Source of the DNA: a virus
Taxonomy: Duplodnaviria; Heunggongvirae; Uroviricota; Caudoviricetes
Strand: one strand, 5' to 3'
Length of the DNA stretch: 64,000 bases
Virus record (IMG/VR): IMGVR_UViG_2770939580_000003
Coordinates: 105,062 to 169,061 of that record
Part shown: positions 1 through 64,000 of the stretch, piece after piece
How positions within the stretch are numbered: position 1 is the first letter of the stretch
Layout: every line of letters starts with the position of its first letter
The notes under the pieces: model-generated
Told to the model about the DNA's origin: nothing
Seen by the model: the letters and a program-made list of their open reading frames with translations, nothing else
The model's database searches: none
Made by a program: the position numbers and the translations under genes

Positions 1-165
1 CACTCCATTTTCGAGAATCTTATATTGAGTAGTCATTGTTTCTTCTACATATAAAATCAATTCAATATCTTCCCACTCATTTTCATAAAGCTCAATACAT
101 TCTGGGTCAGTACATTTAAGCTTTTCCAATTTAAACTTACCTCATTTCTCAGTAAATGATCGATT

Positions 166-396
166 TTACTTGCTTACGTATGGAGCATCCTCAAAATACT
201 CTTTTTCGATACTGGTTAACTCAATCTGTTGTTGTGGGGCTAGCATTGAAATAACTTCTAACAACATTTCATATCTATGTATAAGTCTAATCCTGTCAAT
301 GCATTCATGTTCACGATGCGCACAACTTGTTTTACTATAAAGTTGTTCGTAGTATCTATTTTTTTGTTTAGCTAGGTAATACAAATAATCGTACAC
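166..396 (-). CDS. hypothetical phage protein
   Basis: ORF co-oriented in the minus-strand block with GGAG RBS. Confidence 0.7.
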   Translation of the reverse strand: MYDYLYYLAKQKNRYYEQLYSKTSCAHREHECIDRIRLIHRYEMLLEVISMLAPQQQIELTSIEKEYFEDAPYVSK

Positions 397-410
397 TTAT
401 ATAACTCCTT

Positions 411-665
411 TCAATCCTTATGGTCATATATGTATTCAAGTTCAAACTCCACATCTAACGCCTCTAATAAATTCCTTACAACATCCATGTCAACATCTGT
501 ATATGTGCCAATCAACTTCTCATTAACAATCAACTCTGTTCCATAATCGCCACAACAACCGTCTGAGCAGTTATAGTAATATTCTCGAACCACAATTTTG
601 TTCAGCCTTATCACACCCTTTACGTTAAACGTTTCTATTAAAAGAAATGTACATAGTCTTTCCAA
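411..665 (-). CDS. hypothetical phage protein
   Basis: ORF with CSDGCCGDYG motif; true start probably downstream of the track start. Confidence 0.65.
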   Translation of the reverse strand: MERLCTFLLIETFNVKGVIRLNKIVVREYYYNCSDGCCGDYGTELIVNEKLIGTYTDVDMDVVRNLLEALDVEFELEYIYDHKD

Positions 666-1003
666 TTGTACTTTTCGCTTGTATTTCGTTCATCAAAACA
701 TGGTGGACGTAGCTTCATAATAATTACACTAACATCATAAGCATTATCCCAAAGAGTTTTATCAATATAGACTTCCTGATATCTCAATCCTCTGCAATTA
801 TCGCTATACTTTTTGGCTTGGTATGTTCCTAAAACTGTTTTAACATAATCCTTTTTGCGTCTGATGATTGTTTTTTCGGGTAGATATCTAATCAGCTCGT
901 TCATCTTTGATTCGGCTTTTAGTTGATCGTCTGAAAATATCATCGTGCTAACATGCGTAGCATTCATGCCTATACTTTCCCTTCTTTCTCTGTGAAATAT
1001 CAA
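638..1003 (-). CDS. hypothetical phage protein
   Basis: co-oriented ORF. Confidence 0.65.
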   Translation of the reverse strand: MIFHRERRESIGMNATHVSTMIFSDDQLKAESKMNELIRYLPEKTIIRRKKDYVKTVLGTYQAKKYSDNCRGLRYQEVYIDKTLWDNAYDVSVIIMKLRPPCFDERNTSEKYNWKDYVHFF

Positions 1004-1005
1004 TT

Positions 1006-1263
1006 TTACTTAGATCTTTTTAGTTTTCTTAATCTATTTACAATGCCTTCGCTACTAACTGTATAGCTACCTCCCATAATCAACATATAACAATAGACGA
1101 CAACATGAGCCAAAATGATAGGAAAAATCAACAGTAATACAAACCATACCCACATACCTTGAAAGCTAAGTTTAAGGACACTCTCTTTCAAAAGCGATGA
1201 TGCTGCTACGGAAATGATTACCAAAATATAGTTTAGATAATTATTTTTAAGATGTGATTTCAT
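1006..1263 (-). CDS. small two-TM membrane protein
   Basis: two hydrophobic stretches; GGAG RBS. Confidence 0.7.
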   Translation of the reverse strand: MKSHLKNNYLNYILVIISVAASSLLKESVLKLSFQGMWVWFVLLLIFPIILAHVVVYCYMLIMGGSYTVSSEGIVNRLRKLKRSK

Positions 1264-1291
1264 TTTATACTCCCCATTCTAAATAAATTCT

Positions 1292-1480
1292 TTATTTTAC
1301 TGAAACATAACTTTGTAGCTGTTCAATTAAGCGTACTACGTCATCTTTTTCTAGACATACTTCTGTTAAAAACTCAGAATCTTTGTAGTTGGAGAAGGAT
1401 ACATGTGATGCTTCTGTATCAACCTCAAAGTAAATCCCCTTACGAGGTAACTCAAAATAACAGCTATATCTATTGTTCAT
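1292..1480 (-). CDS. hypothetical phage protein
   Basis: ORF with GGAGGAGG RBS. Confidence 0.7.
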   Translation of the reverse strand: MNNRYSCYFELPRKGIYFEVDTEASHVSFSNYKDSEFLTEVCLEKDDVVRLIEQLQSYVSVK

Positions 1481-1546
1481 TGGTTAGCCCTCCTCCGTTC
1501 TTAAAGTAAATCCATCAATCGTTTTTAACAATCTACTATGAACTGC

Positions 1547-1918
1547 CTACTCATATGTACTAATAGCTTTCTCAATGTCGTTCAATATCTTTTTTATTTC
1601 TTCGGCATTCTTTCCAAAAATTGAACCACCGCTTGATTTAATCTCAAACCTGAAGTTGTCCTTGTTCGTCTCTGGTTCAACTGGAACAGTGTTGTATATC
1701 AACGTACCTTTTGAAAATGTCTTTTTAGTGTAGCTGTCACAATAATCTTCTCTAAGTTCTGTCAGACCTTTACATCCTCTAATTTGTTTAACACTTTTCT
1801 TTGATCTGATCCAGCAATGACCGAGCGTTTTAAACTTATGAACCTCTAAGAGTAATCCATCTCTAATTCGCCATATGTCCTTAATTGCGTGTGATTGTAT
1901 TTTTTCCATATTCATCAA
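1547..1918 (-). CDS. hypothetical phage protein
   Basis: co-oriented ORF overlapping upstream stop. Confidence 0.7.
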   Translation of the reverse strand: MMNMEKIQSHAIKDIWRIRDGLLLEVHKFKTLGHCWIRSKKSVKQIRGCKGLTELREDYCDSYTKKTFSKGTLIYNTVPVEPETNKDNFRFEIKSSGGSIFGKNAEEIKKILNDIEKAISTYE

Positions 1919-2264
1919 TCCGTTTCTGAATTTTCTTTTTAATTCGGGTGCTTTTTGTTTTCTTCATGCGTCTATTCAAATCAGGATTTTTTACAGTTTC
2001 TTTCTTGGTCCATTTTGGGCTAAATGGTGTTTCAATCATTTCAGTTTCAACAATCGAACTTTGATTACCTACTGTCAAATTAATCCCCTTTTCAGAAGTA
2101 ATGTGAACATCACCATTCGAGTGAATTTTAAAGTTCCCCAGTTCGATACTGTCCTTACTAATCTTAATGCCCTTTTCTTCCTCAAACACTTCCGCTGCTA
2201 ATGGTTTAACTGGAGTACTAAATTTGCTTGCTACCTTTTTAATGAATTCTTTAAATTTACTCAT
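1881..2264 (-). CDS. hypothetical phage protein
   Basis: ORF with AGGAGAG RBS. Confidence 0.7.
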   Translation of the reverse strand: MSKFKEFIKKVASKFSTPVKPLAAEVFEEEKGIKISKDSIELGNFKIHSNGDVHITSEKGINLTVGNQSSIVETEMIETPFSPKWTKKETVKNPDLNRRMKKTKSTRIKKKIQKRIDEYGKNTITRN

Positions 2265-2288
2265 TCGTTCTCTCCTTGTTATATGAAT

Positions 2289-2537
2289 TTAATCTAATAA
2301 ATTTTTGTTAATATCAAACTTGTAATATGATAGGATAGTCAGTCTCATATCCCTCAATACAGACATTCTTTCAACCATTCTATTAATATCTTGAACATTA
2401 CCTTTTGCTATCACATAGAAGGCATATGCCTCATCAAACGTAACTGGGTAATCATTAGATATCTCATTTGCAATGTTAACTCCAACTTCATCAAACATCG
2501 CTTCCATGTGCAACCTCCTTTTTAAACGTAATTTCAA
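2289..2537 (-). CDS. hypothetical phage protein
   Basis: ORF; AAGGAGG RBS points to a start at the internal Met. Confidence 0.65.
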   Translation of the reverse strand: MKLRLKRRLHMEAMFDEVGVNIANEISNDYPVTFDEAYAFYVIAKGNVQDINRMVERMSVLRDMRLTILSYYKFDINKNLLD

Positions 2538-2775
2538 TATCTTTATTCTTAATAATTGAAACGATTGTCATCCCTCTGATTTTACTTCCTACGGAAATAT
2601 TATTGAGATTATCTTTCCAATCTCTAATCTCAAGTCCATCTCCGATCCATACAAACCCGTATGTACTGCTATTTTCGTCAAAGGTGATGAACACGTAGTT
2701 ACCAAGCTCAGTTACTAGTACGTCTCCATGTTCTGCATGAGTTTCTGCTTTGACTCTCTTGTCGACGATTTCCAC
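2491..2775 (-). CDS. hypothetical phage protein
   Basis: ORF with GGGG RBS. Confidence 0.7.
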   Translation of the reverse strand: MEIVDKRVKAETHAEHGDVLVTELGNYVFITFDENSSTYGFVWIGDGLEIRDWKDNLNNISVGSKIRGMTIVSIIKNKDIEITFKKEVAHGSDV

Positions 2776-2791
2776 TCAATTGTCCCCTTAA

Positions 2792-2953
2792 CTAGAATTT
2801 GCTGTCCTTATAACAGACATTACACTTAACAAAAGCGGTCGTTCCCCAGTGCTCATATTCTTCATCATGGTTTGTTTCATAGTGATCTTCAGAAACAATC
2901 TCGCAATCTGTACTCCCACAATTTAGGCAAGTGATCTGAAATCCATTCTCCAT
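2792..2953 (-). CDS. small zinc-ribbon protein (53 aa, not in ORF track)
   Basis: Hand translation MENGFQITCLNCGSTDC...VKCNVCYKDSKF; CxxC...CxxC; AGGAAGG RBS. Confidence 0.65.
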   Translation of the reverse strand: MENGFQITCLNCGSTDCEIVSEDHYETNHDEEYEHWGTTAFVKCNVCYKDSKF

Positions 2954-3149
2954 CTTATGTTTCCTTCCTATGAAATACAGCTTTTACTATGACTCAAGGC
3001 GTTCAATTAACTCCTGCACCTTGAGTCCATATTCAGTCCTGCTTGCTTTTGCTGATTCAATAACTTTGTTAATGTCACTCTGTTTAGAGACGATCTGTCT
3101 GACCATCTCATCTACAGAGGTTTCACTTATGCATTTGACTGTTTTAAGC

Positions 3150-3506
3150 CTATTCACAAACTACTCTGTCTTTCTGATATTGCTGATTTTTCAGTTCTAC
3201 CGCTTGCGCAAACATTGCACGACACATAATATGTGACAAGTGCTCATCAGAGGTATCTCCAGCCAAATAAGCATATGCATGAATCAACATGTGATTGATG
3301 TGATCTCTTACTTCAATGTTCATCCAATTATCTGCACCATATTTATCTGCTCCATACTTCAAGACTTTCGTCATCTCAAACATTGCAGCAGGATTGAGTA
3401 GATCAAACCGATAAAGGACTTGTGACTGCTTACCACCAAGTTCGTTGGTGACTGTTGGAGCATCCTTCCCTACTCCTTTAACTACTTCGCTCATATATGT
3501 ATTCAT
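3150..3506 (-). CDS. dATP/dGTP diphosphohydrolase-domain protein (DUF5664-like)
   Basis: RFDLL..A..EM.KVL.YGA.KYG.DNW and HL.H..C motifs. Confidence 0.8.
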   Translation of the reverse strand: MNTYMSEVVKGVGKDAPTVTNELGGKQSQVLYRFDLLNPAAMFEMTKVLKYGADKYGADNWMNIEVRDHINHMLIHAYAYLAGDTSDEHLSHIMCRAMFAQAVELKNQQYQKDRVVCE

Positions 3507-3512
3507 CCTCTA

Positions 3513-4028
3513 CTAATCAATAATTCTTACTCTTACGTTCTTCTTTCTTCCGAACTCTAATGCTTCTTTTTCACTTTTAAAGTACACGTCGATTTTGTGA
3601 TTTTTAATCGCGCCACCCTTATCTTGCACAACTCTTTCTCCAACTCCATCTATATAAACCTTTGTTCCTTCAGGCAATACATGCCAGTCTGCTGCAATCG
3701 TTACACCTTCTTTGGTCATAGCTCCACTTGCTGTCTTTCCGTATTCGGGGTGACCCTTACTCTTACCTGTGCTATTTTCGTGATTTGAATAGGCGGTTAA
3801 CTCAAAATACATCCAATCATAATCATCGTCACTTTTTTTGCTTGTAGTTGCTTTTACTTGCTTAACTTCCAATTTAGCTACCTTCTTAGACTCAACCGAC
3901 TTTTCAACTTTAACACTCTCAATCTTAGTCGTGTTTTTCGCTTCTCGTGCTTGATTGACACCCTCATATCCAACTTGACCAATATTACCAATGGACAGTG
4001 CCAACAATAGAGATAGGAGTACTTCCAA
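3513..4028 (-). CDS. secreted 3D-domain (peptidoglycan glycosidase-like) protein
   Basis: Signal peptide; TAY...TASG...IAAD...QDKGGAIK..KIDVY 3D signature. Confidence 0.9.
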   Translation of the reverse strand: MEVLLSLLLALSIGNIGQVGYEGVNQAREAKNTTKIESVKVEKSVESKKVAKLEVKQVKATTSKKSDDDYDWMYFELTAYSNHENSTGKSKGHPEYGKTASGAMTKEGVTIAADWHVLPEGTKVYIDGVGERVVQDKGGAIKNHKIDVYFKSEKEALEFGRKKNVRVRIID

Positions 4029-4100
4029 CGTATCACCTTCCTGATATTTGATTATAGTAAAGCCCCACTATTTTAAGTGAGGCCATATGTATGACTGTTT

Positions 4101-4604
4101 CTAATTTCCCGCAAACTCTCCGTAATGTTTTGCTCTCATCTTTTTAGCAAATTCGTCTGCTACCTTTAAGTCATCAAACTTACCAACAATAGTATTGATT
4201 CCTTCAATTTGAATTTGTACAGTCCATTTTCTTGTTCTTTTACACCAATACACATTTCTAATGCCAGATTTACTATTCCTATTTGCTTGTGGACGATTAC
4301 ACATATTTTGTTTCTTATTAACTACTCTCATATTTGCAATCCTATTGTCTAGAGTGTCATGGTTAATATGATCGACATACATCAATGGGTCTTTGACATC
4401 CATAAGAAGTCTATGTAAATGAACTGTCTTTTGTTTTCTATTGCCTAGTTCGTCTCTAACCGTTTCAGTTGCTTTGACATAATAAGACTTGGTTTTATTG
4501 TCCCATTTCAAATGCCATGATAAGTTGAGTTTTTCAATTTCACTCAACTTATCGACATTAAATACCGTTTCTAGGTGGACACCTTTCTTATTCTTAAGTT
4601 TCAT
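4101..4604 (-). CDS. HNH homing endonuclease with AP2 domain
   Basis: LHRLLM...VDHINHDTLDNRIANMR; SGIRNV.W...KW.VQI AP2-like C-terminus. Confidence 0.88.
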   Translation of the reverse strand: MKLKNKKGVHLETVFNVDKLSEIEKLNLSWHLKWDNKTKSYYVKATETVRDELGNRKQKTVHLHRLLMDVKDPLMYVDHINHDTLDNRIANMRVVNKKQNMCNRPQANRNSKSGIRNVYWCKRTRKWTVQIQIEGINTIVGKFDDLKVADEFAKKMRAKHYGEFAGN

Positions 4605-4702
4605 ATAGACAAGGTTATCTTCAATTCTATAATCGTTTCTAATTTCTTAATTATCCCTTTCTATATTTATATGATATCTGTCTTTGATTCAAACTCTATG
4701 TA

Positions 4703-5851
4703 TTAGATTGATTTTACGAAATCTAGCGCTTCTTGAAGTTTTTCTGTATCAGTAATTGTTCTAAAATTAGGAACACCAAGGATATCTTTAAATTTTGGCA
4801 CAATCTTTTCTGTTTTATCATTAGAACTGAAACGATCAACCTCTGTTTGAATGGCATTGATTAGGTCGTCGGCTGAAGCTTTTGCTTCCTCTTTCTCTGC
4901 AAACTCTTGAGCTTTTTGTTCCTGCACTGTTTCTTGCTCTTCCTCAATTTTCACAATATTCTTTCTAGATTCTGCATCCATTTGACCCTTTACAGCTTCT
5001 TCGTAGATTCGCATAAACTCTTTAGAGCTATAGGGAACAGGTTCTGATGGAAGATTAACATATCGTCCACCACCAATTGATACAAATTCATTTGGTCTAA
5101 ACAGCATCATAACCTGAGTCTCATGGAAAGCGCTTGCCTTATCTTTTCCTTTTTTGTCTTTGATATTTTCATCTAATTCATTTCCGTCTTTGTCTAAAAT
5201 CACAGTATCATTATAGAGTGTACAAATCAGGCTCGCTTGCGATTCGAACACTTTCTTGCCAGTAGCAGACATCATCATATCAATAGATGTAAACTTATTA
5301 CCATTGCGAAGCGTGGTTTCTCTTTCTTTAGACCAAGCAAGTGACATTGTTCCATACCCTGAATTTTCCAATGTATCAAACTGCTTATTCATTTCTGCTG
5401 TAAGAAGGGTGTATCCATTATCGGTAGTTTTGTCGCTAATTTCTTTCAAGGAGGTATATCTTGACCCATTTCTCTTGTTAAAGTCTCTAATAACCCACTC
5501 TTCCGCTGCTGCCATAGCTTTATCGGCAGTATCTACACCAAGTAGTTTAACAATCTTATTTGTACTCGCTTCCTCAACAAGATCCTTAACAACTGTACTT
5601 CGGAAATATTCCCATTGATCTGCTGGAGTTTTACCTTTAGCATGAATAGGAACAACGTTCTTCAGACTCCATGTTTCCCATCCTTTTTCAAATGATAGCA
5701 ACATGTAATCATCTGGATTGTCGTAGTGAAGTTCAGTTACTTCCTTCCAAAGCCGCGTTTTGCCCGACTTATAATTTCCAACAATAAGCGAACGAATTCC
5801 ATGTAGAGCTACCTTTGGTACATTGTTGATTACTGCGTCTCTCAATCCCAT
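4703..5851 (-). CDS. AAA/P-loop ATPase, Sak4/YorG-like recombination protein
   Basis: Walker A GNYKSGKT, Walker B LGVDTAD; downstream of SSB-like gene. Confidence 0.75.
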   Translation of the reverse strand: MGLRDAVINNVPKVALHGIRSLIVGNYKSGKTRLWKEVTELHYDNPDDYMLLSFEKGWETWSLKNVVPIHAKGKTPADQWEYFRSTVVKDLVEEASTNKIVKLLGVDTADKAMAAAEEWVIRDFNKRNGSRYTSLKEISDKTTDNGYTLLTAEMNKQFDTLENSGYGTMSLAWSKERETTLRNGNKFTSIDMMMSATGKKVFESQASLICTLYNDTVILDKDGNELDENIKDKKGKDKASAFHETQVMMLFRPNEFVSIGGGRYVNLPSEPVPYSSKEFMRIYEEAVKGQMDAESRKNIVKIEEEQETVQEQKAQEFAEKEEAKASADDLINAIQTEVDRFSSNDKTEKIVPKFKDILGVPNFRTITDTEKLQEALDFVKSI

Positions 5852-5948
5852 AAATTAAACATCTCTCCTTAGAGTTATATATTATTTTTTATTGTTGTTT
5901 CTATTGATATGGGGTGCAATTACACACCCCACTTGTAATGCTCAGTTC

Positions 5949-7097
5949 TTATGCAAATGGATCATCAACTTTGTTGCTATTGCTGCTAGAAAAAGGATCT
6001 TTATCTGTTTGACTAAACGGGTCGTCTGAATTACTAACACTATTGAATGGATCATTACTTGTCAAAGCTACTGTTTTTCTCAATTCTTCTTCAGTTAAAA
6101 GTTCACGCATCAAACTACTCTGAACATAGCTGATTACTTCCAAACCTTTTTTATCTCCATTGGTTACGCGCTCTTGGCGAGTTACTTTCTCTCTACTATC
6201 GACTTGGCTAAACGGATCGTCAGTTCCAATTTCTTCAACAACATCTACATAAGCAAATGTTGCACGGTTATTGTCTTGACCAATAACTTCAATGAAATCA
6301 TAAGTGTTTAGTGACGCAAAGGCATCAGCCATCGAGATTCCTTGTTCTACCTTCTTCTGATAGACCATCATCTCAACATCTTTTGGTTCAGATCTCTCCA
6401 CTCCATTTGTCAAAACGACTGCGTTCACTTTCGTATCACCAGTTTCACTATCTTGATATGTAGTATTGATACCAATCTGCATGTTAAAACGATTTACTTC
6501 AATAAAATCAGGTGATTGGAAATCACAAACATAGTTGATAGTATTTTTATCGACTTTAATTTCTTTGACCTCTCCATCGATAATCACTTTGCCTTCCTCG
6601 TTAATCGGATTAATAAAACTGATTTGTCTTGAGATACCTTTGATTACTTTTCCGTCTTCGGCTTCAAACTCGTATGGGATATATTTCCCCTTAACTTCCA
6701 CCCAACAATCTTTCTCTACGATCTCTTTAAACTTTTCAATTCTATCCCATTCAGGCTCAATGAGATGATATGTATTATCTGGATAGCCTTCTTTATTGAA
6801 TCTTTTATTCCATTCTACTTTTGCGGACTTGCCATGTTGTCTACTATATGGATACGCATATGGCTTTTCTTTTCCTGTGACTTTAACTTTTAATTCATTG
6901 CTCAGTGCCGTTTCAACAATAAATTGAAATACTTTCTTTTTTCCATCTTCTTCAGTTGAATAGAATGGAATGTCTTCCCAATTATCTGTATTCTTATCTT
7001 TTTCTTTAATGGGTTTTACTTTGCCGACGAAATGAAATCCACTATTAAATTCTTTTCCACCATGATTGTTGTTTACCTTGATTTTGTAGTCTGCCAT
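5949..7097 (-). CDS. single-stranded DNA-binding protein (tandem OB-fold-like, acidic tail)
   Basis: beta-rich body; repeated DDPF acidic tail ending DDPFA; paired with recombination ATPase. Confidence 0.7.
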   Translation of the reverse strand: MADYKIKVNNNHGGKEFNSGFHFVGKVKPIKEKDKNTDNWEDIPFYSTEEDGKKKVFQFIVETALSNELKVKVTGKEKPYAYPYSRQHGKSAKVEWNKRFNKEGYPDNTYHLIEPEWDRIEKFKEIVEKDCWVEVKGKYIPYEFEAEDGKVIKGISRQISFINPINEEGKVIIDGEVKEIKVDKNTINYVCDFQSPDFIEVNRFNMQIGINTTYQDSETGDTKVNAVVLTNGVERSEPKDVEMMVYQKKVEQGISMADAFASLNTYDFIEVIGQDNNRATFAYVDVVEEIGTDDPFSQVDSREKVTRQERVTNGDKKGLEVISYVQSSLMRELLTEEELRKTVALTSNDPFNSVSNSDDPFSQTDKDPFSSSNSNKVDDPFA

Positions 7098-7160
7098 TGA
7101 TTAATATTATCTCCCTTTGTGTATATGTATTTTTTGATTGTTGTCTCTCTGGTTATTCAT

Positions 7161-7193
7161 TTACATTGGAGGACTTCTCAATCTGCTTGTCAT
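7161..7193 (-). CDS. 10-aa micro-ORF MTSRLRSPPM (candidate leader peptide)
   Basis: AAAAGGTGGT RBS 7 nt before ATG ACA AGC AGA TTG AGA AGT CCT CCA ATG TAA. Confidence 0.45.
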   Translation of the reverse strand: MTSRLRSPPM

Positions 7194-7266
7194 ATGCTTC
7201 ACCACCTTTTCAAAGTGAAATTGCTGCCTCTATATAATCACGCATAGCGTGTTATTTTCGGTTGAA

Positions 7267-7340
7267 TGGGTCTCATCGGACTCGAACCGATATTATCTGA
7301 TTTATGAGATCAGAGCCTTAACCAATTAGACGAAAGACCC
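7267..7340 (-). tRNA. tRNA with CAU anticodon (Ile2 or elongator Met); CCA not encoded
   Basis: Full cloverleaf: acceptor GGGTCTT/GAGACCC, D stem GTCT/AGGC, anticodon arm CTGAT-CTCATAA-ATCAG, T arm ATCGG-TTCGAGT-CCGAT, A73. Confidence 0.95.
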
Positions 7341-7464
7341 AACTTAACTTCTTGATGAAACTATTATTTGATTAACTTGTTTGGCTTACTTACTCAGTAT
7401 AAGTTTAGTTTTTATATCCGTCAAGTATTATTTTTGTATTTTATTGTTAACCGGGAAATCCCGG

Positions 7465-7836
7465 CTACATAAACTGCATTGTAAATCGGTCAAATCTAAT
7501 TTCTGGATTGTTCAAATGAAGATTATAAATGGTCGTCGTATCATTACAATTAAACCTATCCATCTGCCATTTTGAAATAGGCTCTTGAAACAAGCGCTCT
7601 AAGGCAGTTTTATCATTAATATTATATGTATCATTAAACTCTTCGAAAGAGGCAAAGCGAGTTCTTTTAATCATGTCTTTTCTGTAGTCATACAAAAAAG
7701 AGTGCATAAACCCAGAAGATTTATCTTTGCATTTATCAATAAAAAAATCTAGATTACCTTGGAAAAGAAACGTAACCATGTTTAAAAAATCTCCAGCCTT
7801 CTTGTCAACACCTAGTAGATCAATTATTTGCTGCAT
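7465..7836 (-). CDS. hypothetical phage protein
   Basis: ORF with GAGGG RBS. Confidence 0.7.
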   Translation of the reverse strand: MQQIIDLLGVDKKAGDFLNMVTFLFQGNLDFFIDKCKDKSSGFMHSFLYDYRKDMIKRTRFASFEEFNDTYNINDKTALERLFQEPISKWQMDRFNCNDTTTIYNLHLNNPEIRFDRFTMQFM

Positions 7837-8019
7837 ATACTCAAACCCTCTCGTGATAAAAATGTATTTTCTGGGTGTAAATTATCTTATGTAACTATCA
7901 TAATCCATGTTTATACACTTGACAATCACTGTAAGTAGCCGACTTAAATCTGTTGACAGATGCATAATTATGGATTTACAGTCAAATTGATGTCGTACTT
8001 TGTCGAATATGATAACAGA

Positions 8020-8033
8020 AGAACTTATGTTCG
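8020..8033. promoter_or_regulatory. LexA (Cheo) box near the predicted start site of the tRNA-ssb-ATPase operon
   Basis: AGAACTTATGTTCG fits Firmicute GAAC-N4-GTTC; minus-strand TATAAT at 8039-8044. Confidence 0.7.
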
Positions 8034-8101
8034 TATTTATTATACAACAATCCTATATATTATAAAAGCTTTGGTTTACGTGGTTTACTATGTATAGCTG
8101 C

Positions 8102-8488
8102 TTATCTGCCAAACAGCTTTTTAATGTACTCTTTTACAAGACTCTCTCTTGGTTTGGAAATCGTTATGTACTTCTCTTTATCAGTATCGAAGTATACTTT
8201 TCCATTGTCATAATCTACGCTCTTCATTTTGGTTAAGTTCCCAAGCACACCTTTATCGGTCATGATCATACCATGTCTTTCACTCATTAAATCAAAGAAT
8301 GCATTATTGTTTGTACAATAGACGTACTCTCCATTTTCCGTATATATAACCACTCTATAATCTTTCTTTGTAAACATTTCTTTCTTACAATCTATAACAT
8401 CATCAACTTCAATCCATTCGGCCTCATCCTTAATGTTTTTACCGTCTCTCCTCTGCACCATAATTCTATCTCTAAACAATGCATTCAC
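8102..8488 (-). CDS. stand-alone LytTR DNA-binding protein (no receiver domain)
   Basis: LytTR-like pattern (IYTENGEY...TDKGVLGNLTKMKSVD...VYFD...ITIS); last gene of the agr-like cassette. Confidence 0.75.
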   Translation of the reverse strand: MNALFRDRIMVQRRDGKNIKDEAEWIEVDDVIDCKKEMFTKKDYRVVIYTENGEYVYCTNNNAFFDLMSERHGMIMTDKGVLGNLTKMKSVDYDNGKVYFDTDKEKYITISKPRESLVKEYIKKLFGR

Positions 8489-8501
8489 CTCATTTAAAAT
8501 C

Positions 8502-8534
8502 AGCTCCCCATCCCTACAAGAAGAACAGGGAGCT
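8502..8534 (-). terminator. stem-loop between agrD and lytTR (weak terminator or mRNA stabiliser)
   Basis: AGCTCCC-N19-GGGAGCT; only a short U tract. Confidence 0.45.
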
Positions 8535-8541
8535 TAATTTG

Positions 8542-8676
8542 TTACTTCATTTCTTCTGGTACTGGTTCATTATGAATCACAGTCCAGCTTGCGACATTGG
8601 CACCTACTGTCGCTACTGTCATAAATAAAAATCCTAGGGCAGTTACACCCATTCTAATCATTTTTGATTTAATCAT
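8542..8676 (-). CDS. agrD: AgrD-type cyclic lactone autoinducer peptide precursor (44 aa, not in ORF track)
   Basis: MIKSKMIRMGVTALGFLFMTVATVGANVASWTVIHNEPVPEEMK; GGGAGGTGA RBS; start overlaps the agrB stop. Confidence 0.85.
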   Translation of the reverse strand: MIKSKMIRMGVTALGFLFMTVATVGANVASWTVIHNEPVPEEMK

Positions 8677-9211
8677 TCTTTTCACCTCCCTTCAAGCGAA
8701 TGAGCAGGAGGGACTGAACTAATAGAGCCGCACAAATTAGATAGTCATTTAACAAAAAACTCACTATTATCATGCCTATAGATATCAACTTTAAGTACTT
8801 AAAATGCTCCTTGAGAATCTTAGTTTGGTTCTCGATGTTCGACGGTGCGAAGATTGCCACCAACCCTAAACTTAATAAATTCATAAGCAGTGTGTAGTCA
8901 CTTAAAAGATATCCAAACTTCGCAATAAGAGCGATTAAAATGGTTGAAATAACAAGACATACTTCAGGTTTTTTAGCGTGATACCCACCAGAAACCATCC
9001 TTAAAGATGAGAAAGCAACTAAGCATATTATTACTTCGCTAACGATATTTAGTAATAAGCCGATAATCAATAATAGTACTACAGGCGCAATGTTTGATAT
9101 TAAGAATTTGATACCGTATCTCGTTATGCCTAATGGTGGCATTTCATCTGGAAATTTTTCAACCAGCCTAGTTGATATTCGTGTGGCGAAGCTATCAATC
9201 ATACATTCCAC
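8669..9211 (-). CDS. agrB: AgrB autoinducer-processing membrane peptidase (likely start 9202)
   Basis: LRMVSGGYHAKKPEVC with His-X6-Cys catalytic pair; FAPS motif; multi-TM. Confidence 0.92.
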   Translation of the reverse strand: MECMIDSFATRISTRLVEKFPDEMPPLGITRYGIKFLISNIAPVVLLLIIGLLLNIVSEVIICLVAFSSLRMVSGGYHAKKPEVCLVISTILIALIAKFGYLLSDYTLLMNLLSLGLVAIFAPSNIENQTKILKEHFKYLKLISIGMIIVSFLLNDYLICAALLVQSLLLIRLKGGEKND

Positions 9212-9842
9212 TCTTTTCTTTTTTAATATCTATGTACATTAAATTTATTAAACACACTCCCCAGAACAAAATAGTCAGATATATATTTTCAACTGTTTTC
9301 ACATTGTACAACAGCGCCATAATTACAATGGCAATGAGTGTGCTAAAAATGTTAATTTTATTTAACTTAATTTTGAAACTATAATCGTAGGACATAGTAC
9401 TGAACCAGATTCTTTTATGTCTTAGGATAAGTGTAAGAACTATTAAAAATCCATTTGCTAACAGTTGCACTAGTGAGCCAAACTCACTTGATGCTTGTGT
9501 AAAGTTTAATCCTGAACTAAGCATAAACAATGCAACAACTGAGAACTGAGCCACTATTTGTGCCACAAAACCATAACATGCCAACTTGAAACTCTCCCAT
9601 AATTTTATTCTAAAATAGAAAGTTAATGATAATACCAATAAGGCAAAACATAGCACTGGAACAAATCCTAAAATTGTCTCATACCCTTTAAGAAAGAAAG
9701 TTCCTATTGAAATTATTAAATTAGTTACTAGAATCTCTTTCCAGTAGTCTTTAAAGCTGATCTTGAAACAGCCAAATGCAAACATAAATATTGTTATTCC
9801 ATCCATTAGACTCATTAGCGCATACACGATATCGTTCTTCAT
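9195..9842 (-). CDS. AgrC-sensor-like polytopic membrane protein lacking a histidine-kinase domain
   Basis: 215 aa, about 6-7 hydrophobic segments; ends just after the last TM; stop overlaps the agrB start. Confidence 0.75.
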   Translation of the reverse strand: MKNDIVYALMSLMDGITIFMFAFGCFKISFKDYWKEILVTNLIISIGTFFLKGYETILGFVPVLCFALLVLSLTFYFRIKLWESFKLACYGFVAQIVAQFSVVALFMLSSGLNFTQASSEFGSLVQLLANGFLIVLTLILRHKRIWFSTMSYDYSFKIKLNKINIFSTLIAIVIMALLYNVKTVENIYLTILFWGVCLINLMYIDIKKEKSGMYD

Positions 9843-9878
9843 CTTACTGTCTCCATCCTGTTATGTAGTATTTAGTAC

Positions 9879-9935
9879 ACAAAGATAATATGTATTTCTT
9901 GATTTAAATATAACATGGTCTCTATCAAGAGTCAA
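9879..9935 (-). promoter_or_regulatory. sigmaA promoter of the agr-like operon with an inverted downstream operator-like motif
   Basis: TTGACT(9930-35)-17-TATATT(9907-12); ACAAAGATAATA on the opposite strand at 9879-9890. Confidence 0.7.
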
Positions 9936-9978
9936 CAGTTAAAACAACAAAAAAAGAATAAAGTTTGCACTCTATTCT

Positions 9979-11013
9979 TTAAAGGTTGTACACTTTTTTA
10001 ATTGTTGGAACATTCAAGAATTCTGACTTCATGGAACCGTAATGATACAGGCCATTTTTATCCTTTTTAATGTTGTAATGATCACAAACAATACTGTATT
10101 CTTCTTCTTCTAGCTTCCCACGTTCAACGTATAGATCCTTTGCCATCTTAAGCATTCCGCTATTTCGAACATTTACAATAGTTAGAAGGGGTAAGTTGTG
10201 CCACTCAGCAATCTTAGATAGTCTCATTGTTACTAAGTAAATTGATGCTGGTTCTTCAACGCCTTGTTTGATACTAGAATTCACAGCGGATCTAATAATA
10301 TAGTCGTTATCAATCAAATTATTGTGAGTAACTTTTGTACTGGGTACTAAGTTGCCATTGTTCTTAATATATTTATCTTCTTTATTTGCTATCCTGAGGA
10401 TATTATACAGATATCCTGTTATAGTTATCTCTCTGATTTCTTGACCATTACGAGATTCGTTAAATAATTTTATCTTATATTTATCTATTTCATCTGTCTC
10501 AGTTATATGTTCCATTTTCATACTGAGTAATTCACTATTCTCTCGTCCCATTATACCTTCAAACAATGATTGAACCACGGCTTTATCTTGAAAGTTTAAG
10601 CAGCCTTCTACTACGTTTTCTATATCCTCTTCAGTAAATAAAGTTTGTCGACTATCATCCACAAACTGACTATACCATTCAAAAGATGTTACCGCATTTA
10701 GTGGATTAATATTATCTTTACGTAAGTCTTGTTCTATGGCCCAACCTATGTAGTTGTTGATAATACTTCCAGCCTGTTGCAAAGATGATACTTTTGTAGA
10801 CTTTAATAAATATAGAAATTGCGATATTTCTTGAAGATTAAAATCATATAGATCTTTATCAAGCTTTTTTTCCATTATAGAAACTCTTTTTAATACTCGA
10901 CCATATGCCTTTTTAGTAGCTTCGCTTAAATTTTGAAGATATCTGTCTTTTTGTTCTTTATTAAAAAATTCATCATCATATATTTTATTCACTCTTATCG
11001 CCTCCAAAAACAT
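9979..11013 (-). CDS. MrpR/SroF (YopR)-like lytic-cycle repressor, degenerate integrase fold
   Basis: KDLYDFNL.EI..FL..L and LFEGI.G...SEL patterns; HxxR replaced by VNVR; follows SroE-like gene. Confidence 0.8.
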   Translation of the reverse strand: MFLEAIRVNKIYDDEFFNKEQKDRYLQNLSEATKKAYGRVLKRVSIMEKKLDKDLYDFNLQEISQFLYLLKSTKVSSLQQAGSIINNYIGWAIEQDLRKDNINPLNAVTSFEWYSQFVDDSRQTLFTEEDIENVVEGCLNFQDKAVVQSLFEGIMGRENSELLSMKMEHITETDEIDKYKIKLFNESRNGQEIREITITGYLYNILRIANKEDKYIKNNGNLVPSTKVTHNNLIDNDYIIRSAVNSSIKQGVEEPASIYLVTMRLSKIAEWHNLPLLTIVNVRNSGMLKMAKDLYVERGKLEEEEYSIVCDHYNIKKDKNGLYHYGSMKSEFLNVPTIKKVYNL

Positions 11014-12304
11014 TTACAAAATAATCAAAAAGTTTCTCACGAATTCTTTTGTTGCCCGTAAGAGATTTCTTTGCATTCAAAAGTGGCACAAATTCATCAG
11101 CATTTTTACTAATAGTATCAATATACTTCTCTATTTCATCAAAATCAATTTCATTGTCTTGCATATATCGAGACAATACAATGTAGCCAATAAACATTAG
11201 TGGATGACCCATGAACTCGTTTTTTCTTTCATTGATGTTCTTTGAAAACTCATTGGGGTAACTACCTGCAAGATAAACAAAAAACTCGTTTAGATACTTT
11301 GATATCTTTATGACATCTAATTGTCTTTCAATTGTATAGGAACGATCAATTGCATATGACATAATATCAAAAGTTGTTAGATCTCCAGCTAAATAACTAA
11401 CTGTGCTGCCTGAAGCAATTTGCTTTCCGATTTCAGATTTACGCTGAAGGTCTGCTACTACTTTATCAGACATTCTTTCTTGTGCTAATTCTTTTCTTCT
11501 TTCTTTATTTAAAACATTGATTGTATTTAACTGACTAAAGAAACGTTTTGCAGTCTCTTCGTCATAAACTCTTATTGATAATATTTCGTGTAATTCAATG
11601 TCTGGATTAATACTGAGAGCAGCGATAAACCCTTGTAATCGATGAAAACCATCGAGAATAGATACAATTGCACCATCATTTATGGTTAATGATTTAGAGT
11701 TAGTGTCATAACTAACAGGCTCAACTTCAGTTGAGTACACGTTCAAAGTAATCATGTCCTCAAAGTATTGATTTTCAGACACTTTGGATGCAATTCTTTT
11801 CACACTAGTCTTATTAACGATTGGTGTTTTGACTATTCCACCTGATTTATTTTCTTTATATGTTACTCCACGTTGAGTCTCTTCCTCATAAATTATGAGC
11901 TGGCTCTCAACCATTTTTACTAATTCTTTAATATTGATTTTAGTAACATAGCTATCGAACTTAATTTCAATAACCTCTTTAATTGTGAGCGGTAAATATA
12001 ATTTATATTGATCTTTATCTTTTAATGTACGTTCAGCATCTCTTATTTCTCTTACACCAAAATACGTTTCTGGATTGGGATTTGAATTGTCTGCATCATG
12101 CATTGCAGATACTATACCTATCAAGTAGTGTGCATCAAATTCAGATATCACTTCTTCATTCTGGGAGATTTTTTGCACCATACCAAAAGGTACATTATAA
12201 TCAGCAAGTTTTAAATTAAGCTCATATTGTTTTTGTCTGGAATTTTGAATCAACTTTAAATTTTCTAATACTTCTTTTTCAATAATGTTACGATCTACTT
12301 TCAT
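10985..12304 (-). CDS. SroE (YopQ)-like DGQHR/DndB-domain protein
   Basis: ILDGFHRL motif; directly upstream of the MrpR-like gene as in SPbeta. Confidence 0.75.
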   Translation of the reverse strand: MKVDRNIIEKEVLENLKLIQNSRQKQYELNLKLADYNVPFGMVQKISQNEEVISEFDAHYLIGIVSAMHDADNSNPNPETYFGVREIRDAERTLKDKDQYKLYLPLTIKEVIEIKFDSYVTKINIKELVKMVESQLIIYEEETQRGVTYKENKSGGIVKTPIVNKTSVKRIASKVSENQYFEDMITLNVYSTEVEPVSYDTNSKSLTINDGAIVSILDGFHRLQGFIAALSINPDIELHEILSIRVYDEETAKRFFSQLNTINVLNKERRKELAQERMSDKVVADLQRKSEIGKQIASGSTVSYLAGDLTTFDIMSYAIDRSYTIERQLDVIKISKYLNEFFVYLAGSYPNEFSKNINERKNEFMGHPLMFIGYIVLSRYMQDNEIDFDEIEKYIDTISKNADEFVPLLNAKKSLTGNKRIREKLFDYFVNVFGGDKSE

Positions 12305-12325
12305 ATGTACTCACCTCTAACAAAC

Positions 12326-12380
12326 ATTATAGCACATATAGTTAAAAATAATACATGTACCAATATCAAAGTGCTATAAT
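12326..12380. promoter_or_regulatory. inverted repeat forming opposed -10 boxes upstream of the sroE-mrpR operon
   Basis: ATTATAGCAC-N35-GTGCTATAAT; AAAAATAATAC in the spacer. Confidence 0.55.
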
Positions 12381-12457
12381 TTCGAGGAAAAATGTTAAGA
12401 AACTATTATGAATATACTACACAATTCAACCCATTGCAAAATAAGAAAAAGCCTCAA

Positions 12458-12664
12458 TTAGAGACTTTTATCATTTAACCATTTATGTAAATCTAAATTT
12501 GTTTTTACTACTTTATTCTCCTGTATGTCGTAAATTCTATAACCATTAAACAAAAAATTATTTAGCTCATGTGGTTTTTCCGTTCCTAAATTGAGACACT
12601 TCCAAGTTTCAACTTTCAACTCTTTATCATAATCTATAAGCTTCATTAACCAGTATCTCTTCAT
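12458..12664 (-). CDS. hypothetical protein
   Basis: ORF with AGGTGGAG RBS, downstream of mazF. Confidence 0.7.
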   Translation of the reverse strand: MKRYWLMKLIDYDKELKVETWKCLNLGTEKPHELNNFLFNGYRIYDIQENKVVKTNLDLHKWLNDKSL

Positions 12665-12733
12665 GCTCCACCTACCTTAACAATAGTATGTAAATTATAT
12701 TTGTGTTAATGGTATGTGACAAGCGGTAATAAA

Positions 12734-13108
12734 TTACAACGAAAGAGATAACTGTAGTGCCTTGTTAATTGCATTCCCAAAGTGTCTAGGTAGTTCGGCA
12801 ATCTTAAAATCAAGCTGATCTTTTGATACAGTCATTATCTGTTCCAACAAAATGATACTATCGTCATATAGCCCAATCTCTTCTTTTTCTACTTTTACAT
12901 GTGTAGGCATAGGCTTTTTAACTCTGCTTGTTACTGGTGCAACAATTACTACTGGACTATATTTGTTACCCATATCATTTCCTAATACTACACATGGTCT
13001 CTCTCCGCTCTGTACACTTCCTTTGTTTCTACCTAAGTTCACATTCCACATATCTAAGCGCTTTACGTCTTTCATCATTCGCTCCATTGCTACCGCCATC
13101 TCAAACAC
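12734..13108 (-). CDS. mazF: MazF/PemK-family endoribonuclease, no adjacent antitoxin
   Basis: GSVQSGERPCVVLGND...SPVVIVAPVTS...THV...DSIILLEQI.TVSK. Confidence 0.92.
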   Translation of the reverse strand: MFEMAVAMERMMKDVKRLDMWNVNLGRNKGSVQSGERPCVVLGNDMGNKYSPVVIVAPVTSRVKKPMPTHVKVEKEEIGLYDDSIILLEQIMTVSKDQLDFKIAELPRHFGNAINKALQLSLSL

Positions 13109-13213
13109 TCCTTATTAATTATCTTCTTAATCTATATGTACCACATTCAATGTGTTTTTAAACTACAAGTTCTATATAAGTATTATAGTTGTATTATAAA
13201 ATTAAAACAATAC

Positions 13214-13227
13214 GGAACGTTTGTTCT
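13214..13227. promoter_or_regulatory. LexA (Cheo) box in the mazF/rsfA divergent region
   Basis: GGAACGTTTGTTCT (GAAC-N4-GTTC) next to TTGTTT-17-TATAAT on the minus strand. Confidence 0.65.
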
Positions 13228-13338
13228 GTCAAGAACTTTTAGTAGCCGACTAAAATATAACTTGCTTCGGCGAATAACCTATTGACTTTTAGGATATATA
13301 TGGTATTAAGACTAATCAAATCAATTTGAGGTGTGTAA

Positions 13339-13821
13339 ATGAAAAGAAAAGATGGATGGAACGTCGATGATGATAATTTATTAGCTAGCACGGTACTAAT
13401 GTACATCGAATCTGGCAAGACTCAGTTGAAAGCCTTTGAGGATGTAGGATTAAAACTTAGTAGAACCTCTGCTGCCTGTGGGTTCAGGTGGAATTCAACT
13501 GTAAGGCATAGATATATCAAAAGTATTGCTGAGGCAAAGACTCATAAAATAAAAAGAAATTATAAAAAGACGTATTCAAACGAAGAGCTGTCAATTGATA
13601 GTATTATCTCATGCCTTCTGGCTCTTAAGGATGATCTACAGCGCGCTGAGATAGAGAAGAGTATAATTAGTAAGAAGATACAGAACGTATCATTAGAAAT
13701 CAATGCTAGACGTTCTGAAAGGCATTTAGATGCTTTGGCAAATAAAGAAGCCCTTTCATTATTATTGTCTAAAGCTGCTGAGCTTGGGCTGTTTGAACAT
13801 AACAAAAAACCCGCCATTTAA
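13339..13821 (+). CDS. RsfA-family transcriptional regulator
   Basis: DGW..DDD.LLASTVL.YI..G.TQLKAFE.VG..LSRTSAACGFRWNSTVR signature. Confidence 0.9.
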   Translation: MKRKDGWNVDDDNLLASTVLMYIESGKTQLKAFEDVGLKLSRTSAACGFRWNSTVRHRYIKSIAEAKTHKIKRNYKKTYSNEELSIDSIISCLLALKDDLQRAEIEKSIISKKIQNVSLEINARRSERHLDALANKEALSLLLSKAAELGLFEHNKKPAI

Positions 13822-13833
13822 TTGGTGGGTTTT
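13806..13833. terminator. bidirectional intrinsic terminator
   Basis: AAAACCCGCCA-loop-TGGTGGGTTTT between convergent genes. Confidence 0.75.
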
Positions 13834-13875
13834 AGTATTTGTCTCTATGTGAAACCTACATTTGATTAAATATTG

Positions 13876-14670
13876 CTAATCCCTCTGAAGTTTATTGGGG
13901 TATATCCAACTGGATTCATCAAGTTGAAATTCATACAAGACTTCTTCTTGCCCATCATTAATTATTTTACATATGTCTTTTTTCTCAGGTAAGCTATGAA
14001 TATAATGCACTTTCTCATTACTTAATGTACTGTATTCTACTTTCACTTCGATGATTTCAACAGTATCACCAACATGTGCATTAATTGGAACAGTAGGTAT
14101 GAAAATCTCAATACCCTTTTCAAATACACCGATATCGACTTTAAAGTTTCCAAGGTTCCCTTCCGAAGTTTTAGTCTGTAAAAACACTCTACAGTCCAGT
14201 ATCACTTCGGGATTGCCATAATGTGATAGCTTGAGGAAACTGGTGTTAAATGCATCAGATGCGCCCGTCATTGTATTTAGACTATCAACTAACTTTCTAT
14301 AGCCTTCTGTCTCAATTATTCTACTGTTTTCATGTGTTTTAACATTCTTCAGTCGCAAATTACTGTTAAAGTCATGAAGTACAATGTATGAACGGTTGTC
14401 TCTTTTAAGTCGATCCTCTTCTTTCTTTTTTTGAACTAATTCGTCTTCTTTGTCTTTTTTCCTCTGAATATGCTGTTGATAAAGAGCAATACAAACCGCT
14501 GAAATTAAACCGACATAGTTAGCAAAGAATCCCAACCAAGCGTTTTCATCTGCATTCACTCCCGGTGCTTGCCATGAAAACAAAGCATAATTCAATACAA
14601 CTGGCAACCCTATAATCAATAGAATTAAGTAAACAAACCGCTTCAAAAAATCACCATTCCTCTTTCTCAA
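13876..14670 (-). CDS. membrane-anchored hypothetical protein (moron-like)
   Basis: two N-terminal TM segments (..WLGFFANYVG..) then a soluble domain. Confidence 0.7.
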   Translation of the reverse strand: MRKRNGDFLKRFVYLILLIIGLPVVLNYALFSWQAPGVNADENAWLGFFANYVGLISAVCIALYQQHIQRKKDKEDELVQKKKEEDRLKRDNRSYIVLHDFNSNLRLKNVKTHENSRIIETEGYRKLVDSLNTMTGASDAFNTSFLKLSHYGNPEVILDCRVFLQTKTSEGNLGNFKVDIGVFEKGIEIFIPTVPINAHVGDTVEIIEVKVEYSTLSNEKVHYIHSLPEKKDICKIINDGQEEVLYEFQLDESSWIYPNKLQRD

Positions 14671-14690
14671 AAATACGTTAAACTTGCATT

Positions 14691-14939
14691 TTACTCAGAA
14701 TCGATCTTTGTCCATCGCGTTTGATTGCCCATCTTGTTGTAATCCATATCAAACAATCTTTTTGCACCAGCTAATTTATCATGCCACAAACCTTCTATAA
14801 GTGAATAGGAGCCATCATCGAAGCATTTTTGGATTTCAATATCGTATCGTTCTCCTAATACTTCCGAATCCACCCTGGTTATTATTGCTTTATAAAAGAA
14901 ATCCTCATCATCAAAACTAACTATTTTCTCCCATTTCAT
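14691..14939 (-). CDS. hypothetical phage protein
   Basis: ORF with GAGGGTGG RBS. Confidence 0.7.
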   Translation of the reverse strand: MKWEKIVSFDDEDFFYKAIITRVDSEVLGERYDIEIQKCFDDGSYSLIEGLWHDKLAGAKRLFDMDYNKMGNQTRWTKIDSE

Positions 14940-14981
14940 AACCCACCCTCCCTCTCCTCATGAAACATGCCTTTTACTTGC

Positions 14982-15179
14982 TTAATCACAGAATTCAAAT
15001 CTGAACATAAAAAATTCATCATGTTCATACTGTTTGTATTGATTGTCTTTGGTTGCAATCACATGCTGATTATTGAGGTCATCAATGATCTCAATGCCGT
15101 ACTCCTTAACTTGAAATTCATATTCCTTTCCAAGTGTAAACTCTTCATCGCGTCTATCATGAACATATTTGACTTTCAT
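14982..15179 (-). CDS. hypothetical phage protein
   Basis: ORF with GGAG RBS. Confidence 0.7.
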   Translation of the reverse strand: MKVKYVHDRRDEEFTLGKEYEFQVKEYGIEIIDDLNNQHVIATKDNQYKQYEHDEFFMFRFEFCD

Positions 15180-15195
15180 CTTACTACTCCTCTCG

Positions 15196-15582
15196 TTACT
15201 CCCCAGAATGCTTATTCACCGTTATCGAATAATGGTATATCTCAATATCCTCTGCAATGAACTCTCTTCGTTGAGCTGCTAACAACGTCTCATACATGTT
15301 CTGTCGTCCTACAGGATTGTCGGTATGTATATATATCTTATCTGCCCTCAATCCATGCTCACAGAAATACTTAACCAAGTCATATCCATTGGGTAACTCT
15401 ACACCATCTACATCCTCGCCCAGATCGTGGTCTAATGTAAGAATAGCCACCTTTCTAGTCTCAAGTATATGTATGGCTTCATAATATGTACGAGCGACCA
15501 CGAAGCCTTCTGGACAGTCTCTGAGGTCATCTACGTAGAGGTTAATCTTATCTGTCATGGTCGCACATCCTTCCATATACAA
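15196..15582 (-). CDS. cyclic-phosphate-processing receiver-domain protein
   Basis: LYVDDLR.CPEGF...LTLDHDLG...GYD...HTDNPVGR. Confidence 0.8.
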   Translation of the reverse strand: MYMEGCATMTDKINLYVDDLRDCPEGFVVARTYYEAIHILETRKVAILTLDHDLGEDVDGVELPNGYDLVKYFCEHGLRADKIYIHTDNPVGRQNMYETLLAAQRREFIAEDIEIYHYSITVNKHSGE

Positions 15583-15798
15583 TCATCTTATCTCCATATC
15601 TCTACGATCAATGTATTGCTTGTAGTCACGTACATATAACTTATTGTCTGAGGCATCATAGAAATACTCTATATTTTCATTCAGAAAATTTTTTTCCACA
15701 TATATAATTGAATAAAAACCAACATATAAGCTACTATCGTTAAAGTCTTTCACAACCGAAATAACTTTATCTGTCTCAACTTCATCTTTCCTTGGCAT
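15583..15798 (-). CDS. hypothetical phage protein
   Basis: co-oriented ORF with RBS. Confidence 0.65.
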   Translation of the reverse strand: MPRKDEVETDKVISVVKDFNDSSLYVGFYSIIYVEKNFLNENIEYFYDASDNKLYVRDYKQYIDRRDMEIR

Positions 15799-15840
15799 TC
15801 GATTCTCATCTCCTTCCCTATAAACACATCTTTTATCGTT

Positions 15841-16101
15841 TTACAATGTAGCATCATAGAACTCTGATATAGATACATTGACGTGTTCCTGAAATTTACC
15901 AAACGTTTCTTTAAAGTGTTTCATGAGATAAACTTGTGATTTATTAAATATTTCGTCTTCAGTTAACTCTTCATCAGAAGGAACCATAATTCCCCCTTCA
16001 TATTCTTTAGAGGGTATTTCGTAAGTAACAACATAATAGTATCTTGCATCCCCCTTAAACTCAGAAGATCTATCTTCTGGTATAGGCGAGTATTCCCACA
16101 T
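15841..16101 (-). CDS. hypothetical phage protein
   Basis: ORF with GGAGGA RBS. Confidence 0.65.
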   Translation of the reverse strand: MWEYSPIPEDRSSEFKGDARYYYVVTYEIPSKEYEGGIMVPSDEELTEDEIFNKSQVYLMKHFKETFGKFQEHVNVSISEFYDATL

Positions 16102-16157
16102 AAAACTTCCTCCTTCATGCTTTATGTTCGTTATAAAATAGCCATTTGATCAGATCT

Positions 16158-16370
16158 TTACCAACTGTTACCCAAAAGATTATAGGATTTAAGAATTATT
16201 CCTAACACCCCACAACCAAAACCTCCCAGTAAGGTAAACCCTATGCATAGTCCATATGCAAATTTAAAACCCTCATCTTGTATGTTCCTAAAATTCTTAA
16301 TTAACAGCAATCCTATGATTAAGGATATGCATGTCACAAATACCCATATCAATTGAGTAATAATATGCAC
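16158..16370 (-). CDS. small two-TM membrane protein
   Basis: two hydrophobic helices. Confidence 0.65.
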   Translation of the reverse strand: MHIITQLIWVFVTCISLIIGLLLIKNFRNIQDEGFKFAYGLCIGFTLLGGFGCGVLGIILKSYNLLGNSW

Positions 16371-16466
16371 TCCCCTATCTTTACGAAATAGTTATTTTAC
16401 TTACTGTTATTCTTTATGTAATCGTCAATAGCTTCATTTACCCTCTTTTTGTGTTGATTTTTTCAA

Positions 16467-16637
16467 TTAATAGATACTAAAGGGATCTGGAGATGAAAGC
16501 AGAATATACGCAAATACGGTAATAAGCAGAACATATCCCGCAACACCAAAGTACTTCTTCTTTTTAAACGATACAATGATTCCAATCAGTCCAATAATTA
16601 TTGCAACTAAAGACCAAGCATCATTTAACATAAGCAT
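16467..16637 (-). CDS. small two-TM membrane protein (56 aa, not in track)
   Basis: MLMLNDAWSLVAIIIGLIGIIVSFKKKKYFGVAGYVLLITVFAYILLSSPDPFSIY; GGGGGA RBS. Confidence 0.65.
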   Translation of the reverse strand: MLMLNDAWSLVAIIIGLIGIIVSFKKKKYFGVAGYVLLITVFAYILLSSPDPFSIY

Positions 16638-16682
16638 TGAAATCCCCCCAAATTATTGTTTAATTTTAATTTTTTGTTTTAT

Positions 16683-16853
16683 TTACAAGCCTATTAGACC
16701 TACGCTTAATAAAACGAAACCCACACCACAAAGAATTACGTCTTTCGCCATGTAGCTGTAAAATCTACCAAAGAAACTGATGAAGAAGGAGATAAAATTC
16801 AATCCAAACATTGCTAGACCTATCACACATAGACTAATGAATACATAGTCCAT
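16683..16853 (-). CDS. small two-TM membrane protein (56 aa, not in track)
   Basis: MDYVFISLCVIGLAMFGLNFISFFISFFGRFYSYMAKDVILCGVGFVLLSVGLIGL; GGGGTGA RBS. Confidence 0.65.
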   Translation of the reverse strand: MDYVFISLCVIGLAMFGLNFISFFISFFGRFYSYMAKDVILCGVGFVLLSVGLIGL

Positions 16854-16880
16854 CTACTCACCCCAATTTCAAAATGAAGG

Positions 16881-17117
16881 TTATTCAAACAACTCTAAAC
16901 TGTCTTTGTATTCTTTTCTCTTTTTCTTACTATACTTCAGATCAATATTGTATTTACTGCGAAAATGTTGATCATAGTCTTCTGCTTGTTCTTTGGAGGC
17001 ACAATACTCCGATTCCATTTCAAATTGAGTTCCGTCATCATTTTTTACTTGTACACACCATAACCGGATGTTCCGATCAAACCAAACGTCTGTCCATGTC
17101 GGCATTTGATCATTCAT
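16881..17117 (-). CDS. hypothetical phage protein
   Basis: ORF with AGGAG RBS. Confidence 0.7.
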   Translation of the reverse strand: MNDQMPTWTDVWFDRNIRLWCVQVKNDDGTQFEMESEYCASKEQAEDYDQHFRSKYNIDLKYSKKKRKEYKDSLELFE

Positions 17118-17118
17118 A

Positions 17119-17511
17119 TTAATTTTCTCCTTGAATAAGGTTCATTTTCAATAACTGAGACGTGAAGCCTTTCGCTCTTTTTAGGCCAGCTTCGTTTTTA
17201 TCACCAGTCACAGCATTCAATGAAGATATCTCAAGTAAAGCGCCATAAGTGTGGAATTCATCCCACTTCTTTCTTGTATTCTTTACGCTTCTGATGCCAT
17301 ATTCAGCAAAGTCATAATCGCTCTCTATTGAGCTCAATTTAAGTTTAATGTATTTTGGAAAATTGGAAATAAACTCTCTAGCCGATTCTTCGCTTTCAAA
17401 TCCTTGTAAAGTAACTGCCCCATTTAACTCAACAGCTTCTAATATTGCCTTTTCTGTTTCATCTATTTCATTCTGATAGCCCCTCGATGTAATTTTACTA
17501 TATGGTTTCAT
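17119..17511 (-). CDS. hypothetical phage protein
   Basis: ORF with GAGG RBS. Confidence 0.7.
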   Translation of the reverse strand: MKPYSKITSRGYQNEIDETEKAILEAVELNGAVTLQGFESEESAREFISNFPKYIKLKLSSIESDYDFAEYGIRSVKNTRKKWDEFHTYGALLEISSLNAVTGDKNEAGLKRAKGFTSQLLKMNLIQGEN

Positions 17512-17619
17512 GCTACCTCTCCTCCTTCTATTAAGTTCGAATGAAATAAACCTTTCACAATCTTATGTATATCACCACTATATTGATACTTTTATTATAT
17601 AGTAGCAATGAAATATACA

Positions 17620-17955
17620 CTACTTGGAATTGTTCAATAGTACGTCTATAGCTTTAAATCCCAACTTCGACACGGGTGCCTGTTTCCCGTTTTCAAATTC
17701 AGCAGACATTGAAATGTTGTTCAGTCTCTTTACTTTGATTGGATTGACGTAAGTGGCTCTATCCGATTTCACAAAATATCCCTTTACGTTTAAGTGTCTG
17801 ATCAATTCAGAGTTGCTTAACATCTGATAATCATTTTCCTCTGTAGTCACTTTAAGAACCGATCCATTTATTCCACCTCTAGTAACATAGAAAATATCAG
17901 AAACATTTACGGTTTTAACTTCATTTGTCGCAGTATCAATTACAGGGACTATCAT
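17620..17955 (-). CDS. second stand-alone LytTR-domain protein
   Basis: DIFYV...F.KSDRATYVNPIKVKRL...AEFENGKQAPVSK LytTR pattern. Confidence 0.8.
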   Translation of the reverse strand: MIVPVIDTATNEVKTVNVSDIFYVTRGGINGSVLKVTTEENDYQMLSNSELIRHLNVKGYFVKSDRATYVNPIKVKRLNNISMSAEFENGKQAPVSKLGFKAIDVLLNNSK

Positions 17956-18041
17956 ATAGGTTCACCTCATGTTAAGTTTATGTAATTATGTTCCATCACG
18001 GCGTTGCTCGTTACAGTACTTTATCTCTTTTAACTAACTCA

Positions 18042-18083
18042 ATCTTACCACAATATATAATAATATGTCAATATTATCTTTGT
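18042..18083 (-). promoter_or_regulatory. sigmaA promoter with conserved upstream motif
   Basis: ACAAAGATAATA-TTGACA-18-TAAGAT. Confidence 0.8.
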
Positions 18084-18104
18084 GTAATAAAAAAAGACGG
18101 AGGG

Positions 18105-18239
18105 TTACCCTCTCGCCTTCGAATATGTATTATGATCTCTGCTATATATTTCAGCAGCCTCTTTTAAGCTCATCCACCTACCATCATGGTCTTGTACCCA
18201 CATAGATCCGTCTGGAAGACGTTTGCCTCGTTTATACAC
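18105..18239 (-). CDS. small hypothetical protein (44 aa, GTG start, not in track)
   Basis: MYKRGKRLPDGSMWVQDHDGRWMSLKEAAEIYSRDHNTYSKARG; start overlaps the upstream stop. Confidence 0.45.
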   Translation of the reverse strand: MYKRGKRLPDGSMWVQDHDGRWMSLKEAAEIYSRDHNTYSKARG

Positions 18240-18414
18240 TGTAGTAGTAAGCCTCCCCTGTCTGAGCGATACGCACATCTACAGCTTGTTTTAGATCCAT
18301 GGTCAGAGAGTACACTCTGTCCATGAGGATGTGAGCAATAGTATTTTTACAGCGCCCTTGTTCTTCTACTGTTTCGATTACCTCATTGTTTACGATGATA
18401 TTGTATGTGTTCAT
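18232..18414 (-). CDS. hypothetical phage protein
   Basis: ORF with AAGGAG RBS. Confidence 0.7.
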   Translation of the reverse strand: MNTYNIIVNNEVIETVEEQGRCKNTIAHILMDRVYSLTMDLKQAVDVRIAQTGEAYYYSV

Positions 18415-18474
18415 TTTATTATCTCCTTTATTATTATATATTATTTTTGTATTTAATAATTTCCTTAGAAAGAC

Positions 18475-18609
18475 TTATTTCATCAGCCTATTCATAATTT
18501 CATTCGACTTCTTTATGGCAGCATTCATTTTTTCTGTTTGTTCTTTGGATGGAATACAATTGCCTTTTCCACACCAAGGAGTTTTAATTGAGGGATTGCA
18601 CTGACACAT
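18475..18609 (-). CDS. small Cys-rich protein (44 aa, not in track)
   Basis: MCQCNPSIKTPWCGKGNCIPSKEQ...; GAAGGGAG upstream. Confidence 0.5.
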   Translation of the reverse strand: MCQCNPSIKTPWCGKGNCIPSKEQTEKMNAAIKKSNEIMNRLMK

Positions 18610-18691
18610 TGATTAAATTCAACTCCCTTCGAAATACTTCTTTTATTCCGACCTCATGCCTTTTGACAAAACATCATGAATTATTATTATT

Positions 18692-18952
18692 TTATCTTTT
18701 AAAAAAAGTATCAAGTGCCTCTAATACTTGCAAGAAGCCCCCATCGTTTACGAATTCCTCTTCGAGTAGCGCCACACCCCATCTATCAAACGTCTCTGGA
18801 AAGTCAGCTCTTAAACAATACTGAAAGTCTGTCCTGTGATATGGCTCAATTAGTTGAATATATAAATCACTACTCTTCAAAACGGTAACACCTTGTCTTG
18901 TCCACTTTTCTGTCATATTGTACTTTGATGATAAGATCTTAAGGTAGTCCAT
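18692..18952 (-). CDS. hypothetical phage protein
   Basis: ORF with GGGAGG RBS. Confidence 0.7.
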   Translation of the reverse strand: MDYLKILSSKYNMTEKWTRQGVTVLKSSDLYIQLIEPYHRTDFQYCLRADFPETFDRWGVALLEEEFVNDGGFLQVLEALDTFFKR

Positions 18953-19006
18953 TGCTTCCCTCCCCCATTAAGATGAAAGAATCCTTTTACCAAAACCTGT
19001 GCTATT

Positions 19007-19198
19007 TCATTCATTAAATGAAACTATATATTTAGGATTATTTTTCAAGCTATTGACATATCCATAACATGATTCTTTATCAAGATAATACTCCTCTAAT
19101 TCTGGAATCCTAAAGCCAGAGCCGCTATCCCATACATTTACTACCCAATCCTCTTCTGCATTTGAGAATTTGATCGATACATTCAATTCTCTTTTCAT
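19007..19198 (-). CDS. hypothetical phage protein
   Basis: ORF with AAGGAG RBS. Confidence 0.7.
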   Translation of the reverse strand: MKRELNVSIKFSNAEEDWVVNVWDSGSGFRIPELEEYYLDKESCYGYVNSLKNNPKYIVSFNE

Positions 19199-19242
19199 AT
19201 GTCATCTCCTTATGAAATAATCTATTTACGCACTCTCAAATC

Positions 19243-19545
19243 TTATCCTAAGATCACAAAACTATTAGTGTCTTCAATAAATATCGCACCAATTTTTAAC
19301 CAGAATCGTTTAGATGAATCAATTGCTTCTCCAGTTAGGATACTTATATTTTTAATTGATTTTAGATTTTTAATCACTGTTCTACCATATCCCTTTTTTT
19401 CATACTCCTCATAAATTTCGAGGTTAGATATAAATAGAGTGCCATCTTTAATTTTATAGTGAATTGTTCCAATTTCAGTGCGGATGCTATCCACAAAAAT
19501 CTTATAGAATCCTTTGATTCCTGAGTATGGTTTTAGATACATCAT
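19243..19545 (-). CDS. GNAT-family acetyltransferase-like protein
   Basis: ISNLEIYEEYEKKGYGR (acetyl-CoA motif A) and SKRFWLKIG. Confidence 0.7.
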   Translation of the reverse strand: MMYLKPYSGIKGFYKIFVDSIRTEIGTIHYKIKDGTLFISNLEIYEEYEKKGYGRTVIKNLKSIKNISILTGEAIDSSKRFWLKIGAIFIEDTNSFVILG

Positions 19546-19624
19546 TACTCATTCCCTCTTCTGAGTTCTCCGTTTTATTTACAGTTTCATTTTCTTATGA
19601 AATATTCATTTCATTTACTACAAA

Positions 19625-19876
19625 TTACTCACTTAGAAGCTCCTTATACTGAGCTATGGCTCTATCATATACAATTAATTTACTAATGCATGTATCGATA
19701 AAAACTGCATTGCCTTGAAGCCCATCAGATTCATATAAAACTTCACTGTTGTCTACTTTACTTTGCAAACTTTCTATCTTATTACGAACGCTGTTCAAAT
19801 GGTCATTCAATTTAAGGAGCGTATTCTGTTTTTCTGTTCTCATAATCATTAGATTAATTCTGATACGTTTTTCCAT
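19625..19876 (-). CDS. hypothetical coiled-coil protein
   Basis: ORF with GGAG RBS. Confidence 0.65.
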   Translation of the reverse strand: MEKRIRINLMIMRTEKQNTLLKLNDHLNSVRNKIESLQSKVDNSEVLYESDGLQGNAVFIDTCISKLIVYDRAIAQYKELLSE

Positions 19877-20298
19877 TCTATTTTCTACTCCCTCATGAAA
19901 GGATCATTTTACTTCCACCAATCTTTACCGTACTCTTTTTCTAAATGAGCACCAAATTTTATGTACATATCTTCAATTTCCTGAAATGAATTATCGTCTC
20001 TTGTCTCAGGCATACTTTTTAATTCATGGTATCTTTCGCTAATCAGATTATACAAAATTACTTTTTCTCTAAAGATCAATTCCATCACATTTCAACTCCC
20101 TATAAAATTATAGTATCATTCAAACTGCAACTTGCTCCCGTGTAATAATAATGACATCATCATCTTCGCACAATTCCTTAAACATGTCTCGCTGCTCTTC
20201 AGTTGGAAATCCATATGTATTCTCAGTAATCTTACCAAAAATTTTCTCAATGACAACCACTTGGTACATTGTGATCACCTCTTCTATTTGATAATCTT

Positions 20299-20340
20299 AT
20301 TGTACATCATATTTATTGAATTGTAAAGTATTATCTTTGT
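20299..20340 (-). promoter_or_regulatory. sigmaA promoter with conserved upstream motif
   Basis: ACAAAGATAATAC-TTTACA-17-TACAAT. Confidence 0.8.
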
Positions 20341-20393
20341 CTTTTAAATAAAAAAGAGATGCTTTTTAGGCATCTTTAATTATAGTGTATTTA

Positions 20394-20705
20394 TTATTGT
20401 GTTTTTATAAACTCTATATAATGCTTCTTACATCTGTCTCTCATAAAAACTTTCTTTCTACAACTTTTCAAAATGCAAACATTGTAATCGTACTTAGTTA
20501 GATCCTCTTTAGACTTGAACATAGCCACCTTCACCTTCTTGACTGGAGCATTTCGTTTAGGGGTTTTAGATAACTTTTTCTCTAAAGAGACCAACCTACG
20601 TTCTTCGCATACTAAGCACAGATCTGATTCAGTATCATTGCTCCTATAGTTGCTACAAGAGCTCTTTGAACATTTGATGAGAATATTATCCATGATGTCC
20701 ACCAT
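20394..20705 (-). CDS. Cys-rich (putative zinc-binding) hypothetical protein
   Basis: several Cys pairs and a C..HY end. Confidence 0.6.
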   Translation of the reverse strand: MVDIMDNILIKCSKSSCSNYRSNDTESDLCLVCEERRLVSLEKKLSKTPKRNAPVKKVKVAMFKSKEDLTKYDYNVCILKSCRKKVFMRDRCKKHYIEFIKTQ

Positions 20706-20765
20706 CCAGTAAGTTCTAAGTTGTCTACATAATTATTCTAACACTGAATGATCTTCTGGGTAAAA

Positions 20766-21521
20766 TTAATCTTTCTTAGGGAGTTTCCTTTTCCTTTTTA
20801 TGTATTTAGCGTAGTCATATCTAATCCATAAATAAATTTTATAATATCTTTCATATAGAAACGAACTATGTGTATCAACGTTATACCAATTATTAAATGA
20901 AAGCTCACCCTTACTGGAGTTGCAAATTGCACAAGCAGGAACACAATTTTTCAAATCATTACGCCCATCATTGATTAAATGATCTTTATGTAAATCTTTC
21001 TTAGTTTCTAATTTATTTTGCTCCCATGTCTTTCCGCAATACGCACATCTGAAATTGAAATATTGTCGGCATTCATCCCACTCTTTAGGTGTTATTTCGT
21101 GTTTTTTATTCTCTCTTTTGCCTCTATAGTATCGAGATTTGTCTGGATTCTTTCTCTGCCAGCTTAAATAATAACCGTCTAGTCTTTGTTGTTTTGCATG
21201 TTCTCTCTCAGACTGTCTCCATTTTTCACTCGTGTTTCTTTGATGTTTATTATACTTCCTTTTACGCTTCAGATAGTAATCTCTATTTTCCCAGTGCCAT
21301 TTCATTTGTTTTAAATTTGCACAGCTAACACAACAAGGATTTAGCCCATCAATTTGATTACCTTTATTTTGATAGAAAAATTCTTTAGTTGATGGGAGAT
21401 ATGTGTTGCATCTATTGCATTTTTTATGATTAATATAATTAATTATTTTATGTGTTTCATTCCACTTCTTACTCCTTCTCTCTTCTGTACGTAGATCTTT
21501 TTCTTGTTTACTCATAGCCAT
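20766..21521 (-). CDS. HNH endonuclease
   Basis: CAYCG...LHKDH...NCVPACAICNSSK; N-terminal CxxC. Confidence 0.88.
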   Translation of the reverse strand: MAMSKQEKDLRTEERRSKKWNETHKIINYINHKKCNRCNTYLPSTKEFFYQNKGNQIDGLNPCCVSCANLKQMKWHWENRDYYLKRKRKYNKHQRNTSEKWRQSEREHAKQQRLDGYYLSWQRKNPDKSRYYRGKRENKKHEITPKEWDECRQYFNFRCAYCGKTWEQNKLETKKDLHKDHLINDGRNDLKNCVPACAICNSSKGELSFNNWYNVDTHSSFLYERYYKIYLWIRYDYAKYIKRKRKLPKKD

Positions 21522-21539
21522 AGCTGTATGTATATTCTC

Positions 21540-21734
21540 CTATCTTTGTTTGTTCTCATATGCTCTAATCTTCTCAACAGCTTCAATATATCTACTCATG
21601 TAAATTGGTGAGACTCCAAGAGATCCTATTTTAACTGCCTCTTCATGATCTTTTATATTTTCTTTGAGTTTTTGATCGAGTAGCTCCATTAAATCTTCAT
21701 GACTCATCTCTAGTAGCTCCTTCAGTAGCCCCAT
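21540..21734 (-). CDS. hypothetical phage protein
   Basis: co-oriented ORF. Confidence 0.6.
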
Positions 21735-21948
21735 CGTTATCGTCTCCCTCTTCTAAAATCTCGTTACATATATCTACGCACTCATCACATATGTATACAT
21801 TTGATCCAGTAACCAACTTAAAAACCTCATTTTGACTCTTCCCACAAAACGAACAGTGAAGAACTGGCTTACCTTGAAGTTTCAATAGCTGATCATACTT
21901 CTGCGCTTTATCAACAATAGTATAAATTGTCTTTTCATCGATATTCAT
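21697..21948 (-). CDS. stand-alone ClpX-type C4 zinc-finger protein
   Basis: [34 protein letters not shown]. Confidence 0.9.
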
Positions 21949-21975
21949 CTTCGTGTCTTCCCTTCTATTTGAAAT

Positions 21976-22308
21976 TCAACTTTCATAACGACTTAGCCAC
22001 ATTTCAAATTCATACTTCTCTGGATTGAACGCTCGATCTATCTCTCGTTCTGAGCGAACAGGACGAAATCCAAAATCCAAATACTGATAAGGTTTGTAAC
22101 AATAAAGATTATTTTTAAGACGTAAAAAAGTGAAGCCATTACTGTTAGTGAATGTATTTTTATCGAAACACTCCAGACAGAATTCTCTAGTCCTATGACT
22201 GACTCCTATACCAATATTATCAGTCACTCCTTCTTTATAACCTTTGACTTTTAAAGTATTACAAACTTCACATTTTTCTATTTCTACAATTTGAAACATT
22301 GGCTTCAT
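21976..22308 (-). CDS. hypothetical zinc-ribbon protein
   Basis: CEVC...CLEC. Confidence 0.65.
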   Translation of the reverse strand: MKPMFQIVEIEKCEVCNTLKVKGYKEGVTDNIGIGVSHRTREFCLECFDKNTFTNSNGFTFLRLKNNLYCYKPYQYLDFGFRPVRSEREIDRAFNPEKYEFEMWLSRYES

Positions 22309-22410
22309 CTCCTTGTAAAATAACTGTTTTATCAGTTTATTTATAAAAACTTAACAGACAAAATTAAATCTGTTAGAATCTTTTATAAATACATAATCTG
22401 GGGGATCAAT

Positions 22411-23118
22411 GTGGTAAAAAAGAAAAACATACTTGGCATCATTTTAATTTTAGGTTGTATAACATTAATTTCATCATCACTATATTCAGAATACAAAATA
22501 AATAAACTAGAAAATTCGTTTGAGAATGAACTTGATGCTTATGTTAATCTGAATCTAACGCCAGCAATTAATTACTTTGAAGAATATAGATTAGAAGGTG
22601 ATTATTTAAACACATTCATACTTACTCTCAATAAAGACTTTGATGTACTTAGTCTTAAAGAGAAGTGGGATTTTTTAAAGCCGTTAATGAATGATTATGA
22701 CAGTCAAAGAGAACGCCTCTTGAACGTTCATAATCTTTGGGAGGGCAGTCTAAAGTTAGGGATTTCTAATCAGTCAGATATAATTGTAAAGACTTCAAAT
22801 GGTGAATATGAATACTCTTCCGTCGATTCTCTAAGAGAACCAACCGGAAAACTTCATTTGAGTTCTGATTTCGAAGAACCGATTAATAATTTTGCCAAAG
22901 TAGTTGAGCAAGGGTTCAGAAGCCCTCCACCCCCTGGAAACCAAATTGGACATGGCATGAGCCAAATAGAAGTCCAGCGTCTACTAGGTGACCCTGATTC
23001 AATTAATCGAAAGATGGCTGGCGATATAATAATTGATCACTGGTATTACGGAGGAACTTATATTCTCTTTCAAGATGGCATAGTAAAGCAAATGTCGACT
23101 CATCATATTTACAAGTAA
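22411..23118 (+). CDS. membrane-anchored exported protein with SmpA/BamE-like C-terminal module (moron)
   Basis: N-terminal TM; GMSQIEVQRLLGDPD...WYY...FQDG.V; opposite strand to neighbours. Confidence 0.7.
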   Translation: MVKKKNILGIILILGCITLISSSLYSEYKINKLENSFENELDAYVNLNLTPAINYFEEYRLEGDYLNTFILTLNKDFDVLSLKEKWDFLKPLMNDYDSQRERLLNVHNLWEGSLKLGISNQSDIIVKTSNGEYEYSSVDSLREPTGKLHLSSDFEEPINNFAKVVEQGFRSPPPPGNQIGHGMSQIEVQRLLGDPDSINRKMAGDIIIDHWYYGGTYILFQDGIVKQMSTHHIYK

Positions 23119-23234
23119 TTCAATCGTACATTATCAAGCGGAACTCATTGTGGAGTATTGTAACTACAATCGAAAATCCGCTTTTTATTTCGTTTTACCA
23201 GGTGAAAGTGAAATCCTGCATTCACTTAAATTTA

Positions 23235-23582
23235 TTAACACGAATAACCTCTGCCATTTTTAAGATGAGTTTTGTATTCATCGTCTACATCATTGAGTGA
23301 ATCAATAAAACTCCGTACTCTTGCCACAGCTACCTTACGTTTTTCTAGTTTCAGTCTATACTCAGGATTGTTTTTGCAAGTGTAGTACTCATCCAGTTCT
23401 GATTTTGAGAAATTCGGAATCCAATTGATAGCCTGACCGCACAAGAACGTTCTTGTTTCCCACCGTTGGCCATTGGTATGTATCCTTATTGTCTTACTTA
23501 ATATGTCTCTTTCAATTTCTTCACCAACAACTGTAGAATCTCCGCAAACTGGACACTTGCTTTCTTTCAAGTGTTTCAGCAT
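23235..23582 (-). CDS. hypothetical zinc-binding protein
   Basis: CPVCG...FLCG...C. Confidence 0.65.
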   Translation of the reverse strand: MLKHLKESKCPVCGDSTVVGEEIERDILSKTIRIHTNGQRWETRTFLCGQAINWIPNFSKSELDEYYTCKNNPEYRLKLEKRKVAVARVRSFIDSLNDVDDEYKTHLKNGRGYSC

Positions 23583-23619
23583 TTATTATTCATCTCCCTC
23601 TTCTAAATGAAAACTGTAG

Positions 23620-23892
23620 TTACTCAGAATCATCTATATTATTTCTTACAAACTCTTTAATCTCTCCAAGTATTTCGTATTGCCAACGAGAAAAATCATA
23701 TTGTTCCCCATAGCGCTCACAAGCTTCAGCTTTAGCAATTACTACTTTACCTTCCCATTGATCAAATCTGTGAATGGTTTGCCAATCATTAAATACTCTA
23801 ATGACTGTATTCACTCTCTCCCTATTACTATTCCACCAGTCAATGTCGGTGTCAGTATCCAGTTCCTCAATAAGTTTAAATATCAACTTCAA
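23620..23892 (-). CDS. hypothetical phage protein
   Basis: ORF with GGAGG RBS. Confidence 0.7.
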   Translation of the reverse strand: MKLIFKLIEELDTDTDIDWWNSNRERVNTVIRVFNDWQTIHRFDQWEGKVVIAKAEACERYGEQYDFSRWQYEILGEIKEFVRNNIDDSE

Positions 23893-23979
23893 TCCTCCAT
23901 TTCAAAATGAAATCGTTGTTTCATATTATCTTTATGTAATTAACTTTCCAGCACATTGTTTCCTCTGCTTCATACCCAA

Positions 23980-24020
23980 ATTATACATCTGACTATATAT
24001 ATTGTCAATATTATCTTTGT
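23980..24020 (-). promoter_or_regulatory. sigmaA promoter with conserved upstream motif
   Basis: ACAAAGATAATA-TTGACA-17-TATAAT. Confidence 0.85.
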
Positions 24021-24035
24021 GTTTTAAGCAGGGTA

Positions 24036-24428
24036 TCAAACTTTCGCTAGTATACCCAACACCACTCCAAATCTAATTGTTTTATTCTCACTCCACAAAA
24101 TGAACAGATCGCTAAATATAACCCCGTATAGCTTCATCTGTTCCACATGAGAAGCTGTTATAGATTCGTTAAATAGATCGCTCAAAGTTTTTACGGGATT
24201 TTCTTGAAACTCTTGATATATTGTATCAGTTACAATAGAATTACTTTGATATAATTTTCTGAATTGATACAATACTCTATGGATATTCAGCTCTGAATAA
24301 TCATCATCTAGACGCAAATAAAACTCATCAATCACTTCATGAGTCTTCAGTATTGTCAGGATGTTTGATTTTAATATTGTAGCCTTTTCGCTGATCTCTA
24401 AGAGATCAAACAATGATTCTATTGTCAT
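24036..24428 (-). CDS. hypothetical protein
   Basis: ORF with AAGGAG RBS. Confidence 0.7.
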   Translation of the reverse strand: MTIESLFDLLEISEKATILKSNILTILKTHEVIDEFYLRLDDDYSELNIHRVLYQFRKLYQSNSIVTDTIYQEFQENPVKTLSDLFNESITASHVEQMKLYGVIFSDLFILWSENKTIRFGVVLGILAKV

Positions 24429-24571
24429 AGATGAATCTCCTTATGTATGTTTTACTTTGCTGCCTTGGAGGTCATTTAACTTTTGTGCTTCATGATACTT
24501 AACAGTTCAGTTTAATCAACTGCTAGTTAAGCACTCTCTATAATGAGGGTGCTTTTGTTATGCCTATTTTC

Positions 24572-24590
24572 TGTTACCCAAACGGTAACA
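24572..24590. promoter_or_regulatory. palindrome upstream of the XRE gene (candidate autoregulatory operator)
   Basis: TGTTACC-CAAAC-GGTAACA. Confidence 0.45.
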
Positions 24591-24633
24591 CACATATTAA
24601 TTTAAACCAAATACTGTCTGTTGTCAACTGAAT

Positions 24634-24876
24634 TTGTATAAAGGGGGATTCTCTATGGTTTCTCGTAGATTGAAGATTCATTTAGGAAACTTACTTGATA
24701 GCAAAGATATTTCAGCTAGGGAGCTATCAAGACGCACAGGCGTTCGTCATGTGACGATAAGTAAGATTATCAATGGTGAAGCTATATACATATCGATTGA
24801 AAATATCGAAAAGATCTGCATTGAGTTAGATATTGACGTTAATGAGATAATGTCCATGATTAAAGAAGATGAATAG
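24634..24876 (+). CDS. XRE/Cro-C1 HTH transcriptional regulator
   Basis: ISARELSRRTGVRHVTISKIING...IEKIC.EL. Confidence 0.9.
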   Translation: MYKGGFSMVSRRLKIHLGNLLDSKDISARELSRRTGVRHVTISKIINGEAIYISIENIEKICIELDIDVNEIMSMIKEDE

Positions 24877-25080
24877 GAGCACGTTAATTTGGCTTGTAGG
24901 TAATTGTTTGGCTCTCATAGCTTACCTGTTATATGTTCTTACAGATTTAATTGAGTATGTATATTTTGTTTTGACTTGCGCACTAATTCTTTTAATCCTC
25001 TCCATATACTCAATAATCAAAAAGAAATAAAAAAGGAGCTGCTTAAATATGCAGACTCCTCTTCTTTATGTACAAGTACT

Positions 25081-25290
25081 TTAAATTGATTTTTTATTTC
25101 TAATCCAAACCAGCACCTTTTCACTTACTTCGGTGTCAAACCATCCCCATTCGGCTGCTAAGTGCTTGATGTCACTGGGCAACTGTTCGTGAATATTCTT
25201 AATAGTATCTTCAGACGGTACTCTGTTATAGGTGTCTACATAGCAATCGTTAATCACAGAGTTCCTATCGTGTGCTTCCATATCCTTCAT
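25081..25290 (-). CDS. hypothetical phage protein
   Basis: ORF with GGAG RBS. Confidence 0.7.
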   Translation of the reverse strand: MKDMEAHDRNSVINDCYVDTYNRVPSEDTIKNIHEQLPSDIKHLAAEWGWFDTEVSEKVLVWIRNKKSI

Positions 25291-25333
25291 TCATGCATCT
25301 CCATTCTTTATCAAAGTAACATTTCGTAAAGAT

Positions 25334-25996
25334 TCATTCTGTGGATGTCATCCAATCTGATTTGACCCAGTTGATGATTCTTTCCAGTCTTTCTAAAGTA
25401 AATATCTTATTCAAGGGATTGTACCATTCAATAAAATCTCTATCATGTTTACTTGAATTACACTCTCTACAAGCTGGAGCACAGTTGTCAATAAAATTAT
25501 TACCATCGTGATTAACGTGATCTTTATGTAACTGCTGTCCAAAATTGTTAAGATGCACAAAATAATCAAATCCACAATATGCACAAGACCATTCAAAATA
25601 ATCTAAGCAAGCTTCCCATTCTTCTTTTGTTATTTCATGTTTATGCTTCTTGGAACTATAGAGCTTTAATTTATCAGGATTTTTCCTCTGCCAATCTTTT
25701 TCTTTTCCCGCTGCTTTTCTTTTTTTGTTACTTTCCTTGATGGTCGAAATACTCTTATCTGATAAATTTGAATTATAATATTTCATCTTCGTCAGGTAGT
25801 ATTCTCTATTTCCCCCTTGCCAATCAACCTGCCTATTAATCCTACAGACTTTACAAACCGGATCATAATAAATCCAGTTTCCTCTTCTTTTTGAGTATTT
25901 CTTTTGCGAGTAAAATTCATTCAAAAGTTTTTCCTCTTTACAATCTTTGCATTCTTTGGCTTCAGAAAAATTTATAATCCTCAATGCCTCCTTCAT
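25334..25996 (-). CDS. HNH endonuclease (related to 20766-21521)
   Basis: KHEITKEEW.AC..YF...CAYCG...LHKDH...NCAPACRECNSSK. Confidence 0.88.
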   Translation of the reverse strand: MKEALRIINFSEAKECKDCKEEKLLNEFYSQKKYSKRRGNWIYYDPVCKVCRINRQVDWQGGNREYYLTKMKYYNSNLSDKSISTIKESNKKRKAAGKEKDWQRKNPDKLKLYSSKKHKHEITKEEWEACLDYFEWSCAYCGFDYFVHLNNFGQQLHKDHVNHDGNNFIDNCAPACRECNSSKHDRDFIEWYNPLNKIFTLERLERIINWVKSDWMTSTE

Positions 25997-26027
25997 CTAA
26001 ATTTGTAATCGTAATGATATTAAAATT

Positions 26028-26252
26028 TCATTCAGATACATAGAAACTAGCAAAACCCATTAACTCATCAATAGAATATACATCAGACAGCACAACATTT
26101 TGGCGCTGACCATTTTTCCAAACTTCCACCTTCGCCCATTCAATTTTTTCGACAATTTCTTTCATATGTACTAATTCATGTTTGACACTTACCAACCCGT
26201 AGTCTTTAGAAAAAATAAGAAAACTCACAATTTCCATCGTTATCGCCTCCAT
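26028..26252 (-). CDS. hypothetical phage protein
   Basis: co-oriented ORF; GGAGG RBS points to a start at the second Met. Confidence 0.65.
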   Translation of the reverse strand: MEAITMEIVSFLIFSKDYGLVSVKHELVHMKEIVEKIEWAKVEVWKNGQRQNVVLSDVYSIDELMGFASFYVSE

Positions 26253-26450
26253 ATAATATTATCTCATGAACCTAAAGTTCAATGGAATACCCAATCTGTC
26301 TTCAATTGTTCTGATCCTTTTCTTCAGATTTATTCTTTCTTCCCAGTTTAAGTTGTCATTCATTAGATAATCTTCCTTGAGACTTTTCAGTAGATCTCTT
26401 GCACTCAATCCTAACACCTCTCTATGTATTATCATCTCTATCTAATGATA

Positions 26451-26492
26451 ATTATACAACAATAAATATACATATGCAAGTATTATTTTAGT
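26451..26492 (-). promoter_or_regulatory. sigmaA promoter with conserved upstream motif
   Basis: ACTAAAATAATAC-TTGCAT-17-TATAAT. Confidence 0.75.
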
Positions 26493-26571
26493 GTTAATGA
26501 TGATAAAAGTCTTGTTTGCGAACAAAAAAGAGCCCCATCAGGACTCTTAGTCTATATGTGATCGATCACTC

Positions 26572-26913
26572 TTAATCTTGATAAAGGAAACTTGGATCTG
26601 CCCACATCCGTGATGGTGAGCTGAGTTCACGTTGTTCAATACTTTCAGGAGTTTGAATGTGCCCATATAAAGTACCCTGAATAGTTTCTCCCGGTTCCAC
26701 AAGTGAAATATCTGCCCAAATAGTATTATTCAGAGTTGGATCTTCGGGGAAAACGTCTTTATCATTGTTTAGTTTACTTTCCTTATCTATTGCAATAATT
26801 GCTTCATTCTTTGTTTCCCAGCTTGAAATAACTTTATTGAAGTTTCCCAATACTACAAAGTAATCAGATTCGTTAGTGAATTCATATTTAATTTTGCTTC
26901 CCAAAGATATCAT
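26572..26913 (-). CDS. hypothetical phage protein
   Basis: ORF with AGGAG RBS. Confidence 0.7.
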   Translation of the reverse strand: MISLGSKIKYEFTNESDYFVVLGNFNKVISSWETKNEAIIAIDKESKLNNDKDVFPEDPTLNNTIWADISLVEPGETIQGTLYGHIQTPESIEQRELSSPSRMWADPSFLYQD

Positions 26914-26997
26914 CTCCTATAACAATTGTATGACAAGTATAGAGCATACCCCAAACAAAGACAATGTGGTTAGTTTAAGCGACATGAAAGACTGGTT

Positions 26998-28038
26998 TTA
27001 TTTGGTCTCTATGACACCATTTTTTATCACATACTTCTTCGTGTCTTGAATTTCAGTATGAGTATTATCAACTACTTTGCTACTGTTAAGGATCTGGGAA
27101 ATGAATCTCAGTTTATGTTCTAAATCGGACTTTTCTTTTTTTAGTTTACTATTTAACTTGGTTTTGTTGTTCAGTTGAGCATCTTTTCCTTCAAGTAGAA
27201 CTTCTTTCAACTTAAGTTGATTCTTTAAATCGTTAACTTCTAATCTTAACTCATTGATTTGAGACATAAGATTAGATTCTATTTTAACATCTCTCAAGAC
27301 AGTCTCTAGATGAGTTGTTAAAGCCAAAACTACGTCAGAGTGCTGTTGTGTCGAATTGTTCTCCGAAGGCGTGAGACTTTCGTATGAAGGTTCCAGATAA
27401 ATCACATTATGTTTAACTATATAGTCCTGTAGAGAACCATATTTCCTTTTAATTTGATAATACTTCTGTTGAACATTATTTGCATTTCTGTTTAATTTTC
27501 CTGCTGCTATCCTTATTGCATTCATTTTTGTCTTACCTTTTCCCACTTCTTCATTGACCGTTTGATTAAGAACGTACAAGTCATTGTCAGTCCAATTTCC
27601 AAGGATTTCAGTTTTAATCTCTTGTGGTGCTTCCTCTTCCACTTGAAGTAAGTAATCACGTACCTTGATAGCAACTTTGCTATCTCTCAAAAGCATCCCA
27701 ATTCTTAATACGGCCTTCTTGGTTAGCAGTTTAACAATGTGTTGCCCCGGTGACAAGGCTTTTGACAAGGTGTCAAAACCCTCTTGCTTACTTGAAATTG
27801 TCCTCACATTGTCTTTCTTAAATTCAGCATTATGTCTAGAAAGTATCTGTGCTACAACGCTGTAGTCTACCTCATAAAATTCTGAAGCCATTTTCACAGT
27901 CATGCTTTCTCCATCGGGAAGAAGTATTACCTTCTTAACTTTATCAAGCATGCTAACCTTGTTTATGTATTGTTCTCTAAAGTTTGTATTCTTGTTTTCA
28001 ATAAACTGATCATGATCCAACTGTAATGCTTCATTCAT
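26998..28038 (-). CDS. antirepressor-like protein with an internal RsfA/Myb-like segment and coiled coil
   Basis: N-terminal LDKVK..ILLP...T....SEFYEV...AVLRIGMLLRDSKVA..VR; central WTDND...TV...GKT...A..KLNR. Confidence 0.6.
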   Translation of the reverse strand: MNEALQLDHDQFIENKNTNFREQYINKVSMLDKVKKVILLPDGESMTVKMASEFYEVDYSVVAQILSRHNAEFKKDNVRTISSKQEGFDTLSKALSPGQHIVKLLTKKAVLRIGMLLRDSKVAIKVRDYLLQVEEEAPQEIKTEILGNWTDNDLYVLNQTVNEEVGKGKTKMNAIRIAAGKLNRNANNVQQKYYQIKRKYGSLQDYIVKHNVIYLEPSYESLTPSENNSTQQHSDVVLALTTHLETVLRDVKIESNLMSQINELRLEVNDLKNQLKLKEVLLEGKDAQLNNKTKLNSKLKKEKSDLEHKLRFISQILNSSKVVDNTHTEIQDTKKYVIKNGVIETK

Positions 28039-28060
28039 TTTTAAAACCTCCGATATTATT

Positions 28061-28240
28061 TTAATGTTTGTAAATAGAAATCAAATCTTCGAGCTTCAAA
28101 ATCTCTGCCTTTTGCAAAGGCTGTTTCCCGTTGATGAACAATGAAAACAAAGAATTACTAATTCCTAGTTTCTTTGCAATGAATGACTTCTTAATTCCAT
28201 AATCATCAATAACTTTTTGTGTTCTTTCTTTGAGCGTCAT
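28061..28240 (-). CDS. Cro-like HTH protein (59 aa, not in track)
   Basis: MTLKERTQKVIDDYGIKKSFIAKKLGISNSLFSLFINGKQPL...; GGAGGTGG RBS. Confidence 0.75.
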   Translation of the reverse strand: MTLKERTQKVIDDYGIKKSFIAKKLGISNSLFSLFINGKQPLQKAEILKLEDLISIYKH

Positions 28241-28321
28241 GTGTCCACCTCCTTAAAATATATTTTAATTGTTATTCAAAAAAAATTGGTCAAATAAGCA
28301 TTTCATTTAGATAAGTATTCA

Positions 28322-28564
28322 TTAAACACTGTAATACTCGACTTCTAAAATTAAATCAATCATATCTTCAATGTCATCAGCAGCCTTTTCGTTAACTGTG
28401 ATCCGATTTTTATTGATCTCAATTGTGCAGTTATTTGTATGTATTGTACATGTAGGAGAGATTGCAAATGAATGTTCATCCCCAATTACTTCGTATTTCA
28501 CCCCTTCAGCATCAAGTTTCTTAGTGACTTGTTTAACAAATTTATCAATCTTCATTATTTTCAT
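28322..28564 (-). CDS. hypothetical phage protein
   Basis: co-oriented ORF. Confidence 0.65.
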   Translation of the reverse strand: MKIMKIDKFVKQVTKKLDAEGVKYEVIGDEHSFAISPTCTIHTNNCTIEINKNRITVNEKAADDIEDMIDLILEVEYYSV

Positions 28565-28718
28565 ACTCCATTCATTATGAATTTATAATTATACGATATT
28601 CTGTATTTAAATATCATCAATTGCGAGTGTTATACTTTTGATTTCGGATATTCATACAATTGAATCTAAGTAAAGCAAGAATTTTATTAGAAAATCATCT
28701 TCCGTAAAACATTCAACT

Positions 28719-28922
28719 CTAATTAAAACAAGGAACCATGTAACCGTTGATGTGATCGAAAGTTGCTTCAATGTCACTCATTTTAATTGCTTGTTTGCCC
28801 CATGCATCAACCCTAAGCAATTCACCTTTATCATCAATTAGCCAGATATAAGTTTCCATGTCAGCATGTACGGCATATGTTTTACTTTTAAAATTAACCA
28901 CTTGATTAAGTTCGAAGTCCAT
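28719..28922 (-). CDS. hypothetical phage protein
   Basis: ORF with GGGG RBS. Confidence 0.65.
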   Translation of the reverse strand: MDFELNQVVNFKSKTYAVHADMETYIWLIDDKGELLRVDAWGKQAIKMSDIEATFDHINGYMVPCFN

Positions 28923-28936
28923 CTTTTATTCCCCCA

Positions 28937-29170
28937 TTATTTGCTTATATGATTAAGATTTGTTAAACATCCATCAAACAAAACATATGTATCTAAAGTG
29001 TTGATCCACAATTCTACAATTCGTTCTGGGATTGATGTATTGGTCTCACTCAATACATCCGTTGTGTTAATTCCATATTCCGCTTCTAAACTCAGTAATT
29101 CATCGAGCGCCTTGGATGGCTGAACTTTAAAATTATCAGGTCGTATTACTGTCTTGAATTTATCAATCAT
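28937..29170 (-). CDS. hypothetical phage protein
   Basis: ORF with AAGGGG RBS. Confidence 0.65.
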   Translation of the reverse strand: MIDKFKTVIRPDNFKVQPSKALDELLSLEAEYGINTTDVLSETNTSIPERIVELWINTLDTYVLFDGCLTNLNHISK

Positions 29171-29368
29171 ATTTTATCCCCTTATTTCTAAGTGAAATCA
29201 CTCATTTATCAAGAATATTTAATCAATTCCAATGTTTCTTTACTTATTTTCACTTTTGTTAGTGACTGCAATATATTGTAACCACAAGATTCACAATCAA
29301 AGTATTTTTCATTTAAATCATTATCCGTTTTGATTTTCATTTTTATTTTGCAATTAGGACATTGCATA

Positions 29369-29578
29369 TTAGCAATTTCCCCTCTTATATTTGAGTACCG
29401 ATTTCTTTCCTAGATCAAATGTATCGAAGTTGCCAATAAAATTCTTCTCTCCAGTACCCCAGTTTATCGAATAAGCCTGAAAAGATGATCCATCTTCATA
29501 TACCTGACCAACTACAACATCTTTCTTTTTGATAAGCATTATTATTCCTCCATTATCCTTATGAAATGAGTAATTCAT
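29369..29578 (-). CDS. hypothetical phage protein
   Basis: ORF; GGAGG RBS points to an internal start. Confidence 0.6.
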   Translation of the reverse strand: MNYSFHKDNGGIIMLIKKKDVVVGQVYEDGSSFQAYSINWGTGEKNFIGNFDTFDLGKKSVLKYKRGNC

Positions 29579-29643
29579 TTAATTACGGTACAAAGTTTCT
29601 CGTTCGAATACGTTGTTTATGTATTGCTTAACTTGTTAATGTA

Positions 29644-29685
29644 ATTATAATCTCTATTTTTATTATTGTAAAGTATTATTTTAGT
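29644..29685 (-). promoter_or_regulatory. sigmaA promoter with conserved upstream motif
   Basis: ACTAAAATAATAC-TTTACA-17-TATAAT. Confidence 0.8.
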
Positions 29686-29708
29686 GTTTAATACTACTCA
29701 TAATTAAC

Positions 29709-29924
29709 TTATAAGTAGTCTCTCTCTTTGATTAAATCCGCATTTTCTTTAATCCACTTCTTTGCTTTAGCCAACGTCTGATGGCTGTCCGACTGGCTTT
29801 TAAATCGTTCAACAGCCTTAATATTCCAATGGATGGGCTCCACATCCCATTCATGCTTAGATCCACCATTGTAAATAACGAAACCCATGTACTCATATAG
29901 ACCATCGAACTTAGTCTTTTCCAA
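29709..29924 (-). CDS. hypothetical phage protein
   Basis: ORF with GGAGGGG RBS. Confidence 0.7.
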   Translation of the reverse strand: MEKTKFDGLYEYMGFVIYNGGSKHEWDVEPIHWNIKAVERFKSQSDSHQTLAKAKKWIKENADLIKERDYL

Positions 29925-29953
29925 GTAAACCCCTCCTTGTAAAGATTATTATA

Positions 29954-30196
29954 TCATTTCATGTACGCCGGTACTTGTTTGCCTTGAAGTTCACACTCTT
30001 CACGGAAGCGCTGCTTCCACTTTTCGCTACTTTCCTTGCGCATTGCATCTAGTCGAGCAGTTTCTTTTGCTGCGAACTCTGCACAGAGGCGTTCATGATT
30101 GGCACGTTCTTCCGCGAGTCGAACATTGATTGCCTCGATTCGAGCCGCTTCTTTCTGTGCTTTCGCTTCTTTGATTCCTTTGAATAATTTAAACAT
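29954..30196 (-). CDS. hypothetical coiled-coil protein
   Basis: ORF with AAGGAG RBS. Confidence 0.7.
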   Translation of the reverse strand: MFKLFKGIKEAKAQKEAARIEAINVRLAEERANHERLCAEFAAKETARLDAMRKESSEKWKQRFREECELQGKQVPAYMK

Positions 30197-30232
30197 ATGT
30201 ATCGTCTCCTTATTTGTTAACTTGATAATGTA

Positions 30233-30274
30233 ATCATAACACCTAGTTACATTGTTGTCTAGTATTATCTTTGT
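30233..30274 (-). promoter_or_regulatory. sigmaA promoter with conserved upstream motif
   Basis: ACAAAGATAATAC-TAGACA-17-TATGAT. Confidence 0.8.
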
Positions 30275-30284
30275 ATTTTATAAA

Positions 30285-33200
30285 TTAAATCACCTCCTGT
30301 TGTCCCCATTTTAAACGTGTGTATCCGTGTTGGTCTTTTTCCTTTGTCATTACCATGTTCAAAATATCGAAATCGACACCAAACCGCTCATATAATTCAT
30401 CATCGTTTACATCATCATTTTTCATAAACAGATTCAACTTTTCCTTACTTAAAATTAACTTTAGTAGATTACTTTCTATGCTATTTTCATAAGTTATATA
30501 GTGTATTTCTTTATTGTCCGATTCTGAATCAAAACGCACAAACCTAGCTGTAAACTGGTGCAGACTTGCCCCATTCCACGCCAATTCTGGAACAATGATT
30601 TTGTTTACGTAATTGATGCTTATACTGCTAGACATTGATTGTTGAGTACAAACCATAATAGGGTTGATACATTTTTTCATTTCAATTATCATTTCTTTCC
30701 TCTGCTTCAGACTCATATCCTCACCAGTGACAATAAATAGTTTTCGTTCTGGGAATATCTCTTTAATATGTCTCGCATAACTATATACTGTCTTTTTAAA
30801 TCTACATCCGATTACAACTGGTTCATTGTTCCATTTCTCAAGTTTGTTAAATACATTCTTAAACTTAGAGGAGTATCCGCTACCTCTATATTCCTTAAAA
30901 AGGTGCGGAGCGCTGCAACTTCTGATAAGCATATTTAACTGTTGTAATATTTCTAACATTCTATCTTTTCTGCTGTTACCTGTCCTATTTACGCTTCTCG
31001 CCATTTCATAAAACTCTTCTATAATCTTTTTATATAAATCATATTCGTGATTGTTGAAACTGCATGTATCTTGAAAAATGTTAGCAATTGATCTTCCTGT
31101 AATTTCTTCAAATGTTCTAGTAATAATCGTTGAATCAATTAAAGCTTTTAGTACATCCGAATTATATATGTGCTGCGTAGCCTGTGATACTCCAAACACA
31201 GTTATTTTTTCGGGTATATGACTTTCTTTAAATAACTTCTGCCCCTTGTGATACTGAGGATAGGGTTTCAGATAGTGTACATTTAATTCTGTTTTTAGTT
31301 CCTTAGTCTTCTTGTCTTCTACATATATTTCTTCACATCGATTCAAAAAATTAACCGAGGAATTATAAAGCAACTGAAATTGTGGAAAAGCCTCACCTAT
31401 TGAATTTCTGACACTTGTACCAGTTGTTAATAGTTTGTATTTTGCATTTTTAAATACGTTCAAAGTGGCCTTCGTTCTTTTACTTGTCATGGTGGCTATG
31501 CTGTCACTTTCATCAAGCACTAGACCTATTTTACGCCCACTTAAGCGGATAAACTTCTTAATCTGTCTCTGATACTTAGTAACCATATTAAACGTTACTA
31601 GTACTATGTCAGATGGTTTAATAGATGAGATACTTTGCAAAGAGTCTACTTTAACAAATGGAATACCATAACTTGTAAGTATAGTTTCAAAAGTGCCCGT
31701 AATTGCAATAGCTGGAGCAACTATAAACATATTTCTCACATTGTTGTGCTGTAAGTGATACTGAGAATAGGCAACGGCTGCAAGAGATTTACCGCCTCCA
31801 CAATCCCACTGTAAAAGCCCATATCGCTTTTGTAGCATCCTTCCCATATCATCACATTGTATACTATTAAACTTGATTACACGGTCATTTAGAGAGTCGT
31901 TTAGTTCATATTCATTTAGCCATTTAGAGATATATTTATCTTGCGACATTGTTTTAAATGGCTCTGCTTGTTTCTTGTAAGCATTAATTTTTCTTTGTTG
32001 TAGTTTCTTAAATTTCCGTTCTTCAAAAGGGTAGTCCTCATTGAGAATCATATCTACAAACGATGCTTCTTTTACTTTCTCCATTTTAGATAGTTGCAAT
32101 TTCGTTTTGTGAGAATAGGCTTTATATTTTAATCCTGACGCTGTTTTAACAAGTTCAATTTCATCCATCTCTTTTATATGTTGATTCTTAATTATACGTT
32201 TTAGATATGACAATACTTTGTTTGGTGTTAGTCTCACTTTTACCCATTCATCGTACTTCATTGATTCAGGTTGTCTTTGTTTCGCTAACTGATTAACTTT
32301 TTCTAAGCACTTAGCATATTTGTTCCTGATTTTGGAATTACGCTTAATATCAAATAATAATTTTTTCACCTCATCCTGATAATTACTATCATCGCTTCCG
32401 CTTCTTAATGATTCTAACAAAACCTTTTGCTTAATCTTCTCCTTCTCTTTCACAATTGGTTCTATGTATGACTTATAAATGCAATCACTAGTAGTTTCGC
32501 TTATGTTTTGAATTGATGAAATAGTACTTTCATAGGGTCTATTATTTGAAATGTATTGACTCTTCTTTTGAAAAAAAACAATCTTAGTTCGAAAATTGTT
32601 TACTCCAACATTCTCAAAAGAGTTGGAAGGTAATTCAGTTTGATAGATGAAGTTGAATTTTTCATTTAATGTCTTGATCATTCCAGCATCTGAAAAATCA
32701 TCAACTATAAATGAGACAGGGACAATCAAAGCAAGTATCCCTGAAGGTTTAAGTAGTTCATAAGATTTTAAACAGTAATATAATTGACTTAAGTATTCTA
32801 CATTGTTATATGACCATTTCAAGTTAAAAGGAGGATTTCCCAATACAATGTCAAACTTGATTTGTGGCTCATAATTTCTAATATCGTCATGCGACATGTT
32901 AACATCAGGGTAAAGGTGCTTAGCTACTTTAAATGCCTTGATATCAAGTTCATTCCCGTATACATTATTATGATTCGGTAACCAGTTAAAAAAGTTACCC
33001 ATTCCACAAGTAATATCTGCAAACAGATCATCTCTGGAAGGCTTTAGACAGTCAATGAGGAATTTAGATAGAAGATGAGGCGTAAAGAATTGCCCCACCT
33101 CCAGATCCTTCTTGGCCTCAGTATATTCATGAAAATTATGGTAATCCGAAAAGTTCAATCCGTGTAGGCCACCATTACCTGTATATGTATCAAAAATGTT

Positions 33201-33317
33201 TTGTTCCGTTATTCCATATTTTTCAGTCAAACCGTTATCAATTAGGTGAATTATTTTATCATTTATATTTTCTCTCTTATTAGATGGAACAGTAATATTT
33301 TTAATCTGATAAGCCAC
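30285..33317 (-). CDS. N6-adenine methyltransferase fused to SNF2/SF2 helicase (DarB-like)
   Basis: GQFFTP, DITCGMGNF, NPPF; WDCGGGKS, LDESD and C-terminal helicase motifs. Confidence 0.85.
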   Translation of the reverse strand: MAYQIKNITVPSNKRENINDKIIHLIDNGLTEKYGITEQNIFDTYTGNGGLHGLNFSDYHNFHEYTEAKKDLEVGQFFTPHLLSKFLIDCLKPSRDDLFADITCGMGNFFNWLPNHNNVYGNELDIKAFKVAKHLYPDVNMSHDDIRNYEPQIKFDIVLGNPPFNLKWSYNNVEYLSQLYYCLKSYELLKPSGILALIVPVSFIVDDFSDAGMIKTLNEKFNFIYQTELPSNSFENVGVNNFRTKIVFFQKKSQYISNNRPYESTISSIQNISETTSDCIYKSYIEPIVKEKEKIKQKVLLESLRSGSDDSNYQDEVKKLLFDIKRNSKIRNKYAKCLEKVNQLAKQRQPESMKYDEWVKVRLTPNKVLSYLKRIIKNQHIKEMDEIELVKTASGLKYKAYSHKTKLQLSKMEKVKEASFVDMILNEDYPFEERKFKKLQQRKINAYKKQAEPFKTMSQDKYISKWLNEYELNDSLNDRVIKFNSIQCDDMGRMLQKRYGLLQWDCGGGKSLAAVAYSQYHLQHNNVRNMFIVAPAIAITGTFETILTSYGIPFVKVDSLQSISSIKPSDIVLVTFNMVTKYQRQIKKFIRLSGRKIGLVLDESDSIATMTSKRTKATLNVFKNAKYKLLTTGTSVRNSIGEAFPQFQLLYNSSVNFLNRCEEIYVEDKKTKELKTELNVHYLKPYPQYHKGQKLFKESHIPEKITVFGVSQATQHIYNSDVLKALIDSTIITRTFEEITGRSIANIFQDTCSFNNHEYDLYKKIIEEFYEMARSVNRTGNSRKDRMLEILQQLNMLIRSCSAPHLFKEYRGSGYSSKFKNVFNKLEKWNNEPVVIGCRFKKTVYSYARHIKEIFPERKLFIVTGEDMSLKQRKEMIIEMKKCINPIMVCTQQSMSSSISINYVNKIIVPELAWNGASLHQFTARFVRFDSESDNKEIHYITYENSIESNLLKLILSKEKLNLFMKNDDVNDDELYERFGVDFDILNMVMTKEKDQHGYTRLKWGQQEVI

Positions 33318-33339
33318 TTGTTTAACCCCCTACTCTATA

Positions 33340-35523
33340 TCACACAGCTACTTTTTTGTATCCACAATATTCAGATGCAAAGCGCGCGGCTTCTTGATTG
33401 CCGATAAACTCAATATCCAATTTCCCATTTTTAAAGAACTTGATTGTCTTTACTTTTTTCATTTCTTGTGTTGTATAACGTTCATAGTTTTCCAATTTCA
33501 ATAAATTTTGATATCCACAATACTTGTCTTTTAATTCTTCATTAATTGTAAGTAATCCACTATCGAATAATTGTAATGATGCGAGAATTTTTGATACCCG
33601 ATCTTCATTTAATTCATACCTTTTCCAAATCGAATCATAATGGGCAAAATATCCGTCAAGATTTAGTTTATTACCTTTAATTAATATTTTTTCTCCATAT
33701 TTGAATATTTCTTTGGTGTTATCTTTAATTTCTTTTTCAGCTTTTTCAGTGAATGAGCATCCTTCTAATTGAATAAAGATATTGTCTAAGACATCTTGAA
33801 AATCACTTTCAAAATCCAATTTTTTGATTATTTTCTCACTATCAATTGTTACTTTATATTTGTTTATGAAGTGATAACAGATATTCCTAATGAAACTTTC
33901 TTTGATTTTTTTTAAACTATTTTCATATTCGTAAGAACTCATTACGCCATGAAAGGAACCATGTGGAACTTTATTTAGCTCACTATAGAAATTTTCATAA
34001 GCCACTATAAGGGCTTTATAGTTTGTTTCTTGTTCTTGGCAAAATTTATAGTCATCATCAGAAACTCTCTGATCATTAGTTATCTCAATCTCATCAAATT
34101 TTGAAAAGATATCATCAAATGTTTCTGTGTTGTTTGCTAGTTCTTCGTTGTTCATAGGCTTTTCCTCCTGTGTTACGCTATTTTCTTTTAAATTAGAATC
34201 AACAGTATTATTTTCTTGTTTATGAGGAGTTTCAGCATCCTCTTTATGTGGTACACCTTGTAAGTCGTTTGTATTTACTTTAAGCGACTCAGCAAATGTA
34301 ATTGTTTCAGGCGATTGTTTTGCCCACCACTTGCCTCCATTAAAGCGAGACCAGCGAAATCCATTAGACTTAAGTTCTTCAATTACTTCAGGATCTGGCT
34401 TCTCAGTAAAGGAAATTTCAATACCATTCTTTTCTTCATTCAAAACGACAGAAACAGCTTTTAATTCTTCGTTGCCATTTTCGTTTACCGTTTCATTGCC
34501 TTCCTCACTACTCTCATTTTGTTGAGTTGTTTCAATTGCGGGAACACTTGATACGGACTGTTTACGTGTAGTCTTTTTGTAGACTGTTTTTTCAACATAT
34601 TCAGTAACTTCAACAAACTCAATAACAGCAATATGCCCTTTACCCAACAAGCTATTAATTTTATCAACGGAAAGACTCCAAGACTTATCAATGCTTTTAG
34701 ATGGTTTATTGTTTTTCCCTAACTTTGCAAAAGTGTGATATTTATTAAACTGTTGATCAATGTGAATTAATGTGTATCTGTTTCCTTTACTCGCTCCATG
34801 TGTGTAACCAACTTTCATTGCAAATGTAAACCCTTCTTTGATATCTGCTTCAGTAACTTCATTAACAGATTTTTCAACCACTTGAATTGTTTTAACAGGA
34901 ACTTTAACAATCTCAGGTTTAAGAGCATCGCAGTCGCTCAAAGCTTTTTCAATACGTTTGATCAAAGAACTAACTTTTTCTTCTTTTTGTTGGGATGCAG
35001 ATTTCTCTTTGTTTTCCCAATCATATGTATTAGTAGCATATACGCCGTTACCTTTTGCAATAATTTGACCATCTTTCTCAATGTGCCAACTTGCTCCCTT
35101 AGGATTGGCAAATGCAAATGTTGGATATGTTTCGATTACTGTATAAGATGGTTCAACGTTAGCTTTTTCTATTTCTTTTTCAATAAGTACTGCACATGAG
35201 GCTTTTTCATTCTCTGTGGATGCTGCGTCATTCATCATAGCCGTTAATTTCTCAATACGAGAGTTTGCAACATATGATTGCTTATTGTAGTCATATTTTC
35301 TTACTTCGCGACCAGAGTCAGAAAGATTATATTTGCATACATCGACTAACAATACATATCCATTCTTAGTTGCGACACCAGACCAAGAAGCAGGAGAATA
35401 ATAGTCAACCATTGAATCCGATTCATCTTGTTTGTATCCGAAAACCTGCCAACCTGAGTCCACCAATTTGTACATAATGTTAACCTTTGCTTCTTGTTTG
35501 TCTAAGTAATGCATCCGAATCAC
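33340..35523 (-). CDS. large polyvalent-protein-type protein
   Basis: DESDSM.DYYSPA.W N-terminus; NEEKNGIEISF.EKP...LKSNGFRWS...WWAK module; KFFKNGKLDIEF C-terminus. Confidence 0.65.
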   Translation of the reverse strand: MIRMHYLDKQEAKVNIMYKLVDSGWQVFGYKQDESDSMVDYYSPASWSGVATKNGYVLLVDVCKYNLSDSGREVRKYDYNKQSYVANSRIEKLTAMMNDAASTENEKASCAVLIEKEIEKANVEPSYTVIETYPTFAFANPKGASWHIEKDGQIIAKGNGVYATNTYDWENKEKSASQQKEEKVSSLIKRIEKALSDCDALKPEIVKVPVKTIQVVEKSVNEVTEADIKEGFTFAMKVGYTHGASKGNRYTLIHIDQQFNKYHTFAKLGKNNKPSKSIDKSWSLSVDKINSLLGKGHIAVIEFVEVTEYVEKTVYKKTTRKQSVSSVPAIETTQQNESSEEGNETVNENGNEELKAVSVVLNEEKNGIEISFTEKPDPEVIEELKSNGFRWSRFNGGKWWAKQSPETITFAESLKVNTNDLQGVPHKEDAETPHKQENNTVDSNLKENSVTQEEKPMNNEELANNTETFDDIFSKFDEIEITNDQRVSDDDYKFCQEQETNYKALIVAYENFYSELNKVPHGSFHGVMSSYEYENSLKKIKESFIRNICYHFINKYKVTIDSEKIIKKLDFESDFQDVLDNIFIQLEGCSFTEKAEKEIKDNTKEIFKYGEKILIKGNKLNLDGYFAHYDSIWKRYELNEDRVSKILASLQLFDSGLLTINEELKDKYCGYQNLLKLENYERYTTQEMKKVKTIKFFKNGKLDIEFIGNQEAARFASEYCGYKKVAV

Positions 35524-35543
35524 CTCATCTATTTGATACCTTA

Positions 35544-35585
35544 ATTATAACTTATATCAGTGTAGTTGTACAGTATTATTTTTGT
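35544..35585 (-). promoter_or_regulatory. sigmaA promoter with conserved upstream motif
   Basis: ACAAAAATAATAC-TGTACA-17-TATAAT. Confidence 0.75.
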
Positions 35586-35633
35586 GTATTAAACTAAAAA
35601 AAGAGATTCCTAAGTGGAATCCCTGAGTAATAA

Positions 35634-35975
35634 CTATTTAACTTTGACTGTCCATATCTCTACTTCTTCATCATCATTTAATGGTTCAACATATGTTACC
35701 TCAACCTGCTTATCTTGATACTGTTTACGCAATACATTAGTAAATGACTTGTCCTCTTTAGTTGTAGCAATATCTGTCACCTGTAACACCCAGAAACGTC
35801 CATCCTGATCCTTGGTGGTGTGAGCCACATAGTAGCCACTACCCTTCATGTAGTAAACCTTCTCGACCTTCATAGTCGCTTGCTTAACCTTTTGGTTGAC
35901 CCCATTTGCCATACTTACACTGGACACCATTAGAGACAATACTAACACCATCAACATTACAGTAAACTTTTTCAT
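35634..35975 (-). CDS. secreted hypothetical protein
   Basis: Sec-type signal peptide ending SMA. Confidence 0.7.
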   Translation of the reverse strand: MKKFTVMLMVLVLSLMVSSVSMANGVNQKVKQATMKVEKVYYMKGSGYYVAHTTKDQDGRFWVLQVTDIATTKEDKSFTNVLRKQYQDKQVEVTYVEPLNDDEEVEIWTVKVK

Positions 35976-36162
35976 TCAATACACATCCATTCTTATATTA
36001 TTTTAGTCTATTTATTAATTGAATTTATAAGTTCAAGGTGCTGGCTGAAGGATAATCCTGCTGACGAACGTTTAGTCTGATTCTGTGAATTTACTCTTTG
36101 CTCTGGCTGCTTAAACGCTGCATATGGATTAGTTTTATGTACTGGATGTATGTAATAGATTC

Positions 36163-36855
36163 TTAGCATGTAATTACCTCCTTTTTGCTGTTGATTGTGA
36201 TTAGTGGTGAGATAGACAATGAAGATTTGATATCAGCCATATATCTAGAATCGAAACTTGTGTATTTAGATTGCTTAACAGTTATATGTTGATTAGAAGT
36301 GATTGTAGTAAGAGATATTGCATCGATATCAAAATCAATCCATCCATCATAAACCGCTACCTCTTGGTAAGGTAGAATAATCTCAACCCAGTTAGTCCGC
36401 TTACGCTTAGGTTTATGAGTTATGTATAACGCATTCTCGTACTGTGCGTAGCGATCAACCTTGACAGACTCGATAACTGTATGAGTTAGTTGCGGAAAAC
36501 CAAACTCAGAGAACTTTACGATACTTACTTTGTGTCCCAATTCAAGTTTGTTGATAATTTCTTGCTGATCTTCTGTCACATGAGTAGTATTTGCTTGCAT
36601 GAATTCAGTCAGCATATCAGCCATAGGAGAGCTGGAGAATTCAGCCTTAACAGCTTCAATCAATTCATCAGTAACAGTAACATTGTTGTCAGCCAAATCA
36701 AGATGAAATCCCAATTTCACAGAACCTTTCTGTGCATCAGACAAGTTGTTGTATTTGTCGTCAAATTTGCGAATTTGGTTAGCGAGTAACTCAGAAAGAT
36801 AATCCACTTTGTAATCCATGTCCATTTGGTTGAAGTTTGTCATTATAATTACCAC
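36163..36855 (-). CDS. hypothetical protein of the polyvalent-protein cluster
   Basis: 230-aa co-oriented ORF. Confidence 0.7.
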   Translation of the reverse strand: MVIIMTNFNQMDMDYKVDYLSELLANQIRKFDDKYNNLSDAQKGSVKLGFHLDLADNNVTVTDELIEAVKAEFSSSPMADMLTEFMQANTTHVTEDQQEIINKLELGHKVSIVKFSEFGFPQLTHTVIESVKVDRYAQYENALYITHKPKRKRTNWVEIILPYQEVAVYDGWIDFDIDAISLTTITSNQHITVKQSKYTSFDSRYMADIKSSLSISPLITINSKKEVITC

Positions 36856-36889
36856 CTTATTATTTATTATTTTTGTGTTGTTATTTATA

Positions 36890-36985
36890 TTAACGAAGGA
36901 TTAGTGCCCCTACGATTGTTTTACTCTTCAACGCTTGCTTACGTGCCCATTGGGACTTCATAATTGCCAGTTTAGTCTGACTCAT
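36890..36985 (-). CDS. 31-aa basic peptide, first ORF after the 37030-37071 promoter (not in track)
   Basis: AAGGAG RBS; MSQTKLAIMKSQWARKQALKSKTIVGALILR. Confidence 0.5.
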   Translation of the reverse strand: MSQTKLAIMKSQWARKQALKSKTIVGALILR

Positions 36986-37029
36986 TTGATTTCAACTCCT
37001 TGTTTCGTTTTCCTTTACCTTATATACTT

Positions 37030-37071
37030 ATTATACATCATAAATATATAAATGTACAGTATTATCTTAGT
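37030..37071 (-). promoter_or_regulatory. sigmaA promoter with conserved upstream motif
   Basis: ACTAAGATAATAC-TGTACA-17-TATAAT. Confidence 0.75.
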
Positions 37072-37278
37072 GTTTTAACACAAATAAGCCACCTTTTTTA
37101 TGGGTGACCTAAATGAGTTATAGATTAGAATTGAATTAAGGAATAATTAAACCAAATGACAGACACAACGGGTTTTGTTGTGGATGAAGGTGAAGCGACA
37201 GCCATGGAGTGAAACGGAATGGATCTCGCCACCTATTATTAGGTGTAAGATGAGATTCAATATGATTAATTACACTTT

Positions 37279-37456
37279 CCTTATGTATCAACGATTTTTT
37301 ATGTTTTACTACATCAAAAATAATCAATTATGTACTTTCATTTTCCACGTTTTGGACGCAAAAAAATTCAAAAACCCTTATGTATCAACGGTTTCAAGCA
37401 TGTTATTACCTATTAAAAACCCTTATATAAAGGATTATTCCACGATTTGGACGCAA
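37279..37456. repeat. degenerate tandem repeat with about 95-97 bp period (candidate replication origin)
   Basis: CCTTATGTATCAACG at 37279 and 37376; TTCCACGWTTTGGACGCAA at 37343 and 37438; AAAACCCTTAT again at 37416. Confidence 0.7.
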
Positions 37457-37457
37457 G

Positions 37458-39011
37458 CTACACGTCAAAAGCCTGATATTTAGCCAAAATCCAGCATCTC
37501 TTGTTGTAATTTGGATTGATTTGACCGTCCTCCAATTTCCGTCTTCTGTCTTTGTTCGTTCTGTCATTATTATTTAAACTATAAGGTAAATCATTCTTCA
37601 AGAAGTACATGTTTAACTGATCACAATCCTTCTGTAGTCTGCCACGTCCATCTCTTAAATCAATTCTTTTGATTAATTCAGCTTGATCATCCTTGTATAA
37701 GCGCTTTCCTACAATACAATCCAGATAATCCGATATTGTAGCTTTGTTAACTGTATCATCTAATACACTATGATTCACTTGTCCTAGCTTATCTTTCATA
37801 TAGTTGATGTATCCTTCCTCTTTGTTAAGTAAGTTATTGTATAAATTTTGATCATAGCATTCTTTAAAGTATCTTATTTCATTTACTACCTTCTCATATC
37901 CAACCACGTTTTTTGCTGCTTTGTCGTAGATAAGAGGATTATTGCTTCTGCGATATTTTTTAATATACTCAGCAGATCCAGTTTCAAGTAAATATTTCGC
38001 TGGAACAATTGTACGTTCACACTGCACCATCTTCTTATTCATCATCTTGTTAGACATGTCTTTGATTATGATAGTAACCTTATCTCGACCATCTATAATG
38101 CGCTTTCTGCCTAAACATTGAATAAGAGTATCCACATCTTCAATATCAGCAATAACATATTTGATTTGTCTATCTTTGAGGTTAATACCATTATCCAATG
38201 TGGATGTAGTAAATAAGAATTTCTCTTCAAACATTTCATTAGCAAGCATGTGACTGATTTTTTCTTTGTCTATTTTCTTCCCTACACCAGATACTGTTTT
38301 CTCAGCACAAACAAAGAGTGAATCCTTAAACAACAAATGTAAGTCCGCTGCTCTAGTTGCTGACTTAGTAAAACAAATCACCTTCTGATTCTTAGGAATC
38401 GCATGTAGAAACTTTTCTAACACCTTATCGTTTCTATAGAAAATCAATTCCTTAATGTGACTATAATCATGAGGAACATTGTAACTTCTGTATTGGATAC
38501 CCTTATGCTTGAAGTATTCAATAGAAGAATCTGCTGTAGCTGACATAAAGATTTTAGTTTTGTTGGTATCAGCCAAAATCATATTGAACGAGTCTTCAGT
38601 ATTGAAATTAAACTTTGACTCCGTTAAGAAATAATGAAACTCATCAGATACAATATATTGATACTTGCTACTGAATACCCTACTCTTCTTGCGTAAAGCA
38701 CTCTCAATAGTTTGATAAAGAAAGATATCAATCGTATCTCCTTTATTATCTTGTTCAATCTCTCGTTGAAATTGTTCACTTAGTCGTGTTCGGTTAAGTA
38801 AGAATAATATCTTGGTTCCTTCACGTTTAGCCTTCTCATATAGAGTGTTCTTGATGAAGTATGACTTACCCACACCTGTACCAGCTTCAATCGTGATAAT
38901 CTCACCTTGCTGCCATTGTTCAACTTCATTGCCTATGATGTCTGTTACTGTGAGTCTCTTTTTGCGAGCAATAACTTTAGTCCTCCTTCCGTGATAAGTG
39001 ATATAAATCAT
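37458..39011 (-). CDS. SF2 DExH helicase-like protein, candidate origin-binding initiator
   Basis: EAGTGVGKS, VSDEFH, SAT, IQCLGR motifs; abuts the repeat array. Confidence 0.75.
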   Translation of the reverse strand: MIYITYHGRRTKVIARKKRLTVTDIIGNEVEQWQQGEIITIEAGTGVGKSYFIKNTLYEKAKREGTKILFLLNRTRLSEQFQREIEQDNKGDTIDIFLYQTIESALRKKSRVFSSKYQYIVSDEFHYFLTESKFNFNTEDSFNMILADTNKTKIFMSATADSSIEYFKHKGIQYRSYNVPHDYSHIKELIFYRNDKVLEKFLHAIPKNQKVICFTKSATRAADLHLLFKDSLFVCAEKTVSGVGKKIDKEKISHMLANEMFEEKFLFTTSTLDNGINLKDRQIKYVIADIEDVDTLIQCLGRKRIIDGRDKVTIIIKDMSNKMMNKKMVQCERTIVPAKYLLETGSAEYIKKYRRSNNPLIYDKAAKNVVGYEKVVNEIRYFKECYDQNLYNNLLNKEEGYINYMKDKLGQVNHSVLDDTVNKATISDYLDCIVGKRLYKDDQAELIKRIDLRDGRGRLQKDCDQLNMYFLKNDLPYSLNNNDRTNKDRRRKLEDGQINPNYNKRCWILAKYQAFDV

Positions 39012-39100
39012 ATATGTAAAACTCTATAACAGAGTGGAAGCGTATATTCTTTAATGAATATGTAATATGTTATTATTGTGTTAAATGACAAGGGAAAAGA

Positions 39101-39403
39101 CTATTCCCCTTTGACTATGCTTAACAACTTAACGGTGTACTCTTCTAGAAATATTCTAATTTGCTCCTGTGCTAAAACCTCATTTGAAATAGATCCATGT
39201 TTATATGCTTCCATTACACCCAGTAAATCATCAACTGTATATCCTACTGCATTATTGTATGCTTCAGTATTGTTAGGTGTAATGACATCGTTGATAATAG
39301 TTTGTTTAAGCTGCTTATCTTTGTTGTATAAGTTATCAAAGCTATTCATATGTAACTCCTCCTCATTAATTGTATTGGCTACTACATTGCCAAGTGTAAT
39401 CAT
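39101..39403 (-). CDS. hypothetical acidic protein
   Basis: co-oriented ORF. Confidence 0.6.
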   Translation of the reverse strand: MITLGNVVANTINEEELHMNSFDNLYNKDKQLKQTIINDVITPNNTEAYNNAVGYTVDDLLGVMEAYKHGSISNEVLAQEQIRIFLEEYTVKLLSIVKGE

Positions 39404-39472
39404 ACGTATTATACCCCATTCATATGTAAATGTAATTTGGATTGTTCGTGTGAATGAAACCAGTAGCCACAG

Positions 39473-39778
39473 TTAGAACACCGTGACTACCTTGATATAT
39501 GTATTGCTTATGATAAGACTGACAATGGTATGACGCTTATTGAACCCTTGAACCTTATACTTATATGCTTGCCTACCTTCATCCCATTCATGCGTTATAG
39601 TCTTTGGATGCTTAAGGATGAACAGTAAACGTTCAAAAGTGAAGTTTCTATCTGGTTGAGATAGTCGTTGTTCAGCATGTGATGATAATATGATATGTCT
39701 CTGTGATGCTAGTTGTGGTATAAGTGTTAGTAATGTATCAGTTGATAATGGTTCATGTATCATGATGTTCACCCCCAA
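39473..39778 (-). CDS. DUF4258-like (RelE/BrnT-fold) protein
   Basis: ILSSHAEQRL...R...YKY.VQG...VVTVF. Confidence 0.65.
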   Translation of the reverse strand: MGVNIMIHEPLSTDTLLTLIPQLASQRHIILSSHAEQRLSQPDRNFTFERLLFILKHPKTITHEWDEGRQAYKYKVQGFNKRHTIVSLIISNTYIKVVTVF

Positions 39779-39804
39779 TAGTGGATTGCTTATTCGATAA
39801 TCTA

Positions 39805-39846
39805 ATTATACCATTTAACTATATAAATTGAAAGTATTATCTTTGT
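39805..39846 (-). promoter_or_regulatory. sigmaA promoter with conserved upstream motif
   Basis: ACAAAGATAATAC-TTTCAA-17-TATAAT. Confidence 0.75.
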
Positions 39847-39850
39847 ATTT

Positions 39851-40735
39851 TTAATTGAGATGAGATTATGAAGTGGACAAGTGAAAAGTAAAATTGATAA
39901 TGGAAAATTGGATTCGAGATTCGGATTAGGAATTGCCGAGATTGAAATTTGGATGAGATTATACATATGACAAGTAAGACTGATAGCAGATAGATAGATG
40001 AGTATATGAGATGAGTAGGATAATATGTGGGTGATAAGTGGAACATTGTGATGAGAGATAGGCTAAGGTGAGAGTGATGAGATGAATGGATAAGTTATAG
40101 TGATAGTGATAGTGGAGATAGTTGATAGGTAATATAGTAGACAAATATCAATTAGATTATAATAAGTCATGATTTATGCAAACACTGTTACCCAGCGATT
40201 CAGATACCCCCATAGGGTATATAATAAGCGAGATGGAAATTTAGAATTTTTTTGAGTTTTCGAATATTTTTTTGAAAATTATATTGACAAATAGGCAGCA
40301 TACTAGATCAGTTGCAGATATGTTGGTGAGTGGTTCTATCAGTAATACAATGTATCTTATATACCTGATAGAACCATAGGTGGGGGGTACATTTACACCC
40401 AGAAAGTAATAATATCTGGAAAATAATCCGCTAGCACTTCTCTATGGGTCATCAAGTTATTTTGAATTACACATTTTCAGCCTAATTTTCATGCACTCTC
40501 AATCGTACTCCCAATCGTAAAACTATAGATTTATCAACGTTTTAATATGTTTACTGTCTATCATATTGGCTGAATATTAGTCCCCATTTGCCCTAAATAC
40601 TCATTTTCCCCTTATTCTATAAGCCTTTTACGATTCGAAGCATACATTTCAGCTATTATTATTCTTATTTTCCCTTGATACATATATGTTTTTGCGTTGA
40701 TTGTATATCAATCTACGATGCTATACTTTTAATAC
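39851..40735. other. about 0.9 kb non-coding region with extreme strand asymmetry
   Basis: 11 C in 290 nt at 39851-40140 (hand count), GATA/GATGAG-rich; G/C-run hairpins near 40204-40220 and 40381-40400. Confidence 0.7.
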
Positions 40736-40770
40736 AAAAAAGCCCACTGGACTCTTTCATCCAATGGGCT
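40736..40770 (-). terminator. intrinsic terminator of the recombinase-recD2 operon
   Basis: AGCCCA..TGGA/TCCA..TGGGCT stem followed by T5 on the minus strand. Confidence 0.7.
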
Positions 40771-40785
40771 CAATTTTTCATATAT

Positions 40786-43026
40786 TTAATTAATCTCTCT
40801 TAGCAGGTTGCACAGATGAGTATTGCGTCTCTTACTTTCTACTTTTCTGATGGCAAAATTTAGTGTCTCTGCCTGAGTTAAGAATATACACTTAGATACA
40901 CTTCTCGTTATTGCTGTATAAATCAAGTTGGCACTAATCTGAAACTTATTGGATCTATCCACTACTATTAATGTTGCTTCACTAGAACTTCCTTGACTCT
41001 TATGTATCGTTAATGCCCAAGCAGATAGTAATTGAGCTGCTAAACCTATGTCTAATCTAACCAGTTGATCATCAAACTGAATTATAATTCCTTTTCTTTC
41101 ACTCTCCGCTAATTCATCGTCGCTATTCTTTTTATCATCTTCCAGCTTTATATCGATCACTTTCCCTGAATCTCCATTTACTATATCTGTTCCTTCTTCA
41201 GACATGTTTGCTATCTGGTACATATTAACTGTATTAAGGATGTAGTCTCCAACTCTAATTAAACCATCATATCCATATTCATGTTGTTTCTTTGTTGAAT
41301 CAAATGGATTGACTTGCTCTTGTATGTGCTTATTTAATTCTACGGTTCCTAACTTCCCTTTCTTAGTTGGAGATAGTACCATAATATCTTCAGGCTTATA
41401 AGTATTCAACAACAAATTATAATAGTGTTTATATCCCTTTTCAATCTGTACCTGATCAACACAGTGCAGTAAAAAGTCATTTCCAAACAACTGCTTGCCT
41501 TCAAAGTCATTATTTACAATTTGTTTACCTTCTCTTATCTTAGTGGCAACATCAAGGATGCCTCCATCACCTTGTCTAAACACGATGTCCAATTTAGTCA
41601 TTGGAATTGCTCCGCTTACAATAGCATCGTGAAGAAAGTTTCCTGCCTGTACAGATAATAACTGAAAATCATCACCAACGAATAATATTCTTGTATTCGG
41701 ATTTTTAATCTTAGAGAGTAATGATGATAGTATAAATACATCGGTCATACCGGATTCATCAATAATCACAAAGTCTTCATGGATCTCTAACATCATCTCT
41801 TCTTCCTTATCCATACCAAAACCAATTCTTCTATGTATAGTTTGAGCATTTACTCCTGTGTAGGTACGAGTAACTTTCGCTGCTTTTGCAGATGGGGATA
41901 GTAATACATATGTGAGTCCTAATTTATTTAGCAAATCTACAAGGAACTTTTGAAGCTTACTTTTTCCTGTTCCTGCGTACCCAATAAGTAAGTTGACTGA
42001 ATATTTCTGAATACTTCTAAAGAAATCCTTTTGTTGATATGTAAGTCCTTTGGGTATATCTTCCTTATACGTTGCTTCAATCTCCAGAATGTACTTATCA
42101 GGATCAAAGTTTAGTGAAATTCCATTTTCCAACATTTCCGCTAATCGTTTCGCTATATACTTTTCAGCGTTGTAAGTTCTAGTAAGAGAAACTTTGTCAT
42201 CTACAAATACTAATCCATCTGTATCATATAGAAAATTCTCAATCATTACTTCAGCAAGTTCTAGTTTCTCAGAAGCGTTTCTCAGCAACTCATCTTTTAA
42301 CATATATGTGTGTCCTTGTTGTTGGTTGTCATCAATGGTGAATCTTATCCCATATTTGATTCTATGTGGATCATCTTTCTTGAAACCCATTAACTGTGCT
42401 ATCTTATCAGCTCTTTTAAATCCAAATCCAGATAATTGAGTAAGCTCATATGGGTTGTCTTCAATTTTCTGGATGGCTAATTCCTTTGATCCAAATGTTT
42501 TCTCAAGTTTTAAAATAATGTCATATGTTATGCCGTACTTTCCCAATCGACTCAATACATCTCTATAGGCTATATTCTCAAGAATTCTATCTCTTATCTT
42601 GTTATATGTCTTTGATCCAAACTGTTTAACTTTCTCATATTCAAATTTATTATCTACAATCAGCTTAACAATATCCTCGTTTGGATAGGTCTTATATACT
42701 TCCTTTAACTGTAGATCCGTCATAAGTGTCGCTAAAAACGCCTTCTGACCCTCCATTGTCTCAGGAACATCCTGATATATCGATAACACGTTATAACTTG
42801 CTCCATATTTTGCATCAACTTTTTCAAGTTCAATTTGAGCTTCATACTCCACACCTAATTCTAGTCGTTGCATGACCCCTTTAACGCTAAGATTCCCGTA
42901 TGAGTTTAAAAGCACATTTGGGCTATTTGTGTTACATGAGTATATCCTAAAATCATTTTTGTTATCTGCTTCTTTTCTTGGGAACATCATTTTCTCTGGT
43001 GTTAACTTCAATTCAATAATACTCAA
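40786..43026 (-). CDS. recD2: RecD2-like ATP-dependent SF1 helicase
   Basis: HhH repeats (GFGFKRADKIA), GYAGTGKS, IIDESGM, LVGDDFQL-like, TIHKSQGS, YTAITR. Confidence 0.9.
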   Translation of the reverse strand: MSIIELKLTPEKMMFPRKEADNKNDFRIYSCNTNSPNVLLNSYGNLSVKGVMQRLELGVEYEAQIELEKVDAKYGASYNVLSIYQDVPETMEGQKAFLATLMTDLQLKEVYKTYPNEDIVKLIVDNKFEYEKVKQFGSKTYNKIRDRILENIAYRDVLSRLGKYGITYDIILKLEKTFGSKELAIQKIEDNPYELTQLSGFGFKRADKIAQLMGFKKDDPHRIKYGIRFTIDDNQQQGHTYMLKDELLRNASEKLELAEVMIENFLYDTDGLVFVDDKVSLTRTYNAEKYIAKRLAEMLENGISLNFDPDKYILEIEATYKEDIPKGLTYQQKDFFRSIQKYSVNLLIGYAGTGKSKLQKFLVDLLNKLGLTYVLLSPSAKAAKVTRTYTGVNAQTIHRRIGFGMDKEEEMMLEIHEDFVIIDESGMTDVFILSSLLSKIKNPNTRILFVGDDFQLLSVQAGNFLHDAIVSGAIPMTKLDIVFRQGDGGILDVATKIREGKQIVNNDFEGKQLFGNDFLLHCVDQVQIEKGYKHYYNLLLNTYKPEDIMVLSPTKKGKLGTVELNKHIQEQVNPFDSTKKQHEYGYDGLIRVGDYILNTVNMYQIANMSEEGTDIVNGDSGKVIDIKLEDDKKNSDDELAESERKGIIIQFDDQLVRLDIGLAAQLLSAWALTIHKSQGSSSEATLIVVDRSNKFQISANLIYTAITRSVSKCIFLTQAETLNFAIRKVESKRRNTHLCNLLREIN

Positions 43027-44120
43027 TTACTCATCTCTCCTTTATTTTGAATGAACTCTTGTGCCTCTCTTTTTATTTGGGACAATGTTCCATGATTTTG
43101 TTTCATAATCAAATCAATGAGTTCTTGCTTAGTAAGTTGCTCAAGAACAGAGTCATCAATTTTATCCTCTATTCTCAAACTTATACTGTTTGAATAGTCT
43201 TCGTTTATATGGCGGTAGTAAGTCTCAGTCGTAGAGATATTTGAGTGATTAAGATGTTTCTTTGCCTCTTCTAAAGTACCAAAGCTCGCAGCCACGTTTC
43301 TGAAACTGTGAAACTTGACATTTCTATCAGAAGAGATATTCATTTTTTCTTTCAACTTGTTCATCATTGTCTGTATAGTATTGTTGGATAAATGAAATAT
43401 CTTATTGTCCTTGTATTTGTGATAGTATTTCTGGTCTTTGATTTTCAAGAGTTCATTGTACAGATCAACCGATATCGGCATTGTATGTCTTTTATTTCCC
43501 TTCCCTATAGTTGTAACTAAATAGTTTTCTGCATTAGGATTCTTTTTTATGTCATCCCACTCTAGCGACAAAATCGAACTTTTTCTAAAACTAGTAGTGT
43601 AAGCAGTTCTAATTAGAGCAGATTTTTCTTGTCCTTGTTTTCTGTCATCATGAACAATTCTAGCCATTTCTTCTGCTTCATTCAGATATAGTGGGCCAGT
43701 GTGTTCTGAATCATCAGAAAGCATATCGACTTTTACATGCTTCGAGTTGATGGGATACTCGTTTATCTCCAGAAACTCATATAAACTTTGGATCGGAGCT
43801 ATGTAATTGTTTATGGTGATATTGGTGTACTCAGCTTCATGATCTTTTAGATGCTTTTGATATCGAATCATATCCGCATTGCGAACTTTCAAATCATCAA
43901 CGGTCAAATATTCTATGTCTTTGTTGACATTGTGCAACCATAAAAAGAAATTTCGAATACTCCTCTCATAGTTTTTTTGTGTGTGTTTGCTCTCGAACTT
44001 GCCTATGAAAGTCATAATGTCTTCATAAACTCTTCTACTATACAACTGAATTACATTTGCTTCGCTTTTCATAAAGCATTCCTCCTTCGACCTCTTGATT
44101 TCATTATATATGATAAGCAT
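43023..44120 (-). CDS. tyrosine recombinase/integrase family protein (likely start 44072; possibly SroD/YopP-like)
   Basis: complete R (SFRK), K (GKGNK), HxxR (HSFR), H (LNH), Y (TETYY) set. Confidence 0.85.
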   Translation of the reverse strand: MLIIYNEIKRSKEECFMKSEANVIQLYSRRVYEDIMTFIGKFESKHTQKNYERSIRNFFLWLHNVNKDIEYLTVDDLKVRNADMIRYQKHLKDHEAEYTNITINNYIAPIQSLYEFLEINEYPINSKHVKVDMLSDDSEHTGPLYLNEAEEMARIVHDDRKQGQEKSALIRTAYTTSFRKSSILSLEWDDIKKNPNAENYLVTTIGKGNKRHTMPISVDLYNELLKIKDQKYYHKYKDNKIFHLSNNTIQTMMNKLKEKMNISSDRNVKFHSFRNVAASFGTLEEAKKHLNHSNISTTETYYRHINEDYSNSISLRIEDKIDDSVLEQLTKQELIDLIMKQNHGTLSQIKREAQEFIQNKGEMSN

Positions 44121-44169
44121 TTAAAACACAACGATAATACTTGACAAAGTTTAAATATAAACTTATATT
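44103..44169. promoter_or_regulatory. back-to-back promoters for yonO (+) and recombinase (-) sharing the conserved motif
   Basis: plus: ACAACGATAATAC-TTGACA-17-TATATT; minus: TTGTGT-17-TATAAT. Confidence 0.75.
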
Positions 44170-44228
44170 GTATCTACGGACATCAAATCCGAATAAACGA
44201 AGGCTACTAAGCCGAAAGGGAAGACTTA

Positions 44229-44429
44229 ATGAGAAAAGGAAAACAGGGAAATCATTCAACTATCACGTGGGAGGATCGATACTACGATGGATACGGCGAT
44301 GACTGGGATTATTATGATGAAAGAATGGTATCAGAGTATATGAAACAAGGAATTGATGATTGTATCGAATACATAGAAGTGGCAGTAGATCAAGAAGTCT
44401 TGTGGTTGAAAAACAATACACATAGATAA
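44229..44429 (+). CDS. small acidic hypothetical protein
   Basis: ORF with AAAGGGA RBS, first gene of the yonO operon. Confidence 0.6.
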   Translation: MRKGKQGNHSTITWEDRYYDGYGDDWDYYDERMVSEYMKQGIDDCIEYIEVAVDQEVLWLKNNTHR

Positions 44430-44468
44430 TACATATTATAAAATAAAAAATCAGCAAAGGGTGTTTGA

Positions 44469-47045
44469 ATGGCATTGGATAAGCAAGTCTACATATATAG
44501 CGTTGACACAAGCGCTTTCTTCACAAGAAAGGAAAGCTTACTTCGTAAAGAAATCAACAAAGCAAAATTAAAAAAAGAAACAGAGAAAGTTAAAGAGCTT
44601 GATAAGAGTTTTCGTAATATCATCGATTCTAATGTACATTTAAAACGTAAACTTAATCCAAATAGTTTATCCATAGCCAATAAAGTCTCATTATTTGAGT
44701 CCTCACTCACAAGAACGCTGGGACTTAAAGAAAACAATACATACGAAGATGTAATTATTGTAGAGACACACTACTACAGCATCTTTGACAGTCTCATTGA
44801 GAACGGCTTTACTCTTAATGATGAAGAGTATGTACCATTTACAGCTTCAGCAGGACAAATTAGAACTAAAAAAACCGTATTTATGAAAAAAAACACTTGG
44901 GATGAGGTTAAGCAAACTCTGATGTGTGGTCTCTCAGAGGACAGAATTAACAATCATTACGATATTAGCAAGAATGATAAAAGACTATACGGTGTAAGTA
45001 TAAATAAATACTTGGCATATTTAGCGCTATGCTCAAGCGCAACTGACTTATGGGAAGGATTCAACATAGATCGTTCAATTGTTGTAGATGATTTCGAAAC
45101 TTCGATCAATACAACAGTTGATTATGTAGATGATGTCACCTACACAGTTAGTCGCAGAAAAATGGATGTACCCATAAATCATACCGATGGTTGCGGAATG
45201 ATTTTACCGAAGAAAAGTAAAAAAGCATTCATGGTTCGCCTACCATGGGTTAAAGGATTGCTAGTCCCATTCCCCTTCAATAAATTCGTCGATGAGAAGA
45301 ATAGGTTCTTGATAGACATTTATGGTAAGAAACACGATGTAATTAAAGAAAAAATAGAGGTTATTTTTACCAAGAGTCAATTTAAGATGTGGAAGTATTA
45401 TCAAAGCTGGGATGAATATAAGTCTCTATATAAGCAACACAATTGTCATGCAAGCTTAACCAATACAGAAGAGGATGAATTAAGCTCAGCGCGACTTTGC
45501 TATCAAATGTTGCAAACTCTGACCCTTATCTCCGAAGAAGAATTAGATAAATTAGTATCAGTTACGCGTAATGAAATTCAAGAAACGGTCAGCAATCCAG
45601 AGGAAATGCTCAACTTATTGGGGGCAACTAAGGGAAAGTTTGAAGATAAAAACAATTTACAACAATCATTATACATATATCCTGAACTTTTATTGGACCC
45701 ACATGTAAAAAACAAACTTAAGGAAGCAAAAGCTAGTTTGATGAGGAAGGTGTATACAGGAAAAGTTAAGGTCGATGGTTGTTACACTTTTATCGCTCCA
45801 GACTTGTATGCTTTTTGTGAGTATTTATTTGAGGGAAATAGCAATCCAATGGGTATCTTGAAGAATGGAGAAGTGTCATGCGTTGCAATTCAGAATGGCG
45901 AGAAAGTTGATTGTTTGCGGAGCCCTCATCTTTATAAGGAGCATGCTGTTAGATTAAATGTTAAAAATGATCAAACTCAAGAATGGTTCATTAGCAAAAG
46001 CGTTCATACCTCTATTCACGATCCCATCAGTAAAATACTTATGTTTGATTGTGATGGTGATAAGGTAACAGTAAGCAATGATAATACATTAGTAAGTGTT
46101 GCCGAAAGGAATATGGCAGACGTTGTACCTCTGTACTATGACATGAAAAAAGCGCCAGCAGAAAAAATCAACAGAAATAGCATAAAGCAGAATCTAAAAA
46201 GAGCCTTTAGTGGCAACATTGGTATCATTAGTAATGATATAACGAAACTCTGGAATAGCGATTCCGTAGATATTGATCTTGTTAAAATTAGAACGATGGA
46301 AAATAACTTTGAAATTGACGCTGCTAAGACAAACTATAAGCCAGTTCGACCAAAGCATATCAAGCAATTATTTAAACCATTCAATAAAATGAAAATGCCA
46401 CACTTCTTTTCTTATGAAAAATACAGACTCAAACCACAGGACAGAAAAAACAAGAAATCTAAGCGAACCACTGAGCCTTGGACTAACACTACAACAGTTA
46501 ACAGACTTAAAGGGATGTTTCCAGATGTCCGTATTAGATTTAAAACAGTGTCCGACAAGTATGAGTTCGACTATAAGAACATGATACACCAAGAAAGAAC
46601 AAAGGATGATTTATACTACACCATACTAGATAAGTATAAAGAGTTAAATGATATTAAGTGGATGCTGTCTTCTAGAAATAAAAGTAGTGACATTAACAAT
46701 GCCGACCACCTCCCTGTTTATAGCTACATAAGAAATGAGCTTTTGAAAATACATAATGATCCATACTATATTGCAGATGTAATTATTGAATATCTCTATA
46801 GTGGATCAAACACAGGATATAAAACAACTCTTTGGTCTAGTTTCGGAGACATAATTGTCGATAATCTTAAAAAAAATCTTGAGTCTAGGATAAAAACATG
46901 TGAAAGATGCAATACAGTTTTTTCAAATGTACGAGACAAGAGCACAAACTCTAGGAAGTATTGTGATTCATGCTCTTTGGATGTAAGAAAAGATAAAGTT
47001 AGAGAAAATGTGAAAAATTTAAGAAATAAGAAGAATATCATATAA
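44469..47045 (+). CDS. yonO: YonO-type single-subunit double-psi-barrel RNA polymerase
   Basis: catalytic FDCDGD; TDGCGM, RLPWVKG, LRSPHL motifs; C-terminal CxxC..CxxC. Confidence 0.92.
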   Translation: MALDKQVYIYSVDTSAFFTRKESLLRKEINKAKLKKETEKVKELDKSFRNIIDSNVHLKRKLNPNSLSIANKVSLFESSLTRTLGLKENNTYEDVIIVETHYYSIFDSLIENGFTLNDEEYVPFTASAGQIRTKKTVFMKKNTWDEVKQTLMCGLSEDRINNHYDISKNDKRLYGVSINKYLAYLALCSSATDLWEGFNIDRSIVVDDFETSINTTVDYVDDVTYTVSRRKMDVPINHTDGCGMILPKKSKKAFMVRLPWVKGLLVPFPFNKFVDEKNRFLIDIYGKKHDVIKEKIEVIFTKSQFKMWKYYQSWDEYKSLYKQHNCHASLTNTEEDELSSARLCYQMLQTLTLISEEELDKLVSVTRNEIQETVSNPEEMLNLLGATKGKFEDKNNLQQSLYIYPELLLDPHVKNKLKEAKASLMRKVYTGKVKVDGCYTFIAPDLYAFCEYLFEGNSNPMGILKNGEVSCVAIQNGEKVDCLRSPHLYKEHAVRLNVKNDQTQEWFISKSVHTSIHDPISKILMFDCDGDKVTVSNDNTLVSVAERNMADVVPLYYDMKKAPAEKINRNSIKQNLKRAFSGNIGIISNDITKLWNSDSVDIDLVKIRTMENNFEIDAAKTNYKPVRPKHIKQLFKPFNKMKMPHFFSYEKYRLKPQDRKNKKSKRTTEPWTNTTTVNRLKGMFPDVRIRFKTVSDKYEFDYKNMIHQERTKDDLYYTILDKYKELNDIKWMLSSRNKSSDINNADHLPVYSYIRNELLKIHNDPYYIADVIIEYLYSGSNTGYKTTLWSSFGDIIVDNLKKNLESRIKTCERCNTVFSNVRDKSTNSRKYCDSCSLDVRKDKVRENVKNLRNKKNII

Positions 47046-47086
47046 TTATTTTTGTGTAATCATTTCAAAGAACCACTATTTCTGAC

Positions 47087-47110
47087 AAACCCTTGATACA
47101 TAAGGGTTTT
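47087..47110 (+). repeat. palindrome at the head of the late operon, matching 37371-37394 on the minus strand
   Basis: AAACCCTTGATACATAAGGGTTTT; 23/24 identical to the reverse complement of 37371-37394. Confidence 0.75.
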
Positions 47111-47236
47111 CTGAAAAACACGACTATTTTAGATGGGTGTTTTAGGGAGGGTATGCTATTGCAGCTTAATGACAAGTAATAGAAGTTTTAACTGGCATAC
47201 TTTCACCAAAAAAACAATTACAAGGGAGATATTTAA

Positions 47237-47560
47237 ATGAATAAATCAGGATTGGTAAACGCAGTAGCAGAAAAAACAGGATTGACTAAAAAAGATACGG
47301 AACAAGTTATTAACGAAACTCTAGCAGCTATTACTGAAACTCTAGCAAATGGAGATAAGGTTCAACTCATTGGATTCGGTAATTTTGAAGTTCGCGACAC
47401 AAAAGAACGTAACGGTGTAAATCCGAAACTCTTGAAAGAGCTAAAAGAACAAGGCGTAGATGAAGCGACCGCAAAAGCACAGGCAAGTGTATATATCCCT
47501 GCCTCCAAGAAACCCGCCTTCAAAGCCGCGAAAGCACTAAAAGATACTGTAAAAGAGTAA
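47237..47560 (+). CDS. hup: HU-family DNA-binding protein (YonN-like) with an internal insertion
   Basis: MNKSGLVNAVAEKTGLTKK...VQLIGFGNFEVR...RNGVNP...IPASKKPAFK. Confidence 0.93.
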   Translation: MNKSGLVNAVAEKTGLTKKDTEQVINETLAAITETLANGDKVQLIGFGNFEVRDTKERNGVNPKLLKELKEQGVDEATAKAQASVYIPASKKPAFKAAKALKDTVKE

Positions 47561-47685
47561 TTCCATACAATATCATATAATTTTAACAATAAAAAAATAC
47601 ATAAATATACTTATCGGATGGGAGAGGTAATTCCTCTCTCCTATCCTCTTTCTATTACAATAAAATAATTTGGGGGCAATATAAT

Positions 47686-47880
47686 ATGGCAAAGAACAAG
47701 GATAGTAAAACAGTTAATCGTACGGGTACGTTTGATATGGATAAAATGCAAATCGTAGCCGAAAGTAAGGATGGATTTCAAACATATGACCTAAAGGCTC
47801 TACTTCAAGAATTTGATGGTGAGCAACTTTCTTTCACCCTTGCTTCAGATTTTAACCCGAGTCATTTAGTTAAAGAATAA
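47686..47880 (+). CDS. YonK-like small protein
   Basis: size, YDLKALL.EFDG pattern and synteny. Confidence 0.65.
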   Translation: MAKNKDSKTVNRTGTFDMDKMQIVAESKDGFQTYDLKALLQEFDGEQLSFTLASDFNPSHLVKE

Positions 47881-47891
47881 GGGGTGATTAA

Positions 47892-49178
47892 ATGACTACA
47901 ACCCCAGAAAAGCTTCTTGAAATTGGGATTAAAAAGAGAAATGGAGATATTGTAGATAGTTGGTCTTCCCTTGCAGAAAACTTTGGTGACGGAATGTTTT
48001 CTGATGGTGAACAATATCGTTTATGGGTTAAGAATCGACTCAGGAATGAAGATAGAAATAAAAATAAAACTTTGTCTATTAAAGAAGACTTTAAAGAGTC
48101 TATTGAGATCAACAAAGATGGTTCACAAAGCAGCATTAAGCTCATCAAAATGTCTATTGAAGACTCTAAAGATGTAAATTATCTACTAAAGGCACACGGC
48201 TATGATACTGACCTGTGGGAGCTGACTTCTGCACGTTCGAATATTTGGAATTCATATTCTAAAAAAGATGGAATTATGCAACTATACTCCAGTAAAATAT
48301 CCGTCAAGCCTAAGAAAGATGAACTATCGCTTGAGTCAATTCGTTCTGTATTCAAAGAAATGTCAGATATGTACGTTCGACCTTCACACAATCCTGTTCG
48401 TTATAACAAGAATGGTATGATGCTCGAAGTCTCCATTGCTGATATTCATCTTGGAAAACTAGCTTGGATGGGTGATTCAAATGATACATATAATTGGGAA
48501 ATTGCGAGAGAGCGATTCTTCCATATCATTAATGATGTTCTAACTAGGACACAGACTTATAAATTCGAGAAGATTCTATTCTGTTGGAGCAATGATTTCT
48601 TCCATTACGATGGTTTAACTAAGACTACAACTGGCGGAACTCCTCAAGACACTGATTTAAAATTCGCACAAATGTATAAAATCGGAACCCAGATGTTGAT
48701 TGAAGCAGTTGATTTGTTATCACAGTTTGCCCCAGTAGAAACTTTCTATGTCGGAGCCAATCATGATAAGTTGACAAGTTATGTCGCAACTGAGCATCTT
48801 GCTGCATGGTTTAGGAATGATACAAATGTAAAAGTGGACACTGACCCTAAGATTAGGAAATATATTGAATTCGGTAAATGCCTAATTCAATTTTCCCATG
48901 GACACGCTGAGGGTAAGCGAATTGGCGAAGTGATGCCCGTAGAAGCCAGAGAAGCGTGGGGAAGAACTGTTTATCATGAGGTTCATGCTGGACATTATCA
49001 CTCAGAAAGAACTGTTACAAAAGATAATGGAGTAATTGTTCGCTATCTGAATTCACCTACTGGAGCTGACACTTGGCATTACGAGTCAGGATACGTTGGG
49101 GCATTAAAGGTTGGTCAATCGTTTATTTGGGACAAAGAATTGGGTCTGATGGATGCAATCTATACAACCGTAGAATAG
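47892..49178 (+). CDS. calcineurin-like metallophosphoesterase (YonJ-like)
   Basis: DIHLGK, NDFFH.D, GANHD, SHGH, GHYH motifs. Confidence 0.85.
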   Translation: MTTTPEKLLEIGIKKRNGDIVDSWSSLAENFGDGMFSDGEQYRLWVKNRLRNEDRNKNKTLSIKEDFKESIEINKDGSQSSIKLIKMSIEDSKDVNYLLKAHGYDTDLWELTSARSNIWNSYSKKDGIMQLYSSKISVKPKKDELSLESIRSVFKEMSDMYVRPSHNPVRYNKNGMMLEVSIADIHLGKLAWMGDSNDTYNWEIARERFFHIINDVLTRTQTYKFEKILFCWSNDFFHYDGLTKTTTGGTPQDTDLKFAQMYKIGTQMLIEAVDLLSQFAPVETFYVGANHDKLTSYVATEHLAAWFRNDTNVKVDTDPKIRKYIEFGKCLIQFSHGHAEGKRIGEVMPVEAREAWGRTVYHEVHAGHYHSERTVTKDNGVIVRYLNSPTGADTWHYESGYVGALKVGQSFIWDKELGLMDAIYTTVE

Positions 49179-49251
49179 ATATAATTGGGTGACTCATTCT
49201 AGGGTGCACTCCTACTACCCTCCTATTTAATTTGTTTAGGAGGACGTAATC

Positions 49252-49989
49252 ATTAAAAAGAATTATCGTATTGGTGAAATTGGTTACACAAACAATGGAC
49301 AGAAAATGATAATAGTCTCATATAACAATGCGAAGAGTATTGGAGTAATGTTCGATGATGGATTCGTTTTGGAAGATGTATATTACGTAAATTTCAAAAG
49401 GGGAAGTATTACAAACCCGTACACTCCAAGTTTGTGTGGTGTTGGATTTATGGGATATGGAGAATTTGATTCAAATTACAAAGCTCACAATATATGGCGA
49501 GGGATGATAGAGAGATGTTACGGTACTAATAAGACTCGCGTAAAAGATACATCGTACTCTGATTGTAATGTTTCATCCGACTGGCATAATTATCAAAATT
49601 TCGCAAGATGGTATAACGACAATTACTATCAAATTGATGGACAAGTGATGATGCTAGATAAAGATATATTAACTAAGGATAACAAAACATACTCGGAAAA
49701 TCATTGTATAATTGCACCAAATTCTATAAATATGCTGATCAACGGAAGAACAAGAACGGATAGTGGTGATACACCACTGGGTGTTTCGTATCATAAAAAA
49801 ACAAAAAAATATCAAGCTAGTTGCAATAAAAACGGAAAACCGATTTATCTTGGGATATACGATACGCCACAAGAAGCACATACAGTATATAAACAATACA
49901 AAGAAAAATTAATTAAAGATATTGCCATCTCACTGCAAAGTAAAATTCCAGATAAACTATTTTCTTCTCTTATGGAATATGTAGTGTGA
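49252..49989 (+). CDS. HNH/AP2-type homing endonuclease; likely ATT start at 49252 (track start 49306)
   Basis: W.GMIERCY...WHNYQNFARWY...LDKDIL...; AGGAGG 8 nt before an in-frame ATT. Confidence 0.75.
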   Translation: MKKNYRIGEIGYTNNGQKMIIVSYNNAKSIGVMFDDGFVLEDVYYVNFKRGSITNPYTPSLCGVGFMGYGEFDSNYKAHNIWRGMIERCYGTNKTRVKDTSYSDCNVSSDWHNYQNFARWYNDNYYQIDGQVMMLDKDILTKDNKTYSENHCIIAPNSINMLINGRTRTDSGDTPLGVSYHKKTKKYQASCNKNGKPIYLGIYDTPQEAHTVYKQYKEKLIKDIAISLQSKIPDKLFSSLMEYVV

Positions 49990-50180
49990 TCTCAATTCTT
50001 ATCACCTATAACATTAGATTGTAAACTATAAAAGAATACATAAATCGACTACCTGATTAAGTAAAGAATCGGGTTTTTTCTTATTTATTTTTACATGGGG
50101 AGATCCTGCCATAAGGTTCTTTAAACCGGACGCTCCCTCCTACCCCATGGTTTTTTAATCTACCTCAAGGAAGGTGAAAT

Positions 50181-51236
50181 ATGGGAGACACGAAAAAGAC
50201 ATGTGCATCTTGTAAAAGAAATATCACTATTTCGTCTAATTTTTATAAATCATACAGTAAATTCGATGCCGACAATCATATGCAAATCTGTCGCAAGTGT
50301 CTACGTGAAAGCATCGATTACAATAATATTCAGACAGTTAAAGACACTCTAACACAGATAAACCGCCCATACATTCACTCTATCTGGATTTCATCATCAG
50401 AAGAGGCTAAAAATAAGAATCAAGATCATTTTGGATTGTACATTAAAACAATTCAGATGAAAGATTTTCGAGATTTGACATGGAAAGATAGTGATGATGT
50501 TGAGGCGACTAAAAAAGCTTCCTCTTCTCCCACTCCCTCGAAAGAAAAAGAATCAGTTAATGATGAACTAAAAATTGAGCAGATTGAATCCGAACTACAA
50601 GACAATAATCGCCTCGATGTTATCAAAATGCTTGGTTATGACCCTTTTGAATTTGAAAATGATAGAGATAGAAGACACCTTTATAATAAGTTAGTCGATT
50701 TTCTTGATGAGGGAACATTGGAAGACGGCTTTAAATTACCTACAGTTATTGAAATTGTTAAAACTTTTAATCAACTCGATAAGATAAACAACACCATATC
50801 AAACATGACCACAGATGTTCAATCACTAACAACAAATGCAGGAACAATCAAATCACTCATCGACGCCAAAGATAAACTATACAAATCTGTACTTGCACTT
50901 GCCAAAGATAATGGAATTTCTGTAAACCACAATAACAATAAGAGCAAAGGTTCAGGAACGCTTAGCGGTATTATCAAGCAACTTCAGGAAAAAGGATTTG
51001 AGGAATCTAGCGTCAACTTATTCGATATAGAGACTTGTGCAGGGATGAGTCAAGTTGCTGATATTAGTAATGAAAGCATCTTCAAACAGCTTCAATTTGA
51101 TGAAAATGACTACTCTGCAATGCTAATAGAGCAAAGAGAAATTATAGGTGATCTGAGTGGGAAAGTAACCAAATACGAAGAGGAAATAAGAGTTTTGAAA
51201 AAAGAACTTCTAAAGTTAACAGAGAAAAACATTTGA
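50181..51236 (+). CDS. YonG-like protein upstream of terminase (possible small terminase)
   Basis: N-terminal CxxC...ICRKC; LAKDNGIS...SKGSGTL motif; synteny. Confidence 0.7.
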   Translation: MGDTKKTCASCKRNITISSNFYKSYSKFDADNHMQICRKCLRESIDYNNIQTVKDTLTQINRPYIHSIWISSSEEAKNKNQDHFGLYIKTIQMKDFRDLTWKDSDDVEATKKASSSPTPSKEKESVNDELKIEQIESELQDNNRLDVIKMLGYDPFEFENDRDRRHLYNKLVDFLDEGTLEDGFKLPTVIEIVKTFNQLDKINNTISNMTTDVQSLTTNAGTIKSLIDAKDKLYKSVLALAKDNGISVNHNNNKSKGSGTLSGIIKQLQEKGFEESSVNLFDIETCAGMSQVADISNESIFKQLQFDENDYSAMLIEQREIIGDLSGKVTKYEEEIRVLKKELLKLTEKNI

Positions 51237-51289
51237 CAATTACAGAATGAGGAAAGAATCTCCCTGTAATATTGGGGGTGATATGCTCT

Positions 51290-53105
51290 ATGGATAATAA
51301 AAATATGTCTACACGTAAAATTGAAGGCTACTTAAAACTAGCTCAGATTATTCAATGGGGACGATAGCAAGAATCCTGTACGTTTTGTTGAGAGATTTTT
51401 CGGCATGGAGCTATTGGACTATCAAAAGTATGTATTTATGCAAAGCTGGTCTACTCCATTTGTATTGTGGTGCATGGGTCGTTCGAGTGGTAAAACCACT
51501 TTGGGTTCCCCGTTTATTATGGCAAAATCATTGCTAATTCCTAATTTTGAAGGATATATACTTGCTGGTGTAGGTTCACAATCTCAAGAAATGTTCATGA
51601 AGATTGAAAAGATTGCAAAACGCGAAATCGCCTCTTTTACTGGACTCACTGATATATTCTACAATGAGACAGTGAAGAGCTCTGCTAATACGGATGGATT
51701 CACTCACAATCCCGCATCATTCTCGTATAAGCTCTATAACGGTAGTGTTATAAGATCTCTAAATGGTTCCTTTGATAATAACAGGAGTAAGCGTAGTAAT
51801 TTAAACTTTTACGATGAATCTGGCTTTGCCCCTGATGAGTTATTTACTACTTCTGAGCCATTTACCACACAAAATAGTGACTTTAGACTAGGTGGAGATG
51901 TAGACGTTACTCTCCTACCTAAACAATTCCCCAATCAACTGATATACGCCTCCTCTGCATCCTCTACTGACACATACTTCTATAGAAAGTATAAAGATTT
52001 TGCTAAGAAGATGTTTCTGGGTGACAAGCGCTATTTTGTTGCAGATATTAGCAGCGATGTTGTTATTAGCGCGACCTACAACGGCATTCTATACCCAGTA
52101 TCCCTCCTCTCGCAAGAAAAAGTAGATACAGCCATGAGAGACAATAAAGAAAAAGCTATGCGTGAGTATAAAAACATTTTCACAACCGAGGGCTCCGATC
52201 AGCAAATTATTAAACGAGCAGCTATCATACGAAATTCCAAAGTGAGTGTTCCCGTGCTTGCAAATGAGGGGAAGAAAAAATTCGTGCTTGCTGTTGACCC
52301 TGCAAGACAACACGATAATTCGATCTGTACCCCTGCTGAGTTCTATTTTGATGAGAATGTTGGTTGGAAGATGAGTTTAAGTAACTCGGTAAGCTTTGTA
52401 GATATCGCCAAGAAGAAGAAGACACCAATGAAAACACCGGATCAAATCAAACATTTCAAAAACTTATTGCTAGATTATAATGGCAAGCAAGCTGCTGATT
52501 ATGAAAATGTTATGCAAGTACTCATTGACTCTGGTGCAGGTGGATCTGGCGTTTCCTCTTGGGCTGATGGACTATTGGACGACTGGATTGATGAGCGAGG
52601 AGTTACCCATAAAGGACTAATCGACTCGAAGCACGATGAATACAAGATACATAATAGTAAATATCCAAACGCAAGCGAGATTTTAACTCTGGTTTCTCCT
52701 CAGAAATTCAAGAAAGACATGTTTGATGCGCTAATTGAAATGATGAGCTTAGATTTAATTACATTTACAGAGACGTACGACAACAAGGGATTTTTGACTC
52801 TTGTTGATGAAGATGGGGAAAGTAAACAATATAAACTTTCTTCAGATGAAGAAATAGCATTGGTTAATGTAGATATTGCTAAAGAAGAACTCGTAAGTAT
52901 CTACTCCTTCAAGAGCACAAACGGCAGTGTAAGATATGATCTTCCTCCTGATAAATTAAATAAAATCGGGGATGACAGAGCTTATACAATTGCGATGTTG
53001 GCGTGGTATTTGCGGAATCTTAGACGTGAAAGTATTACTAAGAAAACTACAGAAAAAGTTGATTGGGCTAATGCACCATCTTTCATTTCTGCTGTTAATT
53101 TTTAA
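51290..53105 (+). pseudogene. terminase large subunit (YonF-like), interrupted by a stop and +1 frame change at 51365-51368
   Basis: MDNKNMSTRKIEGYLKLAQIIQWGR-TAG-C then KNPVRFVERFFGMELLDYQK in the +1 frame; Walker A RSSGKT, YDESG, AVDPAR, DDRAY. Confidence 0.8.
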
Positions 53106-53121
53106 AGTATGGAGGTGAAAA

Positions 53122-54699
53122 ATGTCCACATCCAGTGAAGACTTTGAGGTTGTTTATGCATCAAAGCCTGATGATGATACTGTTGTTTTAACTTCTCAAG
53201 ACAAAGGAAAAGTTTGGCTTGAACAGGCCATGTTTCAATTTGGGAATAATTATAATCAGTATTCTTCTTTTCTTAATGAAAATTCGCTCAATCGAACTCA
53301 AATTACTCCTGAAGAATTAGATATGCTTGCAGATAATGCGCAGAACGATTTAGAGAAGATTAAGAAGATTAATTCTATTATTCGTTTTTACATCAATAAG
53401 GACGATCTAATTGGCCTAGTTTATGAAACGATAGAAAGTAATATAAACACAGATTATAGATTGTCTTTTCCAGAAGTTGACGGTGAAATAGACAGCTCAA
53501 AAAGGGCAAAAGATATCATCGAAAAGTTCAATTCACAGATAAATCTAAAACATCTGATGCGCAAGTCCATTCCACTTGCTTATTCCGAGGGCAATTACCC
53601 TATGTATTTGCGTTCTAAGAACAATAGTTATGTAGTCGATCATTATCCGCTAGGAGTCGTAGAGGTTAGTGATTACGAGATTGATGGCGAACCTGTTTTA
53701 TTAATTAATATGACCGAACTTAAATCAAGATTACAAAAAACAAACAAGAAAAGTAAAAAAGGTAAGAGTCTTTTCTTTGATAAGCTTGAGGATGAAATTA
53801 AGAACAATTATCCTCCAGAAGTCTATAAAGGTCTCCAAGAAAAAGATACATATGTCAAACTAGATATTAAGAAGTCTGGAATTATTCGTTTGAACAACAT
53901 GAACAGAAAGTATGGTCTAACCTCAATTTTTCGCGCGCTAAAATCCTCTCTCATGCTTGAAACATTTGAGCGTACAGATCGAATAAATGCTAAAGCAAAA
54001 GCCAAGAAGATCATCTTTCAAAAACTCCACAAAGAAATATTGGGTCAAGATTACAATAAACAGGCATTTGAAGAAATGGCATATGCACACACCAACCTTA
54101 TGTCTGCTTGGAAAAATGAGACAGTAGTTTATACTGGAGCTGCCTTTGTTGAGGACGTTAAATATGTCGAACCTAAGACGGAAAATATCAATATTGAGAA
54201 TGTAAATTATCATCGTAACAAGCAGATGACTTCATTAGGTATTAACTTCCTTAATGTTGGCTCAGGACAATCTTACACCACAGCAAATATCTCAATTACT
54301 GAACTGATGAAGACCATAAATAAAATATCAGAGCAGTTAGAAGATATTCTTGAAAAATGGTACAAAGTAGTCCTTGAGACCAACGGCATCTCTCTAGAAC
54401 ATTGTCCTTCCATTAGGTTAATTGATTCCGAAGAGTTAAATAAAGAATTAAAACTTAAACTTGCAGAGTTGTTATATAGTAAATTCAACTCCTCTTATGA
54501 GACTGCTTATGGCCTTTTGGGAATTAACGTTGAAGATGAAAAACAACGAAGAATTAAAGAGAACGATGAGAATTATGATGACATATTCACGCCTCGTTTA
54601 ACCGCCTATACCAATTCAGGCGATAAATCTTCTGGCAGACCTGTTAACAATAAAGATCCAGATAAGCAATTGCAAGATCAAGATAGGAGAAATTCATGA
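53122..54699 (+). CDS. portal protein (YonE-like)
   Basis: 525 aa, follows terminase. Confidence 0.75.
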   Translation: MSTSSEDFEVVYASKPDDDTVVLTSQDKGKVWLEQAMFQFGNNYNQYSSFLNENSLNRTQITPEELDMLADNAQNDLEKIKKINSIIRFYINKDDLIGLVYETIESNINTDYRLSFPEVDGEIDSSKRAKDIIEKFNSQINLKHLMRKSIPLAYSEGNYPMYLRSKNNSYVVDHYPLGVVEVSDYEIDGEPVLLINMTELKSRLQKTNKKSKKGKSLFFDKLEDEIKNNYPPEVYKGLQEKDTYVKLDIKKSGIIRLNNMNRKYGLTSIFRALKSSLMLETFERTDRINAKAKAKKIIFQKLHKEILGQDYNKQAFEEMAYAHTNLMSAWKNETVVYTGAAFVEDVKYVEPKTENINIENVNYHRNKQMTSLGINFLNVGSGQSYTTANISITELMKTINKISEQLEDILEKWYKVVLETNGISLEHCPSIRLIDSEELNKELKLKLAELLYSKFNSSYETAYGLLGINVEDEKQRRIKENDENYDDIFTPRLTAYTNSGDKSSGRPVNNKDPDKQLQDQDRRNS

Positions 54700-54872
54700 T
54701 TGATCAGATTGTAACTTGTCCCTGCTGTAAACATAAGTTTCCAACTAATGATCTGATGCACCCTGTGCCCAAAGTAGACGAAAATAATATTGATTTAATT
54801 AAAGAAATTTCTAAAACTTTCAATATTGAATTAGCTGAAGGAGGTGATAAGAAAGAAAATGGAAACAATTAA
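54696..54872 (+). CDS. small CPCC-motif protein (58 aa, not in track)
   Basis: ATGA overlap with the portal stop; MIDQIVTCPCCKHKFP... Confidence 0.5.
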   Translation: MIDQIVTCPCCKHKFPTNDLMHPVPKVDENNIDLIKEISKTFNIELAEGGDKKENGNN

Positions 54873-56298
54873 GTTCACAAGCCAATTTAAATTAGAAATT
54901 AGTGAGTCTGGGGCAGACACCCTAGATGGAAAATTTATTATTTGCGATTTCAACCCAAATGATAATGATGTTGCTCTCACTCGTGACACCATCGACACAT
55001 GGATTTCAACGCTAATTAACAAGCCGCTTGTTGGGAAAATAATTACGACCACAAACGGAGCTGATTTTTCTGGACACAACATGAAAATTGTAGAAAAGGT
55101 TGATGACAACGGCGATAAGTATCAAGAAGTTGAATTTGACACATCTGCATTTGGCAGTTTCTACAAAGTTGAAATCGAAACTATCGATGATATTGAGTAC
55201 ATAGTTGCTTACGCAAAGATATGGAAGAGATTTAGTCAGGCTTGCGAAGTGATTACAAATAGGATGTCTTCTGGGGATGGTATTAAAACGTCTTGGGAAA
55301 TTCAATCACTGGAAAGTCATTATGAAACTATAGATGGAAAACAGATCAAATATATCGACAACGGTAATTTTATTGGTCATGCCCTACTCGGTTCTACAAT
55401 TAGACCCGCCTACCCTTCTAGTGGACTTCTTAATGTCGCCTCGCAAGATACAGATAATGAGCTATCCAAAGCTCTAGTAAATGATATATCCGAACACATA
55501 AAAAAGGAGGAAAATGAATTGCCTAAAAAAGTAGTCCATGTCTCTGCGCTTACTACTAGGGACTTGCATCAAAAAGTTTATCAAGCTTTAAACCCGAAGG
55601 GCTGGAATAGTAATCCTTACTACAGCATTTGGGAGATATACCCTGAAGAACATAGAATTCTGGCTTATGATATCGAACGAGAATCAGAAGATGATTATTT
55701 GGTCGTCAATTATACAGTCGATGAAGATACCGTTGTTCTTGGTGAGATCAAAAATACGAAATTAAGTACTTTGATTGCAGAAAAGACTAATGTAAATATT
55801 AGCGTGGATTTAAATGAAGCAGCTAAATTGATTGCAGATAAAGAAACGACTAACAAAGAATTAAGCGAGTCGATTAAAGAACTTACTTCGGAGGTCGAAT
55901 CTAAAACAGAAGCATTAGTTGAAGCGGCTTCAAAAATTACCGAGCTTGAAAGTGAAGTTAGTGAGCTTAAGCCTTATAAAGAAAAAGTGGAAGCCGCTGA
56001 ACTTGAACAGCGTGAAGCAGAAACAGCTAGTAAAAAAGAAGAGCTCAAGACCCTTGCATCAACAGGCAATTACATCTCTAGCGAAGAGATTGAAACTTCA
56101 GAATTGATTGCAGAATTAATCGCTAATCTTGATGAAAAGGGTATTAAAGCTCTGATTGCAGAACGTATGATGCAGAAACTAGCTAAAGATCCTAAGCATA
56201 TCGATGTTTCAACTGCCACAAGCACCAAAGCTAATATTCTTAATGATGATGAAGCACTTGATCACAGCAAAGTTATGGCTTCATTCTTTAACAACTAA
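54844..56298 (+). CDS. prohead protease/scaffold (YonD-like; likely start 54859)
   Basis: ICDFNPNDN, TSWEI motif, acidic coiled-coil C-terminus; synteny. Confidence 0.75.
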   Translation: MIRKKMETIKFTSQFKLEISESGADTLDGKFIICDFNPNDNDVALTRDTIDTWISTLINKPLVGKIITTTNGADFSGHNMKIVEKVDDNGDKYQEVEFDTSAFGSFYKVEIETIDDIEYIVAYAKIWKRFSQACEVITNRMSSGDGIKTSWEIQSLESHYETIDGKQIKYIDNGNFIGHALLGSTIRPAYPSSGLLNVASQDTDNELSKALVNDISEHIKKEENELPKKVVHVSALTTRDLHQKVYQALNPKGWNSNPYYSIWEIYPEEHRILAYDIERESEDDYLVVNYTVDEDTVVLGEIKNTKLSTLIAEKTNVNISVDLNEAAKLIADKETTNKELSESIKELTSEVESKTEALVEAASKITELESEVSELKPYKEKVEAAELEQREAETASKKEELKTLASTGNYISSEEIETSELIAELIANLDEKGIKALIAERMMQKLAKDPKHIDVSTATSTKANILNDDEALDHSKVMASFFNN

Positions 56299-56323
56299 AA
56301 CATATATTTGGAGGATTTAATAA

Positions 56324-56773
56324 ATGCTAAGACGACTAGAAGTACATGTACATAAAGCAGCAGACGCTACATTCCAAGCAGCTACACCAACAGTCCGAGG
56401 ACGACTTGCTCAGAAGGATTTTTCCACAAAAACTATTGTGTCTCCAACATCACAAGAAGGTCTCTATTGGGTGAACAAAGATAACTACCCTACTGGCCTC
56501 CTAAGTCTCGAAGGAGAGCTTTCAGATTATGATGTTCGTTTAGAGAATGTCAAAGCTGGCGAATTTGTTGTACTTGAAAAACCACTTCCGGGCGAAGTGT
56601 ATGCTACCGACCAAATCGCACTAACTGGACTTGCAGAAGGAGACTACCTCGAAGTTGAAACGTCAGGAGATAATGCTGGGCAACTAAAGAAAAGTGCGGC
56701 TACATCGCAATTTAAGTTTCGAGGCACGAAGGTTGATAACGGTCACACACTCGGACGAGTAGAAATTCTATAA
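56324..56773 (+). CDS. capsid-associated/decoration protein (YonC-like)
   Basis: position between scaffold and capsid genes. Confidence 0.6.
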   Translation: MLRRLEVHVHKAADATFQAATPTVRGRLAQKDFSTKTIVSPTSQEGLYWVNKDNYPTGLLSLEGELSDYDVRLENVKAGEFVVLEKPLPGEVYATDQIALTGLAEGDYLEVETSGDNAGQLKKSAATSQFKFRGTKVDNGHTLGRVEIL

Positions 56774-56782
56774 TACATACTA

Positions 56783-57790
56783 TTGGAGGAAAACAACAAT
56801 ATGCTACATACTGAAATTGCAAGTTTGATGAATGAAAAAGGTAAAATGTACGAATGGGCGTCAAAAGTGGATTACAAGAAATCACTTTCTGCCGAAGATA
56901 AAGACATCTCTCAAGTTGTTGATGCTTGGGCAAGAAACATTGGCGAAAAAGGATCTGATCCAAATCTAGAACTCTCAAATTTTATTGTTAAAATTGTAAA
57001 TCCAGAGATTTACGATGTTCCAGATGAGTTGCTCGATGCTATGTTTGACCGTGGTTCTATTGGTGAGTTTGATGATTACAAAATGAACGAAAATCCAAAA
57101 AACACACTTGTTGCTCACGATGCAGCTAAAGGTGGTAACGTAGAGAAATCATACATTGATGTTAAAGCGGCTGCCCCAGTTTGGAAACATAAGCAAGTTG
57201 AGACTGAAATTTCTTACGCAGACCTACGTAGAAATGGATTTAAAACAGTAGCTAATTTAACTGTATTTGCGAAAGAAGCTCTTCAGAATAAGATGTTCTT
57301 TGATATCTTCTCTCAAGTCGATGCTGCAATTGCTGGTGGTGAGCAACTAATTAATGCTGGTGGTTCAAATTTGACAACTACGGCTATGGATCAATTGTCT
57401 CTATATTTGATTGATCGAGGAGAAAATCCATTCACAGTTTCTTTGTCCAAGTACGCTCAACAAATTGCGCGTATGAGCGGTCATGCCCCATACATGAGCG
57501 AAGAAATGAAAAATAACTTTAACCGTTATGGCCTTGTAGACTTCTACAATGGTGTTCGTGTTGGTCAAATTTCTGGAGCTAAACGTACTGGTGACGACAT
57601 GCAGCTCCTACCTGATAAGCGCGTGTTTGGTATTGCAGGTAAAATCGGTGCACTAGACATGCGCGGACAAGTTCGTGTCTATGAAACATTCGACAACCAA
57701 CGTGAACAAGTACAGCTTAAAATTACTGGATTTGAGTTTGGTACTGCAATCAATAAAATTGATAAGATTGCCAAAATCGTTTTAACATAA
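56783..57790 (+). CDS. major capsid protein (YonB-like)
   Basis: 335 aa, synteny, followed by a terminator. Confidence 0.8.
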   Translation: MEENNNMLHTEIASLMNEKGKMYEWASKVDYKKSLSAEDKDISQVVDAWARNIGEKGSDPNLELSNFIVKIVNPEIYDVPDELLDAMFDRGSIGEFDDYKMNENPKNTLVAHDAAKGGNVEKSYIDVKAAAPVWKHKQVETEISYADLRRNGFKTVANLTVFAKEALQNKMFFDIFSQVDAAIAGGEQLINAGGSNLTTTAMDQLSLYLIDRGENPFTVSLSKYAQQIARMSGHAPYMSEEMKNNFNRYGLVDFYNGVRVGQISGAKRTGDDMQLLPDKRVFGIAGKIGALDMRGQVRVYETFDNQREQVQLKITGFEFGTAINKIDKIAKIVLT

Positions 57791-57803
57791 AAATAATAAT
57801 ATT

Positions 57804-57840
57804 GGCGGTGGAGAGTAAATTCTTTACCGCCTTTTCTTTT
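57804..57840 (+). terminator. intrinsic terminator after the capsid gene
   Basis: GGCGGT...ACCGCC then TTTTCTTTT. Confidence 0.8.
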
Positions 57841-57855
57841 TGGGAGTGAATTAAT

Positions 57856-58530
57856 ATGGATGTAGTTGATAGTTCAATTATTGATGTTCTAAATTATTCG
57901 GATAGTTGTGTAGTGGTCTCCACTCACATTAAACCTGATGGCTATTTGTTTGACCCTGCTATTGATGATCACCCCTTTGCATTACAACTTTCATTTGCCG
58001 AGATCAGAGGAATCAACAGCCAATCGAATCTCTTTCGTGAGGGCTTTTTGAGATTTCGAGAAACCGAACAAAAGAGTATCTATGAAAAACTTGGAATTAG
58101 GAATTATGAGTCTATCCTGACTGACGAAGATATCAGACATAGTATCCTAAATCCAACTAAAGATGGACTTGAACGATTCTTGAAAATTCAATCATCTTCT
58201 ATGTTTGAGCGTATTAGAGGCATGCTTGTACAGTTAGAAAATTCGAATAAGTATGATATCTCGACTCGTGTGAAAAATGTCATTACGGAACGATACAAAG
58301 AACTGTATAACGGGAAGAAAATTACTGAAATTGTCATTAGGCCTACTGCATATGAAACTGCGAAGGTTGAAGAAAATGACTCAAATAGTAAAGTGAATGA
58401 ACTTGAGTCACAAATTGCAGAACTTAAGAAATTGTTGGAGCTTTCTATTAAAAAAGATAGTGATAAAAACGATATCGCAAATGAAGAACCTAAGACGACT
58501 CGAAAAACTCGAAATCAGAGTAGTGAGTAG
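57856..58530 (+). CDS. virion morphogenesis protein (YonA-like)
   Basis: synteny. Confidence 0.6.
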   Translation: MDVVDSSIIDVLNYSDSCVVVSTHIKPDGYLFDPAIDDHPFALQLSFAEIRGINSQSNLFREGFLRFRETEQKSIYEKLGIRNYESILTDEDIRHSILNPTKDGLERFLKIQSSSMFERIRGMLVQLENSNKYDISTRVKNVITERYKELYNGKKITEIVIRPTAYETAKVEENDSNSKVNELESQIAELKKLLELSIKKDSDKNDIANEEPKTTRKTRNQSSE

Positions 58531-58541
58531 AGGTGTAGCAC

Positions 58542-59030
58542 ATGCCAACTCCTTTTGATACTTTATTCAACACCTTCTTTAGCATGATTGAAAAGGACTT
58601 AGACTTCTTTAGCTACAGCAACGTAAGTAACGATGAAGCAATGGTTATTGCAAGATCTCGTGCTAGGGACTATCTTCTGGAAGCTGCTACGAAAATAAAG
58701 CTGACCACTAGTTCAGATATTGATTTCAACGTAGATGTCAACAATGAAACAATGTGCGACGATTTAACTATGACAGAGATTAATCTCTTAGCTTCGCTCA
58801 TGAAGGAAAAATACTTTGAGCGTGATTTTTCTTTACTTAAAGCATTTCAGATACAATTTAGCCCTAAAGATTTACAGGTATTTAGTCCAGCCAATGAGAG
58901 AAAAACCTTTATGGATATGTTCGAATCAATTAAGCGTGATAATGCTGTACTGATGGACAATTACTCTTCTAGGGACAGATCGACGGGTAAGCTAAAAACA
59001 ATTGACTATCAAGCTTATCAATTCGAGTGA
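58542..59030 (+). CDS. head-tail connector protein
   Basis: MPTPFD..F..F...I, FSPANER motif; synteny. Confidence 0.65.
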   Translation: MPTPFDTLFNTFFSMIEKDLDFFSYSNVSNDEAMVIARSRARDYLLEAATKIKLTTSSDIDFNVDVNNETMCDDLTMTEINLLASLMKEKYFERDFSLLKAFQIQFSPKDLQVFSPANERKTFMDMFESIKRDNAVLMDNYSSRDRSTGKLKTIDYQAYQFE

Positions 59031-60244
59031 TAATTATGGATATCAACTATTTTCTGAAAATAAACAATGCTTTTGCGATAGAAAATAAAAGGGATATCGC
59101 TATCAATCGAACTCGAAATCAGATTTCAAGAAACTTCAATAGCAATGTTCAGACTATTAATGTCGAGATAAATGATGAGCCTCGCACAATATCGATAAGT
59201 TCAAGCACCAAAAACAACATATTAACTATATCTACGAGCCCTGATCAAAATGACCTTTTACCGGGAGATAGTGTTAGATGGGATAAAGAAATTTGGCTGG
59301 TTACTGAAAAGAAACCCAACAACATTTTTATTTCTCAGGCAATAATGGAAAAATGTAATTTTGACCTTAAATGGATTGATTCCGAAGGCTCTATACAAAC
59401 TTACCCTTCTGTTCTATATTTTAATGCCCGTTCCAATTTTGGTACGGAAGAAGATAAGACTATGAATCTTCCCGCAGGTCGTCGACAAATCACTATACAA
59501 TCCAATGAGCATACAGTCAAAATCAGGCGTGATGTAAGGTTTATTGTAGGCAACGAAGCATTCAAGGTAATCGATACGGACTTTATGTCTGATGATGGAC
59601 TTGTCAATTTAAGTTTACAATCAGATCAAATTGATCCAGTCAAAGACAATCTTGAATTGGGTATTGCTGATTACCATAAGTTGAGCAAGTATGAGTTGCT
59701 TATCCTCAATGACAATCCACTGTCTTTAAGCATCAATCAAACCGCTAGAATCAATGTCCGAGTAATGAGAAATGGATCAGAAATAAGTGATCCGCAAATT
59801 GTATACTCTAGTTCGAATACTGATTTGATTAGTGTGGATGAGCAAGGAATCATTACTATCCATGAATCAGGCGAAACAAATGTTACTGTTTCAGCTTATG
59901 GCATTGAGAAACAACTGAATATTTATGTAGCACCCACCATCCATTATGATTATGCAGCTACAATAGACGGAGCAAATGATATTTACTTAAACCGTGAGTC
60001 TACTTATGTAGCTAGTTTTTATAATAATGGAATTAAAATTTCTGATGAAAGTTCATTTTCATTAACAAATTTGGATGGCTCCCCTACTCTCCTCGCATCA
60101 ATATCCTCGCAAGATCCTATAGCAAATACATGTACAGTCAAGGCAAACAGTAACCGTAAATTGGGTACTGTTATTTTGCATGTCAAAAATGCTAATGGAC
60201 TGTCCAACGGACAAAGAGAAATAAAAATTAAATCACTAATATAA
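59027..60244 (+). CDS. head-tail adaptor/closure protein with Ig-like domain
   Basis: GD.VRW..E.WLV; YSSSNTDLISVDEQGII..HESG.T.V.VSA Ig-like motif. Confidence 0.7.
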   Translation: MIIMDINYFLKINNAFAIENKRDIAINRTRNQISRNFNSNVQTINVEINDEPRTISISSSTKNNILTISTSPDQNDLLPGDSVRWDKEIWLVTEKKPNNIFISQAIMEKCNFDLKWIDSEGSIQTYPSVLYFNARSNFGTEEDKTMNLPAGRRQITIQSNEHTVKIRRDVRFIVGNEAFKVIDTDFMSDDGLVNLSLQSDQIDPVKDNLELGIADYHKLSKYELLILNDNPLSLSINQTARINVRVMRNGSEISDPQIVYSSSNTDLISVDEQGIITIHESGETNVTVSAYGIEKQLNIYVAPTIHYDYAATIDGANDIYLNRESTYVASFYNNGIKISDESSFSLTNLDGSPTLLASISSQDPIANTCTVKANSNRKLGTVILHVKNANGLSNGQREIKIKSLI

Positions 60245-60250
60245 AGGAGT

Positions 60251-60766
60251 GTGTTCATGGGTCAAAGTATTGTTCGCTTTGGTGAACTGAAACCAGAGAA
60301 TTACACAGAGGGTTTGAATAACGCATGGATTACCTTCTCTGCTCTCCCCTACTCGCGTCAACATTCATCTGGTATTGACGGTGACATTGTAATCAGTGCT
60401 ACGCCAACCGTAGAAATCGTTGATGTTGACTTGGATGTAGCAATCAATTCACAATATGAATTCGCTTATTCAATTGGGACAGATAACAAATTGAAGATGG
60501 CTTTTGATAAGACTAAGTATAGTAAAGCATCGGCAATCGAAACGCTCAAATGCATCAGCATCACTTATGAATTGGGACATCTTGAAGCAAACGGTGGACT
60601 ATATGTGGCGATTGCCAGAAACAGTCTAGGGGAAGAAGTGCATCGTACTGTTCCACAGACACTAGATCAGCTAAAGAACGTTATTTCAACTTTTGATGAC
60701 ACACGTTCAGTTGACGTGAGTGGATTCTTGAGTTATCAAATTGTACGGGATTATCGGGTTACTTAA
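60251..60766 (+). CDS. hypothetical structural-module protein
   Basis: co-oriented ORF with AAGGAG RBS. Confidence 0.65.
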   Translation: MFMGQSIVRFGELKPENYTEGLNNAWITFSALPYSRQHSSGIDGDIVISATPTVEIVDVDLDVAINSQYEFAYSIGTDNKLKMAFDKTKYSKASAIETLKCISITYELGHLEANGGLYVAIARNSLGEEVHRTVPQTLDQLKNVISTFDDTRSVDVSGFLSYQIVRDYRVT

Positions 60767-60785
60767 CCTCTAAGGAGGTGTACAC

Positions 60786-61256
60786 ATGTCAAGGTTTGAA
60801 AGTTTGGCTAGGGATAAGATTACGGTGATTGAGGAAATTGCCTCATCGCAAGAAATTTTAAAAGCTTTAGTACATAATGAAGGCAATTTCTTAGACAAAG
60901 AAGACGTCGATGTTGACTCAGTTATGTACAAACATATCTTCCCTTATAGATTTATTCCGAAAACTTCAGAGAAAATGAAGACCTATATAACCATCTCATT
61001 CGGTAGGTATAAAAATGTTGAAGGGTCATTTAAATCTGGGATAGTAAAGTTCAATGTTTTCACTCATCAGGATCTTTTCTGTACAGACTACGGAACATTG
61101 AGAACCGACTACATAATTATGAAATTAGATGAGTTGTTCAATAAGAATAAGAAGTTAGGTATTGGCAAAGCAGAGTTCTATGACATGGATGAATTGAGTG
61201 TCAATACTGATTATCATGGATCTTATGTTGCCTATAAAACATATGATTTTAATTGA
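60786..61256 (+). CDS. tail completion/terminator-like protein
   Basis: IFPY.FIP and LRTDYI...LDELFN patterns; synteny. Confidence 0.65.
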   Translation: MSRFESLARDKITVIEEIASSQEILKALVHNEGNFLDKEDVDVDSVMYKHIFPYRFIPKTSEKMKTYITISFGRYKNVEGSFKSGIVKFNVFTHQDLFCTDYGTLRTDYIIMKLDELFNKNKKLGIGKAEFYDMDELSVNTDYHGSYVAYKTYDFN

Positions 61257-61984
61257 AGGATATTGCTATGGATGAACAAGACATCAAGTTTAAACTTCTT
61301 GGTAATAGGAGTGTCACTATAGAGGGTGCTGGAAATATATATATTCCATCCATAAGAGATATTTTTGACTTAAACATGTCTATTTACAATGAATACCTTT
61401 CAGCCTTACTCATAGATAAGTCTGCCTTAGAAGCGGAGGTTGATGAAGACATTTCAAATTTTGATGTGTTTATAGTCAACTGCTATCACAATTATTCCTT
61501 CAAAGAAGTTTCATTTAAAGCACTAAATTTATTCTTTAAGTCAGAGCCGTCTATCGCTATGGAAGGCGATGATGTATTTGTAAAAATATCTGAAGGCAGA
61601 ATAGACAGAAACAACTTCTCTCTGTTGCAAAAAGTACTAATGCTTGGTAATAACGTCAAACTATCATCTCCTGAATCAGAATATAAGCCAGCAAATTCCA
61701 AAGCCAGAAAAATGATAGAAATGATTATGAAGAACAAGAAAAACAAGCCGCCACCAAAAGAAAAGATGGATCTGTTTAGTATAGTATCGGGATTGATCTG
61801 GAAGGACAACGGTCAGAGTATCGACAGTATCTTAGATATGAATATCTTCCAAATTTACAACGGCCTACATACAACCGATAAGATCGAAAATATCTCCCAT
61901 ACTGTGACTGCGCTATATGCTGGCACTATTGATGGCAAAAAAATTAAACTGTCCGATATGCATTGGGCGAATAAGATGGAGTGA
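61253..61984 (+). CDS. conserved structural-module protein (YomV-like)
   Basis: IYIPSIRDI...MNIFQIYN; synteny. Confidence 0.6.
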   Translation: MKDIAMDEQDIKFKLLGNRSVTIEGAGNIYIPSIRDIFDLNMSIYNEYLSALLIDKSALEAEVDEDISNFDVFIVNCYHNYSFKEVSFKALNLFFKSEPSIAMEGDDVFVKISEGRIDRNNFSLLQKVLMLGNNVKLSSPESEYKPANSKARKMIEMIMKNKKNKPPPKEKMDLFSIVSGLIWKDNGQSIDSILDMNIFQIYNGLHTTDKIENISHTVTALYAGTIDGKKIKLSDMHWANKME

Positions 61985-61993
61985 TTATAATAA

Positions 61994-62803
61994 ATGTCTA
62001 CACCAAATGTATGGGCAATTCGTGAAGTGGCATTAGCAACCTTCTACGATAAGAAAACAAAAAAAGCAAAGATTCAACTCACAAACTTGAAGACATCTGG
62101 TATTGAAAACACCGCTGATATTTCATATGCGATGGGCGGTCAAGGTAATAACAAAATTGTAGGATTTTCTGGTAACCGTGGCGGTAGAATTGCATTGCAG
62201 GATGCCGTGTTTACAAATGAAGTTATTGCCATGATGACTGGTAATGATATTAAAAAAGGTGAAACACCAGTTAAATATCGCGATGTGCTCAAAGTAATGA
62301 ATGATAAAGCAACACTTACATATACTCCGGCAACTCCTGTATTGGGAGCTGATGTCTTGAACTCCGTTTACACTTTAAACCCTGATCAGACACATGAGGA
62401 AGAAATTGTGGTCACATCAACTTCTACTGCTGGAACAGGTGAATATGCGATTGTTGGCAAGGAGTTGACATTTAATGTTGGTGAATTTGCCGATGGTACA
62501 GAAATTGTTGCTTACTACACTACTCAAAGTGGTGCATCTGCTAAGACTATTACTGTTTCCTCAGATAAATTTGCTGGTACATATGAAGTAGTATTGGATT
62601 GCTTGGTTCGTAATGTGATTGATAAACAAGACTATGCTGCTCAGATCCATATCTCCGATGCAAAAATGGAAGACAACTGGAATCTTGATATGGCTGCTGA
62701 GGGAGACCCTTCTGTCTTTGATATTCCAATGGAGATTCTCAAGCCAGTTGATAAAAAAGAGCTATATACTATGACGATTTATGATGCAGAAGAAATGGTT
62801 TAA
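61994..62803 (+). CDS. major tail tube protein (YomU-like)
   Basis: WAIREVA.ATFY...LKTSGIEN; GDPSVFDI.MEIL; followed by a terminator. Confidence 0.75.
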   Translation: MSTPNVWAIREVALATFYDKKTKKAKIQLTNLKTSGIENTADISYAMGGQGNNKIVGFSGNRGGRIALQDAVFTNEVIAMMTGNDIKKGETPVKYRDVLKVMNDKATLTYTPATPVLGADVLNSVYTLNPDQTHEEEIVVTSTSTAGTGEYAIVGKELTFNVGEFADGTEIVAYYTTQSGASAKTITVSSDKFAGTYEVVLDCLVRNVIDKQDYAAQIHISDAKMEDNWNLDMAAEGDPSVFDIPMEILKPVDKKELYTMTIYDAEEMV

Positions 62804-62810
62804 TTATTTT

Positions 62811-62846
62811 AGGGGCTGAGTCTAATTGGCTTAGCCCTATTTTTTT
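62811..62846 (+). terminator. intrinsic terminator after the tail tube gene
   Basis: GGGCTGAGTC-TAATT-GGCTTAGCCC then T run. Confidence 0.75.
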
Positions 62847-62858
62847 CTAGGAGTAAAC

Positions 62859-63638
62859 ATGAAAACAATTACAATAGCTGCACCAGTACGAAATAGAGAA
62901 TGGATTCTTCCCCAATATTTATTGAAGATTTTTGAGATCAATTACCCCAAATCTTTAATCGATCTACATTTCGTTGTTAATGATAGTTTAGACAAAACAT
63001 TTGAATTTCTGACAGAATTTAAAAAAGACAATAAAGGCTTGTACAATAACATTAGAATCGATGTAATTAACAATAATTCACCCGAAGATGAACGAGAGTT
63101 TTCGGTAAGAAACAAATACATATATAGAAGTTTGAGCAACTTAAAGAATTACATTATGAGCAAAGTTCGAACCGATAAATTGATTTTTATCGATACAGAT
63201 ATCCTTGTAAAACCTGATGTTATTACTAAGTTACTCAAGCATGGGAAAAAGATCATATCGGGATTGATTTACAATGGATATTTGACCAATAAAGATAAGC
63301 CATATCTATATCCAAATATTATGCAGTTGGATGATAATGGTCAATATCGGCATATAACAAACTATCATGTTAAGACTGCTCCTGCCCTACTCTGTTCTAA
63401 GCTGCAACGAGTGGACTTAACGGGAGCAGTCATTTTATTGGATAAATCAGTTTATAAGTCTATAAAATACGGATTTCATCCACAAGGCGAAGACGCATAT
63501 TTTTGTAAGATGGCTCAAGACAATGGCTTTGAGCTTTTTTGTGATTTGTTTGCCTATAGTCAGCACATTATGTCTGAACAACAATTAAGGGAGTTTATGA
63601 ATGAAGCAAAAAACAATACTCTACTTCCCCGTCCTTAA
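62859..63638 (+). CDS. GT-A fold (GT2-like) glycosyltransferase
   Basis: IAAPVRNRE, HFVVNDSLD, FIDTDIL (DxD), GAVILL, GEDAYFC. Confidence 0.85.
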   Translation: MKTITIAAPVRNREWILPQYLLKIFEINYPKSLIDLHFVVNDSLDKTFEFLTEFKKDNKGLYNNIRIDVINNNSPEDEREFSVRNKYIYRSLSNLKNYIMSKVRTDKLIFIDTDILVKPDVITKLLKHGKKIISGLIYNGYLTNKDKPYLYPNIMQLDDNGQYRHITNYHVKTAPALLCSKLQRVDLTGAVILLDKSVYKSIKYGFHPQGEDAYFCKMAQDNGFELFCDLFAYSQHIMSEQQLREFMNEAKNNTLLPRP

Positions 63639-64000
63639 CTGGGAATTTTTAAAACAACGTCCACAACAGATACTTTCACAGTTTGCACGTAACGGATGGA
63701 CAGTTTACTTTTGCAATAACACTCAATCCGAGAAGCCTATTGAACAGGTTGAACCTAACATTTATGTAATCCATAATTTCGAATCCTTCATGAAAGATGT
63801 CAAACACGGGAAGTATAAAATCGATGTGGCTTATGCTACATGGGCAAAATCAGCCGAACACTTTGATAAGGTGAATGCAAAAATCAACATTTACGATAGT
63901 ATCGACGAGTTTCCAGATTGGGAAATGTATGAAGAGTTTGCCGTAAACAGTGCAGACATAATGCTTACTTCAAGTCAGAGACTGTATGATATCAGAAGCA
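63601..64000 (+). CDS. GT-B fold (GT4/TuaH-like) glycosyltransferase, runs off the window end (not in track)
   Basis: MKQKTILYFPVLNWEFLKQRPQQILSQFARNGWTVYFCN...YDSIDEF...ADIMLTSSQRL. Confidence 0.8.
   Translation, partial: MKQKTILYFPVLNWEFLKQRPQQILSQFARNGWTVYFCNNTQSEKPIEQVEPNIYVIHNFESFMKDVKHGKYKIDVAYATWAKSAEHFDKVNAKINIYDSIDEFPDWEMYEEFAVNSADIMLTSSQRLYDIRS

Follow-up and report, generated by a model that had tools for sequence, protein, structure and literature searches.

In agr, the textbook example of peptide sensing, the signal passes through a histidine kinase to a response regulator. Arbitrium is, to our knowledge, the only well-understood signal that phages make for the choice between lysis and lysogeny, and we know of no identified signal for the LytTR regulatory systems (LRS). 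Agr-like genes have been described in phages as well. According to the published account of the C. difficile phage phiCDHM1, this phage retains a full AgrC kinase and probably depends on a host regulator (PMC3901668). The same account (Hargreaves et al. 2014) remarks in passing on the kinase-less AgrC-like genes of three Brevibacillus phages, a mention from which the fourth gene of their cassettes is absent.

The subject here is a phage-borne cassette within a DNA stretch of 64,000 nucleotides, the whole of which is called the window below. The cassette is an intact, self-contained operon with agr ancestry, minus the kinase and the receiver. Its genes and the elements around them are as follows.

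8102..8488, minus strand: gene of a stand-alone LytTR-fold protein without a receiver domain, 125 or 128 aa
8502..8534, minus strand: hairpin with a 14-bp stem between agrD and the LytTR gene, a match of a terminator-like scan
8542..8676, minus strand: AgrD precursor gene, 44 aa, TIGR04223, predicted ring SWTVI followed by HNEPVPEEMK
8669..9211, minus strand: gene of the AgrD-processing AgrB peptidase (PF04647, phrog_10353, His78 and Cys85)
9195..9842, minus strand: membrane-protein gene, 215 aa, seven-helix sensor domain of the AgrC type, lacking both DHp and ATPase domains
9879..9890, plus strand: the 12-nt phage motif ACAAAGATAATA in an inverted copy that lies downstream of the cassette -10
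9907..9935, minus strand: putative cassette promoter with TTGACT and TATATT spaced by 17 nt and a TG preceding the -10 (10/12 matches)
9949..9979, minus strand: hairpin and T-run ending the mrpR-like gene, read from the sequence, directly upstream of the cassette promoter
9979-11013, minus strand: MrpR/YopR-like master-repressor homologue (PF22822 and PF22823), immediately upstream of the cassette
10985-12304, minus strand: YopQ/DndB-like gene (PF14072), adjoining the MrpR homologue

The open reading frames agree with an earlier note on this DNA, which had described four close-packed minus-strand genes at 8102-9842 and a 215-aa membrane protein whose stop overlaps the AgrB start. The overlap is present with either AgrB start codon (GTG 9211 or ATG 9202), and the order in the direction of transcription is sensor-agrB-agrD-LytTR. 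The whole module takes up about 1.8 kb with its four genes.

The signal-making half of the cassette resembles that of agr closely. AgrB matched PF04647 at E 8e-25 and phrog_10353 at E 4e-29, and it keeps the His/Cys pair of the agr peptidase that the note had seen, His78 and Cys85, at a spacing of seven residues. The AgrD start ATG is preceded by a GGGAGGTG ribosome-binding site. The 44-aa length given for AgrD was borne out, and the protein scored 25.1 bits against TIGR04223 (cut-off 19). The parts expected of an AgrD precursor, namely an amphipathic leader, a five-residue ring that begins with Cys or Ser, and an acidic C-terminal recognition tail, can be read from its sequence; the mature peptide is a prediction, namely a five-residue Ser-lactone with the ring SWTVI. 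Throughout the phage clade AgrD displays an S-W-x-x-x ring whose last three residues are variable, followed by an E-x-VP-x-E tail. The ring variants across the clade (SWTVI, SWTLI, SWTIV, SWTIL, SWTFL, SWLLF, and SWAAL) differ in residues 3-5, a variation that looks pherotype-like. Judged by their sequences, both AgrB and AgrD look competent.

What is the membrane protein? A Pfam search (E up to 1) gave nothing beyond chance-level matches, with no kinase, protease, or transporter among them. The protein matches phrog_15604 over its full length, and its predicted model (pLDDT 82.6) has seven helices, the C-terminus lying five residues past helix 7. In AgrC the sensor is fused to DHp and HATPase_c_5 domains; only the sensor half is encoded here. 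Evidence for a relationship with kinase sensors comes from other Bacillota, in which a profile of the membrane family matches residues 3-183/204 of 446-aa SPOB_a and HATPase_c kinases encoded directly upstream of AgrB. An hhalign comparison of the family with the sensor half of these AgrB-adjacent kinases gave 97.7% (E 1.5e-12, 174 columns). Likewise, the nearest named structural clusters of the ESM Atlas model are HATPase_c_5 kinases, with TM 0.68-0.69 over residues 1-213. The informative structural matches came from afdb_clusters and from the Atlas's own model. The ESM Atlas shape search with the model built in this analysis returned nothing useful, and a Foldseek search of that model against the PDB and the Swiss-Prot AlphaFold models returned chance-level GPCR-like rows alone (E above 0.3). 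Taken as homology and model evidence, these results support the view that the membrane protein is homologous to the AgrC-type sensor domain and stands alone, as the note had suspected when it called for an HMM and structure check of a receptor without a kinase.

The note had also conceded that full-length kinases among the homologues would mark this copy as a truncation. All 31 of the representative homologues are 171-236 aa long, and 25 of 25 further homologues, annotated as hypothetical proteins, are 204-237 aa long. When the close relatives were searched for fusions of the sensor to LytTR or to a kinase, all were separate proteins of about 215 aa. The truncated-kinase reading was rejected on these lengths.

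The fourth protein is assigned to the LytTR fold because of its family, its profile, and its structural model, its own Pfam score being below threshold (18.2 bits against a gathering score of 22.6). PF04397 is matched by 24 of the 33 family members, and the family profile matches the LytTR chains of ComE and AgrA (E 1e-5 to 7e-4). The model (pLDDT 89) has the AgrA LytTR domain as its top PDB matches (4xqn, 4g4k, and 3bs1; E 4e-6, TM by target 0.78). In other words, the LytTR identity that the note had proposed holds at the level of family and structure and falls short at the level of the protein's own Pfam match. A TTG at 8479 is the likelier start, giving 125 aa as in the relatives, which are 'hypothetical proteins' of Paenibacillus with 119-127 aa. 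The LytTR fold is the only one found in the profile and structure data, so that the receiver is indeed absent, as the note had stated; the protein is thus unlike AgrA, which joins a receiver to LytTR, and is like the soluble receiver-less LytTR regulators of LRS. Basic residues are present at the positions that align with the DNA-contact region of AgrA. However, the family as a whole is not basic (median pI 6.0, range 5.2-9.1), and DNA binding is therefore plausible rather than assured. Since both the kinase and the phospho-receiver are gone from the cassette, the passage of the signal, as far as the encoded domains indicate, is probably free of phosphorylation.

The same arrangement recurs far outside this phage. 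Among 401 Paenibacillaceae genomes, 259 have the membrane family, and in nearly all cases it belongs to the same four-gene set. The neighbourhood survey that the note had proposed retrieved 30 further genome loci for the family, of which 29 keep the order; agrD went undetected in one of the 30 and the LytTR gene in one. A LytTR gene accompanies the membrane gene in 30 of 31 genome loci, and phages Abouo and Emery carry the same four-gene order. Neither a conserved fifth gene nor a linked kinase was found across about 30 loci. Such an arrangement is far beyond chance, and the comparison of loci shows that Paenibacillaceae have passed the four genes on together. Within the phage collection, neither the region (blastn) nor the membrane protein (tblastn) had a match, and AgrB and MrpR alone matched. 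Judging from these sequence comparisons, the design is common on the chromosomes of Paenibacillaceae, and phages have captured it at least twice. The picture drawn in the earlier note thus stands as regards the sensor homology, the non-truncated receptor, the missing receiver, and the phage context. To it belongs the correction that the module is no phage invention.

The phage context itself is real. The window lies inside an island of roughly 160 kb with 35% GC, in a genome of 47% GC, and the island carries phage helicase, exonuclease, integrase, and terminase families. It is an SPbeta-like prophage of a Paenibacillus. The MrpR homologue beside the cassette, a repressor of the integrase-fold MrpR/YopR kind, has 33% identity to yopR of phi3T and SPbeta, and the MrpR/YopQ gene order agrees with that of phi3T. 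The order MazF, orf, YopQ, MrpR, cassette, orf7465 is shared with four other Paenibacillus prophages at 36-80% protein identity. The YopQ-MrpR-cassette core is found in four more distant loci, three of which have a PemK/MazF gene upstream. The position behind MrpR/YopQ is the same in nine further diverged loci from prophages or metagenomes, and the MrpR-linked cassettes form one well-supported, deep phage clade. AimR (PF22871) had no match in this genome or in four carrier genomes, in a search whose B. subtilis control was positive. The cassette as a general feature of MrpR-carrying phages was ruled out by Sundance and Perkons, which have other genes downstream of their MrpR homologues.

The regulatory elements around the cassette are conserved to differing degrees. 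The putative cassette promoter is the best promoter-like site of the region, and nine related loci share its -35 of the TTGAC type and its TG-preceded -10 of the TATATT type. The stem and T-run behind the mrpR-like gene are also present in four related prophages. The motif ACAAAGATAATA has 14 copies in the 64-kb window against 1.5 expected. Most copies elsewhere abut a -35-like hexamer and are oriented with transcription, whereas the cassette copy is inverted and lies downstream. By analogy with SPBRE (PMC10516654), we infer that this motif is a candidate MrpR operator. The hairpin between agrD and the LytTR gene would be a leaky terminator or an RNA-stabilising stem, and eight further prophage loci have a hairpin of other sequence in the same gap, some without a T-run. 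Possibly the hairpin keeps the LytTR regulator below the membrane protein in amount, which would suit a sequestration switch. Direct repeats of the LytTR type were sought as 9-bp units at a period of 20-22 with no more than one mismatch, settings that would miss degenerate or distant sites. The scan detected none upstream of the first gene across 33 phage and chromosomal loci, and none behind the LytTR gene or in the divergent region at mazF. Chromosomal relatives have a conserved box before a weak -35 that is not evidently a direct repeat. In two soil metatranscriptome runs, contigs of a relative, 90-95% alike and of low depth, cover agrD-agrB, mrpR, and the sensor gene; these contigs give neither strand nor level and may stem from DNA carry-over, and they are not counted as expression evidence.

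How might the signal pass from the peptide to DNA? By analogy with LRS, the best-fitting mechanism would be a peptide-gated capture or release of the LytTR protein. AgrB would cyclise AgrD to a secreted five-residue Ser-lactone with the ring SWTVI, which would bind the membrane sensor from outside. The conserved basic cytoplasmic loop of the sensor (residues 143-161) and its short C-terminal tail would then hold or release the LytTR protein by direct contact, in the manner of the membrane inhibitors of LRS. Once freed or captured, the LytTR protein would alter the transcription of phage genes, and the best guess for its target is either the cassette itself or the early promoter with an SOS box that lies just downstream. 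We lean, with some reserve, toward the reading that the cassette is a kinase-less, receiver-less agr derivative that works in this manner. Lysogens or infected cells could in this way sense the density of kin phages and use it for lysogeny, maintenance, or induction, as arbitrium does in Bacillus SPbeta phages. The cassette may stand in for arbitrium, whose AimR was absent from the five carrier genomes searched. The full version of this idea, in which a clade of SPbeta-like Paenibacillaceae phages replaced arbitrium with a lactone, a kinase-less receptor, and LytTR capture or release governing lysis-lysogeny or induction, is offered tentatively and appears rather doubtful to us.

The cassette is in any case a widespread natural version of agr, with a signal factory, a sensor domain, and a DNA-binding domain and with neither phospho-partner. 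If the capture-or-release reading is true, a peptide receptor talks to a transcription factor by contact alone, and LRS would gain their first identified signal. If the full version with the replaced arbitrium holds, this would be the first phosphorylation-free route of agr signalling and a second phage-phage communication system, mechanistically unrelated to arbitrium. With a peptide system fixed at the master-repressor locus of a deep SPbeta-like clade, it becomes testable whether communication between phages arose more than once. A module this small, with pherotype-like variants, should be portable and makes an attractive orthogonal signalling part.

Does the phage copy serve the phage? The genome holds only two AgrB genes, both within kinase-less cassettes, and the host's own cassette has a different peptide; the phage copy could therefore act on host physiology instead. 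It would then be a lysogenic-conversion cassette that jams or manipulates host peptide signalling, for example by cross-inhibition of the host's cassette, or that marks kin lysogens, while playing no part in lysis-lysogeny or in induction. The primarily chromosomal nature of the module in Paenibacillaceae fits such a role, as do the other ring of the host copy (SLAWV), the predicted strong sigma-A-type promoter that the phage cassette has to itself, and the cassette of Abouo, which sits between the integrase and a CI-like repressor, a usual site of lysogen cargo. Cargo usually turns over, however, whereas the place behind MrpR/YopQ is kept while membrane-protein identity across the MrpR-linked loci falls to 23%. 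The phage-wide motif in the cassette promoter and the failure to find AimR in the five searched carrier genomes also speak against a cargo role, which we consider unlikely.

Another possibility is a split receptor, of which the membrane protein would be one half, signalling to a kinase encoded elsewhere in the host, with the LytTR protein regulated indirectly. Several other Bacillota do have a sensor piece of roughly 160 aa beside a separate kinase piece of roughly 300 aa, the latter consisting of two helices, SPOB_a, and HATPase_c and adjoining AgrB or a REC-LytTR regulator. The Paenibacillaceae protein, however, already has all seven helices, including the two that split systems have in the kinase piece. 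Furthermore, no kinase is linked to the cassette in about 30 loci or within the prophage: every match of a HATPase_c and Response_reg search of its contig (C2) fell outside the prophage bounds, estimated from GC as 230-390 kb. The LytTR protein, too, has no receiver domain to take a phosphoryl group, and an arrangement of this kind seems improbable.

We regard it as equally improbable that the membrane protein is an accessory for maturation, export, or self-immunity, or a peptide decoy, beside a LytTR protein that is an ordinary autoregulator. A precedent is MroQ, a second membrane protein reported to be needed for AIP maturation in S. aureus (PMC9388083), and a decoy or immunity factor was the earlier note's own alternative. 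The homology, however, is to a sensor domain and not to a protease or transporter, for which Pfam gave no match, and an export factor would not need the LytTR gene that accompanies it in nearly every locus. Lastly, the absence of kinase and receiver domains could suggest a decaying, idle remnant of an agrBDCA operon, a reading to which we give almost no credence, contradicted as it is by four open frames conserved in hundreds of genomes, by the AgrB catalytic residues, and by the conservation of the promoter, ribosome-binding sites, and intergenic hairpin.

Compared with canonical agr (agrBDCA of S. aureus), the cassette has the same His/Cys AgrB and a short AgrD with a five-residue ring and E-x-VP-x-E tail, together with a receptor domain homologous to the AgrC type and an output protein with the AgrA-type LytTR fold. 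It differs in that its receptor has no DHp or ATPase and its regulator no receiver, so that no phosphorelay is possible inside the module. The gene order (sensor-agrB-agrD-LytTR) is also different, the ring residue is Ser (lactone) in place of the Cys of agr, and AgrA-type direct repeats were not found at the cassette promoter in the 9-bp scan. Phage phiCDHM1 likewise carries a signal-making pair and a receptor homologue (agrB/agrD/agrC) without a complete AgrA; the cassette, in contrast, has no kinase and encodes its own LytTR output protein.

The LRS of S. mutans (HdrRM and BrsRM; PMC6193735) combine a receiver-less LytTR regulator with a polytopic membrane protein and no kinase, and their model of membrane sequestration of the regulator is the source of the working model used here. 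Of the likeness to them drawn in the earlier note, these two components are shared; homology of the membrane proteins and gene order are not. By Pfam, the cassette membrane protein has no DUF3021, DUF2154, or similarity to HdrM/BrsM. Its gene comes first and the LytTR gene last with agrB and agrD between, whereas the regulator gene is upstream in LRS, and the scan did not find in the cassette the direct repeats that lie about 10 bp upstream of the -35 in LRS. Unlike LRS, the cassette has a built-in AgrB/AgrD signal pair.

Arbitrium (aimR-aimP-aimX of SPbeta/phi3T) is likewise a phage-encoded secreted-peptide system near yopQ and yopR/mrpR, with variants that look like pherotypes. The aimR promoter of SPbeta is a target of MrpR (PMC10516654), and the phage-wide motif in the cassette promoter may be compared with this. 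The two systems share no homology, and the cassette has no AimR (PF22871). Its signal would be a cyclic lactone acting at the membrane, whereas that of arbitrium is a linear hexapeptide that enters through Opp and binds to a TPR receptor in the cytoplasm. Furthermore, the cassette is downstream of mrpR, whereas aimR is upstream of the yop operon.

In the Brevibacillus phages Abouo (gp44-47), Davies, and Emery, the records label the fourth gene a 'peptidase' or hypothetical, and two paralogues of the sensor are present in Emery. Their genomes of 45-58 kb have a CI/Cro-type switch and no MrpR, and their cassettes belong to a separate clade of the family, therefore representing a separate capture. 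In layout they agree with the cassette described here: these phages are temperate and carry the same gene set, in the same order, in their lysogeny region.

The cassette consists of four minus-strand genes, running from 9842 to 8102, whose neighbouring ends overlap or nearly abut. Its genes and the regulatory elements in and around it are as follows:

9935-9907, minus strand: cassette promoter (TTGACT, 17 nt, TATATT), just past the terminator of the upstream gene
9195-9842, minus strand: sensor, a 215-aa membrane protein with a full-length match to the phage family phrog_15604
8669-9211, minus strand: AgrB (PF04647, E 8e-25)
8542-8676, minus strand: AgrD, 44 aa counted from the ATG, which is preceded by a GGGAGGTG site
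between agrD and the LytTR gene: hairpin with a 14-bp stem
8102-8488, minus strand: LytTR protein; TTG 8479 is the likelier start, giving 125 aa and matching the length of relatives
8021-8033: LexA-type box CGAACATAAGTTC, directly after a TATAAT box, in the 265-nt gap downstream of the LytTR gene
7925-7897: second promoter, within the same gap (7837-8101)

The earlier note had credited AgrB with the His/Cys pair and AgrD with 44 aa, and both points hold. His78 and Cys85 of AgrB lie seven residues apart, the spacing of the catalytic pair in the textbook enzyme, and AgrD scores 25.1 bits against TIGR04223, over the cut-off. The C-terminal half of AgrD reads A-SWTVI-HNEPVPEEMK and lacks Cys, and the peptide is predicted to mature into a Ser lactone of five residues. 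AgrD rings of the phage clade keep S-W and differ at the final three positions (SWTVI, SWTLI, SWTIV, SWTIL, SWTFL, SWLLF, SWAAL), a variation that, at the level of sequence, looks like pherotypes. The LytTR protein of the window scores below the Pfam threshold (18.2 vs 22.6 bits). Despite this, its family is clearly LytTR, because 24 of 33 members match PF04397, the family profile matches the LytTR chains of ComE and AgrA, and a model of the protein (pLDDT 89) finds its best PDB matches in the AgrA LytTR domain (E 4e-6, TM by target 0.78). A relative's DNA assembly is 90-95% alike elsewhere in the cassette, but in the middle of its LytTR gene the counterpart of window 8137-8397 has been replaced by diverged DNA of equal length, which suggests mosaic exchange within the regulator.

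The membrane protein has no match in Pfam or NCBIfam. It is a sensor of the AgrC type that lacks the kinase, as is normal for its family. The earlier note had proposed such a receptor, and by its own refuting condition this copy would be a truncation if homologues were normally full-length kinases. That condition fails, because all relatives found are short (171-237 aa): 31 of 171-236 aa came from searching 1.84 billion representatives exhaustively with HMMER, and 25 more of 204-237 aa, none of them named, from a second search. The AlphaFold model of the sensor (pLDDT 82.6) has seven helices, with a conserved basic loop (143-161) and a five-residue tail following later helices. The positive-inside rule predicts that the N-terminus lies outside and the tail inside.

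The proposed comparison with AgrC-type sensors gave a clear likeness. When the family profile was searched in 400 genomes spread across the phylum, matches outside Paenibacillaceae covered the first ~180-200 residues of 446-aa proteins that contain SPOB_a and HATPase_c/HATPase_c_5 and are encoded directly upstream of AgrB. The second kind of gene matched there encodes a membrane protein of 160 aa, with a kinase piece of 300 aa encoded separately after it, and these gene pairs adjoin AgrB or a REC-LytTR regulator. Profile-profile comparison of the sensor with the kinase N-termini gave 97.7% probability (E 1.5e-12, 174 columns). Among named structural clusters of the ESM Atlas, those closest to the sensor are HATPase_c_5 kinases (TM 0.68-0.69, residues 1-213), and AlphaFold-cluster matches beyond the sensor's own family include GHKL-domain proteins. 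In the split AgrC arrangement of other Bacillota, the ~160-aa piece has five helices and the ~300-aa piece has two helices plus SPOB_a and HATPase_c; this arrangement may be intermediate between a fused kinase and a receptor that has none.

The cassette is real and conserved, and it is not a truncation. The sensor family was found in 259 of 401 sampled Paenibacillaceae genomes, representing 17 of 19 genera. The expected four-gene set was recovered in the neighbourhood survey: the order sensor, AgrB, AgrD, LytTR recurs in 29 of 30 further loci, with no conserved fifth gene among the loci retrieved. Chromosomal AgrDs mostly have a Cys ring, with GHRPEVPAELLKK after it. The host Paenibacillus genome carries a second cassette, on a contig separate from the prophage:

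contig C1, 446945-447553 and neighbours: host chromosomal kinase-less cassette, whose AgrD has the ring SLAWV

The sensor of this cassette is 23% identical to the phage sensor. The two cassettes hold the only two AgrB genes of the genome, and cross-talk or cross-inhibition between them is possible.

The window lies within an island of ~160 kb (contig C2, ~230-390 kb) of 35% GC, vs 47% for the genome, with gene families such as phage helicase, exonuclease V, integrase and terminase. HATPase_c and Response_reg matches are absent from this island, in agreement with the claim that neither kinase nor receiver accompanies the cassette. The cassette is immediately preceded by two genes, a homologue of YopQ (DndB-like) and one of MrpR/YopR, which has an integrase fold and acts as master repressor in SPbeta (PMC10516654). 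Three more genes belong to this neighbourhood:

12458-12664: 68-aa orf
12734-13108: MazF/PemK-like gene
13339-13821: divergent Myb-like regulator

All three are syntenic with YopQ-MrpR-cassette in 4 of 4 related Paenibacillus prophages checked. The order MazF, small orf, YopQ, MrpR, cassette and orf7465, the gene downstream, recurs in the prophages of four further congeneric species, at protein identities of 36-80%. The YopQ-MrpR-cassette context is also present in four more distant representatives (on genomes and metagenome contigs with a GC content of 33-36%; sensor identity 39, 36, 32 and 23%), three of which have a PemK/MazF gene upstream. The phi3T arbitrium circuit includes host MazF (PMC10769878). 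AimR (PF22871) had no match in this genome or four carrier genomes, the B. subtilis control being positive, and the cassette is absent from Sundance and Perkons, other MrpR-bearing phages. A tRNA-Met gene (anticodon CAT, 7266-7341, minus strand) lies between orf7465 and an SSB-like gene. Downstream of the cassette, related prophages also keep a 382-aa protein (5949-7097) with C-terminal repeated DDPF motifs, resembling the acidic tails of single-strand-binding proteins.

In an ML tree, the MrpR-linked prophage and metagenome sensors group with good support in a single major clade that takes up 22 of the 64 rows. Those of the Brevibacillus phages Abouo and Emery make up a clade of their own within the other branch, so phages have captured the module at least twice. 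Emery has two tandem sensor paralogues (1936-2601 and 2669-3337) ahead of AgrB.

The promoter architecture of the cassette is conserved, as are the position and structure of the agrD-LytTR hairpin, whose sequence varies. Through this hairpin the LytTR gene may be expressed less than the sensor gene. A 12-nt motif, ACAAAGATAATA, occurs in 14 copies in the window vs 1.5 expected (for example at 18072, 20329, 24009, 30263, 39835 and 44128). Most copies abut a -35-like hexamer of a sigma-A-type promoter and are oriented with transcription; at the cassette promoter the motif is inverted and downstream of the -10. MrpR also controls the aimR promoter (PMC10516654), and by analogy with MrpR and SPBRE, the motif may be the operator of the MrpR-like repressor. 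The non-coding 265-nt stretch between the LytTR gene and orf7465 (7837-8101) is strongly conserved across five related prophages, more so than the flanking proteins. Paired TGTCAAG boxes are present further along it. The stretch may serve as an early promoter under SOS control, and it is a candidate site of action for the LytTR protein. LytTR-type direct repeats were not found anywhere near the cassette.

How might the cassette work? Signal factory, sensor domain and DNA-binding domain are all present, whereas the kinase and the receiver domain of a phosphorelay are missing, so direct coupling is the simplest working model. The peptide would bind the seven-helix sensor, and the sensor would hold or release the LytTR protein. 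The structural description of the cassette can be given with high confidence. For the contact-switch model as a whole we lean only slightly in favour. The near-neutral charge of the LytTR family (median pI 6.0), the failure to find a LytTR-protein binding site near the cassette, and the split sensor-plus-kinase systems of other Bacillota count against it. That this phosphorylation-free switch underlies a lysis-lysogeny communication system replacing arbitrium is a tentative, rather doubtful proposal. With this cassette two ideas become directly testable: that agr signalling can run without phosphorylation, and that phages may have a second communication system.

The literature partly anticipates the cassette. 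Hargreaves et al. (PMC3901668) remarked in 2014 on kinase-less AgrC-like genes in three Brevibacillus phages; their passages on these cassettes leave the LytTR gene unmentioned, and the Abouo record labels it 'peptidase'. Full-text searching returned no paper that treats the four genes together, reports how widely they occur on chromosomes or links them to MrpR. Papers on the AIP of Paenibacillus polymyxa deal with the canonical locus, in which agrC and agrA are present. In LytTR regulatory systems, membrane inhibitors hold or release the regulator (PMC6193735), and we infer that the action of the sensor on the LytTR protein would mirror theirs.

Follow-up and report, generated by a model that had tools for sequence, protein, structure and literature searches.

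Gene content and transcription units of the block

The window, that is, the whole 64-kb stretch of DNA analysed here, is part of a prophage of ~160 kb with a GC content of 35%, which is inserted in a Paenibacillus genome of 6.26 Mb (47% GC; 100% complete). On the minus strand, it carries mazF, a 68-aa gene, a sroE/yopQ homologue, mrpR/sroF and the genes for TM215, AgrB, AgrD and a LytTR protein, in this order. The genes named in a preliminary description all lie where it placed them; the identities in the block come from profile matches and, for the LytTR fold, from structure modelling. The block and its surroundings comprise the following features:

13339..13821, plus strand: RsfA-family (Myb-like) transcription regulator gene (TIGR02894, E 1.8e-34)
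13238..13254: palindrome TTTAGT-N5-ACTAA, candidate operator for a dimeric regulator
13215..13226: LexA (Cheo) box 1, GAACGTTTGTTC, in the promoter region between the divergent rsfA-like and mazF genes
12734..13108, minus strand: mazF, MazF/PemK endoribonuclease toxin (PF02452, E 1.8e-25; phrog_1936)
12722-12694: promoter-like site of the 68-aa gene
12458..12664, minus strand: 68-aa gene of a conserved family, following mazF
12469-12447: terminator-like hairpin of the 68-aa gene
10985..12304, minus strand: sroE/yopQ homologue, DndB-like, DGQHR-type (PF14072, E 4.8e-10; phrog_5732, E 2.2e-97)
9979..11013, minus strand: mrpR/sroF homologue, integrase-fold master repressor (PF22822, E 1e-23; PF22823, E 3.4e-16)
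9843..9978, minus strand: intergenic control region between mrpR and the cassette
9195..9842, minus strand: TM215, multi-helix membrane protein of 215 aa (AF2 model, pLDDT 80.8)
8669..9211, minus strand: AgrB-type membrane peptidase (PF04647, E 8e-25)
8542..8676, minus strand: AgrD-type precursor of 44 aa (TIGR04223, 25.1 bits; cut-off, 19)
8534-8502: weak hairpin just upstream of the LytTR gene
8102..8488, minus strand: receiver-less LytTR DNA-binding protein of 128 aa (AF2 model, pLDDT 88.7)
8066-8039, minus strand: extended -10 promoter, TGTATAAT
8021..8032: LexA box 2, GAACTTATGTTC, directly 3' of that promoter
7991..8006, minus strand: direct repeat TCGACA-N4-ACGACA, flanked by the SOS promoter and a second promoter (7925-7897)
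7465..7836, minus strand: 123-aa gene under LexA box 2

The SroE homologue, which would correspond to the second factor for lysogeny in SPbeta-type phages, shares 32% identity with phi3T_96 over 379 aa (E 3e-55). The MrpR homologue is ~33% identical to phi3T_97, with both PF22822 and PF22823 scores above the curated cut-offs. The SroE/SroF (YopQ/MrpR) core is thus retained, as had been proposed, whereas the remainder of the phage is not SPbeta-like: its terminase matches those of Bacillus phages PBC4 and Stills at ~28% identity along half of the protein and gives no SPbeta match, and the phage is not a Spbetavirus. The rsfA-like gene, which neighbours the block and diverges from mazF, scores slightly below the curated cut-off of TIGR02894 (119.2 versus 126.45 bits); a divergent gene of this kind is also found in L008, L009, L010, L014, L016 and L055.

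The genes of the block are co-oriented but do not form one operon, because promoter-like and terminator-like signals divide them into four units (mazF, the 68-aa gene, sroE-mrpR and the agr cassette). Downstream of mrpR, the cassette makes up a unit by itself, with its own promoter-like signal (TTGACT-17-TATATT, 9935-9907) behind a terminator-like hairpin and T-run (about 9978-9949). The phage's recurrent promoter motif, ACAAAGATAATAC, has 21 occurrences when up to 2 mismatches are allowed (4.65 expected); an inverted copy of it is located at 9879-9891, ~16 nt downstream of the cassette -10.

An agr-type cassette devoid of a kinase

In this cassette, TM215 takes the place of the AgrC sensor, and it lacks kinase domains. 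In searches of two structure libraries, its model is similar to the N-terminal membrane portion of PF14501/GHKL kinases (TM 0.53-0.76); a fold search of Swiss-Prot gave no match, and there was no sequence-profile match to Paenibacillaceae AgrC N-termini (hhalign probability 3.9%). The family consists of 31 clusters among 1.84 billion representatives, all of 171-236 aa, and none of the members found is fused to a kinase. AgrB contains the H-x6-C dyad (GGYHAKKPEVC, read from the translation), and AgrD starts with an ATG behind the ribosome-binding site GGGAGGTG. The predicted five-residue ring of AgrD, SWTVI, would be closed via Ser and is followed by HNEPVPEEMK. Among the relatives, the Ser-initial ring varies (SWTVI, SWTIV, SWTIL, SWAAL, SWTLI, SAWFI and SLAWV), whereas the (E/P)VPxE(L/M)K tail that follows it is conserved in every one. 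The LytTR protein matches the Pfam LytTR profile with an E-value of only 0.003, below the cut-off, but the top 13 PDB matches of its model are all LytTR domains, led by AgrA (4g4k_A; E 8e-6, TM by target 0.80). Its true start may lie a few codons inside the called ORF.

The cassette shares with the canonical agrBDCA systems of Staphylococcus, Listeria, Clostridia and Paenibacillaceae hosts (L047-L051) the AgrB dyad, a five-residue ring and an acidic VPxEL tail of AgrD; its LytTR output models closest to AgrA, and the modelled TM215 membrane module resembles an HPK10-type kinase sensor. By contrast, the cassette lacks DHp, ATPase and receiver domains and hence a phosphorelay, ring closure is predicted to involve Ser instead of Cys, and the genes are ordered sensor-B-D-LytTR and are phage-borne. 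No classical agrBDCA locus was found in the host genome, where the only two AgrB genes both belong to kinase-less cassettes; the second cassette copy is located at a prophage end, adjoining an XRE pair, lysis genes and host genes.

LytTR regulators controlled by membrane inhibitors are a described signalling class (PMC6193735). The present cassette resembles HdrRM and BrsRM of Streptococcus mutans in that it encodes, beside a receiver-less LytTR regulator, a membrane protein that, by analogy, could control this regulator without phosphorylation. However, the HdrRM and BrsRM operons have no dedicated peptide-synthesis genes, their membrane inhibitors are smaller and unrelated to TM215, and the autoregulatory direct repeats typical of the region upstream of their -35 elements were not found at this cassette; neither upstream of the cassette promoter nor near the switch promoters could a LytTR-type repeat or target site be located.

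The closest counterpart is gp44-gp47 of Brevibacillus phage Abouo (also in Davies and Emery), which matches it in all four genes and their order, encoding a 222-aa membrane protein, an AgrB 30% identical to that of this phage, a 42-aa peptide ending in PEIPEELKKRV and a 122-aa protein. As here, the cassette is inside the lysogeny module, where it adjoins the integrase, but Abouo is a 45-kb phage with XRE/cI-type regulators and without MrpR/SroE or a nearby MazF. To our knowledge, the Abouo cassette has never been functionally characterised. The 'Paenibacillus phages' in which agr-like genes were noted previously (Hargreaves et al., 2014; PMC3901668) are probably Abouo, Davies and Emery. In the agr3 locus of the Clostridioides difficile phage phiCDHM1, which is likewise temperate and carries agrB, agrD and a sensor gene, the situation is reversed: this locus encodes a full-length AgrC kinase but no LytTR protein (PMC3901668), whereas the present cassette has the LytTR output but no kinase.

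LexA boxes, MazF and a candidate Sar counterpart

The window contains exactly two perfect GAAC-N4-GTTC sites (~0.8 expected), one immediately outside the block on each side. On the minus strand, box 1 lies directly 3' of TTGACA and 5' of a promoter-like TTGTTT-17-TATAAT. The position orthologous to box 1 has a perfect box in L008, L009, L010, L023, L014, L015, L016 and L055, and that orthologous to box 2 in L008, L009, L010, L023, L014, L016 and L017; hence, both are present in four relatives (L008, L009, L010, L023) and in the distant L014 and L016, whereas in L015 and L055 it is the mazF-side box that is present, and in L017 the downstream box. The N4 spacer varies among relatives, but the positions are kept even at TM215 identities of 26-39%, and the arrangement as a whole, with its boxes, at 23-39%. 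The preliminary description had regarded the two boxes as brackets of the block, which holds for their location; box 2, however, lies under the promoter of the neighbouring 123-aa gene and is therefore the operator of that gene, not of the cassette and not a block bracket. Of the other candidate sites, the TTTAGT-N5-ACTAA palindrome has a second, imperfect copy at 7935-7949 and retains its arms with an altered spacer in L010, but is not retained in the distant loci compared; the TCGACA-N4-ACGACA repeat is unique within the window and conserved in L008-L010.

Over its full length, the phage-encoded MazF shares 44% identity with the chromosomal MazF of the host. No homologue of the host MazE was found in the prophage. 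The 68-aa family is encoded downstream of mazF in L008, L009, L010, L023, L014, L017 and L055, whereas the member in L031 precedes the mrpR region; the family's invariant residues are R3, Y4, L9, W21, L34, F37, R43 and D46. The 68-aa protein, which belongs to no known family, is a candidate partner or antitoxin of MazF, and given that its gene follows mazF in divergent relatives too, the phage's own MazF, although correctly recognised before, is not a bare orphan. In all type-i cassette loci with the region in range, mazF and a LexA box head the sroE-mrpR region. In phi3T, the activity of the host MazF belongs to the arbitrium decision pathway (PMC10769878).

In phi3T and SPbeta, a LexA-controlled antirepressor, Sar, is encoded one ORF downstream of sroF (10.1101/2025.11.27.690993). 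Given the same place after the repressor gene and the SOS box in front, the 123-aa gene may be the counterpart of sar in position and regulation, although no sequence similarity of its product to phi3T_99 or PDB chains was detected. Of the 29 other MrpR loci, 14 encode a member of the 123-aa family, at a distance of 1.1-4.2 kb downstream from the start of mrpR. At locus L026, the family follows mrpR almost directly, which identifies the cassette as an insertion between mrpR and the gene under LexA box 2.

Distribution of the cassette and its possible role in the lysogeny switch

Consistent with the earlier claim that arbitrium is missing, AimR (PF22871) and RNPP_C have no match anywhere in the complete genome, and TPR_12 has none inside the prophage. 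AimR is also absent from all 26 other Paenibacillaceae genomes, containing 29 MrpR loci, included in our survey. Only six of these loci carry the cassette, and the remaining 23 have neither agr nor aim, so that the mutual exclusivity of agr and aim, put up for testing earlier, is trivial. In most of these phages, the MrpR switch thus runs without either system and has no need of the cassette. On the MrpR tree, cassette-bearing and cassette-less loci are interleaved, with well-supported branches forcing at least five changes, a count inflated, as is the apparent linkage, by five relatives (L008, L014-L017) found through cassette proteins.

Where present, the cassette is recurrently associated with lysogeny genes. 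The order mazF...sroE-mrpR-TM215-agrB-agrD-LytTR is retained in nine relatives examined, with the cassette exactly between the repressor and SOS-box genes even at 23% TM215 identity. In unrelated phages (Abouo, L056), it lies between the integrase and cI/cro-like genes. Overall, three unrelated types of lysogeny module hold it (MrpR-type, integrase with cI/cro-like genes, and the XRE pair), and in every cassette examined, across different phage backgrounds and two gene orders, TM215 and the LytTR protein accompany AgrB and AgrD. It is this recurring position that suggests a link to lysogeny control. With the SroA-F/MrpR system of SPbeta and phi3T, the phage shares SroE and MrpR, a multi-copy promoter-associated repeat, the presence of MazF and an SOS box before a small gene downstream of the repressor, but it lacks aimR-aimP-aimX, and its MazF is not host-encoded. 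The pairing of an agr-type cassette with the core, as proposed earlier, is therefore real and conserved, but not in the arbitrium position: the signalling genes are a separate unit downstream of the repressor, rather than upstream of sroA-F as in phi3T.

Our best explanation of the whole, which we consider close to, but short of, an even prospect, is that the block is the lysogeny-control region of the prophage, in which a peptide-signalling cassette biases the MrpR lysis-lysogeny switch and LexA acts at two promoters. From AgrD, AgrB would generate a Ser-lactone peptide of five residues, with the ring SWTVI, for secretion; TM215 would sense this peptide and hold or release the LytTR protein without phosphotransfer, on the model of the membrane inhibitors of streptococcal LytTR regulatory systems; and the freed LytTR protein would alter transcription at or near the switch. 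The density of lysogens or phages would then bias lysogenisation or induction, which is the role of arbitrium in SPbeta. DNA damage would act via LexA on mazF and on the 123-aa gene after the cassette, the product of which, as the proposed Sar counterpart, would remove MrpR/SroF from DNA. MrpR probably binds the 13-bp motif repeated beside ~20 promoters, and, given the inverted copy downstream of its promoter, the cassette would be subject to control by the repressor. This scheme draws on the gene identities, the LytTR fold, the never kinase-fused AgrC-like TM215, the AgrD tails and rings, the lack of host agrBDCA and of AimR, the gene order and boxes kept in near and distant relatives, the interleaving on the MrpR tree, the recurrence in unrelated lysogeny modules, the inverted motif, and the LytTR-inhibitor and Sar precedents (PMC6193735; 10.1101/2025.11.27.690993). 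Against it speak the 23 loci without the cassette, the inflated linkage, the separate unit behind a hairpin, the lack of LytTR repeats, the missing AgrC profile and Swiss-Prot fold matches of TM215, and the undetectable Sar similarity of the 123-aa protein.

Because the integrase-repressor interval is also a usual place for accessory genes expressed in lysogens, position alone cannot separate decision control from lysogenic conversion. The cassette might thus be cargo, a lysogen-expressed module (moron) that signals between lysogens and acts not on the switch but on functions of the host or of exclusion, for example kin recognition, superinfection immunity or host physiology, its place beside repressor or integrase genes reflecting no more than the usual site of such cargo. 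The insertion with its own promoter, its absence from most MrpR loci, the second copy beside lysis and host genes, the failure to find LytTR sites near the switch promoters and the host-directed roles that Hargreaves et al. (2014; PMC3901668) suggested for agr in phiCDHM1 would all fit, but the recurrence in three kinds of lysogeny module, the exact placement between repressor and SOS-box gene in highly divergent loci and the phage's own motif in the cassette promoter argue against this reading, which we rate as less likely than not. We find it more doubtful still that the cassette is not self-contained, with the AgrB/AgrD signal read by host two-component systems or by a separate receiver domain of the phage and TM215 serving as a transporter, immunity protein or processing helper. 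TM215 has no sequence homology to AgrC sensors, the host encodes several PF14501-scoring kinases and LytTR response regulators, and the phage itself encodes both a stand-alone cREC_REC receiver domain (15196-15582) and, at 17620-17955, another bare LytTR protein; however, the company of the four genes in every cassette examined, the match of the TM215 model to AgrC-type sensor parts and the agr-less host argue otherwise.

Toxin-antitoxin cargo is common in prophages, and mazF with its 68-aa partner might be an SOS-induced module for prophage maintenance or abortive infection, unrelated to the decision. This is a true MazF, 44% identical to the host toxin, and the conserved small partner has its own promoter-like and terminator-like signals; we place such a role a fair way below even. 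The constant placement of mazF and the LexA box at the head of sroE-mrpR in type-i loci and the part played by host MazF in phi3T (PMC10769878) point instead to the decision. If the peptide-signalling explanation is true, the kinase-less cyclic-peptide cassette may represent a second way for phages to communicate.

A repressor region of the SPbeta type in a Paenibacillus prophage

The window corresponds to positions 291643-355642 of contig C2 of the host genome (G000:C2:291643-355642; 6.26 Mb, 47% GC), and all nearest relatives of its proteins come from Paenibacillus. At ~230-390 kb, the same contig contains a ~160-kb stretch with a GC content of 32-37% and genes for terminase, helicase, recombinase and integrase; the low GC content together with this gene complement identifies the stretch as a large prophage. 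Membership of the phage in Spbetavirus was rejected by comparison of the terminases. Against 50,697 phage records, neither a nucleotide search with the whole block nor a tblastn search with its 215-aa membrane protein (TM215) matched anything. All genes that a preliminary description had assigned to the block were found as listed, on the minus strand and at the following positions.

Features of the block, with positions in the window
13108..12734, minus strand: mazF (PF02452, E 1.8e-25)
12722-12694: strong promoter-like site after mazF
12664..12458, minus strand: 68-aa ORF of a conserved family found downstream of mazF
12469-12447: conserved terminator-like hairpin after the 68-aa gene
12304..10985, minus strand: DndB-like sroE/yopQ homologue (phrog_5732, E 2e-97; 32% identity to phi3T_96, YopQ/SroE, E 3e-55)
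11013..9979, minus strand: mrpR (PF22822, 84.2 bits, and PF22823, 60 bits, cut-off 27 each; ~33% identity to phi3T_97)
9842..9195, minus strand: TM215, 215-aa membrane protein
9211..8669, minus strand: AgrB (PF04647, E 8e-25, above cut-off)
8676..8542, minus strand: AgrD-family peptide (TIGR04223, 25.1 bits versus a cut-off of 19)
8488..8102, minus strand: 128-aa LytTR protein (weak LytTR match by sequence, E 0.003; LytTR fold in the model)

The sroE homologue lies directly upstream of mrpR, the two genes overlapping by 29 nt, and MrpR consists of an N-terminal core-binding domain and a degenerate catalytic domain, both scoring above the Pfam cut-offs. With a DndB-like gene and a two-domain MrpR, the phage does retain the SPbeta-type SroE/SroF core, as had been proposed. 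MrpR/SroF is known to bind multi-copy operators, SPBRE and Phi3TRE, at phage promoters (PMC10516654). In the window, the 13-bp motif ACAAAGATAATAC occurs at 21 sites versus 4.65 expected (for instance, 20328-20340, 30262-30274, 39834-39846 and 44128-44140), and most copies abut the -35 element of a phage promoter and are oriented with transcription. Because the copies recur beside -35 elements in the direction of transcription, the motif is likely to be the master-repressor operator, a candidate analogue of SPBRE/Phi3TRE. The cassette promoter has one inverted copy, ~16 nt 3' of its -10. The junction from which gene blocks run leftward and rightward is occupied by a gene for a tyrosine integrase (PF00589; 43023-44120, minus strand), and the adjoining divergent region (44122-44470) holds two copies of the repeated 13-bp motif.

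The block had been described as co-oriented, and all of its genes indeed share one strand, but it does not form one transcription unit: a single operon is ruled out by internal promoter-like and terminator-like signals. Besides the promoter-like site and the hairpin that flank the 68-aa gene, a conserved promoter region precedes sroE, a hairpin with a T-run follows mrpR, and the cassette has a conserved promoter of its own (TTGACT-17-TATATT).

Searches for AimR (PF22871) returned no matches in the 100%-complete host genome, whereas a B. subtilis control genome scored; RNPP_C likewise had no matches in the host genome and TPR_12 none inside the prophage. The reported lack of an AimR-type receptor in the window is thus borne out for the prophage and, by the AimR and RNPP_C searches, for the rest of the genome. 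Among 300 sampled Paenibacillaceae species genomes, 26 encode MrpR (29 loci), none of these 26 encodes AimR, and an agr-type cassette adjoins mrpR at six of the 29 loci. Mutual exclusivity of agr and aim cassettes therefore holds in that the two never co-occur, but trivially so, because AimR is lacking from all 26 genomes and the cassette is present at only six loci, most MrpR phages having neither.

Phage MazF, LexA boxes and a putative antirepressor

The phage MazF is 44% identical over its whole length to the chromosomal MazF of the host and matches the MazF/PemK fold family. It differs from a MazEF module in that upstream of mazF there is a divergent promoter and no MazE-like gene, whereas downstream follows the conserved, unrelated 68-aa gene; the host MazE has no homologue among all prophage ORFs (best E 0.49). 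The 68-aa family has eight invariant residues, is found after mazF in relatives both close and remote, belongs to no known family and has no match among PDB sequences or in the Atlas. We propose that its members may act as partners or antitoxins of MazF.

The LexA site GAAC-N4-GTTC is found twice in 64 kb (8021-8032 and 13215-13226), versus ~0.8 sites expected. Four related prophages (loci L008, L009/L022, L010/L028 and L023) each have just two perfect boxes in ~20 kb, which occupy the same two positions and have constant half-sites and variable spacers. More distant relatives carry both boxes (L014, L016), the mazF-side box (L015, L055) or the downstream box (L017). This conservation in near and distant relatives rules out chance occurrence, and we regard both boxes as genuine SOS operators. 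The mazF-side box lies in the divergent region between mazF and a gene for an RsfA-family regulator (13339-13821, plus strand). This regulator, of the RsfA/GerR family (sporulation-type Myb), is phage-encoded and kept in near and distant relatives. The other box is immediately 3' of an extended -10 promoter (TGTATAAT) reading into a 123-aa ORF (7836..7465). Thus, the two boxes flank the block, in agreement with the preliminary description, and are conserved, but the downstream one lies at the promoter of the next gene rather than bracketing the block. Beside both boxes there is a phage-specific palindrome, TTTAGT-N5-ACTAA, of which the arms are kept and the spacer is changed in L010. In addition, a direct repeat, TCGACA-N4-ACGACA (7991-8006, minus strand), separates the SOS promoter of the 123-aa gene from a second promoter; it has a single site in the window and is conserved in three relatives.

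According to a 2025 preprint (10.1101/2025.11.27.690993), prophages phi3T and SPbeta are induced by the small antirepressor Sar (phi3T_99; YopT in SPbeta), the LexA-controlled gene of which is separated by one ORF position from sroF on its downstream side; Sar removes SroF from its DNA sites, and the two Sar proteins share <20% identity. The 123-aa gene has the position of sar, if the inserted cassette is discounted, and is likewise associated with LexA control; its family is found 1.1-4.2 kb downstream of the mrpR start at 14 of the 29 loci. The 123-aa family showed no similarity to phi3T_99 by hhalign or to any PDB sequence, and the Atlas model of the protein is of poor quality. By analogy of position and control, we hypothesize that the 123-aa protein is a putative counterpart of Sar; the agr cassette would then be positioned exactly between the genes of the repressor and of a putative antirepressor.

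A kinase-less and receiver-less agr-type cassette

The cassette resembles agrBDCA loci in encoding an AgrB peptidase and a peptide with the AgrD precursor pattern. AgrB contains an H-x6-C motif within GGYHAKKPEVC, the His and Cys of which we take to be the catalytic dyad, as in Staphylococcus aureus AgrB. The AgrD end reads ...VA-SWTVI-HNEPVPEEMK, and when it is aligned by the VPxEL tail that is conserved among AgrD precursors, the ring comprises five residues, SWTVI, in which Ser replaces Cys; closure through Ser would yield a lactone, as predicted from the sequence. Among the relatives, the rings are SWTVI, SWTIV, SWTIL, SWAAL, SWTLI, SAWFI and SLAWV, a pattern indicative of a constant scaffold with varying specificity positions.

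By contrast with agrBDCA, both parts of the phosphorelay are absent: the cassette contains no kinase gene, lacking the DHp and HATPase_c_5 part of AgrC, and its LytTR protein lacks the receiver domain of AgrA. The AlphaFold model of this protein (14 relatives in the alignment; pLDDT 88.7) matched only LytTR domains among the best 13 matches in the PDB, the first being AgrA (4g4k_A; E 8e-6, TM by target 0.80). At 128 aa, and 119-127 aa in its relatives, the protein is too short to accommodate a receiver. A second stand-alone LytTR protein (17620-17955, minus strand; 111 aa; PF04397, 29.8 bits, above cut-off) is encoded elsewhere in the window and kept in L009 and L010; the gene that follows it (130-aa product) does not encode a membrane protein. 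The window also encodes a stand-alone receiver-type protein of the cREC_REC family (15196-15582, minus strand; PF20274, E 3.8e-30). Its gene is kept upstream of the rsfA-like gene in L008, L009, L010 and L014, and the protein may act as a separately encoded receiver for a bare LytTR protein.

The model of TM215 is a bundle of membrane helices only (pLDDT 80.8). It resembles the N-terminal membrane part, and this part only, of GHKL/PF14501 kinases of the AgrC/ComD type, with TM scores by query of 0.53-0.76 in AFDB clusters and 0.68-0.69 in the ESM Atlas. A fold search of Swiss-Prot models gave no meaningful match, profile-profile comparison (hhalign) with the AgrC N-termini of five Paenibacillaceae host agr loci gave a probability of 3.9%, and the TM215 HMM had zero matches among full AgrC proteins. 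We therefore refer to TM215 as 'AgrC-sensor-like' by modelled structure and position, not by demonstrated homology. When 1.84 billion representatives were searched exhaustively with phmmer, the TM215 family amounted to no more than 31 clusters, with lengths of 171-236 aa and no kinase fusion among them.

The membrane protein gene is paired with the receiver-less LytTR gene in every cassette examined. Such co-encoding of a transmembrane protein and a receiver-less LytTR regulator is a likeness to LytTR regulatory systems (LRS), a hallmark of which is direct repeats just upstream of the -35 of the operon, giving positive autoregulation. Alignment of the mrpR-TM215 spacer from four phages revealed the hairpin and the promoter and no conserved direct repeats upstream of the cassette -35. 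In LRS, the membrane protein acts as an inhibitor that binds and controls the LytTR regulator with which it is co-encoded (PMC6193735). By analogy, the AgrD-derived peptide would be produced and sensed by TM215, which would in turn control the LytTR protein in the LRS manner, and the LytTR output may then feed into the lysis-lysogeny decision.

The host genome has no classical agrBDCA locus, and the only two AgrB genes in it are each part of a kinase-less cassette. The second of these (G000:C1:~445900-447600, that is, L005:919-2603 and L011:9400-11084) has host-like GC and is terminal in a different prophage, flanked on one side by genes for lysin, holin and tail proteins and on the other by an XRE pair, beyond which host genes begin. 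Its products are a membrane protein (214 aa), an AgrB (179 aa), a peptide of 41 aa with the ring SLAWV and a LytTR-like protein of 123 aa. Some Paenibacillaceae genomes hold several kinase-less cassettes; for instance, one species genome (G197) has six AgrB matches (compare L052 and L053).

Placement of the cassette and its possible role in lysogeny

Relatives of the cassette were reached through the LytTR protein (58-71% identity) and TM215 (39, 30, 29, 26 and 23% identity), and all those with enough context share the order mazF ... sroE-mrpR-TM215-agrB-peptide-LytTR. Among the six cassette-bearing loci of the census, three (L022, L023 and L028) have the gene order of the window. The other three (L018, L031 and L038, in genomes G051, G110 and G292) represent a second type with a changed order and have no perfect LexA boxes: in L018 and L031, agrB follows mrpR and precedes the membrane protein gene (mrpR-agrB-TM215); in L031, a peptide gene (ring SAWFI) and then a LytTR gene follow the membrane gene; and in L038, a membrane gene and a LytTR gene lie beside mrpR and AgrB was not detected. 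Comparison of the loci indicates that the cassette is an insertion; in L026, a homologue of the 123-aa gene comes almost directly after mrpR. In the MrpR tree, loci with and without the cassette intermingle within the clade that has DndB plus MrpR, and the well-supported branches force at least five changes, five of the rows (L008 and L014-L017) having been chosen through cassette proteins.

The cassette is also found away from MrpR: in Brevibacillus phage Abouo and L056, where the integrase lies on one side of it and cI/cro-like genes on the other; in L053, near a large serine recombinase and a small terminase subunit; and beside the XRE pair at the end of the second prophage of the host genome. 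Given these integrase/cI-cro, recombinase and XRE settings, the association of the cassette with lysogeny modules recurs in unrelated backgrounds; lysogeny regions are, at the same time, the usual slot for cargo expressed in lysogens. In phi3T, AimX and YosL modulate the activity of the host MazF within the decision (PMC10769878), and a phage-borne, LexA-controlled MazF heading the repressor region fits this theme by analogy, although a role in prophage maintenance or in defence is just as conceivable.

What can be regarded as solid is that, in a phage lineage without arbitrium, one conserved region of lysogeny control unites a repressor pair of the SPbeta type, a phage MazF pair and two SOS operators with an agr-type cassette, which is complete yet kinase-less and receiver-less. 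The preliminary reading of a non-arbitrium switch with an agr cassette is accordingly supported in part, in its SroE/SroF core, phage MazF, agr-type cassette and lack of arbitrium. We entertain, as a tentative and rather doubtful extension, that in a clade of large Paenibacillus phages the SroF/MrpR switch is run by a phosphorylation-free agr-type circuit instead of arbitrium. In such a circuit, a Ser-lactone would be read by a membrane sensor sequestering a bare LytTR protein, the output of which would act on the switch, wired with an SOS-controlled phage MazF and its partner and with an SOS-controlled antirepressor. We found no paper on this arrangement, which combines known agr signalling, LRS and phage communication; agr-like genes have been noted, without functional work, in so-called 'Paenibacillus phages' (Hargreaves et al., 2014; PMC3901668).

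Phages that have this type of master repressor but no arbitrium repeatedly carry, amid the switch, an agr-type cassette from which both phosphorelay parts are absent. To our knowledge, arbitrium is the sole established peptide system encoded by temperate phages themselves to set lysogeny. The tentative reading, if true, would add a second, chemically distinct system of phage-phage communication and a new signalling architecture for agr, in a compact form of four genes and a predicted five-residue lactone. The conserved association of LexA boxes with mazF and the post-cassette gene offers a concrete model for DNA-damage input to MrpR-type switches outside Bacillus. If the cassette acts on the decision, communication between phages would have arisen at least twice around one type of repressor, and the reading of cyclic agr peptides could do without a kinase.
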